Assembly: GCF_001194135.2 (NCBI RefSeq)
Contig: NC_068982.1
Location: forward strand, 136,689,008-136,753,007
Source: Octopus bimaculoides
Taxonomy: Eukaryota
Length of the DNA stretch: 64,000 nt
Direction of reading: 5' to 3'
Made by a program: the position numbers and the translations under genes. The notes under the pieces were generated by a model. That model ran no database searches, was not told the DNA's origin, and saw only the letters and a program-made list of their open reading frames with translations. Of this stretch, positions 1-64,000 are shown piece after piece (positions within the stretch are counted from its first letter, which is position 1; each line of letters opens with the position of its first letter).

Positions 1-420
1 ATGTCTTGATGAATACTTTCTACCAGATCCTCACTCATATCCCCCAGATTTTGTGAAAGAAATCTAAACGGGCATGTAAGAAATGAAGTTTAATGCTCAT
101 TTTATATCCTAAGGCCTCGATCTTTTCCGGCATTCTTTCCAAATGTCTTGGTAATTTGGAACCTACGAAGTTCTTCATCACATCTTTAAAACTAATCCCT
201 GCATTTTTCAGAATCTCTAACAGTTTTTAAAATGTATATCCTTATATCTGGTCCTGCAAATACACCTTCTTCAAACTTGAGTCTGGTCGAGCAGGAAACC
301 TGCAAAAGAAATACTTGAAGCCCTCTCCATTCTGTGGCAAGGCTTTTGCAATTTGCCTCCTGAGACCATGTAGAGAAGCAAAACAAACCTTTACGGTTTC
401 ATGAAGGATGTTCTTCGTGT
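1..420 (-). mobile_element. Decayed DNA transposase fragment (HFLHSHLD / GERFHQD-type family, probably Chapaev3/CMC-like), cut by window start
   Basis: Frameshifted minus-strand translation gives KALPQNGEGFKYF, EEGVFAGPDIR, ISFKDVMKNFVG, EALGYKMSIKLHFLHARLDFF.QNLGDMSED..ESIHQDI. These are collinear with the recalled consensus KALPKDG..FKYL..KEGVFVGPDIR..FKDVVKNFLG..ALGCNMSLKVHFLHSHLDYFPENLGDVSEEQGERFHQDI. The superfamily name is from memory. Confidence 0.75.
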
Positions 421-480
421 AAGCGTACTCCTATTTAGACCAATGGAAATTCATGGAATATATACGGTTCTATATTAAAG

Positions 481-645
481 AGATGAGGAATTATGTACAT
501 TATTTACGTTATTTACATTTGACGGATATTTGTCCTCATCTTGTTTGTTCTTAACACAACGTTTCGGCTGATATATCCTCCAGCCTTCATCAGGTGTCTT
601 GGGAAATTTTCGAACCTGGGTTCTCATTCCTAAAGTATTCTTCGA

Positions 646-680
<35 letters not shown>

Positions 681-831
681 TCACTGCCTGGAATCGAACT
701 CGAAATCTTGGGGTTAGTAGCCCGCGGTCTTAACCACCACGCCATATACCCCTGGGCATATGGCGTAGTGATACGTTCTTCAAGCCAGATATTACAAATA
801 TCCGTCAAATGTAAATAATGTAAACAATGTA
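481..831 (-). mobile_element. tRNA-headed short repeat with a Penelope-type hammerhead tail, plus a head-to-head internally deleted second copy
   Basis: Minus 752-677 is tRNA-like (TGGCGTGGTGG A box, GAGTTCGATTCC B box), followed by (AAT)n, a hammerhead at 598-553 and a tail at 533-496. Plus-strand head GGGCATATGGCGTAGTG at 754-770; tail copy at 794-831 (36/38 identical to the reverse complement of 496-533). Confidence 0.7.
553..598 (-). ncRNA. Minimal type I hammerhead ribozyme motif
   Basis: Minus reading GACAC-CTGATGA-A-GGCTG(loop)CAGCC-GAAAC-GTT-GTGTT: intact core, 5-bp stem II, 5-bp stem I, palindromic AC/GT stem III. Confidence 0.7.
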
Positions 832-849
832 TATATAAAGTTTCAAGTT

Positions 850-1030
850 TCATCTATTTGAAAAGGACGATTGTAACAAATGATCATGCTGTTGATAGCC
901 TGCTTCTGCTTCTACGAAATGTGAAGTCGAAATATCCATTTGTCGTTCAATGCCATAAATTTTATCTATATCTTGAGCAAGTAGATAAGAACGTCGTTCA
1001 AAGCCGATGCAAGATTTGAATAATATATTC
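850..1030 (-). CDS. Candidate terminal coding exon, unknown product
   Basis: Acceptor-like ttacag|G opens NILFKSCIGFERRSYLLAQDIDKIYGIERQMDISTSHFVEAEAGYQQHDHLLQSSFSNR* in non-repetitive DNA; no family recognised. Confidence 0.2.
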
Positions 1031-1544
1031 CTGTAATTTACTGCTTCATACACAAGAAATTTTATTTTTATTTCCTCTCTAGCTGATAAATGCATTCTTG
1101 AGTTGATTTATTTTTACACAAAAATGTAAACCAACAAATTCTCGTTAAAACGTATGTTTTTTCAATAACCACATCAGAATTTTTCAGATTAAGATGTTTT
1201 CTACTTATGAAATAAATAAATAAATAATATTCTTAAAAGTCTATTTTAAAGGAAGTATCCATTAATATTTCATCGAGTTATCATGAAAGTCATTGGCAAA
1301 TATGTTGAGAGGAGTTGTCCTGATTGAAAAGCTTCCTCTCCATATTATTGACAACGACCGGGAATTGAGGTCCTAAACGGTGAGTGGATTTTCTTAATTG
1401 TGAATCGAACTCCAGTATCCAAACTCTTCGACAGTAGCTTAACACTGCCTAACAGTGTTCTCACCAAAACGGAATGTATATTGATAACGGTTAGCATGTT
1501 CGAAGATAGCACAATATTTCTTTGCTGGGTTTTTGTCTTTTATA

Positions 1545-1790
1545 TGTTTCAGTTAATAGACTGCTGCCATCCTGGGGCACCGCCTTGAAGAATATTAAGT
1601 CGACGGAATCGCCCTCAGTACTTATTTTGTTAAGCCTGGTACACATTCTATTTGAACCCTTTTGGCGAACCGCTAAATTATGGGACGTAAACACCCCAGT
1701 ACTAGTTGTGAAGCGGCGGAATGACAAACACAGCAAAAAAGACCCTTAAATACACAAATACATAAATATATATACATACGTATATACATA
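1545..1790 (-). mobile_element. SINE family A, 3' half
   Basis: Reverse complement of the family A tail (GGCGGTGCCCCAG..ATGGC..CAGTC..CTGAAACA) and body (TTTACGTCCC..TTAGCGGTTCG). Confidence 0.75.
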
Positions 1791-2697
1791 TTGCGCCTAA
1801 AGGACGATGAAACACCCTTTAGCATCATATGGAAATTACTAGAAACTTGTGGACCCTATTGCAATGGAAGAATGCTATGTAAATTGTTTATGGCAGAAAT
1901 TATATAATCTTTATAAACTCACATGAGCCAGGAGACTACCTGAAATCTAGGACAGAAGCCCTGGAGAGTTGTTCACATTTTCGGATATTTTTACTTCAAA
2001 ATTTGAAAACCTAGCTATGAAGCGAAGGAAGACAATTCACCCAGCCATAACTTTTTCAGAGCAATATTTCTTCAACTATCACTAGCGTTCTTGTATTTTT
2101 AAAAAAACATTCTTTGCAGAGAACAGTTATCGTTTAGAGAAACTGAAGATATGTCTAGTTCACGCTAGATATGAAACCTATGTTTTTTGTATTTTTTTTT
2201 CTAAAATTGTTACTTTACACATACAGAAATTTATATATATNNNNNNNNNNNNNNNNNNNNNNNNNNNNNNNNNNNNNNNNNNNNNNNNNNNNNNNNNNNN
2301 NNNNNNNNNNNNNNNNNNNNNNNNNNNNNNNNNNNNNNNNNNNNNNNNNNNNNNNNNNNNNNNNNNNNNNNNNNNNNNNNNNNNNNNNNNNNNNNNNNNN
2401 NNNNNNNNNNNNNNNNNNNNNNNNNNNNNNNNNNNNNNNNNNNNNNNNNNNNNNNNNNNNNNNNNNNNNNNNNNNNNNNNNNNNNNNNNNNNNNNNNNNN
2501 NNNNNNNNNNNNNNNNNNNNNNNNNNNNNNNNNNNNNNNNNNNNNNNNNNNNNNNNNNNNNNNNNNNNNNNNNNNNNNNNNNNNNNNNNNNNNNNNNNNN
2601 NNNNNNNNNNNNNNNNNNNNNNNNNNNNNNNNNNNNNNNNNNNNNNNNNNNNNNNNNNNNNNNNNNNNNNNTATATATATATATATATATATATATA

Positions 2698-2856
2698 CAC
2701 GACAGTCTTCTTTCAGTTTCCGTCTGTCAGATCTATTCACAAGGCTTTGCCCCGAGGTTATAGTAGAAGACACTTGTCAAAGCTACCACGCACTGGGACT
2801 GAACTTTGATCTATGCGACTGGGAAGCAAACATCTTACCACAGAGCCACGACTGTA
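2698..2856 (-). mobile_element. SINE family A, 5' half
   Basis: Reverse complement of GTGGCTCTGTGGTAAG..GTTCAGTCCCAGTGCGTGG..ACAAGTGTCTTCTACTATA..GACGGAAACTGAAAGAAG. Confidence 0.8.
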
Positions 2857-3077
2857 TGATTAATATTCATATGTAAATATCAATTGAATGACATCTTATA
2901 TTTGGTGAGATTTCTTGCTTTGGGGGAAAATAAAGGAATTTTTGTGACCTAAATATAGACCAAACACTAGAAATCAAGGAATATTGGTACGAATCAGAAA
3001 TCGAAGCGAAGTTAGAGATGTTTAACTCCGTGTTTGAGAGAGATGATGATGATGACGATGATGATGACGACGACGAC

Positions 3078-3123
<46 letters not shown>

Positions 3124-3438
3124 TTGATGATGATGATGGTAGAAACATAGAATGCAGCTATTATTGTTTTAGAAGTATGTAAAGATGTAAGAGGACGATT
3201 GCAACTCTGCAGCTGGCTGGAATAATTGGTGCTAAATAAACACTAAGAATCTCTTTAATTAGCACAAAATTAAAATTTTTCATTTGACACACTATTGCAA
3301 TTAAAATTATAGCTTGAGTGTTTTGTCATAATTATCCCTGTCCAAGTTAAATATTAATGAGAAAACACGAGGTTAATGCAAATGTACTTTATATTTCAAC
3401 TGAACTTAAAAGCAAACGTTAATGTATATGTGTATGTG

Positions 3439-3472
<34 letters not shown>

Positions 3473-3519
3473 TGTGTGTGAGTGCGCATGCGCGTGGTTT
3501 TGTGTGCCTACGTGTACGT

Positions 3520-3698
3520 GTGTTTTTTGTGTTTGTCCACCATTACCACCTGGCAGCGGATGTTGGTTTATTTACGTCCCCATAACGTAGCAGTTTCGCA
3601 AAGAGACTCAGAGAATGTTTCATACTTTAGAAATAAACCCTGGGTGACCTGGATCCATTTACGCCTTTCAAGGCGATGATGCCTCAACATGGCCACAA
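3520..3698 (+). mobile_element. SINE family A, decayed 3' half, tail-to-tail with the next copy
   Basis: TTTACGTCCCCATAACGTAGCAG..AAAGAGAC..CAACATGGCCACA after (GT)n. Confidence 0.65.
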
Positions 3699-4026
3699 TA
3701 TTCTTTTATTCTTTTACTTGTTTCATGACTGCGGCCATGCTGGAGCACCGGCTTTTAGGCAAACAAATCGACCCTAGGTCTTATTCTTTGTAAGCCTAGT
3801 ACCGCTAGGTTACGGGAATGTAAACACACCAATATCTATTGTCAAGCGACGTTGGGGGACAACCACAGACACGCACACACATATATACGACGAGCTTCTT
3901 TCAGATTCCGTCTTCCAGATCTACTCACAAGGCTTTGGTCGGCCCGAAGCTATAGCAGAAGGCACCTGCCCAATGTGCCACACGGTGGGACTGAAGCCAG
4001 AACCATGTGATTGGTAAGCAAGCTAC

Positions 4027-6278
4027 TTTATTTCATTTCAATTTGCCATAAAGGCAGTACGCAAGGAGTAACTACGGGCTGGACAAAAACATTAATGAGA
4101 TGAGATGAATGGTGATTAATATGGTATTAATTGGAGAAGACAGGAGCCGCCCGCCGAACTCTGCTTCTCTAAATCAATGTTCTTTTATAAATTAACACAT
4201 ACATTTACAATTTGAGGCTATAAACCTCTTACTTTACAGTTTCAATTTCAACTGTCTTTGAAATGAGGCACTTGCCTCTTCCACTTTTCTTTTCATGGGC
4301 CACAAGCCCGTTCAATATGAGGCACTCGTCCTCTTACATTTTACCGCTCGACCAGACTCCGTGCTTCACTTAAGCACCTCGCTGGTTCTTCATTGGGCAA
4401 CTTTAGCAAAAAGCGGAAAGTGTCTTTAGGGAAGGAATTCATCACCCTGCACAAGTCTGTCTTCCACACGACCACCGCAGTCACTTGCGGAGGCCAGCTA
4501 GGGTCCTTGGTACAGGTGAGGATCCCTCTCATCCGACCCTTCCTGGCAACCTTTTTTACAAAATTTTCTACGGACCCTCCCTTGTGGAAAAGGACTACAA
4601 ATTCCTCCTCCTCATAGGTCGAAGCCTCAGTTTCTACTGTCGGCGTCACAATTCCCACCGACAGGCTTTCCTCCGTTCGTGGCACAATTCCCACCAACAG
4701 AGTTTCGGGACACGCCGGCGGTGCACTACCGGGCTCAGGCCGTGTCCCGTTCTTCTTTTTCTTCTTTTTTTGGGGGGCCACTGGAACAGGACGCACTTCC
4801 ACCTTAGCCAGAAGGTCCTCCTCCTCCCCCGCAACTTTCGGTGAACAACCATTATTGCCCACCTTCTTTCTTTTCTTCCCTTTCTTCGAGGAGGTGGAAA
4901 CCTCCTCGACTTTCTCCGTCTCTCCCTGCACTGGGAGAGCAGGGGGAACAACATTTATTAACTATTCCAGGACCTTACTCTGGTCCTGGGGGAAGTCCTT
5001 CTTAATATGACCNNNNNNNNNNNNNNNNNNNNNNNNNNNNNNNNNNNNNNNNNNNNNNNNNNNNNNNNNNNNNNNNNNNNNNNNNNNNNNNNNNNNNNNN
5101 NNNNNNNNNNNNNNNNNNNNNNNNNNNNNNNNNNNNNNNNNNNNNNNNNNNNNNNNNNNNNNNNNNNNNNNNNNNNNNNNNNNNNNNNNNNNNNNNNNNN
5201 NNNNNNNNNNNNNNNNNNNNNNNNNNNNNNNNNNNNNNNNNNNNNNNNNNNNNNNNNNNNNNNNNNNNNNNNNNNNNNNNNNNNNNNNNNNNNNNNNNNN
5301 NNNNNNNNNNNNNNNNNNNNNNNNNNNNNNNNNNNNNNNNNNNNNNNNNNNNNNNNNNNNNNNNNNNNNNNNNNNNNNNNNNNNNNNNNNNNNNNNNNNN
5401 NNNNNNNNNNNNNNNNNNNNNNNNNNNNNNNNNNNNNNNNNNNNNNNNNNNNNNNNNNNNNNNNNNNNNNNNNNNNNNNNNNNNNNNNNNNNNNNNNNNN
5501 NNNNNNNNNNNNNNNNNNNNNNNNNNNNNNNNNNNNNNNNNNNNNNNNNNNNNNNNNNNNNNNNNNNNNNNNNNNNNNNNNNNNNNNNNNNNNNNNNNNN
5601 NNNNNNNNNNNNNNNNNNNNNNNNNNNNNNNNNNNNNNNNNNNNNNNNNNNNNNNNNNNNNNNNNNNNNNNNNNNNNNNNNNNNNNNNNNNNNNNNNNNA
5701 GTTCATAAAAGAAAGAGAAAGGAAGTACAACAGTTCAAGAAGAATAAATAAAATATGAAGTTCCAGGATAACAAATTTTCAGGCCACAACGATTTGATCC
5801 CGGCACCGCTGCAGTCGTCACTTTGCTGGTAAAAATTAAATCCTTTGCGTAGTTCCACGTGGTGTAGTTCAAAGCAAGAGGAAGACTTTTCTTCAAATTT
5901 ATTAGCTTTCAAAACTTGGTTTGGAAATCATTAACTCCTTTTCTTTTTTAAACAAAGTTCACAATATCTATCTGTAGTTTTCAAATCATGACTTGAAGAC
6001 AACAAACTTCTACAAACTAAGTTCACAATTTTGGGAGGAGTGATACCCCCAAAACACTCTTTTCACCGCTAAGTGAGACTTTAAGCACAACCACAGGCAG
6101 ACAAATGCGTGGAATTCAGTGGAGATTTCTTGTTCGACATAAATATAAATAAACACGAGCAACAAACCCCCACTAAATCCAAAAATCACAAAAGTCTTAC
6201 CTGTAGCTGTACGTCAAAAATTCACAACGCTGTCATTCAGCGACGTGACAGCAGGAGCGACAAAAAACACGTCCTTTC
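4027..6278 (-). mobile_element. Non-LTR-like retroelement (Tx1-like by inference), ORF1 only visible, with 14-bp TSD
   Basis: TSD ggtaagcaagctac (4013-4026) / ggtaagcatgctac (6279-6292), 13/14 identical. The 3' end is GAAATGAAATAAA. Contains an ORF at 4341-4931 and an N-gap at 5013-5699. Confidence 0.8.
4341..5012 (-). pseudogene. gag-like ORF1 of the inserted element, one in-frame TAG at 4964-4962, continues into the gap
   Basis: Frame reads GHIKKDFPQDQSKVLE*LINVVPPALPVQGETEKVEEVSTSSKKGKKRKK...EARSLVER*. GHIKKD(F)P resembles the end of a CCHC zinc knuckle (GHxxxxCP), followed by a Lys-rich linker. Confidence 0.6.
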
Positions 6279-6333
6279 GGTAAGCATGCTACTTACCACA
6301 CAGCTACTCCTCCGCATGTATGATAAATATCTA

Positions 6334-6575
6334 GGGTGGCGAGCTGGCAGTATCGTTAGCACGCCGGGCGAAATGCTTAGCGGTATTTCATCTGCCTTTA
6401 CGTTCTAAGTTCAAACTCCGCCGAGGTCGACTTTGCCTTCCATCTTTTCGGGGTGGATTAAATAAGTACTAACTACGTACTGGGGTAGTTGTAATCGACT
6501 TAAACCCTTTGTTTGTCCTTGTTTGTCCTTGTTTGTCCCCTCTATGTTTAGCCCCCTGTGAGCAATAAAGAAGTA
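6334..6575 (+). mobile_element. SINE family C (GGCGGCGAGCTGGCAG head, Meta-domain-like centre)
   Basis: GGCGAGCTGGCAG..GTTCAAACTCCGCCGAGGTCGACTTTGCCTTCCATC..GGGGT..AAGTAC; (TTGTTTGTCC)n tail. Confidence 0.85.
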
Positions 6576-6921
6576 TATATGATAAATATTATTTACAAAA
6601 TCTTGTTTATGGAGGAAGAGTGAAACATTCACGCCTTTCCTTTGACTTCTCGCAAAAACTAACAACGAATGTGCTGTGAAGAATCTTATTTAAAAATACA
6701 GCATGCACAGAAAAACATAACCCAAACTCCAGGAGTTGCAAATATGCAGAGCATACAGAAAACTACTATAACTAGGGTATTACACATATTATGCAGATTT
6801 CTGTGAATACAAATGAAAATATAAAATGAAAATTAAAAGCTGCACACGACCAAGCAACATAGAGGTGCGCTCTATTGAGAAGTGAAGCCACCCGATAAAA
6901 CTATAACTGGTGAAGGGTTGC

Positions 6922-6948
6922 GGTGGTGGTGGTGGTGGCGGCGGTGGC

Positions 6949-6983
<35 letters not shown>

Positions 6984-7000
6984 CAGCAGCAGCAGCAGCG
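6922..7000. repeat. Compound microsatellite (GGT)n(AGT)n(AGC)n
   Basis: Direct reading. Confidence 0.95.
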
Positions 7001-7654
7001 GCAGTAATGTTAGTAGTAATAGTAGTAGTTATTCGCTGTTACTTGAGGCCTCTGCTTGAGACTTGGAGCAGCTCGTATAAAATAAACAATAACGTAAAAA
7101 TAATAGCAATAATAATAATAATAATAATAATAACATAAAACCAAAGAAAATGCTTAATGAAACCAATAAGAATTATTCTTTCTTTTTATATTACATGGCG
7201 TCTGATATAGGATTTGAAGCATGTCATAGCACAGGAAGCTCCTTTGATAATTACTATATTTTTGAAAAAAATGCCGTGTTCACAGGGGAAAGTAGCGTTA
7301 AAACGATAATTATAACGTGAATTAGAAGCTAAAGGAATACATGCTTTCAGATGTTAGTTTTCTCTCATGAAAAGAAAACATTAAATTATGTAAATAATAC
7401 AAATACACATGCGTATCGATCTGAATTTTTAAGGGTTAAGGAAATTCTTGGAAACATGTATTTATTGAATCAAAAATAACTAAATACAAAATCAGCAAAA
7501 AAACGAAAAGAATAATTGTAACAATGAAGTCGTAAACAAGGCTAGAATGCTTGAAACTGGTAAACATCTGAAAAAGCTTTATGTTGCGAAATTTCAAAGA
7601 TTGTGATTATTCGAAAATAACTGCACGAAAAGAAATTTCTTATCAAAAGTAAGT

Positions 7655-7860
7655 AAAATTCTTTCTACTTTAGGCATAAGTTCTGAAAATTTGAGGGAAG
7701 GGGCTTGTCAATTACGTCGGCCCCCAGTGCTCGTATGATATTATTTTATTGACCCTGAAAGGACCTCGATGGAATTTGAACCCAAATGGTAAAGTGCCGG
7801 AGGAAATGCCGCTAAGCATTTTATTAGGTGAGGTAACGATTCTGCCATCTCACAACCTTT
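7655..7860 (-). mobile_element. SINE family C, decayed
   Basis: Reverse complement of GATGGCAGAATCGTTACC..AAATGCTTAGCGGCATTTCC..GGGTTCAAATTCC..GAGGTC. Confidence 0.7.
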
Positions 7861-8179
7861 GCCTAACAAGGATATACTGAAAGCAAAAACGGATTACTTT
7901 TCCAGCAAGGGACACAGAGAATTACGGCATACTGTGAAACGTCATTAAACGAAAAATGAAATTAAAAGTTTCTCTGAAACTCCAATGTCAAACAGAACTC
8001 GATAAAGACATACTTCTCGTCGTAAATTAGGAAAAACCTTGAACTTAGTAGTAAATTACCACAATAAAAACGATGATTTGTTAATCCAACCAAATAATTG
8101 TTGCTACCAAGAAAATTTCACAGTTCGAGAATTTATTCCAGAGGGCACTCACTAAACGAATTGAAAGCATGACTGATTT

Positions 8180-8675
8180 TGATTACTGGGACCGCCTTAG
8201 AGCCTTGAAGCTCTACTCTCTCCAGCGCCGCCGCGAGCGGTACATCATCTGTACGGTGTAGAAAATATACCACCAGCATTGCCCAAACGACCTGAACATT
8301 AGTTTCAAGGTTCATCCAAGGCTGGGACCACGGGCCATACGTCCCCTGCCCAATTCAGGATCACAACATATAGGTACACTGCGGCATAATTTCTTTTCCT
8401 CAACAGGCCCTGCCCTGTTTCACATTGTCACGAAACAGATAAAAGAGGAAAAGGATCATATCAGCTTTAAACGGAGTCTAGACAGTTTTCTTCAAGGAAT
8501 ACCAGACAAGCCACCCATACCTGGATACAACTCACTCAATAAGAACTCACTACTTCAATGGACGATAAACAAACCTTGACTGTAAAAAGGATTTAGATAA
8601 TCCTATAAAGTGGTGCTATTAAGTTAGACATGGCCTGGACCAATCTTTGGTCGAAACATATCTAATTTTATCTAA
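8180..8675 (+). mobile_element. CR1-like LINE, RT C-terminus and 3' end
   Basis: DYWDRLRALKLYSLQRRRERYII..HNFFSSTGPALF..FKRSLDSFLQGIPDKPPIPGYNSLNKNSLLQW; typical of CR1/Jockey-group ORF2 termini; contains stops and frameshifts. Confidence 0.8.
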
Positions 8676-8869
8676 GTTTATATATGAAGCAACGAATTTA
8701 TAGTTAGATGAACGACAAATGCAACTCAAGTATAGAAATAGTCGTGTTTAGAATGATCAGTTCATCGGAGACTAAACAGCTATGAATTACTGTAAAAGAA
8801 GAAAAACGAGTAATGACAGAAAATATGAAATCGTTCTTTTGCTTACACTCTTATTTCATGATGGTTTCT

Positions 8870-9072
8870 AATTCAGGCACAAAACCAGGTGTGTTGAAGC
8901 AGAGGGAATTAATCCATCCTTTTATTTCACTAGTTTTATATTTCATCGACGCCAAAAAAGATCGAAAGCAAAGTTGACCTGAACAGAATTTGAAGTCAGA
9001 ATATAAGGAGCCGGGACAAATTACTCAAAACATTTCGTCCACTCTCTAACGCTTCAGTCAACTCACCGCCTC
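8870..9072 (-). mobile_element. SINE family C, strongly decayed
   Basis: Reverse complement of AGGCGGTGAGTTG..TTCTGACTTCAAATTCTG..GGTCAACTTTGCTTTCG. Confidence 0.55.
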
Positions 9073-9315
9073 CCAACCATTTGATAAGGAAAACATTGAG
9101 TATTTGAAACCTTCAACCAAAAATAACAGAAGTCATCCAGCAGTATAAAGAAAAACAGACGACAGTTCAATATGTGAGGCTTCGCCTAACGTACAACGTA
9201 GAATGTTTTTTTATCGAGAAATGTAAGAATTCTTGATATTTAACGTTTTCTAGTTCACCGTTTCTATTTAGTGACGATTTATTCATTTTAGCTGTTATCG
9301 GTGTCCATACGTATA

Positions 9316-9716
9316 TGGAGAGGCTGTGTGTTAAGGAGCTTGCTTTCCAATCACATGGTTCTGAGTTCAATCTTGCAGCGTGGAACCTTGGGCAAGTGTC
9401 TTCTGCTATGCCATCGGGCCAACCAAAGCCTTCTGAGTGGATTTAGTAGACGGAAACTGAAAGAAGCCCGTCGTATATATACTTTTTGATATGTGTGTGC
9501 GCGCGCGCGTGTATTTGTGTGTCTATGTTTGTCCTCCCACCATCGCTTGACAACTGATGTTGGTGTGTTTACGTCCCTGTAACCTAGCGTTTCGGCACAA
9601 GAGACCGATAGATTCTCTTTTAAAAAATAAGTTCTGAGGTCGATTTGCTCGACTAAAGGCTGTGCTCCAGCATGGCGGCAGTCAAATGACTGAAACCTGT
9701 AAAAGAATTAAAGTAT
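9316..9716 (+). mobile_element. SINE family A, near full length
   Basis: Head GGCTGTGTGTTAAGGAGCTTGCTTTCC, GGCAAGTGTCTTC, GACGGAAACTGAAAGAAGCCCGTCG, tail CCAGCATGGC..GTCAAATGACTGAAAC. Confidence 0.9.
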
Positions 9717-10810
9717 AACAGAATATATATGTTGGTCTTTATTCCATTTGATCTTGATATTATTTAGTTCATAATTATATGTAAGACTTTATCTGTCATA
9801 CGATTTGCATAATCCATTAGTAGTTTTAGAATACGATGGGTTTGAGGAAACCACGAAGGATGACTAACGTGTCAACTTTAACCCAATTCTTATAATTAGT
9901 CCAGCAAGAAGCCAGTTACCACAGACTGGCCTTTCAAACTCAGTTGGTGGAGCACAAGTCACAAGTGGAGATAATGCTTGAAGGGACGACGCCTGAATCC
10001 TTATACATATGGCTAGGCCTTTCTCTTAAATGACTGCGCTCATTCTGTCAAACCGTGACACTAATTAAAAGTAAATACAGTCCGATGTAATCTGCTAATA
10101 AACTATACAATTCACCAAACAACGTGAACTTTTGTAGACCTAAGTACTGCCCGCGGTGTGAAACCGAGCTGCGTGTTAGGTCGACTACAATCAAAATCTG
10201 GACAAAGGGTTACAGTATTCCTAGTAATACTAACACTAGAGAGAAGGTTTCACTAACTCCGTAAACCTCAACCCACAACTGGCTTATCATAATTTCGATT
10301 GTCCAGGGCTTCTAGACAAGTTGCTTTTGCAGGGAAGATGAGATGACATCTTCTTTGAGGTTGTTCTATTAAACTTGCAAATTACCTGATTTCCGATTTG
10401 CCAGTTTAATAGAAGAGGACTCCGTGATTTAATATTTTAGCATATAATTCATGATAAAAGAATTATTGATAAAGAAATTAAATAACAAAAAGATCATGAA
10501 AAATAAAACGCACATTATGGTTGATACGTTATAATCACGTTTGGCGGAAACAATAAATCATTCGAAATACAAGAACACACTGAGAGATGTAGAGAGAACA
10601 TGACGACTAATGTGATAGAAGTGTTGGCAGTGATTAAGAGTAATGGGCGGAGAAATACTTTAATTTCAGAAAGATATTCTCGCAAGATGTACCACAAATA
10701 TATGAGTAAAAATAACTAAATCAAAATGAAACATTTATTAACTATATGAACGATAATATTGTGTTTTTAACTATGAAACTCGAAGTGGATAAAGCTACAA
10801 ATACTAACAT

Positions 10811-11150
10811 GTTGTTGTTGTTGGCACTCCGTCGCTTACGACGTCGAGGGTTCCAGTTGATCCGGACAACGGAACAGCCTGCTCATGAAATTAACGTGCA
10901 AGTGGCTCAGCACTCCCCAGGCACGTGTACCCTTAACGTAGTTCTCGGGGATATTCAGTGTGACACAGTGTGACAGGGCTGACTCTTTGAATTACAGGCA
11001 CAACAGAAACAGGAAGTAAGAGTGAGAGAAAGCTGTGGTGGAAGAGTACAGCAGGGTTCGCCACAATCCCCTGCCGGAGCCTTATGGAGCTTTAGGTGTT
11101 TCCTATGACCACGAGCCGCTGCCCTAACCACTGTGCCATTGCGCCTCCAC
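10811..11150 (-). mobile_element. SINE family B (GGAGGCGCAATGGC head, (AAC)n tail) with perfect 10-bp TSD and an internal deletion in the head
   Basis: actaacatgt at 10803-10812 and 11151-11160; the body matches the copies at 42172 and 57756. Confidence 0.9.
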
Positions 11151-11459
11151 ACTAACATGTAGATATTGGATTATATCCTCTTGGCTAGAACGAATCGAAG
11201 ATATGATTTCGATCCCCACGGACAACCTTCGATGGTTCTCTCCCAAAAGGATTATTTGACCGATATTTATATGTTATTATTCATAGCTTTATCTTCTGCG
11301 AGTTTTAGTGTTAAAAACCAATAACTTCTCGTCTCTTGAAATTTCTAAATTCTTATGACATAAATCAAAGATGTTTATATTATTTGGAATGACCGATCTT
11401 TTAAATTAAGCACAACCACTCTTTCTTTACTACACACATACACACACACATATACTCAC

Positions 11460-11642
11460 ATTCAGAGGTGAACTCCACATAAGCCCAGACAAAATATGCT
11501 CGTACTCATATAGTGGTTTGTTCAGAGGAAGAAAGACCTCTCCACCAAAACATTTAAGGGATGCTCGAAACTGTTGAGAGGGAAGGAAATTATTCTTGGA
11601 GAAGTTATCCTCAAGAACACGAAGTTCCAATCCATTGTCCGT
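11460..11642 (-). CDS. Candidate internal coding exon (short form 11460-11570), unknown product
   Basis: Donor AAT|gtgagt at 11460/11459. Acceptor ttccttccctctcaacag| at 11570 (111 nt, phase 0/0) or tag| at 11642 (183 nt). Peptide TDNGLELRVLEDNFSKNNFLPSQQFRASLKCFGGEVFLPLNKPLYEYEHILSGLMWSSPLN. Confidence 0.4.
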
Positions 11643-12254
11643 CTATCGAATTTCCAAATTCTACTTAAAAGTTTGTGGTCGATCCGATCAAATTTATAAG
11701 ACACCGAAAGTGTGGCATTGTCATTACAGCCGTTTCATGTAAAATGTTCGGAGATAACAGAAGTTTGACGGAACTTGCCGAACATTTTACATCAAAGCGC
11801 TGTAACTTTGAGTAACACCTGAAAGTACACATTCTCAGAAAATACCCTGAGTCTACTGCATTTTCCGTCCTCAAAAGACATAGGGATTAATATATTTGAG
11901 TTGCTAACATCAATTCCTGGTGAAATGAATAAAATGACAGGCGAATCACATCACATTTACTCAAAACTTATTCATTAAGTGTTCTCTTTCCTGTTTTCTT
12001 TTTTCTGTCTTCGTTTTTCCTTTTAGCTTGTTACCTCAAGAAAACTCAAATTGGTGACGTCATTTTGTCTAAAAAAGAACACATGACATTCCTGTTCATA
12101 TTTTGAATTTCAGTATTTCTTTGTACTTTTCATTTTCCATTTTGAACGCGAGGAAGACAAACAGTCTGTTGAAATATTGTTCAATTAGTTCAATTCAATA
12201 ATCGGAGTGTATCGTTATATATTACAACTCGCAGCGAGCTCTTCTTATTGTTTG

Positions 12255-12306
<52 letters not shown>

Positions 12307-12352
12307 TGATGATGATGATGATGATGATAATGATGATGATGATGATGATGAT
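12255..12352. repeat. (AAT)n(GAT)n microsatellite
   Basis: Direct reading. Confidence 0.95.
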
Positions 12353-12888
12353 CTAAAACTGTGCGTTACAAATGATAAACAGCTGGAAACATTACTACAG
12401 AGAGTTCATGGATTTACTACTGAAATAAGCATGACATTTCGCTTAGAAAAATGTGCAAAAGTAACCTTGAAAACAGGAAAACTATTTAAGAGTAGCAGCA
12501 TCACATTAGATAAAACAAATGAAATAAGAGAATTAGACCAACGACTGACATAGAAATACTTAGGAATCAATGAACTAGATATGATACAACACGCACCAAC
12601 GAAAGAGAAGATAAGAAAACAATATTATAGACAAGTTAAATTAATAACGAAAACAGAGCTCAATGCGAAAAACAAGAGAATTGGAATCAACACTTTTGCC
12701 GTCCCAGTTGTAAGTTACAGTTACAAAAGTCTTAATTGGACTCTAAATGAACTAATCAAAATAGACAAGGGAACAAGAAAAATAATGACAGGATTTAGGA
12801 TGCACCACCCAAAATCTGACACAGAAAGGTTATATATAGAACGTATGGAATGCGGTAGAGGTTTTATACAGCTAGAAATCTATTACCT
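12345..12888 (+). mobile_element. R4/Dong-like LINE reverse transcriptase fragment
   Basis: DDLKLCVTNDKQLETLL..ISMTFRLEKCAKV..*KYLGINE..KIRKQYYRQVKLITKTELNAKNK..INTFAVPVVSYS..HHPKSDTERLYIERMECGRG; matches the recalled R4-clade RT motifs. Confidence 0.85.
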
Positions 12889-12914
12889 AAACCTAACCCT
12901 AACCCTAATATTTC

Positions 12915-13030
12915 ACAGGTATTGAATTTATCGAACTGGAAAGGGTGAAAAGTAAAGTTGGCCACGGCAGAATTTGAAGTTAGAACGTAATGACTAGAAG
13001 GAAATATCGCCAGGCATGTTGTCGCATACT
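12915..13030 (-). mobile_element. SINE family C fragment
   Basis: Reverse complement of TTACGTTCTAACTTCAAATTCTGCCGTGGCCAACTTTACTTTTCACCC. Confidence 0.55.
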
Positions 13031-13273
13031 ATACCGATGATAAGAAAGATTTCTCTCAAAAACACTAAATATACACACAATTAAGTTATCGGAGTAGGTA
13101 TATGAGGTCATATTCCCCAAAATTCTCCTAGTTCTTGACTGGGGCTTTATTTCGTCAATTCATGAACGATGAAATGTAAAATCAATCCTACCGGAATTTG
13201 AACATGCAACATAGATGTAATCAAATAACTGAAATGACACAGGTAATTAATGCAGCAGAATTAATTACATTAT

Positions 13274-13480
13274 AGGAGTGAGCCGGTAGAATCCTGAAAG
13301 CGTCAAGGAAAAATGCCTAGCAGTATTTCTTCCGGGTTTTACATTATGTGTTCATTAGGTCATTACCTTTCAGTATTCCGGGTTCGATAGGAATGCTTTA
13401 TGAGTCAGGTAGTGGGATCTGTGTAACCGACTAATTCTCCTTTCCAAAATGTCAGACCTTGTGCCTATATCAGAGACAAT
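13274..13480 (+). mobile_element. SINE family C, strongly decayed
   Basis: GTGAGCCGGTAGAATC..AAATGCCTAGCAGTATTTC..CCTTGTGCCTA. Confidence 0.5.
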
Positions 13481-14149
13481 TGGTTATACGTGAACGTTAT
13501 TGATACCAGAGTTATCTCTCCGTTGCTGAAGTAAAATTGTGAAACGTCTTATGTCTTAATGTTGACACTTTGATCAGTGGCAGCTCAAAGCTGAATACAA
13601 CTTTTATGCGGAAAAGTAAGGCATGGTAGGAATCTTCTCAAAGAAAATTGCATGAGTCTAAGAAAACTTTTCATTAGGTGCATGACGGTGGTAGAACAAT
13701 AACAAAAGAAATGTTTTTCATTAGTTTAGATGAGACGTTTATCACTTAATCTTTCATGAACATTTTATTGTTTATTTTGATACTTTATTGTTCTTGGCAA
13801 TTAGTATTATCTTTGTTCTTTTCTATTTGCGGGTCGATAGATAATCAAGTGAGATTTTCGTTGTGAGATTAAATACCAGAATTACGTAACCGCAGTATTA
13901 AGGGTAATATTATGTCCTAATCGAATGCCTTCTTGTGAAACATTTTAGTGTAGCGTCAGGAATGGAAGCTATTTCAAAAGAGTTCTTCTATTCTGCACAT
14001 CTTGCACCGACCGACATGCGATTCTGTGTTGTCACACGTACAGACACGATGCTCAACTACGCGCAAAATATCCTGATAGTTGTACTAAACCCATAGTTCA
14101 ATAGCTATGCTATAAAGTGTTTCATTTCTTTTCAAAATCACATACATAT

Positions 14150-14224
14150 ATGTATACATATATGCATACATACATACATACATACATACATACATACATA
14201 CATGCATACATACACACATACATA
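14150..14224. repeat. (TACA)n microsatellite
   Basis: Direct reading. Confidence 0.9.
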
Positions 14225-14990
14225 CAGTACCGTGCAAAAGTCTTCGGTCACCTTGAACTATGTAAATTTCTACTAATTGCCGACTTGTAAGTGAATGTTT
14301 TCCATTGCGTTTTTTACAGATGAAACATTGATCCTGTTGGAGTCATTTCCATACCTAATTATTATACTTGCCCGTATGAATTTTGAATGAGATGGGAAGA
14401 TGCGAGACGACAAGCAAAAATAACCGTGCAAAAGTTTTCGGTCATGACACATAAACCAATCAAAATACAGTATTCTCAAATAGAAAAATGACATAATGAA
14501 AATTTATTACAAAATGTTCATTTCAAGAAGTTACTATTTGTTAATATTTCATGTGGCTTGCATTAGCTTGAATAATTACTTCGATGCGCCTGGGAAGAGA
14601 TGCGTACAAATATGGGAGCTCAGCCACAGAAAATGGCATCTCATACCTGTAAAGATAGTGAAGGATTTGTACGCATCTCTACACAGGCATATTGAAGCAA
14701 TTATTCAAACTAAGGGAAATCACACGAAATATTAACAATGTACAGTAATTCTTGCAATGAACATTATGTAAGAAATTTTCATTATAGACATTTTCCCGTT
14801 TTAAAGCACTGTATCTTGATTGGTCTATGTGAGGTGCCTGAAAACGTCTGCGCGGCCATTTTTGGTTGTCGTGTCGTCTCGCATCTTACCCTCTCATTTA
14901 GAACCCTTACTACAAAATATAATGATTAGGTATAGAAATGACTCTAACAGGGCCAATGATTCGTGTGTAAAATACAATGCGAAACATCCA
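14225..14990 (+). mobile_element. Internally deleted Tc1-like element with long inverted repeats
   Basis: Starts TA|CAGTACCGTGCAAAAGT. 14295-14425 is inverted at about 14855-14990. Transposase C-terminal relic LYASLHRHIEAIIQTKGNHTKY* ends at 14735 (cf. Tc1 SMPRRLEAVIKAKGGHTKY). Confidence 0.75.
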
Positions 14991-15082
14991 GTTGGCAGTT
15001 AAGAGAAATTCAAAATAGTTAATAATGATTGTTATAATCCAAAGATAAACATGATAAATAATAGTTATATTAATATTAATGT

Positions 15083-15480
15083 CTTTCAACATTACCTCTC
15101 CTGGCCCACATGATCCACCCTGGGTTAATCAAGCCCCAGCTTGTATCCCGATAGCAGTAAATCACTGGTCTGTCTTTAGCCAAAGTTACCAAGAAGCTAT
15201 CCATCTCTGCAGCTTCAGTAATAGAATTTATCGCCATCTTTGCTGCACCAGTGCCTCCAAACCCAGTCAAAGCTTTGCATAATGAACGCCTACAAAACCT
15301 CGACAGCCCACTCCTATTGCCTCGCAAAGTGCTTGTTATGCTGTATTTCTGCATTGCTCTACAAGCTGCTCGTCTCAAACAAACTTCTTTTCTATGAACT
15401 TCCTTTATGTGTTCCTGCAAGGGTAAATCAGTTCCCATTTGATCACCAGTTTGGTAGAATTTGTGAAGATCACTATGTCT
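15083..15480 (-). mobile_element. Hero-like (RLE endonuclease) LINE 3' fragment
   Basis: DIVIFTNSTKLVI.WEL, EHIKEVH, FCRRSLCKALTGFGGTGAAKMAINSITEAAE; 3' UTR GCTGGGGCTTGATTAACCCAGGGTGG..GTTGAAAGAC. Confidence 0.8.
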
Positions 15481-15869
15481 AAATTGGTACCATGTGGTCT
15501 GAGAACTTTAACAATTTCACCAGATATCTTCTCATTTACTCTCAGCTAGGGAAGTGGAAAGTACCAGTAATGATCATTGAAGTATGTATGTATGCTTAAG
15601 GTGCGAGGGATATTTGAGGACATTTAATTATCAGTATATTACTCTCATCAAATTAAATATTTTAATCTATTTCATATGCGTTGTTACATTTCATTTTCAA
15701 TAATGCACCGCCCTTGGTTGGTTCTCTCATTGACCTTGAAAAGATGAAAGGCAAAATTGACCTCGGCCAGATCTGATCTCAGAGTGCAGGAAGTCGTAAC
15801 TATCTAGTTGGGGTTCCATTTATTTTTTAACCACTGAAATGAACTCCAGTAATATGCTATTGTTGAATC

Positions 15870-16660
15870 GATTGACTTTTCTCTTCTTTTCTTACCCAAG
15901 GCATGCCTTAGACCTATAAGGTAATTCTTTATTCTTTGGTTCCTGCTAATTGCTGATAAGCACAGTTGATTCTCTGTTGTAACATTCTAACTTCTGTATT
16001 GTTGTTAGTTTCTTTGACAAAGAATATAAATGTTGATCAATAGCATTTCCTCTCCTTATAAATCTGAGGATATGTACCTATGTAAGAAATCACTTGTTAA
16101 GTTAATGACACCATAGAATATTCAGAGAATTGTCTGAATTAATTTAATGCTAATTCACCGTGATTCCGTTTTTTAACATATTCCGTTCACGTATTTGTTG
16201 AGGCGAGTATTGCCAGTGGTTGTCTGTATCTTTTTTTCAATCGAACCGAATTTCTCATGTGACCAGTGCAATAATATTGATATTCATTCTGCAAATTTAA
16301 TTGCATTGTAAAGTATTGGTGGTTTTTTTTATTTCCTCATACAACAATAGTTCCATTTATCAGAACTTTCCAATTCTTTTGTGATATATAAGCTCTCTAA
16401 ATTTAAGTTCATACAAAGCAGGATATTTATAACTTTTGTTATTTATAAGTTAAAGAATAAAACACCAAGTGTGGAGATTGCTTTGTCTGTCCTTACAACT
16501 ATCTGAAGATAATTGTCATATATAGAGTAAATTGTATTTATATTGAAATCTCTTATAAAGCCTATTGGTGATTTTGGCTCCCTGTGTGACACCTTTATGA
16601 CTTTTCTAGTTCTGTTATCAATATGGCACCTCAGGTAAGTCCTTATCTTTTTCTATGTTG
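15870..16660 (-). mobile_element. Very decayed R4/Dong-like LINE remnant
   Basis: HREPKSPIGFIRDFNINT resembles HEPE..LWDFNIQT; the rest is barely readable. Confidence 0.35.
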
Positions 16661-17199
16661 CTTTCTGTCATGATTACAAACATAATTGTGTATTTACTGA
16701 TTTTTTTCCGCTTTATTTTGTGTGTGTGGTTTTAAATAATCTTTTGTTGATCGCAGTCGGATCAGTTCTTTCAACTGTTGAGCTTTATTTTTTATTACCA
16801 AATTTTTATCAGTTTTATTTCCTTAACTGAGATCATCCTTTCCTTTATTACATTTTTGTGAGTGGGGCGTATTTTTAACATTTTGTATGTGTAATCCCCA
16901 AAACATTCTAATCCGTAAATATTGTCAATAGTACTTTTAAATGTATACAGTAGCAAACACCTTCTACCGTCATCTTAAGATCACACTATCGTCTTATAAT
17001 CAAATTACTTTTAAAACAAAGTTCTAATTTTCTTATACTTTGACAGACATTCTCTAAAACAGTACTTTGTACAAAACCAAAAATATGACACCGTAATCAT
17101 AACACCAACTTATAACTTGTTATCTCCTGAGGTAAGACTTGGAGTCGACTTGAACAAATACAAAGCAAAAGCTAAACATAGAAAGCAAGATCTGTGTTG

Positions 17200-18106
17200 T
17201 CAATGAGAAGAACAGTCTGGGATAGAACAATATAATACTTACCAAAAACGTGATGCACCCACAAACGTTTAAAAAACGAGATGAAGAAGAAAGTGTAAAC
17301 AACTGGAAAATGAAACCACTGCATAGGCAATACCTCAGAGAAATCGAAGTAGAAGACAAGATAAACACTTGGAGATGGCTAAGAAAGAGTGATCTGAAGA
17401 GATGCACTGAGGCATTGATATGCAGCGCGCAGGAACAAGCTCTGAGAACTAACTACACAAAGTTCCAAATAGATAAGAATAGCGAATCACTCCTTTGTAG
17501 GATGTGCGGCAGTTGAAACAAAACTATTTCACATATTGTGAGTGAGCGTAGTAAGGTGGCCTAAAAGCACTTCAAAAAGAGGCATGATAATATGGCTAAG
17601 TTTATCCACTGGAGGCTATGCGAAGAGTACAGTCTGAAAAGAGCACGGAGATGGTACGAACATGAACCAGAAGGAGTCACCGAGAATAAGAAACTTAAGA
17701 TACTGTGGTTTTTTTGCAATCCAATGTGACTCGCTAAGCGAGGGTCGGAAACCACATATTTTGTGGTAGATAAAAGAAAAAAGGTAGAACCCAAGATCAT
17801 AGATATTGCAGTACCAGGAGATACACATGCATAAGTGACAAAGAACTAGAAAGATTGAAAAGTACAGACTACTGAAAGACGAAATTCCAAGAATGCGGAC
17901 TATGAGGAGAGTGTCTGTCATTCCAGTAGTTGTAGAGACACTCAGAGCACTAACAACCAAGTTCAATTTTGAGATTGGTACTTTGATGTTGAATGTCTCC
18001 CACGATAATTAACAACCAAGTATCAAAGCTTATAATGTGCGGAAAGAGACCCTGTCCGTTCCACAGAATCTACCTGAACAAACAAGACCGAGCGCTCTGA
18101 GAAGTA

Positions 18107-18142
<36 letters not shown>

Positions 18143-18155
18143 AATAATAATAATG

Positions 18156-18210
<55 letters not shown>

Positions 18211-18400
18211 AATGTTACTTCCATTTTTCATGCGTTTACAGTGTGACTAAAAGTTTACTCGGCGTTCTTTATATTAAAAAGCCCAGTTTAGTACAGCTCC
18301 AGAAAAGAGTATTATTAGGGACATCTAGGATACTTAGGAGGGTTCTTGGCATCTAAGGTTACTTGTAACCTGATGTTAGGATTCTTTTCTTTTCCAACAG
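17200..18400 (+). mobile_element. R4/Dong-like LINE C-terminus (CCHC plus PD-D/ExK endonuclease), interrupted at about 17965-18280
   Basis: WKMKPLHRQYLRE..TWRWLRKSDLKRCTEALICSAQEQALRTNY..CRMCG..TISHIVS..KRHDNMAKFIHWRLC..WYEHEPEGVTEN..IIDIAVPGD..KIEKY; resumes as LQKRVLLGTSRILRRVLGI* at 18356. Confidence 0.9.
18105..18210. repeat. (AAC)n(AAT)n microsatellite
   Basis: Direct reading. Confidence 0.95.
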
Positions 18401-18447
18401 TCTAATATGTTGTGTGTATATGAAAATTATAAAGCCAAACGTTTATA

Positions 18448-18491
18448 ATGACGACGACGACGACGACGATGACGACGACGACAACGACGAC

Positions 18492-18520
<29 letters not shown>
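18448..18520. repeat. (GAC)n(GAT)n microsatellite
   Basis: Direct reading. Confidence 0.95.
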
Positions 18521-18522
<2 letters not shown>

Positions 18523-19699
18523 GCTCTACAACTTATCAAACGGCAGTCGGGAAGCTGTTCCTACTCATGTCGCCGATTTTAAAGTACCATGGAGAGGAGA
18601 TTTTAAAGATTTTTTTATCATGTGGCTGACTGGGTAACAGAACTTGGTTCACCTGCAAAAATACCTTGGCAAGCAGTAATTCTTATTTTATTATTTACAA
18701 CTTTAAAAAAGAAACTGTTATTCACGAACAAGCGTCCATGTCGTGGTATAGAATGAGTTCTACTACAAAGTAACTTCCATTGGTTATGCGTTTACAGTGA
18801 GATTAATAGTTTAGTTGGTGCTCTTAATATTAATTTATTTAACAGGAAGCACACGCTTCTAGTGGCGATCGATATTTTTTCACTTCTTTTGTCTATGGTG
18901 TATTTGTATTGTTACCAAAAAACGCAACCATTGTACGAAAAAACGTCAACGATATATTCACGAATTATTCTTGTCGCTATAGACATTTTTTATGATTTTG
19001 TACTGTAAATCTTTTTTTGCCATATCCGTAATCATGACTGTCTAAATCATATTTAGATAAGAAAAAAATTGTGTCTGTATTTATGATGCATATACTATAT
19101 ACATTTGCTGGTGATCGACATATGACCACACAGTATAAATGCTATAAAGCTTTTAAAACTAACAATGCATACAGCAATGCAGCTAGTGATATTAGTATCG
19201 GTGAATTCATAATCATGATTATTTCTTTAATTACAAGAACATTATGCATGATGTTTAAAATAAACCTGAGTATATATTTAGCACGTTCGAGTGCACTCAG
19301 AAGTAAAAATCCTGGAAATGTTTCGGAGAAAAATCTGCTGATAGACTATGTGTGTAAAATCATATCGATTTGTGCCATACGTAATGTCACTAGATTGAGA
19401 GACACTAGCTTCAGCGTGGCTACGCTTCATTAGTAACACGCATCACTTCCTTCATTTCTAACTCAAGGAAAACAGCCATTTTTATGTGTAAACAGCAAAA
19501 AATACATTTGCAGTGGTGTACAAAACTTTGTCATACTGAAGTTAGTTAATTATCATCACCCCAAAAAGAGACAATTTATACAAAGATGTGTACACACGGA
19601 AATACCCAATAAGTTTACGATGCGTTTTGCATCTAACTATCCTATGGTGTGTGTTTAAAATGCCATTCCAGATTCCCACCAGTATTAATGAACCAATTT

Positions 19700-20010
19700 T
19701 CTCATGAATGTCTCTGATGCCTGAAGCAGTTCTGTCTCAGCTGAGGCATATGCAGTTACTGGCCTGAATGCACCACCTCTGCTGCTGCTAGGACTCACTA
19801 TCACCGACTTACTTTTATCGTCCGTAATTCAAAGTTCAAACTATTCTAAAACAACATGCCACCTCACCATTCAGTTTTGGTCGGCGAGGACTCACATGGG
19901 TGCCTGCATTCCAGAAACTCTGGTCTCATTGATGGCTAACCCGACAACATTTAATGTATTGGTGTCATTCGCCAGTTTCCATCCCCTCCCCATGTCCTTT
20001 CCTTCTCACA
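19700..20010 (-). mobile_element. Possible RTE-like LINE AP-endonuclease relic
   Basis: LANDTNTLNVVGLAINETRVSG resembles the xxIxALSETR motif; multiple stops. Confidence 0.4.
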
Positions 20011-21486
20011 AGAATTTTTAAGTGTACGGTTGATATATGCGCTTTTGTCGTTTCTAATGGTGTTAGTGTTGTTCTGGAAGATAGATTTCAACAAGTCTTC
20101 ATGTTTCAATATTAGTGGTAGTAGTCCTCATGGCTGTCTTGGCTGGGGTTTTAATTATTGTATCGTTGCTAAGATTAATGCTGATGTTGTTGTAGCTGTT
20201 ATTGCTGTTCGTCTTCATCTTGACATGGCTATGATGTTCGCAGTAACATATCTGAAGACAAACAGTTTTGTAGTAGTCGATGCTACTGCACGTAGCTTCT
20301 CAGCGCAATTATGATCAGATCATCTTTCCCCTCGCTAAAGGAAATCATAGATCTTAAATTTATTTTCCGTGGAGAACAGCATCTATAATCTTATTTTGAG
20401 ATCCGACTAGTTATTTGTGAGGTGGCAACTTCTTCATATTCGCCTAAGATTATGATGAAGTACATTATATAATCTTTCTAGAGCCATATTTCTTAAGGTC
20501 AATATACTTCACATAAAGCAGCAATAATATACATTCCCCGTAGAAGTATTTATCTATAAATATTAATCGATTCTTCATTTCATTATAGTCAACTCCACAC
20601 ATCCTTCATACATTTTTCAGTTCGTATTCGTGTAGAGTTCTTTCCTGGCTTTTACGCTGACGCCTCTGTAGCAAGGTCCTTCTTCGAATGACTTTTCCTT
20701 TTACGACAAGGTAACATAAGCTTCCATACATAAGCTAGGGTGAAGTCTAATTATTCCCTTGAGAGCATAGAGAAACATAATCGGATTATGACATTGCAAA
20801 ATAGGCAACTAACTTATCTACTTTCTTATCCTTGGATGAAAAGTTTTGTTAAAGAAGTCTCTTCTTTTACAAAAATTTGGCAAGCGAAATTTCTTTTTTT
20901 CTTCCCTAAGTAATTTACTTTGAAAGACGGCTTGTCGCTTGAAACACTTCTTTCACCGTTTAGCAACAATTTATATTGTTGTAACTGCTGTTACTTTTGT
21001 TCATGTGGTGCAAGTTTGCGTTTTCCAATATTAAGCTGTAATTATCTGTACTTGAATACTGCATATATGTTTCATTGTCATATTTCCCGAATATATTATT
21101 AAAAAAAATTATCTTCTTTTGAATTTTTTTCACGTGTTGGAAGATTAAATATCAGTTTCGTTCCAGACAGATGTATAAGTGCTACTCTCTCGCCTGTCAG
21201 TAACTCTTACTGCTCCTCTAGTGGAGGAAGCCATATTGGAAATGTTTGTCAAAATGAAAATTCCGGAAAAAAGTTCACAAGTGCTGAATAAAACACTTTC
21301 TAGTTAACTCAGGAATAGGAAAGGACTTAAGAACGACCCAACGACCCTTATTTGATGAATAATAGAAAAAGTAATAATGTTTGTCCAATAAAAGTTGTTA
21401 ATAATCCAAATATTCCTGGAAGACATTTACGACGCCCTCATACGCTATGAACTCAAAGAACGTCACCAAAAAAGGCAAGAGCAAAA

Positions 21487-21821
21487 CGAAGAAGAAGAAG
21501 AAGAAGAAGAAGAAGAACAACAACAACAACAACAACAACAAGGAGGAGGAGAAGAAGGAGGAGGAGGAGAAGAAGGAAAAGAAGAAGGAGGAGAAGAAGA
21601 AGTAGAAGAAGAAGAAGAAGAAGAAGAAGAAGAAGAAGAAGAAGAAGAAGAAGAAGAAGGAGGAGGAAGAGAAGAAGAAGAAGAAGAAGAAGAAGAAGAA
21701 GAAGAAGAAGAAGAAGAAGAAGAAGAAGAAAAAGGAGGAGGAAGAGAAGAGGAAGAAGAAGAAGAAGAAGAAGAAGAAGAAGAAGAAGAAGAAGAAGAAG
21801 AAGAAGAAGAAGAAGAAGAAA
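21487..21821. repeat. Long (GAA)n compound microsatellite with (CAA)n and (GGA)n patches
   Basis: Direct reading; explains the poly-E and poly-S ORFs. Confidence 0.95.
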
Positions 21822-21841
21822 GTAATAACAGAAACATAAAG

Positions 21842-21928
21842 GGCGGCGAGCTAGCAGAAACGTTAGCGCGCCTGGCGAAATGCTTAGTGGTATTTCGTCT
21901 GCTGCTACGTTCTGAGTTCAAATTCCGA
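21842..21928 (+). mobile_element. SINE family C head only
   Basis: GGGCGGCGAGCTAGCAGAAACGTTAGCG..GTTCTGAGTTCAAATTCCG, then homology stops. Confidence 0.8.
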
Positions 21929-22044
21929 TGCATACACAGTCATCTTTGACGATGTCCGGCAAAAGCGTCTCTGGAATGATTAGCCTGCCGTCACACACAG
22001 ACACAAAAAAGCCAGCTGTCTCCTCTCTTTGCGCTTTATATATA

Positions 22045-22229
22045 TATAATTTAGGGTTTCTAAGAGATACCACCACGCTGGAAATAGCAGTCAAAGCTTG
22101 ACTCTATAACCACATTTTTGTCTCTTCGTCTTCTCTCTTGGTGCTATATGAACATTTAATGTGGTTTTAGAGTCAAGCTTTGACTGATATTTCCAGCGTG
22201 GTGGTATCTCTTAGATACTCTAAATTATA
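22045..22229. mobile_element. MITE-like hairpin with about 72-bp inverted arms
   Basis: 22045-22116 versus 22158-22229 (CTAAGAGATACCACCACGCTGGAAAT..CAGTCAAAGCTTGACTCTA); TA-rich ends. Confidence 0.8.
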
Positions 22230-22432
22230 ATTTTAAATAATTATTTCCTTTGATGGTTTTTATTCCCATGCTGGGCACTTGATAAAATCGGTATTTGAAT
22301 ATCGATCTTATCCTTATTTATACATATATATATATATATATAACCTAATAAATACAGTATATATTTTCATGAGACATGAAGACAACTCAGACAGAAAATC
22401 GTATCTTTATTTTAGATCTCACCTTATGAAAC

Positions 22433-22522
22433 TGACAATTGTTTAAATTGCATTAACACAAACACATACATACATATATATGTGTATGTGTGTGTGTGTT
22501 AATGCAATTTAAACAATTGTCA
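22433..22522. repeat. Palindrome with perfect 28-bp arms
   Basis: tgacaattgtttaaattgcattaacaca (22433-22460) and its exact reverse complement (22495-22522). Confidence 0.9.
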
Positions 22523-23285
22523 ATATATATATATAAATGTATATGTTAATGCAATGTATATGTTGTGCACACATACATGTACACACAGACTCATACACAT
22601 ACACACACGCATATATNNNNNNNNNNNNNNNNNNNNNNNNNNNNNNNNNNNNNNNNNNNNNNNNNNNNNNNNNNNNNNNNNNNNNNNNNNNNNNNNNNNN
22701 NNNNNNNNNNNNNNNNNNNNNNNNNNNNNNNNNNNNNNNNNNNNNNNNNNNNNNNNNNNNNNNNNNNNNNNNNNNNNNNNNNNNGTATGTATGTATGTAT
22801 ATGTTAATGCAATTGAAACAAATGGCGGTTTTAATAGGCGAGATCTAAACTAAGATACCATTTTCTTCGAACGTATTTTTTGTTGTTCAATATCCTGGGA
22901 TTTTATTCTACATACATTTACTGTTATCTGTTTGTTGAGCATTTAATCAAATTCCTTAAATAATGGGTGCTTTACTGATGTGTGCCTGGAAGTTTTTAAT
23001 CCCATTTCTTCTCTCTTTCTCTTTCTCTCTCCCTCTGAAATAAACAATATTTGTAAACAAGCACGGAAGGATTTGTAAGTTATGTTTACAAATAGTATAC
23101 GTACTACTATATATCAACTAAATTCGGCTGAAATTGATGGGTGAGCGTTTGGCCGAATCGGATGCACAAGAGGCCTTGTTAGCGTTTATTTGTGGGTTTG
23201 ATTCTGGCTAGAGTTACCTCATCCATTTTCAGTCAAACTGTCGCTAAAATCGGATATTATGGTATTACTATGATATACTTTTATA

Positions 23286-23462
23286 GGCGCAGGAGGGGCT
23301 GTGTGGTAAGTAGCTTGCTTACCAGCCACATGGTTTCGGGTTCAGTCCCATTGCGTGGCACCTTGAGCAAGTGTCTTCTACTATAGCCTCGGGCCGACCA
23401 AAGCCTTGTGAGTGGATTTGGTAGACGGAAACTGAAAGAATCCCGTTGTATATATGTATATG

Positions 23463-23512
<50 letters not shown>

Positions 23513-23725
23513 TGTGTCAGTGTTTGTCCCCCCGACATCGCTTGACAACCGATGCTGGTGTGTTTACGTCCCCATAACATAGCGGTTCGGTAAAAGAGAC
23601 CGATAGAATAAGTACTAGGTTTAAAATAAGTCCTGGGGTCGATTTGCTTGACTACAGGCGGTGCTCCAGCATGGCCACTGTCAAATGACTGAAACAAGTA
23701 AAAGAGTAAAAGAGTAAAGAGTAAT
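23286..23725 (+). mobile_element. SINE family A, full length, intact target site
   Basis: GGCGCAGGAGGGGCTGTGTGGTAAGTAGCTTGCTTACC ... (GTAAAAGA)n tail. Confidence 0.95.
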
Positions 23726-23731
23726 TATATA

Positions 23732-23950
23732 AGGCGGCAAGCTGGCAGAATCGTTAGCAGGCTGGGCGAAATGCTTAGCGGTATTTCGTCTGTCTTTACG
23801 TTCTGAGTTCAAATTCCACCGATGTCGACTTTGCCTTTCATCCTTTTGGGGTCGATAAATTAAGTACAAGTTGCGTACTGGGGTCGATCTAGTCGACTTT
23901 CCCTCTCCCCCAACATTTCGGGCCTTGTGCCTATAATAGAAACAATTATT
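23732..23950 (+). mobile_element. SINE family C, full length
   Basis: GGCGGCAAGCTGGCAGAATCG..GTCGACTTTGCCTTTCATCCTTTTGGGGTCGATAAATTAAGTAC..GGGCCTTGTGCCTATA. Confidence 0.9.
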
Positions 23951-24839
23951 ATAAAGTCATATATAATAAGTCAAACCGATTTAGGATATCTGGAAAATAT
24001 TCAATACGTATGTTTCAGATCAGTGTAGTGTATGACAACAAATGTACGAACCTTACAACTTATACGACGGCATGCCAGAACTAAGTAGCGTGTCCTGACT
24101 CTACTTAGGTTGTTACGCTAACAAGGATTCGGCATGGTTTGCTATATTTGTCTCGAGTCATCGCTTCCAAGTGTAACACAAAATTATGTGTGTGTGTGTG
24201 CGCGTGTACGTTTACACAAATATCACTAATATAACCTCGGTCGCGCCATGGTTACTAAATAAGACGTTTGTCTATACTGTGGTGCAATCTGACCGAACGT
24301 GATACGCCCGGGATCACCTGCGTCTAAAGATATACACACACACTCATCATTGTCTTTTGCCCCACCAACGGTTCACAACCTGTGTTGATGTGTTCACGTC
24401 CTCGATATTATGCAAATAGAGGAATTTATCTGTAAAAATATGTGACACTTATTCAGTAACCGTGATAAAACTCCGAGTTTTTTTTTTATATTTTTATATT
24501 TTTATATTTTTTAAATATTTTTTTATATTTTTCACATAATTATAGGGTTAAAGTTTTCGTATTTTTCCACACATATTTTTCTGTTTTCTCCCCACCAACC
24601 TTTTTTCCTGTACGCTTATAGACACGTATAAGGAACTTTATTTATATGTGTGTGCTTGTGAGTTTGCGTGTGGATGCGTGCATATGTAGATATATGCGTG
24701 CGTATATAGAGATATGTGCGTGCGTATATGGATATATGTGTGCATGCGATAATATACGCAGTTTTAGACGCGTTTTGACCTTGTCACTACACAGTAATTT
24801 CCCTTTGTTTTTAACGGTCATTTTTCCTAGGAATTTTCA

Positions 24840-25160
24840 ATTGGCCGGATAACTGAAGAGATGTTGGCGTGGGCTCCCACCCTGGCATCCGAAACTCGGA
24901 GTTTTATCACGGCTACTGAATAAGTAGCAGAATGGGGCAAGAACACAAAACATCCAGACAGACGATACAAAGAAACACGGACAAGCCATTCGGAGTTTTC
25001 TTTCTTCAGTCGAGATCCAGATTACCCTTGCAATTTCGGCTGGTTTTTCTCGATATTGCTCCAATCTGGCCAGCCCGAAGGAAAACCTAAGCTAAGAGCA
25101 TTAGATTCCTTGAAAGAAAGCAGCGAATGTATACAAAAACAAGGACGGAAAAAACGAGCA
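24840..25160 (+). mobile_element. Penelope-like repeat carrying a hammerhead ribozyme
   Basis: GC-richer block beginning with a complete hammerhead fold; the PLE assignment is inferred from the motif. Confidence 0.5.
24844..24913 (+). ncRNA. Type I hammerhead ribozyme motif
   Basis: GCCG-GATAA CTGAAGA GATG..CATC(C) GAAAC-T-CGG-A-GT-T TTATC-A-CGGC; predicted cleavage after 24903. Confidence 0.75.
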
Positions 25161-25351
25161 ATGATACACAAATACAGTAGGAATAATAACGGGACATAAC
25201 GGCAGATGTCTTTCGACTGGTCAAATAAAATTAAGCTGGCATAGATAAATATGCAAACTATTAACGAAGTGCTTAAGTACAGAAATTATTTGAGGATGGT
25301 GCATAGGCTAAATTGTTAAAGCGTCAGACAAAATACCTTTTATATCTTGAT

Positions 25352-25527
25352 TTTCTTTTTACTTGTTTCAGGTACTAGCACTCTCCCCCGTACTTATTTT
25401 TTAAAGCCTCGTACTTCTGCTATCGGTCGCTTTTGCCGAACTTCACGATTACGAAGACATAAACACAGCGACACCAGTTATTATGCGGTTGTAGCGGGCA
25501 AACACAGACACAAACACACATACACAC

Positions 25528-25528
<1 letters not shown>
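25352..25528 (-). mobile_element. SINE family A, decayed 3' part
   Basis: TTTTACTTGTTTCAG tail and CTATCGGTCGCTTTTGCCGAAC body. Confidence 0.65.
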
Positions 25529-25619
<91 letters not shown>

Positions 25620-26374
25620 NNNNNNNNNNNNNNNNNNNNNNNNNNNNNNNNNNNNNNNNNNNNNNNNNNNNNNNNNNNNNNNNNNNNNNNNNNNNNNNNN
25701 NNNNNNNNNNNNNNNNNNNNNNNNNNNNNNNNNNNNNNNNNNNNNNNNNNNNNNNNNNNNNNNNNNNNNNNNNNNNNNNNNNNNNNNNNNNNNNNNNNNN
25801 NNNNNNNNNNNNNNNNNNNNNNNNNNNNNNNNNNNNNNNNNNNNNNNNNNNNNNNNNNNNNNNNNNNNNNNNNNNNNNNNNNNNNNNNNNNNNNNNNNNN
25901 NNNNNNNNNNNNNNNNNNNNNNNNNNNNNNNNNNNNNNNNNNNNNNNNNNNNNNNNNNNNNNNNNNNNNNNNNNNNNNNNNNNNNNNNNNNNNNNNNNNN
26001 NNNNNNNNNNNNNNNNNNNNNNNNNNNNNNNNNNNNNNNNNNNNNNNNNNNNNNNNNNNNNNNNNNNNNNNNNNNNNNNNNNNNNNNNNNNNNNNNNNNN
26101 NNNNNNNNNNNNNNNNNNNNNNNNNNNNNNNNNNNNNNNNNNNNNNNNNNNNNNNNNNNNNNNNNNNNNNNNNNNNNNNNNNNNNNNNNNNNNNNNNNNN
26201 NNNNNNNNNNNNNNNNNNNNNNNNNNNNNNNNNNNNNNNNNNNNNNNNNNNNNNNNNNNNNNNNNNNNNNNNNNNNNNNNNNNNNNNNNNNNNNNNNNNN
26301 NNNNNNNNNNNNNNNNNNNNNNNNNNNNNNNNNNNNNNTATATATATACACACACATAAATAAATGCATTTGTA

Positions 26375-26610
26375 TGTATGTATGTATTTGTGTGTCTGCG
26401 CTTGATCCCCACCATCGCTTGACAACCGATGTTGGTCAGTTTACGTCGCTGTAACTTAGCGGTTTGGTAAAAGACCCGATTGAATAAGTACTAGGCCTAT
26501 AAAAGAATGAGTCCCGGGGTCTTTTTGTTCGACTAAAGGCGGTGCTCCAGCATGGCCACAATCACGCAATCAAATTGCTGAAATAGCTAAAAGAATAAAA
26601 GAAAGATATA
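26375..26610 (+). mobile_element. SINE family A, 3' half after gap
   Basis: CCATCGCTTGACAACCGATG..CGACTAAAGGCGGTGCTCCAGCATGGCCAC. Confidence 0.85.
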
Positions 26611-26614
26611 ACCT

Positions 26615-27420
26615 GAGGAAAAAAGTTCCCACCACAAGAAAAAGAAGGACGGAACACAAAGACAAGCATAAAGAAGGAAAGGAAGGAAAAGGAAAAGGCA
26701 AAACTGAAACAACCAAAACTGAAACCTCAATCCACCAAGCAAAAACCAGAAAACCCCAAGGAGGATCCAATGCCATCCAAACGCCTACAGGAAAGAAAAA
26801 ATTTGGAAGGCACTCAAGAACCTGCAAATTTTACCTGCAACGCAAATGTCGGTATGGGGAAAACGGCAAAAATTGCCGGTATGCCCACCCGACACCCCGC
26901 CAAATCTACAAAGGCCTTAAAGAGAAAAGGTTCCCTGAGGAAAGACAACAAATGTCTGCAAGTAAAAAATTTACCAAAGAAGTGTGCTCTTCGGAGATTA
27001 TGCGAAACGCAGCAGCTGAGCAAGAGTCTTTTTTGTACATGGCGCAAAACATTGTGCAGCAGCTGACCTGGCTACACCAAGCACAAACAGGGAACCTTGC
27101 CCACGACTGCGCAAGATCACCACAATCGACAGACATGGGATAGCCTCCCCTAACGCCTGCACAGTCATTACGCCAATATTTTTACTAAATATTGGGGGCC
27201 TGTTGCATTATAATAAAAGCAAAATTTCTTTCCTGAAATACCTTGCGGCATTCAATCAAGCCCTATGCATAGCACTCGTGAAAACTCACCTCAGCCCTGA
27301 TACAGAGGATGCAGAAGTACATGTACCAAAATATGTCATACTGCGAACAGACAGAAGTAAATGAGCCATGGTGGAGTTGCTGTATACATCCGTGACGACC
27401 TCACACCCCAGGTCTTACTG
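26615..27420 (+). mobile_element. CR1-like LINE 5' portion: ORF1 with CCCH zinc finger and start of the ORF2 AP endonuclease
   Basis: CKFYLQRKCRYGENGKNCRYAH from 26823; then LLNIGGL..KISFLK..CIALVKTHLSP..EVHVPKYVILRTDRS..HGGVAVYIRDDL; frameshifted. Confidence 0.8.
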
Positions 27421-29098
27421 CGGTGCCATAAAATAGAAAGAGGAATGAATCATGGGGGATTTGAGTAAAGGCGAAGGGAACCAAACCAGCTCCAAGAATC
27501 AGAAACAAACCGCTGTAATAATGTCAGAAAAGGTAGAAAGATAAGACTGACTGTAGGTCAGACTTGAGAAGTTGTAGTGAAGCACTTTATGTCACTCACA
27601 CCACTGAGTTTATCTTGGATCAGCAAATTGAAATACCATTCTAATTATATAATATTATTGAGGTCGAAGCCATACGGATTTCTTTTATCCTTACAGTTAT
27701 ATAATCTCCCAGTTAAATTATATATAACCTAGTTTTATTTGATGAGAGTTCTTCATCCATTAAACATTGAAATTTCAACTGAAAATTCAAACAGTAGAAA
27801 GATTATTTGAGGAATATCAAAATTAAAAATATATAGAGCAAGACATTTATTTACTTTGAGGCGAACTGCTCACAGTAAATGTTAAATTGACATAAGTTGA
27901 ATATTGGAATTTAATTTCGCTTCTTGACTGAAACGAGTTCTGTCATTTGCATAGATAATAGTCTTAAGAAAAATCTGATAACCAAATATCTTAATTTCTA
28001 TTTTTCTGTATCCGACATATCAGGTATGTGCCACAAATCAATATTGTTGTCTCACCCACATTTTCTCTAAGAGATAAGCGGAAAAACAGAAGAAAAGTAC
28101 TTTTAAAATAACGAGTTCCAATGATTGAATTTTATCTTTCAGAGAATATTTTGAAATTCCTACTCACTTGCTGTTATTTCGAATCTTTTTTTCATTCTCT
28201 AAAACTTAATGCATAGCAACCATGAATAATTCTAATCAATGTCAAAACACATTTAGTGGTGTAAAAGAAAACGGAACCTGTCATTTCTTTTTCTGTCTAA
28301 TTCTTCCAGCTCTAAAACTGAAATTTCCTGAAACCTGCTACAAATCTTTCTTGCATTCATTGCGTAACGTGTGATCAGATTTCTAAAATTTGAACTGGCT
28401 TTTATTTTATGCAATTGAGAAAGATATTGTTATTTAGATTGGACTCATTCTACGTGATACAAAAGATTACTGTTTTAACCATAAAAATAATTTGACACGT
28501 TGTGTTTTACGAGTTAACAAAGGATTACTCAGGAGTTTTTACAACGGCCTTTTATTGTATTTCACAAAGTAATTATTTCTATTTTTATTTCTGTATTATT
28601 TCATTATCAAATCAATACTACCAGAGAAAATAGATTACATAATAATAGAAACAGATGCTGAATTAATAACCAGATTCTTGATCTGCTAAAAGAAAGAAAA
28701 TTTATTTTTAAGATTCCCAACCGAGATTTGTTTTGTTCTTTGCGTTTTGCTAGTTATTGATTCGGATACACTTATTGTTAAGAATTTTTCCAAGCAAACT
28801 TTAGAGGTTCTTAAATGATTTTAATTAAAATTCATAACTATTTACTTTGAATCTCGATCATATGTGTTTTACTGTATAATTAGATTTAATCTTAACTGGA
28901 CTTAGGACATTGGCATAATGTGTGTGTGCATAAGTATACATACATACATACTTACATAAATACTTGTGTGTTTGTGTGTGTGTATAAAAAATACGTATAC
29001 TGGCATATGATTGTTGGATATAGTTAAGTAAATTCGTTTAAGGCTGCGTGCTTTATTGATATCTGCCTAGATTTTTCATCTCTGTTTTTTTTTCTTAT

Positions 29099-29129
<31 letters not shown>

Positions 29130-29301
29130 TTGTGTGTGTATCACCCGACGAGATACATCTGCACCACCGGATGCTCCTGAACCAGTTGTTGAGTGTCACA
29201 CCTATGAGGGATCGTTGCTACATATGTCAAAACAATTGCCGTGATTAATAATAGACTCTCGTATATTCTATCTTCCATTTTTTATTTGCCATCTCTCTCT
29301 C

Positions 29302-29332
<31 letters not shown>

Positions 29333-29348
29333 ACATATATATATATAT

Positions 29349-29381
<33 letters not shown>

Positions 29382-29386
29382 CTATT

Positions 29387-29808
29387 TCTTGTTTGTTTCA
29401 GTCATTAGACTAACTTAAGTGCCGCCTTAAGTTTTTAGTCGGACGGATCAACACCAGTGCTTACTTTTTAAGCCTGATACCTATTCTATCAGTCTGCTTT
29501 ACCGAACCGCTAAGTTACGTGAACGAAAACATACCAACACTAGTTGTCAAGTGGTGATAAGGTGGGGACAAACACTGACAAAGACACACATAGATATATA
29601 TATATATATATACGTACATAAATACATACATATATATGTATATATATACGAGGGGATTCTTTCAGGTTCCGTCTACCAAATGCACACCAACGGCTTTGGT
29701 CGGCCCAAGGCTATAGTGGAAGACACTTGCCCAAGATTCCACCCAGTGGGACTGAACCCGGAACCATGTGGTTGGGAAGCAAGCTTCTTATCACAAAGCG
29801 ACTCCTGT
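29387..29808 (-). mobile_element. SINE family A, full length, decayed
   Basis: Head GGAGTCGCTTTGTGATAAGAAGCTTGCTTCCC, body and tail recognisable. Confidence 0.85.
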
Positions 29809-30384
29809 ATATAATGTATATATATATATAGATATATATATTTGAAGAAAAGCAACAAAAATTCAATAGGTTATAGCAGTACGTACGTTTCGTACAAACT
29901 TCATTTATTCATGTAGTGAGAACACTACATAAAATGCGCAATGAAAATGTACTCCTCAGCTGCATAATGGAATTTAATTTTAGAAAGTCATTTTGTTGAT
30001 GTGTGCAAAAACAAGAGCAAGAGAAGCAAAAATACCATCTTGACTGGGCTGTCATTCAACAGTCTAGATAGGGAGAGAGAGTAAGAGAGAGAGAGAGAAA
30101 AGGAAGAGAGATGTTATCGAGCATTGAACTAAGTACAATTGCCCCATGCGAGAATTGTCCTACGCGCACGGCAAAGCCTACTTTTTTTGCCGAGGGCTTA
30201 TATGCCCCCTTATTAGACTATTTTCGTTAGTCGTTTGCACGGTGGTCGCTATAAGCGTTAAGCTTATAAAAATACCATTATTATTATTGACAGAATTGTA
30301 AAACTCGACACAGCATATAAAGTCTGTTTACAATAACAACAACGAACTAATATAGTTCTTAAATTTGAGCGAAAGGAGCAGGCT

Positions 30385-30460
30385 GGATCGCTGGGGTAAT
30401 CGGTAACGCACCTAGTCGCGTTAACAATGGGAAGTGAATTCGTGTCCCACGCGTAAAGGA
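30385..30460 (+). tRNA. Degenerate tRNA-Asn(GTT)-like pseudogene
   Basis: TGGGGTAATCGGTAACGC..GCGTTAAC..GAATTCGTGTCCCAC aligns by eye to eukaryotic tRNA-Asn (TGGCGCAATCGGTTAGCGCG..CTGTTAAC..GGTTCGAGCCCAC); T-rich run downstream; stems poorly paired. Confidence 0.35.
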
Positions 30461-30580
30461 ATGGCTCATTTCTTTTTCTGTCAAGGATTTATATGCCTCA
30501 TTAGTAAATTATTTTCCTTAGTCATTTGCACGGTAATCGCTTCAAGCTTATTAAGAATACCATTATTATTATTTACAGAA

Positions 30581-30626
<46 letters not shown>

Positions 30627-31307
30627 TTCGTATGTTTTAGTATATATACATATGATTATGACAGGGAAGAAAACGGACGAGCGAAGTAATACAACGCAGA
30701 CGGTTTGTATAGGGGTGAATAAATTATTTTTAAACCGTTTTAAAGATTTTGGAAATAGTTATCGACCTCACCGTTTTTAGTTATTTATAGACTGAATTAT
30801 AGAAATACATTTTTCAATAATCTAGATTCCGTGCATATACCTTTCTTAATAACCAGAAGAAAACTGAATTTGTACTTTAGATACAACGGATTTAAAGTTT
30901 ACCACTATGGCATATTGAAATCTCTTTGTATTTTCTGGCGACATTCATGTAAAGCAGGAAGCTGACGTCCATAACAAAGCATGCCTTTATTTTATGGTTG
31001 TAGATAACAATACTTGTGTGGTTGTGATATAGATACATAAATATGGCTTCGTTCTTTTTAAATCTCTGATATCTTCCTGGAAGAAGATACTGGTTTCTAA
31101 TACGGAAACAAAACGCCATTGTTGGAATTTATACAAAAGCAACAATAAGGAGCTGTATGATGAATTTAAGAAAACTTTTAACAATTTCTTCCTTTCCTTT
31201 TTACAGATCGAATTTTCAGAAAACGTGACGCATGGTCTCTTTATTTTCCTGTAGAACGTTGATTTTCTTCCATATTATTTGTTACAACTTATGTAAAATT
31301 ATTTACA

Positions 31308-31480
31308 GACATGGCTCTGTGGTTACGTAATTTGCTTCGCAGTTGTGATTTTGATGTTTGGGTTCAGTCCTGCTTCGCGGCACTGTAAGCATATATCTTT
31401 AAATAAAACCCCGAGCTGACCAATGTTTTTCAATGAATTTCGTAGACGGAAAGCGTGAAGATGTGTGTGTATGTGTGAAT
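31308..31480 (+). mobile_element. SINE family A, old 5' half
   Basis: ATGGCTCTGTGGTTACGTAATTTGCTT..GGGTTCAGTCC..GTAGACGGAAA. Confidence 0.6.
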
Positions 31481-31804
31481 GGAAACATAACACAACGAAA
31501 CCTATAATAATGTTGACCTGCAACTTTGCAGCATCACTTGCACTGCCATTTGGTAGACTTGATAAAGATAGGCTTTAGCATAGAAATCTGCAGTAGATTT
31601 ATCGTGAACAAAGGCTAAACTAAGTCTTAAAACACACCAATATGAAGAACACTAAGAGATATATTTTAGGAAAGAAAAATAATCAGTATAAACGCTTGAT
31701 GTAGCTCTGTCAGTGCTAGTCTTTCTGTATGCCTTCAAAGAGACTTCCTGTTTTCGTGTAATTCATTAATTGGTATTATGATACACGCGCGCACACACAT
31801 ACAA

Positions 31805-31838
<34 letters not shown>

Positions 31839-31857
31839 ACAAACACATATATATGCA

Positions 31858-32010
31858 TGGCTGGTTAGAGTATCGAGTTAACAATCATGAGGACAGTAAA
31901 ATAGGTTCCCGAACCGGGCTATGTGTTGTGTTCTTGGGCAAGACACTTTATTTCTCGTTGCTCCGGTTCACTCAGCGGTAGAAATGAGTTGCGACTTCAC
32001 TGGAGCCAGG
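31858..32010 (+). mobile_element. SINE family D (CORE-like centre)
   Basis: GTTGTGTTCTTGGGCAAGACACTTTATTTCTCGTTGCTCCGGTTCACTCAGC. Confidence 0.65.
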
Positions 32011-32094
32011 CTGTATTGGTAATTAGCAGAACTATATACACGTTCGCCTCGAGGAGTGAACAACTGGTATAAGATTCTGAGAATTCTAACTATC

Positions 32095-32171
32095 TTGCAA
32101 TTCACGCTGAAGAGGGGCAGATTTTCTCGGTAAGAGATTTTTAACTCCGAAACCTGGTCCGTGAATAACAA
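32095..32171 (+). ncRNA. Type I hammerhead ribozyme motif with canonical GUC site, in a Penelope-like repeat (about 32030-32270)
   Basis: ATTCACG CTGAAGA GGGG..CTCC GAAAC-C-T-G-GT-C CGTGAAT; 7-bp perfect stem I; predicted cleavage after 32159. Confidence 0.8.
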
Positions 32172-33278
32172 TGTTTTAATTTTATGTATGTAATTTTCAA
32201 TGTCTTGCTCGCTTACGGTTTGGTATTTCGCTGAATTTCTTTTGAGAACTACTAAGTCTTAGTAGACACAACATGTGGTCTNNNNNNNNNNNNNNNNNNN
32301 NNNNNNNNNNNNNNNNNNNNNNNNNNNNNNNNNNNNNNNNNNNNNNNNNNNNNNNNNNNNNNNNNNNNNNNNNNNNNNNNNNNNNNNNNNNNNNNNNNNN
32401 NNNNNNNNNNNNNNNNNNNNNNNNNNNNNNNNNNNNNNNNNNNNNNNNNNNNNNNNNNNNNNNNNNNNNNNNNNNNNNNNNNNNNNNNNNNNNNNNNNNN
32501 NNNNNNNNNNNNNNNNNNNNNNNNNNNNNNNNNNNNNNNNNNNNNNNNNNNNNNNNNNNNNNNNNNNNNNNNNNNNNNNNNNNNNNNNNNNNNNNNNNNN
32601 NNNNNNNNNNNNNNNNNNNNNNNNNNNNNNNNNNNNNNNNNNNNNNNNNNNNNNNNNNNNNNNNNNNNNNNNNNNNNNNNNNNNNNNNNNNNNNNNNNNN
32701 NNNNNNNNNNNNNNNNNNNNNNNNNNNNNNNNNNNNNNNNNNNNNNNNNNNNNNNNNNNNNNNNNNNNNNNNNNNNNNNNNNNNNNNNNNNNNNNNNNNN
32801 NNNNNNNNNNNNNNNNNNNNNNNNNNNNNNNNNNNNNNNNNNNNNNNNNNNNNNNNNNNNNNNNNNNNNNNNNNNNNNNNNNNNNNNNNNNNNNNNNNNN
32901 NNNNNNNNNNNNNNNNNNNNNNNNNNNNNNNNNNNTATATATATATTTACATATATATAATATGCATGTATATTAACGAGGTGAAGTAGAATCCTTTGAA
33001 ACGATAGTAGAGATGGGCTTGAATGAACTCTGTTCTGGTTTCCTTACACTTTATTTTTTATGTATATACTCTTGTATTTTCATATATTTTTATTTTGTCT
33101 GTGTGACTCTGTGTGTGTCTGTGTGTCTGTCTGTGTGTATAATTTTGAAATATAGTGTATTATGTGATTTTATTTGATGCCGTGTTTCTAATCCGGACAA
33201 GTGTCTCTAAACATACGTTTGTGTGACAATGGATGTATCATACCACATAACACTGTTATTGTTTTATAAGGCCGTTAA

Positions 33279-33460
33279 TGCGCCGAGCTGGCAGAATCGT
33301 TATCACGTTGGGCAAAATGTTGAGCACCGTTTCGTGCATCTTTACTGTTTATCCTTCAGCGGTCAATCAAACAGTACTATTTAAGCATAAGGGTCGATGT
33401 AATTGACTTACTCACTACCCCAAAATTGTTGATCTTGTGTCAAAATTTGAAATCAATATC
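33279..33460 (+). mobile_element. SINE family C, decayed
   Basis: GCGCCGAGCTGGCAGAATCGTTATCACG..GGGTCGATGTAATTGACT..CTTGTGTCAAAATTTGAAATC. Confidence 0.7.
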
Positions 33461-34036
33461 ATTATATGGAGCAGACAAAACATCACAGAAACGGACGCTC
33501 ATATATAGATATGATTATGCTTTATATCGGTAAGGTCATTGCAAGTTTATACTTAGTCTGCGACCCTAGTTCTTCAAAGCTGTAACCAAGATGATCTTGC
33601 CAATCACTTAGTCACCTTTTCTTTGCATATGCTGTTATAAGAATTATTTCACAGTTTATAAAATTGTCTAATTGCAATTTATGTTAACTAGTAACTCCAT
33701 TATGGTCATTTTCATGTAAATTATACACTCTATGCATGGAGTACGAAGGCGACAATTATTCGGTGTTTACCACATCTCTTTGCTTTCACCATTATTCAAA
33801 TGAAGTGAATGGACATTGAAAGAAATTTGACAGGTGTTAACTCTCATGTGGTTCATAAGAAGCTTTATAAAGTTTCCTTTAACAAGTCAAATAGCATTCA
33901 ATTAAACCTTGAAGAATGTGAGTTGCATATGTGAATTTAGTGTATGTAAATTTGTAGGTGTCATAGTATTTACATATATATAAATAAATAGATGAATAAA
34001 TATACATACATAATACATACATACACACACGCAGAC

Positions 34037-34098
<62 letters not shown>

Positions 34099-34690
34099 NN
34101 NNNNNNNNNNNNNNNNNNNNNNNNNNNNNNNNNNNNNNNNNNNNNNATATATATATATATATATATAAGTATATTTGTATGTAAAGAATACTGAGTGTGT
34201 TTCAGTGGGAGTGTTTGTGACGTTATTTGTTAATTAGTACATCGATTTGCCTTGCTAATATAAGCCTGGTTATACATTTTGTACACATTAAATGTAAATA
34301 TGGACATAGCATATATAGAAAAGAAAGAGAATTAAGAGAGAAGTGGCGATTCCCAGACGAGGGAGATTTCATTTATTTACTTCTGTTTATAGTTCTCTTA
34401 ACTAATTGACTTTATCAATAAAGTCGAAGCGTTATTGATAAATTTAATTAAAGTTATATACAAACAAACTTATTGAATCTCTAAAAACTTTGGTATAAAT
34501 TATTAATCCATGTTGGTTATATAAGAACGAATTCATAACTTGAATTCTTATTGCACATTCGCTTCAATTTATACCATTGAACAAGTTAAATCACCGTTTT
34601 TTGGGGGTGTTTTTTTCAACAAACAAAAATATCCTTTTGATTAGTAACACTTCTGTTTGAGATAAATTAAAATGTATTTCTTTCTAAAGG

Positions 34691-35028
34691 TCAGAATAAA
34701 CGTTCAAAATCTGATAAGAAATTTTCTTCTTTTACATCAAGAATATTTTCAAAACTTGTTTCTAGGCATTGCGATAGTGGTAGAGGTGGTTTTAGTGGTG
34801 GCATGCCAAGATAATTCTTTCTATCAGTAAAGTCCGTAGCTGGAGGGCTCTTGGATCTTTGTAGAAAGCAATAAATTTTCAAATTTAACTGAGATTGGTA
34901 CTGATTACATTCCACTAACAAAAACAATTTTTTTTAGTCTTGTTTTATTCGGAACACTTACTTCTTTTCTGTCTGATATGATAAGGTATCGCAGGCCTTT
35001 GTTTGGGCAACGGGAAATGTAGATGCAT
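34691..35028 (-). CDS. Candidate two-exon 3' end (35028-34962 and 34856-34691), unknown product
   Basis: Donor GAA|gtaagt at 34962, acceptor ttgctttctacaaag| at 34856, matching phase 2. The joined frame reads DASTFPVAQTKACDTLSYQTEKKSKSPPATDFTDRKNYLGMPPLKPPLPLSQCLETSFENILDVKEENFLSDFERLF*. Confidence 0.35.
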
Positions 35029-35457
35029 CTTAAATGCTGGAAGCAACTTTCGATTGTTCGTTCTCTTTTGTTCGAGTAGTTTTCTCAAGAGGAAAATCAA
35101 AATGTTGAATATCTACAGCAGTAATAGTTTATAAACATTTAGGGAGATTGCTATAAAAACGAAACTGTGCTATATAAGGTTTCTTCTGAAATTCATCAAC
35201 ATTTCTAGAAGCCACCGAAGTAGAATGGAAGATTCAGTAAGTTCGTTTAATGATATTTAATGCAATGTTATAGTGTTCAATAAACGATGTATATACTGTA
35301 TCTGAATTAAACTGAGACACTTTTATTAATTTTATCATGTGTATTAATACCTGTATTAATTATTACTCTGTTATCAATAGACATTTCTTATAATTATATT
35401 AAGCTCCTAGAGTCCTACAAATTCTTCAGTTGAATGTTACCTTTGCTTTGGTAGTCT

Positions 35458-35675
35458 TTTCTACTACAGGCACATGGCCTGCCTGAAATTTTGTTGGGGT
35501 GGGGAATAGTCGATTACAACGATCCCTATGCATAACTGGTACATATTTTATCGACTACGAAAAGATGAAAGACAAAGTTGGCCTCGGTTCAAATTGAACT
35601 CAGATCGTAAAGCCGGATGAAACGCCACCAATCATGTTACCCGGCATGCTGACTGTTCTGCCAGCTCAACGCCTT
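35458..35675 (-). mobile_element. SINE family C
   Basis: Reverse complement of GAGCTGGCAGAACAGTCAGCATGCCGGG..TCTGAGTTCAATTTG..GGCCAACTTTGTCTTTCATC. Confidence 0.8.
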
Positions 35676-36036
35676 CTTCTGCCTTAACAATAAAGAACGA
35701 CTGAGTGTATTTAGTCAAAATGTTAGTCGTAATGCAAATGCCGCTTTTCGAATTTTCAATGTAGTGTCCAGTTACAAAACTTTCTTTGATTTAATGATAC
35801 GGTCCAAAAAGTACTCCAAAAAGAGTATCTTTCAATATCTTTGAAGATAGAAACCTTTCATTAGCAGTGAAATTATGTGTATCTGTAAATTATTCCGGGG
35901 AGACGATATAGACAACACAAAAGAAGCCGGTAGGGAAATTGTTTATTATAAAAAATAAACCAAAAGGTAAAATTAGAAACAGTAAAATATAAGTAAGCTT
36001 TCATCTGGTGCTCACATGTCAAATAAAGAAATTATG

Positions 36037-36320
<284 letters not shown>

Positions 36321-37448
36321 GTTTGTTCATTGATTTACTTACTAAGATTACACAAATACCTCATCTAGCGACAGATCGATTTTTCACTATAAAAACTTCG
36401 TATGATTTTGGTTTTTCAGCATCTAACACATTTGCCTCAAAATATTTTTCCATGGTGCCTGTATAATAAGTTTCAATTTACTACCCTTTCTTCTATACAG
36501 CAAACAGACATCATGTAGTTTCATAACGTCAATTGTGTCACGGGAAGCAAATTATGATTGAAGACGGTTCGTATTTCTTTGAGTTATACAAAATTCTTCG
36601 CTTATAGAGTGAAAAGAAAAGCAAATACAGCTGATTAAGAGACTCTTTTCTTTCGTATTGGGGGAGTATTAGTAATACAATAAAGAATACAGGTGCAAGT
36701 AAAAGTGTTGAAACTTCATCGCAAGCTTGTTTGCTATATTTTCTCTTTAAATATTCTGCTGTATTTATATGTAGTAACATTACAAGATGTTTTTTAATGG
36801 GAGAAATAAAGCTAAATTTACTCCAGTCATGGGAAAGCAGTGAAAAGCTATTCACAGGTTTAACATTTCTTGAATGTGGGTTAAATAAGGAAATTAAATT
36901 CAAAATTTTTCAAATGCATGTTAATTAATTGAATGTAAACGAAATTTGCACAGAAAATCTTAGTAATGAATTAATAAAACTAAATATATATATTAAAATA
37001 AGTATTGAATAAAACAAAAGCGGTTTGTAATTTAATATAATGCGAAAATATTAAAGACATTTTATTTTCCTACAAAGGTTTAGCGATACTTAATTAATTA
37101 ATCATCATTAATTAAATTAATTTTACAAACGGATGAAATATCTAATAATTTATAAAAAGATTTTCAAATGTAATTTTAATAAAGAAGGAACATTTCTCAA
37201 CTTATTGAACTCAGAGATAAGTAAAATATAGAATTTAATCTATTTACTGCTATTTTACACAACAACAAACAATTAAAAATGGTGTGGGATAGTTGGAAGG
37301 TAAAATTTCGGGAAATGAATATGATGATGCGTGTCTCGAATGCAACCTCATACATTCTTTCAGAAAAGGGCATCTCTTGTGGTTGGTGTACAATCACTAA
37401 AGGGTGCACTTTAGCTTCTGGCCCACAGGCATGCGGTCTCCTCTCTCA

Positions 37449-37554
<106 letters not shown>

Positions 37555-37802
37555 TTCATAATATCCTCTGCTTCTCAGAACTATCTGGCGTCGTACCTTC
37601 AAAATGAAGCATCTCTGACCGACTAGTTCCTGTACCTCTCATTACCTCTGTTACATCCAGTCCTCCCGGCCCCCACTGATTATTTTTTCCCAGTCTTTTC
37701 TCCCCAAGCATTGACGATTATAACTCTCCTCCTTGCTCATACTTTTCCTGCAGCTGTTGGCCAGCAACAGTTTAAAGCGATCATTAGCAACATCGACCTC
37801 AC

Positions 37803-37891
37803 CAGACCCAGAGGGCCTGCAAGTGCCATGGAATACGAAACAAATTCAACAAGTACAAAAAAATACAGATATCCGTGTCCATTTTCTATGT
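37803..37891 (-). CDS. Candidate exon, unknown product
   Basis: Acceptor atttcttcacag| at 37891, donor TG|gtgagg at 37803, upstream donor CAG|gtaagt at 37984 (92-nt intron). Two frames are open: MDTDICIFLYLLNLFRIPWHLQALWV from ATG 37882, or IENGHGYLYFFVLVEFVSYSMALAGPLGL. Confidence 0.35.
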
Positions 37892-40646
37892 CTGTGAAGA
37901 AATTAAGTTGACTACCACAGGTCAGATATACATTTACATTTTATTGAGAGAGGAAATATTTATCTAAATAGTTTCCTACTTACCTGATTAAGGTGTTTGT
38001 CTCTGTCTCATTTTCATAAAGCCATCAGTTTCATTCCTGTAGAAGACAGTGCTTTACATTCTTGAGCAAAATACTCCATTTTCCGTGCTCCAGTATACTG
38101 AACTGAAAACGATTTTACTTGCCGGATGTTGGTGCATCCTTCTCTCCTATTTGTTACATACTTATGTTCTGAAGGGACAATAGTGGAAGGAACAAGGAGT
38201 CTATGTTTGTTTACAGCTACCTATGTACTTAAAACAATTATTGAAAGCATCGTACAGGTTATTCGCATGCTAGCAATGACTGGCAGTACAGTGCTGATCA
38301 TCTGCGTAGGTACAGATTTAAATAATTTCACTATGAACACAATACGCTTGCCATAACAAACGAATTTATCGTTCTTTTGTTCAGACAGTAAATATAAGCT
38401 GCGTTAAAAAGTTTGGTTATATTTCTTAGTGGATTCTCGATGCTCAAAGGGTCAACTTGCATAAACCTTTGTTCTGTATTGCAGTTCTTATTGTTGTCGT
38501 ATAGTCCGTTAGAAGTGGTCGACCAAATATGTCATTTTATTAACGAATGACTTGGTGTAATCTATACACGTACTATAACTCAGCGTAAGATTCATTGGTT
38601 TATGTTTCGGAAAGTAATTTGCAAGTGAAATTATGATTTATTTCGTGGAATTGATAAAGTGTTTGTATGCATTTGAGGTGTAATGGTGTCCACATCAAAG
38701 GCGGTAAATATAGTAGTCGCTGATCATTTTCATTTCTTTCCGTGATCGTGTATCACAGGAAGGATGTACTTCACGTGATATAGCTCAATGTATGATCGAT
38801 GAGAATTCCAATGGCTTGCAGATTTACGCTTACCAATTTCATACTACTTAGTTTGGTTCCACTATTTGTTTCTTATACTATCTGCTACAAATATGAAATA
38901 AACTGTCAGCTGGATACTGTTTTTAACACACATTGTATTTTCCTTTAGGTCTTTTGTCAATTCCGTTATTTTGTTAAGTTTACAAGTAACTCAGTTGTCA
39001 AATAATTTTTATTTCAGAATATTTCATGTTATGTAAACGTCATTATATATAGTCGGTCAGTTTGAATTAAAATCTAATTAGAGACTCGTATTGATTTTGG
39101 TATATCTAAAATCATTTGGAAATGTCAAGTTAATTGTCTTGACAACGTTGTAATAGATGCATTTAAACAAAATTATATTAGAAGTTAATATAATCTTACA
39201 AATAACGAAAATATTGTACAAGTTATAGAAGCGGTGAAATGCAAGTTTAATATAATATTCACAAAATACTAACTAAATACTTTTAATTCTTCAGGTCAAA
39301 ATGAAAGCTTTATTCTATACGAGTTAGTAATTAACGCTTAAAAAGCTGTCCTGTTTGGGTACCAATTTATGTAAACAAACGTGTTTGTATTTCTTTTGTT
39401 CTCTTTATGGTTTTACATAAACATTGTTCAGAAACATTATTGGAACTAAACATTAATGTTTCTAATGATTTACTTGTTCATGATAAATAAAATATCTACT
39501 TTTAGGATACATATTCAATATAACTTTAAAAATATTTAATTAAAACTTTCTCGTTTTAATACGTCATTATTTTATGATTACGCCTTTTTTTTATTATTGT
39601 CTTTTTTTTTGTAGAATTAATCCTAAACAAACACGGAGATGTTTACAACATACTTTTCACGTTAATTGCTTCTTCTTTTTTCCAATTCAAGTTTTAAATG
39701 AAGCTAACTATTTTATAGATTTTCCGATACAGGATATAATTAGTGTTTGTTGTCTGAAAATTACCTAAATCAAAGTTGATACTTATATTACATAGCAAAA
39801 TAAATAACAACCAACAAAATATATATCAGTCGTGTAGGTAATTTTCAAGTGTCATTGCCATTCGCCAGAAGCACAAAAAATAAATAAATAATCAACTAAA
39901 ACTTTCAAAATTTTTGTAAACTCGAAGTTCCATATAATCTAAATAATGTTAACAATAGAACTAACAAGTATAAAAGCATTTATTTTACTAATTCAAACAC
40001 TATAAGAATCCTGTGTATACATACACGATCAACTAAACTAGCGGCCAAATCTTCCTCGAATTTTCCTGTTGCCATCAAAAGTAAACGGATGCATAAAACA
40101 ACGTAGCGTAGTCCAAAACCCCTTTACAAAGACGAACTGGTAACGTCATGATTACCTTTTTAAATAGGTATATTTAATTAGCTTGGGTCCAGGGTCAAAT
40201 AGCAACAGCAATATCAAGGGTTAAATGTTACTACTATCTCTTCTCGAATTTGGTTTATTTTATACACCATATCATTTCCCATTGATCAAGGTTCGTGTTT
40301 TTAGATTTTCCACTCCATAAAGATGTACACCGGATAGTAGAGGACTGTGTGCGAGTCTAATATGGTCTTTTTCCTCATTAGCCATCACACATTATGGAAT
40401 ATTAGAAGTAGAGTCATTATGTAAAAGAAGTTGAGCTTTCACTATTACAAGCCTTAAGACCGTTGGAATTCCCATTTGTTGATTGATTAGTTCTCTTAGC
40501 AATTACTGTGCAGGATTTTAAGAGGAAATACTTGATGAAGAAGCAATGCCTACAGTCAAAAGTTTCATAATAAACTTCACAAAGAGTAAAGTTATATATT
40601 TTCTAAGTAGGAAAGAAATCAGGACTTTGCATCAAAAACATCGAGA

Positions 40647-41185
40647 GGCGTAGGAGTGGCTGTGTGGTAAGTAGCTTGCTTACGAACCACATGGTTCCGG
40701 GTTCAGTCCCACTGCGTGGCACCTTGGGTAAGTCTCTTCTGCTATAGCCTCCGGCCGACAGAAGCCTTGTGAGTGGATTTGGTAGACGGAAACTGAAAGA
40801 AGCCCGTCGTATATATATATATATATATATATNNNNNNNNNNNNNNNNNNNNNNNNNNNNNNNNNNNNNNNNNNNTGTGTGTGTGTGTGTGTGTGTCTGT
40901 TTGTCTATCTGTCTGTTTGTGTATCTGTCTGTCTGTCTTTCTGGGTGTGTGTCTGCGTGTTTGTGTGCCTGTGTGTCTGTGTCTATGGGTGTGTGTGTTT
41001 TCGTCCCACTATCACTTGACAACCGGTGTTAAATAATGTTCTTGTAACTTAACTGATCGGCTAAAGTAATCGATAGAATAAGTTCCAGAATCAAAAGTTA
41101 AGTGCGTGCCATGGTCGATATTTTCGACTAAACCGTCTAAGGTGGTGTCCCAGTATGGCTGCAGTTCAATAAGTGGAACAAATAT
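40647..41185 (+). mobile_element. SINE family A, full length (internal microsatellite gap)
   Basis: GGCGTAGGAGTGGCTGTGTGGTAAGTAGCTTGCTTACG.. to tail CCAGTATGGCTGCAG. Confidence 0.9.
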
Positions 41186-41339
41186 ATTTTTAAAAAAAGA
41201 TAAAAAAGTACTGTACCAAATATGATTCAGATGAAGCTTAGTGAAATAAATTACAGACTGATTTCTGGTGTATTTTCCTATTGTATTCTTTAAGCCTATA
41301 GATGAGCATGCATCGCCCCATGAAGAAATTTCTGTAAGT

Positions 41340-41712
41340 ACTCAGAAATATTGCAAGCTCTTCCTCTGCATCCAGCACAAAACTGGAAACCCTTTCGTAT
41401 CACCTGCGGGTATCTCAGGGTCACAAGTGTTTCGTCTCCCTGTCTGTACCTTAGCCTAAGTTGGGCAGCAGGCACTGAACTCATTTACATTTGTGAAAGA
41501 GTTCCACCTGCAACGAAATCTACTTGAGTTGGTTTCAACTGCCATGTCTATCTCCTTGTGGGCCATCTTCTGCCGTCTGGTTTCCAGACCAAGTTTGTAC
41601 AGGAAATAGTACACCAACAGAGTTGAAAAGTCGTGGCAGCCGACTTCAATACAGAATGAGACTGCATATCATCCCTTGACAAGAACCTCGTCGACAAACG
41701 CCTCAATTATAA
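41340..41712 (-). mobile_element. Hero-like LINE 3' fragment
   Basis: FCIEVGCHDFSTLL..LYKLGLETRRQKMAHKEIDMAVE resembles PVEVGCRGF..LG..K.AE; followed by putative 3' UTR. Confidence 0.65.
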
Positions 41713-41759
41713 GCTGTTAAAACTCCTTAAAGTAGTATTATAAATTTACATTCCAATGT

Positions 41760-41975
41760 GTGACCGCGTGTGCATCGTTGGCGGTTTTCTTTCTCTGTCT
41801 TCTCTTCTTTCGACTTTTCCTATATTTCTGATGAAGAGCTATGCTCGAAACGTGATATGCTCTTTCTTTACTTTCCTTTCCTGAGCGTCCAATAACACTG
41901 TACTTATTCCACGTCCTCGCGTCGTTGATTTTTCGTGTTTTTTCTCGCTTGCTCATGTTTGAATTGACTATATAT
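41760..41975 (+). mobile_element. Penelope-like short repeat with degenerate hammerhead core (41828-41854)
   Basis: CTGATGA-A-GAGC-TAT-GCTC-GAAAC-GTG; the GUG triplet is non-cleavable. Confidence 0.55.
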
Positions 41976-42171
41976 TGATTATATTTACATCTGGATGAAT
42001 TTAACCAGTATTAGCATCTAAGAGAAATAATATTATTGTGTATTTCTCTGTCACAACATATGAATAAGAAAGGAAGGGAGTGATATCAAACTGGAAGTGG
42101 GATGGTGAACGTTCAACATTGAAAAGAAAAATGAAACAGCGTTTAAAATCTGTGTGAGTATAGGTATGTGT

Positions 42172-42566
42172 GGAGGCGCAATGGCCCAGTGGTTAGGGCA
42201 GCGGACTCGCGGTCATAGGATCGCGGTTTCGATTCTCAGACTGGGCATTGTGAATGTTTATTGAGCGAAAACACCTAGAGCTCCACGAAGCTCCGGCAGG
42301 AGATGGTGGCGAACCCTGCTGTACTCTTTCACCACAACTTTCTCTCACTCTTAATTCTTGTTTCTGTTGTGCCTGTAATTCGAAGGGTCAGCCTTGTCAC
42401 ATTGTGTCACGCGGAATCTCCCCGAGAACTACGTTAAGGGTACACGTGTCTGTGCAGTGCTCAGCCACTTGCACGTTAAATTTCACGAGCAGGCTGTTCC
42501 GTTGATCGGATCAACTGGGAACCCTTGACGTCGTAAGCGACGGAGTGCCAACAACAACAACAACAA
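42172..42566 (+). mobile_element. SINE family B, full length
   Basis: GGAGGCGCAATGGCCCAGTGGTTAGGGCAGCGGACTCGCGG..TTTCGATTC head, GTGCCAACAACAAC tail; TSD-like ataggt(a/g)tgt. Confidence 0.95.
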
Positions 42567-43199
42567 TAGGTGTGTATGTGTGTGCGTGTACAAGAGAAGT
42601 ATGTGATTGTTTGTATATGTGATTATTATGTACCTTATTTTGTATCGCATTTATATATAAAATACTACAATTAGCCGTCATTTTTGACGACACGGTGTCA
42701 GCTAGTTGTTGAATATAAGGCTCAACCTCTGACAGGATGTTTTCTCTATTGGGAGATTAATAACTTGCTATACGCAAATTTAATTATTGTACTGTAGTTG
42801 TATATAAAGCTGAAAAGTCGTACTAAATACTGGCCAGTTTTCTGAATTTTCAGAGGTGATATTATCCGCTAAATAATTAACAAACGTTCCTTTACACTTG
42901 AGGAAAACAAATTAGACAAGTTTGAAATTGTTTTACTTCTCACCAATATTTTAAACTTTTTTTATGCAATCAGTTGTAATGTCAAAATTATGAAATTATT
43001 GTCGAGTATGAATGCTTAGCTTGATGTCTCTTTACAAGCAAAAAGAACAACCTTACTCAAATGTTTAACTCCAATTAAAAATGAAGTGAGGCGGTTGTTC
43101 GTGCACTGACAGCCGTCACTTGTCATTGCATTCTAATAAGGAGAGAAATTAAATTCATTTTCTATGAATTCATGAACCAATTACATTGAAAGCCTTTAC

Positions 43200-43751
43200 A
43201 ATAAACAACATCATCATGGTTACCAGCATCATCATCATTGCCACTTATCTTTATAATCATACATTTTATCAAATTCGTAATTATCAAAACCACCTTGCCA
43301 TCATGGTGGCAATGACAACTCTGCTTTCATTATCAAAATTCTGCCAGCTACATTATTGTCATAATGTCCTTGTCATAAATAGTTTGTTTGTATTTTGTCG
43401 TCATCATTCATCCTCACCACTATTTGTCATTAGAGCTATGACCGTTATCATTGATATTGTTTGTCTCATCATCTACTTGTTTCTCTCCTGCGTCATCCTG
43501 CCCTACACTTTCTTACCATCATCTTCATCATTCGTGTCATCGTTCTACACTTAATTATATTCGTTTCCTGTTATTTTTCATTCTCATCATCATCATCATT
43601 TTCATCATCATCATCAACCTCATCCTCACTTCATTACCATATTAACTTCTTACGATTTTTCATTCTCGTCCTCCCCCTCCTCTTCATCATCATCATCCTC
43701 ATAATCACCATCATCATCATCATCATCATCACCACCACCACCACCCTAACC

Positions 43752-43798
<47 letters not shown>

Positions 43799-43939
43799 TA
43801 TCGTCATTGCCATCATCGTCAATATTGTTATCACCATATTCGCTTCCTGTTGCTTCAATCTCCTCCTCCCCTCCCTCCCCATTATCATCATCATCATTGT
43901 CGTCGTCGTCGTCGTCATCGGCATTATCGTCATTATCAT

Positions 43940-43996
<57 letters not shown>

Positions 43997-45153
43997 CACC
44001 ATCAGCACCATATTGCGTCCAAGTTTTGCCTGAAGGTCAGTAATTCCAAGGAAGGGATAGATCGATTAGATCGACCCCAGTACGAAACTGGTACTTATTT
44101 TATCGACCCCGAAAGGATGAAAGGCAAAAATCATCCTTAAGTGGAATATGAATGCAGAATGTAAAGACGGACGAAATGTCCCTAAGCATTTCGACCGGCG
44201 TGCTAACGATTCTGCCTGTTCCATATTAGCTTCCTGGTTAATCATCATTATCAGCACTGCTAACATCGTCATCGTTTACAACGATTATTGTTTTGTATCG
44301 TCAGCAACATCGGCATCAACAACATCGATATCAGTAACAACAATAATTCGAAGATGTTGTCGATGACTGATGAAAGGAAAATTTTAAACGTATTAGCGAG
44401 AACAGACGGAAAGGAATGGAAACAAAAGAAAAAACTGAAAAATCTATCAGCAACGAGATTATCGTAGCAATAATCAAAATTACCATCATGGCTTTCATCG
44501 TTAAACTTTTTTCTGGCTCTTCGACCTCGTCGTCGTCGTCACCCTAGTAAACATCACCATCATCATTATCATCATCATCATCATCATCATCATTACCAGT
44601 ACCATCCTCATTTTGTGCTTCATTATCGTCGTCGTCGTGATCTTCATCATCATCATAATCATCATCACGATCATCATCACCATCATCATCATCATCATCA
44701 CCAGCATCACCATCATCATCATTACCATCATCATCACCATCAGTATCATCATCATCACCACTATCATCATTATCATCNNNNNNNNNNNNNNNNNNNNNNN
44801 NNNNNNNNNNNNNNNNNNNNNNNNNNNNNNNNNNNNNNNNNNNNNNNNNNNNNNNNNNNNNNNNNNNNNNNNNNNNNNNNNNNNNNNNNNNNNNNNNNNN
44901 NNNNNNNNNNNNNNNNNNNNNNNNNNNNNNNNNNNNNNNNNNNNNNNNNNNNNNNNNNATCCTTATCACCACTACCATCATCATCATCATAATCATTATT
45001 GTCATAATGTCTGTCTATCAGCTTCAGCAATACCTTCATAGTTCGCCATCATCGTCATCATCATCATTATCGAAGTCATCACCATTGCCCATCGTAATTC
45101 TTCACATCATCATCACCACCACCATCATCGTCATCATCATCGTCGTCGTCATG

Positions 45154-45202
<49 letters not shown>

Positions 45203-45380
45203 ACCTTATCACCACTACCATCATCATCATCATAATCATTATTGTCATAATGTCTATCATCTTCAGCAACACCTTCACAGTTCGTCATCGTCGTCATCAT
45301 CATCATCATCGAAGTCATCACCAATGCCCATCGTAATTCTTCACATCATCTTCATCAGCAGCAGCATTAACAGCAACAAC
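43200..45380. repeat. About 2.2-kb degenerate (CAT)n-rich field
   Basis: Direct reading; produces spurious poly-I/H/S/M/D ORFs; contains a family C SINE and an N-gap. Confidence 0.9.
44050..44222 (-). mobile_element. SINE family C
   Basis: Reverse complement of GGCAGAATCGTTAGCACGCCGGTCGAAATGCTTAG..TTTGCCTTTCATCCTTTCGGGGTCGATAAAATAAGTACCAG. Confidence 0.85.
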
Positions 45381-45764
45381 GAACAACATCTGCAATCATT
45401 GGCATTACTTTTTCACATATTCTTTTCTCTTTAATATAATTACGTTCAAACTGTTTTTCTTTCCAAACTTAATTCATTGTTGCTCCGACTCACTTTAGTT
45501 AGCTGTCACAATTCATTCCCACATTAATCTTCCGTTTGGCTCTGCTTGTTTGATCTGTCACTGTTTTTTATCTCTCATTCGAGTATGAAAACTAAAATAC
45601 TGACAATCTTCTTTACAGCAGCTTGAAAGCAGAATAAATTCTCTCGAAAGTTTGAATCGTTCTTTTTGTTTGTTTGTTTGTTTGTTTTTTGGGTGGGGGT
45701 GCATTTACAATTCCCGCTTAATACTGCTAACTATACCATAATAATTTAAGCGTAAATATATTAT

Positions 45765-46003
45765 ACTAGTAACATTACCCGATTTTATTCGGGTCTGCTC
45801 GGGCCACATTTTAAAGATGAGGAATTTTGCCCTGGAAGTCACACCTTTCAATTGAGCATACTCAATGTTTCTATGCAAACTCCCCACCGCTTTTAACATA
45901 GGTGTGCAAATTTTCAGGTCAATCCGCCCACATTTATTAACACTTTTGCCTACACAACTGCTTGTGAGAAACCGTCCAGCCTTTTCACAAATATGTAGTA
46001 GAC
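45765..46003 (+). mobile_element. Helitron-type MITE candidate
   Basis: Begins ACTAGTAACATTACCCG with a nearby CGGGT inverted motif and ends GTAGTAGAC; resembles recalled Lep1/HINE-type termini. Confidence 0.45.
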
Positions 46004-46099
46004 ATAATTTCAAAAGCTATAGATTTCTTGTTTTGCAACTTAATGATAGTATTTCGACTGCTCAAGGCAGTGAGGTATCAGTATCGATAGCACAAGGGG

Positions 46100-46280
46100 C
46101 TAAAAGACTCGCGGCATTTTGTCCGTCTTTACGTACTGAGTTCAAATCCACCAGGATCGACTTTGTCTTTCATCCTTTGGGGTTTGATAAGATAAGAACC
46201 AGTTGAGCATTGGGGTTAATGTAATCGGCTTACCCGCGCCCTCGAAATTACTGGCCTTAGGCCAAAACTTGAAACCAATA
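46100..46280 (+). mobile_element. SINE family C, 5'-truncated
   Basis: CTGAGTTCAAATCCACC..GATCGACTTTGTCTTTCATCCTTTGGGG. Confidence 0.75.
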
Positions 46281-46306
46281 TTTCGACTACTAATTCTTAG
46301 CTATGA

Positions 46307-46625
46307 AGGCGCAATGGCCCAGTGGTTAGGGCAGCGGACTCGCGATCGGAGGATCGCGGCTTCGATTCCCAGAACGGGCGTTGTGTGTGTTTATTGAGCC
46401 NNNNNNNNNNNNNNNNNNNNNNNNNNNNNNNNNNNNNNNNNNNNNNNNNNNNNNNNNNNNNNNNNNNNNNNNNNNNNNNNNNNNNNNNNNNNNNNNNNNN
46501 NNNNNNNNNNNNNNNNNNNNNNNNNNNNNNNNNNNNNNNNNNNNNNNNNNNNNNNNNNNNNNNGGACATATACGCCATAGAAACCGGGAAACCGAGCCCA
46601 TGAGCCTGGCTAGGCTTGAAAGAGG
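46307..46625 (+). mobile_element. SINE with family B head; sequence after the gap resembles a family D tail
   Basis: GGCGCAATGGCCCAGTGGTTAGGGCAGCGGACTCGCG.. then gap 46401-46563, then GAAACCGGGAAACCGAGCCCATGAG. Confidence 0.7.
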
Positions 46626-47855
46626 CGCAAAAATAAATTAATTAATAAATTCTTAGAGCTTGTGTAAACATCAGCTGAAAACTGGAAGTTAAGGCTGAGA
46701 GCTGGAGTAAATTACAGACAAAAGATGAATGGGCGTTTTATAATTGATCTACGATGCTGAATATCGTGGTCGGTGCTGTCACTCATAAATGCTTTATTTT
46801 TCAGTTCACTGAGATTAACAGCTTATGCACAACTCATAAATTATGTTGTACAGTAAATTTACTCTAACACTTTATGCAGAAAAGATAAGGCAAGCAAACA
46901 ATCATTAAAGAATAGAATGTTTCGTAAAATACAGTTGAGCTAAGTTTCTAAGAGGTCAATCACCGTCATGTATCGTACGCTTTACAATGCGTTGATGATA
47001 CTAGAACGAAAGACTTTTCGGTTAAGCGTGAGTTTTCTCGTCAGATGGAGCCACTGTGTTACTTCGTTCTGGCTTTCTCATAGTGTTTACTACGGGTTGG
47101 TTTACCATTGCCTTCACCAACTGGGTGACTGTTGGCCCACAAGGAGCTCACCCGTACTTTGACATGTCTTGCTTTTAGTCCTGCTGGGTGTCGATACATT
47201 CCTCTCACAAGAATAGCAAGCTACTCAAGTGGGGCAGCCGGTTTAGTCGCCAACCACTCGACAATGGAACAGGTAGGACTGATGTACATGGTACCAGCAG
47301 CAGGTATCATTAACCTGCGATGAGATTCCTGGCCTGATACCTATAAGGTCAACGTGCAGGACAATTAATTTTAGTGCAATTTTTAAAGTCTTTTCTTGGT
47401 TGTTCTGAAGGGCTTTTGTTTAAGTTAACAAATTCTGATTGCCTCGAATTGCTTCACAGATAAATGACTTCATAGTATGTATGAAATAGAAATTAATAAA
47501 TTTGTAAAAACCAGAACAAATTTTGAGCAATCTAATGAGCATTTATGTCGAGTGAACTTTATCTTGGAATGGTTAATTACTTTATCCCTTCTACATTTCT
47601 GTCAAATGAAATACTTATTCGGTCACATTGTTTTGAATTAATCATGCACTATCTTGCAGCTTCGAGATTTTTCTAATGCGATTTTTTATTGTTAGACTAA
47701 CATTATATGGTAGGTGTGAGAAGCCAGATCTGGCTAGCTTTAGCATAAGACAAGAAAACTCTCTGGGCCAGTTATGGCCATTTTGAATGGCAGATGGTTA
47801 ATGAAATCGTCCTAACTGTAATAGTAAAACAAGGACAAGAAGTACTTACTACGAT

Positions 47856-48269
47856 TCTTTTATTCTTTTACTTGTTTCAGTCAAATGACTGTGGCCATGC
47901 TGGAGTACCGCCTTTTAGTCGAGCAAATCGACCCCAGGACTTATTCTTTGTAAGCCTAGTACTTATTCTATCGGTCTCTTTTGCCGAACCGCTGGGTTAA
48001 GGGGACGTAAACGCACCAGCATCGGTTGTCAAGCGATGATGGGGGGACAAACACAGACACACAGACATATACACACACACATACACACATATATATATAC
48101 ATATATACGACGGGCTTTTTCAGTTTCCGTCTACCAAATCCACTCACAAGGCTTTGCTCGGCCCGAGGCTATAGTAGAAGACACTTGCCCAAGCTGCCAC
48201 GCAGTAGGACTGAACCCGGAACCGTGTGGTTCGTAAGCAAGCTACTTACCACACAGCCACTCCAACGCC
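47856..48269 (-). mobile_element. SINE family A, full length, well preserved
   Basis: Reverse complement of GGCGTTGGAGTGGCTGTGTGGTAAGTAGCTTGCTTACG to GTAAAAGAATAAAAGAA. Confidence 0.95.
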
Positions 48270-49135
48270 TTAATGTTTTTATAAGGAAAATCTTGCATCG
48301 AGTCCAATTTCCAAACGGATTTCATTTGATTTCTATGAAAGAGACAGGCATTAAAATACTCTAATTTCTCGTATAAATTTGAAAACTTCCGTAACATTAC
48401 TGGTCAAAAGGATTCAAAATTTCCCTTGTTTCTTAAGGATATATTTAGAAGAAGCAACGAGCTATTAGTGAATGTTTCTAGAATTCATTTCAATTTATGC
48501 GAGAGGCCACTTTACGTAACCTATGCTACACTAATTTAATAAGCAGATCAATCCATTTCCTACTTCTTCTCCCCTATAGATATGAAATTTTGTGGTTAGA
48601 GAAAAAAATCAATATAAACATATTCCACTTGGTTTTATGTAATTCCTATGTAATCGAATTACTTACAGTTTATTAAATTATAAATTGTAGTTTACTTTAT
48701 ATTCTTAGTGTGCAGCTATGAAAAATCCATTAGTCATAAGTGTGCGGTGACCTTTAAGAAAATATAGTTTATGATTCATAAATTTAAGCAACCAGTACTA
48801 CGTAATGTTATGGATACAAAGAAAACTTCTGATAAATATCACCTCAATACTCTTCTCTATTTAAACAAACTTTTTGAGAGCAATTTCCTAACATAGTGTA
48901 CACAGCAATCCTACTTGAATACAATGTTAAATATAAAATAATTAATGAAATATAACATTAATTATAAACATTTTGAAATGTGACACAATGTCTAAAGGGT
49001 TATTGTAATGTCTGAACATTCTATAAGGTCAAAATTTCAAAGTTTATTACAAAACTACGGACGAAAGTGATTCACCGTTATTACAATATATTGTGTTGAG
49101 TCAAAAGTTTTGCAATATTCTGGTAACTTCTTTGC

Positions 49136-49480
49136 TTTATTCATCAAGTTACAACAAAAGCAGGCTAGCATTCAAAGTCGATGCTATCGTGTTGCGGCGC
49201 CTGAAGTCACTTTTTCTGCCAGTTCTTCGATTCCATGCTGCTACCAGTTCTTGTCTTTCAAGGTGAAGAATTCCTTCAATGAAGCTTCCACTCCTTCTTT
49301 GTTGATGAAACGTCGAGAGCACAGGAAGTGAGTCATCGATCGTAACAAGCAATAACTCTGTGAGGAATGGTGTTGATGAGGAAGGCACGGGTGAGGCCAC
49401 AGGGCCACGAATAAAAGGTGCATACAGGTGAGGCGAGAGAAGTGGAGCTAACGACGCTTCGGGCCAACGCATGAAACCTT
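49136..49480 (-). mobile_element. Mariner transposase C-terminal relic
   Basis: LWPHP..SYCLLRSMTHFLCSRRFINKEGVEASLKEFFTLKDKNW*QHGIEELAEK resembles mariner LPHPPYSPDLAPSDYHLFRSM..F..KD.. GI..L.E(R/K)W. Confidence 0.75.
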
Positions 49481-49523
49481 CCGACATATATGCATACATC
49501 GTTATGTATACATGCATACATAA

Positions 49524-49546
49524 AATACATATAGATAGATAGATAT

Positions 49547-49593
<47 letters not shown>

Positions 49594-49703
49594 CGTGCGT
49601 ACGTACATACATACATACATTCATGCATACATACATACATACATGCATACATGTATGCATGCATACATACATACACACAAACATACATACATACATACAT
49701 ACA

Positions 49704-49736
<33 letters not shown>

Positions 49737-49750
49737 CCATACATACATAC
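49524..49750. repeat. (GATA)n and (TACA)n microsatellites
   Basis: Direct reading. Confidence 0.95.
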
Positions 49751-50616
49751 AGTAAAAATATGCAAGTCTTTTCCCAAGATTAAAACGTGACATACTTTTT
49801 TTATNNNNNNNNNNNNNNNNNNNNNNNNNNNNNNNNNNNNNNNNNNNNNNNNNNNNNNNNNNNNNNNNNNNNNNNNNNNNNNNNNNNNNNNNNNNNNNNN
49901 NNNNNNNNNNNNNNNNNNNNNNNNNNNNNNNNNNNNNNNNNNNNNNNNNNNNNNNNNNNNNNNNNNNNNNNNNNNNNNNNNNNNNNNNNNNNNNNNNNNN
50001 NNNNNNNNNNNNNNNNNNNNNNNNNNNNNNNNNNNNNNNNNNNNNNNNNNNNNNNNNNNNNNNNNTATATATATATATATATATATTCGTGTGTGCGGGA
50101 GTGTGTGTACGTGTGTGTCACGAAGAACAAGCATGTATCCCAATTTCCCTGTCTAAAAAGTTTTTTTTCAACGTCACCGTGACGTATCTTTTCTAACCTC
50201 AATGTAATATCTTCTGCATGCAATTAAATTTACTGTTGGATGTCCTCCGACGGCTAAGACACAGACAAAGGCAGCAACGGTGTCTATATTTCTGTCGGGA
50301 AACCGAGTTAATCAGATCAATACAAATGAGAAAGTAGAGTAGAATAAGCTGTGCCATGAAGAGAAGAGAATTGATTTGATAGACAGTATAACAGTGTGCG
50401 AAGATAACATTTTCTCAACTATATATTCTAATCAAAGGTCAAGCAGGACATTTTATCCGAGAACAGTTTTTTTTCTTTCTCTTTTGGAGACACTGACCAC
50501 CTGTAGTCAACTTCAATTCCGAAGCTTTGCTTTGAGTTAGCTAGTATTATACATGTATATATATACATATATATGTGCATATATATATGTATATATATAT
50601 ATATGTATATATATGC

Positions 50617-50662
<46 letters not shown>

Positions 50663-52213
50663 NNNNNNNNNNNNNNNNNNNNNNNNNNNNNNNNNNNNNN
50701 NNNNNNNNNNNNNNNNNNNNNNNNNNNNNNNNNNNNNNNNNNNNNNNNNNNNNNNNNNNNNNNNNNNNNNNNNNNNNNNNNNNNNNNNNNNNNNNNNNNN
50801 NNNNNNNNNNNNNNNNNNNNNNNNNNNNNNNNNNNNNNNNNNNNNNNNNNNNNNNNNNNNNNNNNNNNNNNNNNNNNNNNNNNNNNNNNNNNNNNNNNNN
50901 NNNNNNNNNNNNNNNNNNNNNNNNNNNNNNNNNNNNNNNNNNNNNNNNNNNNNNNNNNNNNNNNNNNNNNNNNNNNNNNNNNNNNNNNNNNNNNNNNNNN
51001 NNNNNNNNNNNNNNNNNNNNNNNNNNNNNNNNNNNNNNNNNNNNNNNNNNNNNNNNNNNNNNNNNNNNNNNNNNNNNNNNNNNNNNNNNNNNNNNNNNNN
51101 NNNNNNNNNNNNNNNNNNNNNNNNNNNNNNNNNNNNNNNNNNNNNNNNNNNNNNNNNNNNNNNNNNNNNNNNNNNNNNNNNNNNNNNNNNNNNNNNNNNN
51201 NNNNNNNNNNNNNNNNNNNNNNNNNNNNNNNNNNNNNNNNNNNNNNNNNNNNNNNNNNNNNNNNNNNNNNNGCGATCGTCGTCGGTGTTGTCATCGTTGA
51301 TAACCAGTTAGTCGCAACATCTTTTTCCAAAGGCTTGAAGATAGCTGAAGGGAATGATGCATCTCTTCTGACTACAGTTTTCTGATTCATATTGTCAAAG
51401 TTGTGAATATACTAAACCAAAAAAGAAACAAAAAACAAAATAAAAAACATTAAAAATCCTAAAGGGCGGAAGCAGGTTCTTTTTCTTTATCTTTCTTTTT
51501 GTTTTTGTTTTTTATTTGCAGTTTTGAATGTGTCTGGAGTTCTTTGAGGCGAACAGTGACAGCAAGCTAAAGAGCTTCATTAGGTCTGACGTTTGTCTGT
51601 CTCTCAGTAAATATTTTGTTATATAGAGCATAATACAGCAAGATGACTACAAATAGCTTTCAGTAATGTAAACAGCATTGTGTTATCGAGAGTTCTTTTA
51701 AAAAGGAAAAACAAAAGAGAAAAAGAAATATTCATTAAAATCTGACTTAGGATATGATGTGCCAGCAAACAGATATCATTCTCTACATGTGTATATTTTT
51801 GTGTTGATGTACATATCTGTGAGCTGTTTAGTCTGTATGTCTGGTGCTTCACTGTGTACATTTACGAGGCTTTCAAAGTTTCTGCGTACTTGAATATGTG
51901 TGGCTAAAAGCATGTAAATGACAGAGTTCACGTTACATTCACACGTGGGCAGTATCATAAGATGCGTTGTCATACTGAGAGTTCGTGTATGCGTATATCT
52001 ATAAGTGCATGTTTGATGTGTTTACTCTTCAGTATGATTGTGTGTTTCCTTTGTCAACCATGTATAGCAGCGTTGTGTATTTAGCATCGGCACTAAGTAC
52101 TAGATACCCCACGCTATCACCTAGAACACTAAATTCTGGGCAGTGCTCCTACCTCTTAATAACTGAGACGAAATTATTTGATCCTACTAAAAACATAATA
52201 ATGAAAACTTAGT

Positions 52214-52217
<4 letters not shown>

Positions 52218-52265
<48 letters not shown>

Positions 52266-52275
52266 NNNNNNNNNN

Positions 52276-52322
<47 letters not shown>
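52218..52322. repeat. (GA)n microsatellite with internal gap
   Basis: Direct reading. Confidence 0.95.
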
Positions 52323-53726
52323 AGGTGATGTGAAACCAGGATCAAGGAGGATAGGTGACGGGGACAAGTAACCTGTAGGGTCCCGTGGTGTTAGGACTTA
52401 TCACTTCTTCAAATTTTGCCAGTATATAGATATAATTACTGAGCTACATGATCATAGGACTATAGATTGCTTAAATGTAAGTTAACTTTAATCTGGACGG
52501 GTACATTTTTCAGATGATGTAAAAGAGTGTAATGGCTACAGACAGTTGTATGAAATAATTAGAAAAATGGTGTACAGCGTAGGGCTGGGAGAAGGAGTGG
52601 CACATGTTAGGGCTGAGGGAGGGATACAAATTGTAGGGCTGTTTGAAAGGATGCACATTGCTGTAGGTCTGCAAGTGGTGGCAGGTGGTGTGGCTGGCCA
52701 AAATTGATGCACGTTTTGGGTCTGAAAGAATGGATGCAATTATAATGCCGGGAGAATAGGTGGCACATATTATAGGGTTGCCTTAGGGTACTGAATACTC
52801 TAGCGCAAGCTTTGTGTGAGTGTGCGTATTTGTTGTACGTATATGCTGTGAAACTCTTCTAGGTTTATTTGCGTATGTGTATGTGTATGCGCTTGTCTGT
52901 ATCGCCGCTGGAATGTAGCTTTTTCACTACTCCAGGTCAGACCTGATTTAGCATACGTATGGCCAATAATGTTCCATCCATGAAAATCTCATTTCTTTTT
53001 TCCGATTACATTTTCATCTGGGGAAGATTCGACTTCTATTTCTAGCATGTTAAGTGAACCCACACAGACGGCCACCTTGTCTGTACTTGTAGATATTTAC
53101 GCTGTTTTACGTAATTTGAGCGTGTGTGAATTTGTATCTTTTAAAACGTTCAACTTCCTAGTGTATCTATGTAAGCGTGCGTGTGTGTTTGTGTGTGCCT
53201 ATTTGTCTGCGTGTGTGTCTGCGTCTGTGTGTGTGTGTATGCACTCATGTGAGTCATTATGTGTGCGTTACATCGATGTAGTGGTCATTAGAGAAATAGG
53301 ATGTTTCCTTCAAAAGTATCGTCACAAACTGTCGGTGCAATCAAAACAATTGTAAACTAATAGATTTCATACTTCACACTGTACAGTTTCTATACGATTA
53401 TTTTTTTACAACATACAGTCTACATACAGTTTATATATATTCCATATATATATATATACTTTAAAATATAGATTCAAAACATTGGTCAAATATATATCTC
53501 AACTAAAATAAACTTATTATTTCTGTGATATGGGGTGGGAAACGTAATTCTGCTTCCCCATGGGTTCTTTCATAACGTCGATACTTTCCAGCCAGGATAT
53601 ATCTGTAGGAGCCCTACCGGTCTAACTTCTAACCAGAACATAACGGAAAATTCCTTCCATTGACGCAGCCACCACATCCATCCCAAGTGACAGCCCCACT
53701 CATATTGTATCCTTCGCTTCTCTTCT

Positions 53727-53740
53727 TCACGTGACGTCAC
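53727..53740. promoter_or_regulatory. Overlapping E-box and full CRE motif
   Basis: TCACGTGACGTCAC contains CACGTG and TGACGTCA; no gene can be linked from sequence alone. Confidence 0.25.
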
Positions 53741-54697
53741 TGACCTTATACTCCGGGCGTGCCTCAGTCCCACAGTCGCGTTGTCTAGTTTAAAACTTTA
53801 CTCTTTCGTATTAAAATTGATAAGATAAAACTGACTGAAATTATTGTATAATTAAAACTGAAATGAGCTTTGGGAAATATCTCGAACTATGTCAGTGGCG
53901 TGAATGTAATTAATTAATAAAATAATGAAGTACAAAATGCCGTCCGCAAAACAAATAAAATGCTTAATTCAAAATATTTAGTTATAGAAAGGAAAGCATA
54001 CAAAGATATGGCGGCAATTGTTAGCAACAACCAAACGAGAAAAGGGAGATGATTTACAGAAATGAAAGATTGATTTGTCAAAGTTTCCATGACTGAATAA
54101 TCTGGAACTCGTTTTTAAACAGGGGTCAACATGAAACGCTACCCTGCTATGTAAGAAGACAAACAATCAAATGCCACGCATTGATTTTTTTTTTTTTTTT
54201 TNNNNNNNNNNNNNNNNNNNNNNNNNNNNNNNNNNNNNNNNNNNNNNNNNNNNNNNNNNNNNNNNNNNNNNNNNNNNNNNNNNNNNNNNNNNNNNNNNNN
54301 NNNNNNNNNNNNNNNNNNNNNNNNNNNNNNNNNNNNNNNNNNNNNNNNNNNNNNNNNNNNNNNNNNNNNNNNNNNNNNNNNNNNNNNNNNNNNNNNNNNN
54401 NNNNNNNNNNNNNNNNNNNNNNNNNNNNNNNNNNNNNNNNNNNNNNNNNNNNNNNNNNNNNNNNNNNNNNNNNNNNNNNNNNNNNNNNNNNNNNNNNNNN
54501 NNNNNNNNNNNNNNNNNNNNNNNNNNNNNNNNNNNNNNNNNNNNNNNNNNNNNNNNNNNNNNNNNNNNNNNNNNNNNNNNNNNNNNNNNNNNNNNNNNNN
54601 NNNNNNNNNNNNNNNNNNNNNNNNNNNNNNNNNNNNNNNNNNNNNNNNNNNNNNNNNNNNNNNNNNNNNNNNNNNNNNNNNNNNNNNNNNNNNNNNA

Positions 54698-54793
54698 GAT
54701 GGAAAGAGAGAGATAGAAAGAGAGAAACATGAAAAATATGTAAATAAACCCTAGATAGCTAGATGAGCAGATAGATTGATCGATCGATCGATG

Positions 54794-54846
<53 letters not shown>

Positions 54847-55949
54847 GAAAGAAAGGCACACGAGTCCTGAGGCTAAAGAAACGTCTTTTCCTTGCAGCAG
54901 AAATAAAGTCGATATTCTTCATAATTTTACCGAGTGCCTCTAATTAATGTTTGTTTTTATATATAACTATACCCCAAACCATATTACATGTGTGTGTGTG
55001 TGCCTGTACACACACACACACAGACACATACACACACACGCATATATTTATATATATATATATATATATGCATGTATGTATTTATGTAGACTCGTATGTT
55101 AGAATGAATACCTATATGTATATAAGCGTACTTTCCTCTCAGTCATCAGTAATTGAGCCATTAGATATAAAATTCCGTTCATAAAAATCGCTTTTCTAAA
55201 TAACACTGTAATACGATCCAATCAAATTATGCACCATGCAGAGATTGCTGGAATAGATGACTTTTAATTAATATTTATAGCAATGCACGAAAGCCTACTA
55301 TAATGAATTTATTTATGGAAAAACTGCACACCAATAATTCATATAGAATTGCAAATAACTAACGTTCTCGACACAAATTATATTGCATATAGCAAACGTA
55401 CTCCGGTATATAAAATAAATGAAAATACTAACAGGATTGTTAGGAAGCATTACATGAAGTATAACTTTACTTACCAAAGAGATGAAAGAGCTCAAAGCTT
55501 GGTCATTAAACGGAATTCATCAAGCATGATAACAATCAGAAATTCGAAACCTCATATAATATTGCAGCGCCAAGCTTTAAAAAGATTACATATTGCTGTA
55601 TTTAATGGCATAAAAATCGCATGGGCATATCAGATGCACCTCAATTTCCGAAGCGCATATTCAGGAAAGCGATGTTTTTAGTGCATTAAAGTGTGTAATA
55701 TTTAATGTGAACTTCGCATATTTGTCCCGGGGTATTTTTGTTTTGACATCTTTTTTTTTTCAAGTGAATTTTTATATTTTTAGATGCCATCTAATACGGT
55801 ATAAATTAGTGAAATTAATTTTACTACTCTCACAACACACATAGCTGTGAATAGGTAAAACGATGTGCAAATATATTTAGGGCATTTGATCGATCTCTAT
55901 TTTGCCAAGCTACTATCGCAACAGATTTTATGCATACTAAGGCAATCCA

Positions 55950-55980
<31 letters not shown>

Positions 55981-56200
55981 NNNNNNNNNNATATATATAT
56001 ATATATACATATATATATATGTATGTATGTATGTACGTATGTATATATATATGTCTGCATGTGTGTGTATGTGTGTGTGTGCATTTATTTTTTTATTTTA
56101 TCTACTTTCAGCTCACGAGCTGTGGCCATACTGGGGCGCCGCCATTTTATGTTAATATAATAAATAGAGATATGATTTTCTTCGTACATATTGGTTGTTA

Positions 56201-56234
<34 letters not shown>

Positions 56235-56304
56235 AAGTGAGATGGAAGAGAAAGAGAGAGAGAGAAAGAGAAACATATGAAGAATATGTAAATAGACCCT
56301 AGAG

Positions 56305-56370
<66 letters not shown>

Positions 56371-56873
56371 GTAAACAGGTAAGAAGGAAGGAAATGCACA
56401 GTAGTCCTGAGGCTAAAGAAGCGTCTTTTCTTTGCAGCAGAAATAAAAGCGATATTCTTCATAAATTTACCGAGTTCCTCTAATTAATGTTTGTTTATAT
56501 ATATAGCTATTTCCCATCCCAAATTCCATGTGTGTGTGTTCCTGTACACACACAAGCACACACACACACAGACACTTACACACGCATATAAAATTTATTT
56601 TTAAAAAAATATGTCAAAATAAAAATACCCCGGGGCAAATATGCGAAGTTTACATTAAATATTACGCACTTTAATGCACTAAGACCTCTCTTTCCTGAAT
56701 ATGAGCTGCGGAAAATGGGGTGCATCTGATATGCCCATTCGATTTTTATGCCATTGAATATAGCAATATGTAAGTTTTTGAAAGCTGGTGCTGCAATATT
56801 ATATGAGGTTTCGAATTTCTGATTGTTATCATGCTTGATGAATTACGTTTAACGACCAAACTTTGAGCTCTTT
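54698..56873. repeat. Local duplication: direct pair 54698-55040 / 56238-56590 and inverted pair 55485-55749 / 56611-56873
   Basis: Shared GTCCTGAGGCTAAAGAA..TTGCAGCAGAAATAAA..CCTCTAATTAATGTTTG; inverted arms bounded by AAAGAGCTCAAAG / CTTTGAGCTCTTT. Confidence 0.9.
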
Positions 56874-57755
56874 AGAAGATCCATCATTAGAAGATCCATC
56901 CCCCTCTGCAGTTCATATAAATTAATTTGATATGTCAAAGATTGAGAAAAATCCCAACAATAAACTGATCAATCTGATGTACTCATTTGACCTTTCAAAA
57001 TGAAACAACATTAAATAATATAAACATTTTTTGACATCATGGGGAATTCTTTTATTCAATATTTGTCGAAAATTGGCCACGAACAAACCAATACACTAAT
57101 GAGGCATAATTATAAAATACATGAAATACACTTGTTGCTCCTGGACTATGATTTTCACTCCTTCCTTTCATCGGGCATTAAAAATACAATAGAAAAATCA
57201 CGAAAAGCCTTAGGGTACAATTAAATCTCTGATGCGCGTGTTTAAGCCCCTCATTTGAACAGAAAAATCAGTTTAATGAAGAACAGCAGTCTTCAGCTGT
57301 GACCCTCAAGCATACTTCCGGAGGCTCTCAACGGCCTCCTCTTTCTTAATATTATTAATTTTTTACATTCATTTGCTTATGCTTTACTTTTTTTTATTTT
57401 TTGATGCAGCTCCCTAACAAAATCTAGGTTTTCTATCTGACCTGGATATTAAAAAGGTTGAAACCTACTAATCAAGAACATCTGATAAATTTCCACATTC
57501 CGTAACGTGAGCGAAATAACACTTGTTAAGTAGTGTCACACAGATCAATCCCTTTTTCTTTTATCTCCGCCTTCAAATAGTTTGGAACGATTCGTTTCAT
57601 TGTCATTACAGAACCACACTTTTACATCTTCTAATTATAACTGAGATCCAGGCTGCTACATTCGCCCACCAGATTACACACAAACCGAGTACGGATACAT
57701 GATAGACGTTATGGCACGCCCTGTATTGAATTATCTGCTGTTAAAGCGTTTACGT

Positions 57756-58137
57756 GGAGGCGCAATGGCCCAGTGGTTAGAGCAGCGGACTCGCGGTCGT
57801 ACGATCGCGGTGTCGATTCCCAGACCGGGCTTGTGAGTGTTTATTGAGCTAAAACACCTAAAACTCCACGAGGCATCTGCCAGGGGATGGTGGCGAACCC
57901 TGCTGTACTCTTTCACCAAAACTTTCTCTCACTCTTACTTCCTGTTTCTGTTGTACCTGTAATTCAAAGGGTCAGCCTTGTCACATGTGTCACGCTGAAT
58001 ATCCCCGTTATTGAGGGTACACGTGTCTGTGGACTGCTCACCCACTTGCAGGTTAATTTCACGAGCAGGCTGTTCCGTTGATCGGATCAACTGGAGCCCT
58101 CGATGTCGTAAGCGACACAGTGCCAACAACAACAACA
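57756..58137 (+). mobile_element. SINE family B, full length
   Basis: Head and (AAC)n tail as at 42172; degenerate TSD taaagcgtttacgt / taaaatgtttacac. Confidence 0.95.
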
Positions 58138-58169
58138 TAAAATGTTTACACAGTTTTTTCGACAATCTT

Positions 58170-58242
<73 letters not shown>

Positions 58243-58259
58243 ATATAAATATATATATA

Positions 58260-58785
58260 GGCGCAGGAGTCGCTGCATGGTAAGAAGCTTGTTATCCGAG
58301 GACTTGTTGGTCGGTGGGCGCTGATATCCCTCTCATCTTATCATTATGTTTTCATTTCATCTCATTTTGTCTACGTTCAGCCCACTAGCTTCTAACTTTG
58401 TACTGCCTTTGTGGCAAATTTTATGAAATAAAGAATCTTGCTGACCAAACACATGGTCCTGGGTTCAGTCCTACTGCGTGGCATCTTGGCCAAGTGTCTT
58501 CGGGCCGACCAAAGCATTGTGAGTGGATTTGGTCTACGGAAACTGAAAGAAGCCCATCGTATATATATATGTAAGGGGTGTGTGTGTATGTTTGTTTGTC
58601 TGTATTTGTCCCTCCATCATCGCTTGACAACGTATGTTGGTGTGCTTACGTCCCAGTAACGTAGCGGTTCGATAGAATAAGTACTAGGTTTACAAAGAAT
58701 AAGTCCCGGGGTCAATTTGTTCGACTAAAGGCGGTGCTCCAGCATGGCCGCAATCACATGGCTGAAACAAGTAAAAGAGTAAAAT
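58260..58785 (+). mobile_element. SINE family A copy split by a 135-bp insertion
   Basis: Head GGCGCAGGAGTCGCTGCATGGTAAGAAGCTTG; resumes GAATCTTGCTGACCAAACACATGG at 58433. Confidence 0.9.
58298..58432 (+). mobile_element. 5'-truncated relative of the 4027-6278 element
   Basis: 3' end GTACTGCCTTTGTGGCAAATTTTATGAAATAAA versus GTACTGCCTTTATGGCAAATTGAAATGAAATAAA; degenerate 14-bp TSD gaagcttgttatcc (58284-58297) / gaatcttgctgacc (58433-58446). Confidence 0.85.
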
Positions 58786-59041
58786 ACCACATGGAAGAAG
58801 CGGACCTGATTTTACCCCTCGATCAGTGTTACTCAGTGACGAGAATAGAGTGATCATTTACAAAGTTTTAAATCACTGTGATATGGGTATGTCCTATTTA
58901 CATTTTCCATTCCTTTCGTCTATGGCACGGGAGTTTTAAGATTTTACTGCTCATTCCCCTGATTTCGCCCTTGTGTACAAGTGAAAACTGTGGTTTTTAG
59001 CTGTTTTGACTGCTATTTTTAGCATACTGTTGCTACAGTAT

Positions 59042-59420
59042 AATGTGTGGTAAGTAGCTTGCTTATAAACCACATGGTTTCAGGTTCAGTTCCGATGTGT
59101 GGCACCTTGGGCAAGTGTCTTCTACTATAGCCTCGGGCCGACCTAAGTCATGTGAGTGGATTTGGTAGATGGAAACTGAAATAACCCCATCGAATATATA
59201 TATGTGTGTGTTTGGAAATGTGTGTGTGTCTATGCTTGTGCCCCCACCATCGCTTGACAACCGATGCTGGTGTGTTTACGTCGCCGTACATTAGCAGTTC
59301 GGCAAAAGAACCGATAGAATAAGTGCTAGGCTTACAAAGAATAAGTCCTGAGGTCGATTTGTTCGACTAAAGGCGGTGCACCGGCATGGCCGCAGTTAAA
59401 TGACTGAAACAAATAAAAAA
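59042..59420 (+). mobile_element. SINE family A, near full length
   Basis: TGTGTGGTAAGTAGCTTGCTTATAAACC.. to ATGACTGAAACAAATAAAA. Confidence 0.9.
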
Positions 59421-60224
59421 AACTATATATATATGTGTGTGGGTGGGTGTATGTATGTACGTATGTATGTATATGTATATCAGTGGTTCAGTCAAGAGAA
59501 AAGGCTCTGCCCATTACATATGCAGCCTCGGAAAACATGGATGCTGTTTCTTTGAATGTACGTGTGTGCGTATATGAGTGAGTGTTTGCGTGTGTGAGTG
59601 TATGTGTGTGGGAGTGAGTTTTTGTGTGTGCGTGCATGTGTGTGTGTGTACGTGTATGTGCGTTTGTGTATGTGTGTGTGTGCGTGTGTGAATGTGTGTG
59701 CCTGCAGAATACTTTGCGTTTAAATACTTACCGGATAATTGAATAATTTGGTTATTTGATACGATAAAGTTAATTTTGTTTATTTGCTCAAACTATTGTT
59801 CGAAATTTAAGTAAAAGAAAAAAATAACAGTCAAAATATAATATAGAATAATAAAAACCAATTTGATACAAATTAAGAAATCCTGAAATTTCCAATTTCA
59901 TGAAGAAGTTAACTAGTTTACAAACAAGCGACGTCAAAAGAAGCAAATGAATTAAAACCATTCTTACGATTTCAATGAATTGAAAATATCGTATTTCAGA
60001 TTCTAGTGGAATATTATCCTATTTTTAATTGACGTTAACAAATGATTCGATTGAATGAAACAAATTTATAAAGCTATAGTTTTTCACCAAAAGTTTCAAC
60101 TGCGAAAGAACATTTGTTTTCGTGAACACCACTTGCATTTATACTACCGTCTCCAACATCACCGCAGTCGACATTAGCATCGATAACCAACAAATAGGCA
60201 TTGAATCGGTGAATCAGTACCAAA

Positions 60225-60442
60225 ATATTCTTGTCTATTCTAAGTACAAGGCCCGGAGTTTTGGGGGAGGGGCCAGTCGATTAGATCGACCCCAGTACGC
60301 AACTAGTACTTAATTTATCGACCCCGAAAGGATCAAAGGCAAAATCGACCTCGGCGGAATTTGAACTCAGAACATAAAGACAGACGAAATGCTGCTAAGT
60401 ATTTCAACCGACGTGCTAACGTTTCTGCCAGCTCGCCTCCTT
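60225..60442 (-). mobile_element. SINE family C, full length
   Basis: Reverse complement of GGAGGCGAGCTGGCAGAAACGTTAGCACG..GGTCGATTTTGCCTTTGATCCTTTCGGGGTCGATAAATTAAGTAC. Confidence 0.9.
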
Positions 60443-60479
60443 ATCACTACCAAAATATTGATTCTGTCATGAACAAAGT

Positions 60480-60670
60480 CATGATCGTAAGATTGTGGTT
60501 TCTATCCCTGGACCGAGCGATGCCATTGTGTTTTTGAGCAAAACACTTCATTTCAAGTTGCTCCAGTTCATTCAGTTGGTAAAAAAAAGAGTAACCCTGT
60601 GATGTTCTGGCGTCCCATCCAGAGAGGAATATATACCTCAGAGAAACCAGGAAGCTGGCCCTATGTTCCT
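60480..60670 (+). mobile_element. SINE family D (CORE-like), decayed
   Basis: ATTGTGTTTTTGAGCAAAACACTTCATTTCAAGTTGCTCCAGTTCATTCAG..GTCCCATCCAG..GAAACCAGGAAGCTGGCCCTATG. Confidence 0.7.
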
Positions 60671-60949
60671 TACGGAGAAATGTGGACTAACCATGAACTA
60701 TATTACACACTTTAGGCAGAAAACGCACCTATCGGAAGTGACAGAGAGTAAAAGAGAGATCAGATACTGAAAGATTAAGGAAGGAGCGAAATTGATAACT
60801 TTATCTTAACCAGTTTGACTTATTTGTTAACTGTTAACTGGGATGCAGAAATATTCTAAACTTTCATAAAGAATCGATATGCAGTGTAGGTTATAATTCA
60901 AACAGTTGTAATATCGATACATATGAATAACAGCAACTATATATATATA

Positions 60950-61145
60950 TCGCCATGATAGATCACTGACCACTACACACATTTTTTTCTCTCCTTGTTT
61001 CTTTCCGTGTCCCTTTCCGCGGAAGAGCGTAGGCTCGAAACGTTAAAGACGTTCTCAATTCCCGAGCGTTATACTAATACTTCTATTTGTTTTCAACACC
61101 ACCTGTCGTCGTCTGTTGTTTTGTTTTGTGAATTCTCCCTATATA
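60950..61145 (+). mobile_element. Penelope-like short repeat with mutated hammerhead core
   Basis: CCGCGGA-A-GAGC-GTAG-GCTC-GAAAC-GTT at 61017-61044. Confidence 0.5.
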
Positions 61146-61424
61146 TNNNNNNNNNNTATATATATTAAATATATATTTTTTTATAAAACAAAATTTTATA
61201 AATTATATAGTATCTGTTAACAGTCTTAGCAAAAACCTCACAGGTGAGTTTTTGTATATAAGTATGTATATATATATATATATCTTAAAAAATAGAGCCC
61301 AAAATCGATGCATTGAAGATACTTTATTGCAGCAACAATTATAATAGCAGTAACAACAACAATAAGCCAAACCTATGCACATTTCAATAGAGTATCCAGG
61401 ATAAATAAACCACATCATAAAATG

Positions 61425-62012
61425 TCTCATTAAATATTATAACATATTATAACACATTACAAATTATAAATTATAAATTATAAATTGCCGGATACTCCAT
61501 CTCTTCAGGGTCGCAATTATTATTGCCATCACCAAACACTACTATTATTAGCAAAACACATACATCAAAGCGAGTGAAAGGATAATCGAAGGTACACAAC
61601 CCTCCATCGTTATTTTCCCTCAGAATGTAAACAAACAAATCAAATCAAGTCCAGCGACGTACACCGACGGTTTACAGCGTAAAAATCCCCTGCCAAAAAT
61701 TTTACCCCATATACATCAAGATTTCCTAATGGATCTTTCTATAACCATAATATACTAATTATACCCACCCGTACACACACACACACACACACACAAACAC
61801 CCCACACACACGCACACATACACATATATATCTATACATACATACACACACATATATCCATATATATTTTTATATATACATATACACACAAACATATATA
61901 TACATACACATATACATGCACATACATATACACACACACATTATATACACACATATATATATATATATACACACATACACATACATATACATATACATAC
62001 ATACACACACAA

Positions 62013-62043
<31 letters not shown>

Positions 62044-62633
62044 CACACACATATATACACACACAAATTCTCACATGCCTCCACATGTATACATACACAC
62101 ATACACATATACACTCATATATTTGCGCAACAGACCTAATTCCAGTAAAATATATAGAAATAAATATACCTATTCCTAAAATGCGCACTTGTGTCTATAT
62201 ACATTCCGGTAAATTATATAAATATTCCTATNNNNNNNNNNNNNNNNNNNNNNNNNNNNNNNNNNNNNNNNNNNNNNNNNNNNNNNNNNNNNNNNNNNNN
62301 NNNNNNNNNNNNNNNNNNNNNNNNNNNNNNNNNNNNNNNNNNNNNNNNNNNNNNNNNNNNNNNNNNNNNNNNNNNNNNNNNNNNNNNNNNNNNNNNNNNN
62401 NNNNNNNNNNNNNNNNNNNNNNNNNNNNNNNNNNNNNNNNNNNNNNNNNNNNNNNNNNNNNNNNTATAAAATGCAAACGTATGCCTATACATATGCAGAC
62501 ATCTATAAGATTTAAACGTAATTTTATTAACTAGGTGACCCTTGGGAAAAAAAGTATGGAAAATAATTTATAATTTATAATTTATAATTTGTAATTTGTA
62601 ATGTGTTATAATATGTTATAATATTTTATGAGA
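61425..62633. repeat. Near-identical inverted arms 61425-61486 and 62565-62633
   Basis: tctcat(t/a)aaatattataacatattataacacattacaaatt(ataaatt)n in both orientations. Confidence 0.85.
61775..62120. repeat. Degenerate (CA)/(TA) microsatellite field
   Basis: Direct reading. Confidence 0.9.
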
Positions 62634-63661
62634 TTAACAACAAGCTGGAGGTTGGCTATAAATATATCATTTAGCTACATCTGGATGCGGGTAGGTTCAT
62701 TTTTTGATAACATACTCATGTATTAGGATAAAAAAGAAACTGAACGTATAATAAATAACTTAGAAGCAACGCTGCGGATAAGCCAACACGCACGAGCTTG
62801 AAACATGGCCGCCCTCACACAATTCTCATGAGGAATTCCAGAAGGAGCTTCGTGAGACGACTGCAGAGACGCTTCCGGAAAAAAAAAATTCAGTAACCGT
62901 TGGAAAACCGATTATAGCAGTGACTCGATCAATTCCTAGGGATATCTGAAGAATGAATTTTTGTATTCCGAAATATTATTATTATATCAGACTATGGATA
63001 ATTAAATTATCCATAGTCTTCTGTTATTTCTCATTCACTGTTTTGGCGACCTTTCTGAAATTCGATGACCGCCAAGTAGAACATCGTATACTGAACTACG
63101 AAATATGAAGTAAGATTTACGTCTGCATAATTTATTTTATATTCAGCCAAGCAATAGATTACATTTTCTTGTAATAAATGACGCTTATTTGTAGATATAA
63201 AATGCAAGAAACTGTCTTTTTCTCTTTTATGCTTACTACATTTATTATGGTGATGGTAAGAAAAATAAAGTAAATATGGCGCTGATAGGAAAGAACAGAA
63301 GAGAAATGTAATGCTGTGATGCACTGGATTTATAATTAGGAGTGACGAGGAACAGAAGACAAGGATGACAACATCTTTAACATTTCCATATCTTTTTCAC
63401 AATAGAAATGTCGTTTCTAGGGCCTCTTCACCTTGAACCATCGGAAAGTCCAGGGTTTGAAACTTGAAAGAGATACACTTGCATGAGAATCCGGTTGTAT
63501 TCATTACAATTGAGTAGACATTGAATAACTTTAAAAAATGACTTTCTTAAGATCACACCACATCTCCTGGTCCAGGAATTGAAACTACGACCTTATGGTC
63601 ATTAATAGAGCACTCTAAATCCTAATCATCCTGGGTTCTCCGTTCCTCCATATATACTCTC

Positions 63662-64000
63662 CCTTTTACTCTATTTTACTTGTTTCAGTCATTTGACTGC
63701 GGCCATGCTGGAGCACCACCTTTATAGTCGAGCAAATCGACCCCAGGACTTATTCTTTGGAAGCCTAGTACTTATTCTATCGGTCTCTTGTGCCGAACCG
63801 CTAAATTACGGGGACGTAAACACACCAGCATCGTTTGTCAAGTGATGTTGGTGTGACAAACACAGACACACAAACATATACACACACACATATATACATA
63901 TACATATATACGACGGGCAATTCTTTCAGTTTCCGTCTACCAAATCCGCTCACAAGGCTTTGGTCGGCTCGAGGCTATAGTAGAAGACACTTTCCCAAGG
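63662..64000 (-). mobile_element. SINE family A, head cut off by window end
   Basis: TTTTACTTGTTTCAGTCATTTGACTGCGGCCATGCTGGAGCACC..CTTTCAGTTTCCGTCTACCAAATC. Confidence 0.95.

What the first reader, a model, noticed from the sequence alone, without database searches (positions are those of the whole stretch)
4013..6292. Retroelement inserted at a precise site inside a SINE: candidate SINE-targeting, sequence-specific non-LTR family
Seen: a family A SINE is split between its head (6315-6279) and body (4026-3701). A 14-bp duplication GTAGC(A/T)TGCTTACC flanks a 2252-bp insert (including 687 N) that ends in GAAATGAAATAAA. A second, diverged relative sits at the same nucleotide of another family A copy (58298-58432). 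Established: Tx1-clade and RLE-type non-LTR elements include sequence-specific families that target tRNA arrays, U2 snRNA, microsatellites or other transposons. Inference: this is a lineage that uses an abundant SINE as its landing pad. I do not know of a description of it, but could not check Repbase or Dfam.
Basis: partly seen in the sequence, partly recalled or inferred. Interest (0 to 1): 0.88.

Follow-up and report, generated by a model that had tools for sequence, protein, structure and literature searches.

The report
Retroelement that lands in one SINE site
An octopus mobile element that carries a gag-like gene but no reverse transcriptase has inserted, three separate times, at exactly the same nucleotide of the genome's abundant tRNA-derived SINE, so it is very probably a site-specific retroelement using that SINE as a landing pad: a new target for a strategy already known.

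Summary
A ~350-nt tRNA-like SINE is split at 6279-6320 (head) and 3691-4026 (body) by a 2252-nt insert, which includes 687 N. The insert is flanked by a 14-16-nt duplication. A 135-nt relative sits at the same SINE nucleotide, in the same orientation, at 58298-58432.

I found a third, non-orthologous, gap-free copy in Octopus sinensis whose 5' end joins the same SINE nucleotide. The two sides of the assembly gap are collinear with this copy. The gap therefore hides about 578 nt, roughly the first 193 codons of one gene.

The flanking SINE copies are not each other's closest relatives. The three inserts differ by 24-33% (dS about 1.1). They are therefore independent insertions, not copies of one event.

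The insert has no LTRs, no inverted terminal repeats and no ribozyme. It also has no reverse transcriptase or endonuclease. It encodes one ORF1/gag-like protein of about 420 aa with a CCHC knuckle, under purifying selection (dN/dS 0.26).

Best reading: a non-autonomous, target-specific non-LTR-type retroelement mobilised in trans by an unidentified site-specific LINE; Tx1 is the leading candidate clade. Elements that target other transposons are already known, so this is a new member of that kind. Genome-wide junction statistics and the autonomous partner could not be obtained with these tools.

The parts
6279..6320 (-). Head of SINE copy A (tRNA-like part with box A). Its last 14 nt, 6279-6292 (GTAGCATGCTTACC), are target-duplication copy 1.
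4027..6278 (-). Element copy A: 2252 nt as written, including 687 N. It is in the same orientation as the SINE.
5707..6278 (-). 5' untranslated region of copy A, with no ORF in any frame. It is homologous to L001 9488-10000. It contains a donor-like CAG|GTAAGA (GT at 6200-6199) at the same relative place as in copy C. The intron reading is unverified.
6110..6182 (-). 73-nt hairpin in the 5' UTR, conserved between copies A and C. Changes keep pairing through G-U.
   Evidence: 23-pair stem: 7 one-sided changes and 1 compensatory change, none broken; z = -6.7 in A, -7.5 in C
5704..5706 (-). Probable start codon of the ORF, by approximate alignment with the ATG of P0001 in copy C.
   Evidence: inference
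5013..5699 (.). Assembly gap. By homology with copy C it hides about 578 nt, roughly codons 3-195 of the ORF.
4341..5012 (-). C-terminal 223 codons of the ORF1/gag-like gene. It contains the end of a CCHC knuckle (GHIKKDF, 5012-4992), an in-frame stop at 4964-4962 that replaces Gln of the relative (VLE*LI versus VLEQLI), a Lys-rich linker and a ~90-aa C-terminal domain. The stop codon is 4343-4341.
4027..4340 (-). 3' untranslated region. The last ~125 nt are shared with copy B. It holds a small conserved hairpin TGCC-N5-GGCA at 4044-4056, and the element ends in AATAAA (4032-4027) with no poly(A).
3691..4026 (-). Body of SINE copy A. Its first 14 nt, 4026-4013 (GTAGCTTGCTTACC), are target-duplication copy 2.
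58261..58297 (+). Head of SINE copy B. The last 14 nt, 58284-58297 (GAAGCTTGTTATCC), are duplication copy 1.
58298..58432 (+). Element copy B, 135 nt. About 11 nt resemble the 5' terminus of A (GAGGACTTGTT versus GAAAGGACGTGTT). They are followed by the 3'-terminal ~123 nt of the family.
58433..58790 (+). Body of SINE copy B. The first 14 nt, 58433-58446 (GAATCTTGCTGACC), are duplication copy 2.

Best explanation
A, B (this window) and C (Octopus sinensis) are independent insertions of one old family of target-specific retroelements of the non-LTR (target-primed reverse transcription) type.

The family integrates in sense orientation at one position of the tRNA-derived head of the abundant octopus SINE: GGTAA^GTAGCTTGCTTACC^AACC, between the box A-like and box B-like motifs. 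The inferred mechanism is as follows. A sequence-specific endonuclease nicks the bottom strand opposite A^G. That 3' end primes reverse transcription at the element's last A. The top strand is cut 14 nt downstream, which gives the 14-16-nt duplication.

The element itself is not autonomous. It encodes only an ORF1/gag-like protein of about 420 aa: an N-terminal domain, one CCHC knuckle, a Lys-rich linker and a C-terminal domain. Its RNA must therefore be used in trans by the ORF2 protein of an unidentified site-specific LINE. Tx1 is the most likely clade. Alternatively, copy A is an ORF2-deleted derivative of that LINE.

Shown here: same-site, same-orientation insertion in three copies; the duplication; absence of LTR, TIR, RT and EN; purifying selection on the ORF; conserved 5' hairpin and 3' end.

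Inferred: the TPRT mechanism, the trans partner and the clade.

Speculative: because the element ends exactly in AAUAAA, its transcript would be cleaved some 10-30 nt further on, inside the SINE. It would then carry the 14-nt target sequence, which could anneal to the nicked target and set the precise junction.
For: Same nucleotide, same orientation. A and B are shown. In C the head ends ...GTAGCTTGCTTCC and the element follows. Random integration has p about 7.6e-5 per event, and the target 22-mer occurs only in SINE copies.

Independence. SINE A and SINE B are 81% identical, less than each is to other copies (84-85%). The duplications share no derived changes. The elements differ by 24-33%, with dS about 1.1. 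A and C have different flanks and lie in different species.

Retroelement anatomy. There are no LTRs or TIRs and the duplication is 14-16 nt. The 3' terminus is conserved. Both long copies start at nearly the same 5' position.

Gag-like gene. The only relative is P0001, with FHLCLEPGHIKKNC and a weak zf-CCHC hit at E = 0.058. dN/dS is 0.26 over 132 codons.

No RT or EN was found.

Precedent. Tx1-clade families target DNA transposons and LTR elements and give, for example, a 16-nt duplication (PMC4494074). RRM plus CCHC ORF1 is consistent with Tx1 (PMC5203782). O. vulgaris has 13 recently active L1-Tx1 families (PMC13282606).
Against: Only three copies were examined, and the third was found through the element itself. 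No genome-wide junction table could be made.

No reverse transcriptase is linked to the family, so the class (non-LTR) and the clade rest on anatomy and analogy.

The CCHC hit is below Pfam's threshold, and the knuckle is degenerate in both copies (F for C). The AlphaFold model of P0001 is unusable (pLDDT 38), so an RRM fold is not shown.

Copy C lacks its 3' end, so there are only two 3' junctions.

A conserved GT donor-like site and, in C, a polypyrimidine tract plus AG before the ATG suggest an intron. An intron would be unusual for an RNA-mediated element.
Confidence: 0.7

Rival explanations
1. There was one ancestral insertion into a SINE master copy. The composite (SINE head + insert + SINE body) then spread by SINE retroposition or by segmental duplication. 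On this view the shared site reflects common descent, not targeting.
For: The SINE is highly repetitive and mobile. B is short enough (135 nt) to ride inside a SINE transcript. SINE copies A and B both have overlapping deletions in the same body region.
Against: SINE A and SINE B are no closer to each other (81%) than to empty copies (84-85%). The duplications share no derived substitutions. The inserts differ more (24-33%, dS about 1.1) than the SINEs do. A 2.2-kb insert separating box A from box B would not be retroposed as a Pol III SINE. A, B and C have three different insert lengths that end at the same two junctions.
Confidence: 0.07
2. The true, ancestral target is the parental tRNA gene (or a tRNA-like sequence in general). 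SINE heads are hit only because they retain that 20-30-nt sequence. The family would then be a tRNA-gene-targeting lineage comparable to Dewa.
For: The site lies in the tRNA-derived head, in the D-arm/anticodon-arm region between the box A-like and box B-like motifs (my reading of the sequence). The element lineages (dS about 1.1) look older than the SINE copies, which differ pairwise by 10-29%, mostly 15-20%.
Against: All three copies seen are in SINEs, not tRNA genes. ARAGORN finds no tRNA gene in the window. This is a refinement of the best explanation rather than a contradiction of it.
Confidence: 0.15
3. The insert is a non-autonomous DNA transposon or another integrase-driven element with sequence-specific integration, comparable to Dada elements that target small-RNA genes.
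For: Target-specific DNA transposons exist (PMC3706591, listed). The possible intron in the 5' UTR would be easier to explain for a DNA-mediated element.
Against: There are no terminal inverted repeats and no transposase. A 14-16-nt duplication is longer than the duplications I recall for known cut-and-paste superfamilies (from memory). The ends are asymmetric, the 3' end is conserved and A-rich, and one copy is shortened. These features are typical of target-primed reverse transcription.
Confidence: 0.04
4. The apparent split SINE at copy A is a scaffolding artefact, with two unrelated contigs joined across the gap.
For: A 687-N gap lies inside the insert. The duplicated sequence is SINE sequence and would be found in any two SINE copies.
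Against: Both sides are collinear with the gap-free copy C. The head ends and the body starts at exactly the positions seen in the gap-free copy B. B and C do not depend on the gap at all.
Confidence: 0.02

Closest known systems
Tx1-clade target-specific LINEs that use another transposon as landing pad: Tx1L in Tx1D (piggyBac); Tx1-Mar and its dependent SINEU-3 in Mariner-N4_AMi; Tx1-8_Crp and Tx1-4_AMi in LTR elements; Tx1-9_AMi in Harbinger (Kojima 2015, PMC4494074)
   Same: Insertion at one sequence inside an interspersed repeat. The target duplication is long (16 nt for SINEU-3, 14-16 nt here). Non-autonomous passengers share the target. An ORF1 with a CCHC knuckle is consistent with the type I ORF1 reported for Tx1 (PMC5203782). 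Tx1 families are recently active in octopus (PMC13282606).
   Different: The target here is a SINE (its tRNA-derived head), which none of the papers I could search lists as a target. No APE or RT is available to place this family in the Tx1 tree. The copies seen carry only an ORF1-like gene.
R1 elements of arthropod 28S rDNA (R1 clade, APE-type); features recalled from memory
   Same: Strict site and orientation specificity, a 14-nt target duplication, no poly(A) tail, and an ORF1 with CCHC motifs. Read-through target sequence in the transcript has been proposed to set the junction.
   Different: R1 targets rRNA genes, has three CCHC motifs and an ORF2, and is known from arthropods. R1 is not listed among the recently active LINE groups of O. 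vulgaris. Membership is untested.
HAL1, the 'half-L1' ORF1-only derivatives of mammalian L1; from memory
   Same: A non-autonomous retroelement that keeps a selected ORF1 and depends on ORF2 protein supplied in trans.
   Different: HAL1 is not target-specific and has a type II ORF1. It is not shown here that ORF1-only is the family's native state rather than a deletion in copy A.
SIDEs, the short internally deleted derivatives of R2 and R1 (PMC3414825)
   Same: Copy B appears to keep the 5' terminus (about 11 nt) and the 3'-terminal ~123 nt of the family, and it uses the same target.
   Different: The 5' match in B is short (p about 0.02). No 5' ribozyme is present.
Dewa (a non-LTR element cited in PMC3706591; its clade and tRNA-array target are from memory) and Dada DNA transposons (tRNA and snRNA genes; PMC3706591, PMC8869645)
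   Same: The target lies within a tRNA-type sequence present in many copies.
   Different: The target copies here are dispersed SINEs, not tRNA genes or arrays. There are no TIRs or transposase, unlike Dada.

Membership tests
Non-LTR (TPRT) retroelement, autonomous LINE | ORF encoding reverse transcriptase plus APE or restriction-like endonuclease | tested here: not met
   No Pfam hit in the readable ORF. No RT or EN in other window ORFs or in the O. sinensis locus. The element is only about 2.2 kb and the gap matches ORF1 sequence.
Non-LTR (TPRT) retroelement, any (including non-autonomous) | No LTRs or TIRs; target duplication of roughly 10-20 nt; conserved 3' end; 5'-shortened or deleted copies | tested here: met
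   No terminal repeats and a 14-16-nt duplication. The 3' end is shared by A and B. B is 135 nt against 2.2 kb for A.
Non-LTR (TPRT) retroelement, any | ORF1 of a recognised type (RRM plus CCHC knuckle, type I) | tested here: inconclusive
   zf-CCHC E = 0.058, 14 bits against a cut-off of 20.8. The knuckle is degenerate in both copies. The RRM fold is not demonstrable (AF2 pLDDT 38; PDB search empty).
Target-specific retroelements | Independent copies at the same nucleotide and orientation of a repeated target | tested here: met
   Three of three 5' junctions and two of two 3' junctions. Independence is shown. The sample is small and no genome-wide count was made.
Tx1 clade | RT/APE phylogenetic placement within Tx1 | not testable with these tools
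   No RT sequence is linked to the family, and no octopus genome can be searched by DNA here.
R1 clade | RT phylogeny; ORF1 with three CCHC motifs; 14-nt duplication | tested here: inconclusive
   The duplication length fits. Only one CCHC motif is seen in P0001. No RT is available.
RLE-type site-specific LINEs (R2, R4/Dong, NeSL, Utopia) | Single ORF with N-terminal zinc fingers, RT and a C-terminal restriction-like endonuclease; no separate gag-like ORF1; often a 5' HDV-like ribozyme | tested here: not met
   The gene present is gag/ORF1-like with no RT or RLE. No ribozyme was found in A, B or C. A trans partner of this type is not excluded.
Penelope-like elements | RT plus GIY-YIG ORF; hammerhead ribozymes in terminal repeats; may retain an intron | tested here: not met
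   No hammerhead or other ribozyme. No terminal repeats. No RT or GIY-YIG. Only the possible intron fits.
Cut-and-paste DNA transposons (for example Dada) | Terminal inverted repeats, transposase, short fixed duplication | tested here: not met
   No TIRs and a 14-16-nt duplication. No transposase.

The most novel reading that the evidence does not exclude
An ancient, self-maintaining lineage of ORF1-only retroelements that is doubly parasitic. It borrows the ORF2 enzyme of a site-specific LINE, and it uses the octopus genome's most abundant SINE as a safe harbour. Its terminal AAUAAA would force read-through into the target, so that the transcript itself carries the 14-nt homing sequence. Two of nine SINE heads are occupied in a window not chosen for this feature. 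If that rate is typical, the family could number tens of thousands of copies and inactivate a measurable share of SINE Pol III promoters.
Probability: 0.25. Interest if true: 0.65.

Novelty: new member of a known kind. Interest (0 to 1): 0.45.

Why it matters
Target-specific retroelements show how a mobile element can multiply without harming its host, and they are being developed as tools for site-directed gene insertion. A lineage that homes to a SINE head would add a new class of landing pad: a dispersed, very high-copy, non-essential target.

It would also give a natural case of one retroelement disabling another's promoter, because the insertion separates box A from box B. This occurs in a genome whose SINE expansion has been linked to cephalopod genome reorganisation.

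The ORF1-only architecture under selection, if native, bears on how much of a LINE's machinery can be supplied in trans.

Tried and rejected
Protein searches with the 206-aa ORF found nothing in Pfam or in the word-indexed search. The full HMMER scan found only P0001. Searching again with P0001 and with a two-sequence profile at E <= 10 returned only P0001, so no autonomous partner could be reached through ORF1.

An exact-protein look-up of the window ORF found no record.

The AlphaFold2 model of P0001 was too poor (pLDDT 38) to use in a fold search. The PDB sequence search found nothing significant.

Rfam found no tRNA, HDV-like, hammerhead or twister ribozyme in the window or in copies A, B or C. 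ARAGORN found no tRNA.

Scans of the metagenome and viral contig collections with the conserved 3' motif gave only chance hits; the best was a bacterial gene.

The 3' 124 nt show no significant global fold (z = -0.4 and -1.3). Only a 4-bp hairpin is conserved.

Rejected: random coincidence, composite amplification and scaffolding artefact.
Full report
**What is in the sequence**

The window is octopus-type DNA. It has 16 assembly gaps and about eleven copies of a ~350-nt SINE with a tRNA-like head.

Copy A of this SINE lies on the minus strand and is split. Its head ends ...GGTAA-GTAGCATGCTTACC at 6279-6292. A foreign stretch follows from 6278 down to 4027. The SINE then resumes with GTAGCTTGCTTACC at 4026-4013 and runs to about 3691. 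The repeat finder independently reports the 16-nt duplication at 4013-4028 and 6279-6294 with 94% identity. It finds no long terminal repeats and no inverted terminal repeats.

Copy B lies on the plus strand and shows the same arrangement without any gap. The head ends at 58297 (GAAGCTTGTTATCC), the insert is 135 nt (58298-58432), and the body restarts with GAATCTTGCTGACC. The last ~125 nt of B align with the 3' end of A at 76% identity. Both end ...TGCC-N5-GGCAAATT...ATGAAATAAA.

The readable ORF of A (206 aa after an internal stop) had no Pfam hit and no word-indexed hit. An exhaustive HMMER scan found one relative, P0001, annotated 'uncharacterized protein LOC115225585 [Octopus sinensis]'.

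Its locus, L001 (CM016886.1), has no gaps. It contains a third copy, C. A's 5' piece (5700-6278) aligns with L001 9488 to about 10007. A's 3' piece (4027-5012) aligns with L001 10586-10965, in the same order and orientation.

The two sides of the gap therefore belong to one element. The gap stands for about 578 nt in C's terms, against 687 N written. That stretch would hold roughly codons 3-195 of the ORF.

No statement about reading frame across the gap is possible. With the nominal N count, the probable ATG (5706-5704) is one base out of frame with the ORF at 5012. With a C-like length it would be in frame.

**A third junction**

In C the SINE head ...GGCTGTGTGGTAAGTAGCTTGCTTCC is followed directly by the element's 5' end. 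That is the same SINE nucleotide (within about 1 nt) and the same orientation as in A and B.

C is not the orthologue of A. The flanks differ and identity is only 67-74%. C's homology with A stops at about 10965, and no SINE body follows within 10 kb. Its 3' junction is therefore lost.

**Chance or common descent?**

The 22-nt target occurs only within SINE copies in the window, with none expected by chance. An element without target preference would hit this nucleotide in this orientation with p about 7.6e-5 per insertion.

If the three copies came from one insertion that was later copied, three things should hold: the flanking SINEs should be each other's closest relatives, the duplications should share mutations, and the inserts should be no more diverged than the SINEs. 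None of these holds.

- SINE A and SINE B are 81% identical, while each is 84-85% identical to empty copies.
- The duplications differ at unrelated positions: 1 of 14 in A and 4 of 14 in B.
- The inserts differ by 24-33%, with synonymous divergence of about 1.1.

Independent, site-directed insertion by several diverged sublineages is the economical reading.

**What the element is**

By homology with C, copy A consists of the following parts.

- A ~570-nt non-coding leader.
- One ORF of about 420 codons.
- A 314-nt trailer that ends exactly in AATAAA with no poly(A).

The protein has an N-terminal ~190 aa known only from P0001. It then has a single CCHC knuckle: FHLCLEPGHIKKNC in P0001 and ...GHIKKDF in A. 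The Pfam zf-CCHC hit is weak (E = 0.058, below threshold). A Lys-rich linker and a ~90-aa C-terminal domain follow. A's internal stop replaces a Gln of P0001. C has a frameshift in the Lys run.

Between A and C, dN/dS is 0.26 over 132 codons. The gene was therefore under purifying selection while the sublineages diverged, as expected for a protein the element needs.

Nothing resembling reverse transcriptase, endonuclease or transposase is present in the element, the window or L001. No ribozyme family matches.

The leader holds a 73-nt hairpin conserved between A and C. All substitutions in the stem preserve pairing, and several do so through G-U, which points to function in the sense RNA (z = -6.7 and -7.5).

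A donor-like CAG|GTAAGA lies 78 nt from the 5' end in A, and AAG|GTAGGC lies at the equivalent place in C. C has a polypyrimidine tract plus AG just before the ATG, but A lacks that AG. The intron idea is a lead only.

B begins with about 11 nt that resemble A's 5' terminus (p about 0.02). It may therefore be an internally deleted copy rather than a simple 5' truncation.

**How it most likely works**

The anatomy points to target-primed reverse transcription at a site cut by a sequence-specific endonuclease. The relevant features are:

- asymmetric ends and a conserved 3' terminus;
- a 14-16-nt duplication;
- one shortened copy;
- a gag-like gene;
- strict site and orientation.

The inferred cuts are on the bottom strand opposite GGTAA^GTAGC and on the top strand 14 nt downstream, at CTTACC^AACC. 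The site lies in the tRNA-derived head between the box A-like and box B-like motifs (my reading of the sequence). Each insertion would therefore disable that SINE copy's Pol III promoter.

The element has no RT, so the enzyme must come in trans from an autonomous LINE. Alternatively, A is an ORF2-deleted copy of that LINE.

The element ends exactly in AAUAAA. Its transcript would therefore be processed 10-30 nt further on and would carry the SINE target sequence at its 3' end. That sequence could pair with the nicked target and fix the junction. This last step is my speculation.

**Comparison with what is known**

Site-specific non-LTR elements target rRNA, tRNA and snRNA genes, microsatellites, telomeres and other transposons (PMC5035012).

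Tx1-clade families in particular land in piggyBac, Mariner, Harbinger and LTR elements. Their dependent SINEs share the target and give a 16-nt duplication (PMC4494074). An ORF1 with RRM plus CCHC is consistent with Tx1 (PMC5203782). O. vulgaris has 13 recently active L1-Tx1 families (PMC13282606).

Tx1 is thus the leading candidate. Membership cannot be tested without an RT. An R1-like lineage (14-nt duplication, from memory) or an RLE-type partner remains possible.

I found no paper describing a SINE-targeting element in octopus or elsewhere in the searchable library. Repbase and Dfam could not be consulted.

**Verdict**

The element is a non-autonomous, ORF1-only relative of an unidentified site-specific LINE, not a LINE itself.

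It is a new member of a known kind, with a new type of target. Interest is moderate. It would rise if genome-wide data show high occupancy and a native ORF1-only architecture.

Noticed in passing
window 6110-6182 (-) and L001 9605-9678 (+): A very stable 73-74-nt hairpin shaped like a miRNA precursor lies in the element's leader. It is conserved between two copies that are otherwise about 27% diverged, and stem changes keep pairing through G-U. Rfam gives only sub-threshold hits to miRNA and snoRNA models.
   Followed up: partly
window 4631-4702 (-): A 36-nt tandem duplication at 72% identity lies inside the ORF (LSVGIVTPTVET / LLVGIVPRTEES). It is absent from the O. sinensis copy.
   Followed up: no
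window 6326-6570 (+), also 23726-23899, 60275-60443, 44062-44216, 35508-35667 and others: A second, unrelated SINE-like repeat family has about ten copies in the window. One copy abuts the 5' end of SINE copy A, and another directly follows SINE copy c23287.
   Followed up: partly
window 58177-58240: A long (CT)n microsatellite followed by (TA)n lies immediately upstream of SINE copy B.
   Followed up: no
L001 3012-4292 (+): An intact 426-aa ORF with C2H2 zinc-finger domains (14 stretches matched in Pfam) lies 5 kb upstream of element copy C in O. sinensis.
   Followed up: no
window SINE copies A (about 3760-3770) and B (about 58670-58680): Both occupied SINE copies carry deletions in the same body segment (around GGTTCGGCAAAAGAGACCGATAGAATAA) but with different end points. 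This may mark a SINE subfamily or may be coincidence.
   Followed up: no
L001 10965-11010: Homology of copy C with copy A ends in a CA/TG-rich, microsatellite-like stretch. The 3' third of the element and the SINE body are missing within 10 kb, which suggests a deletion or a large insertion.
   Followed up: partly
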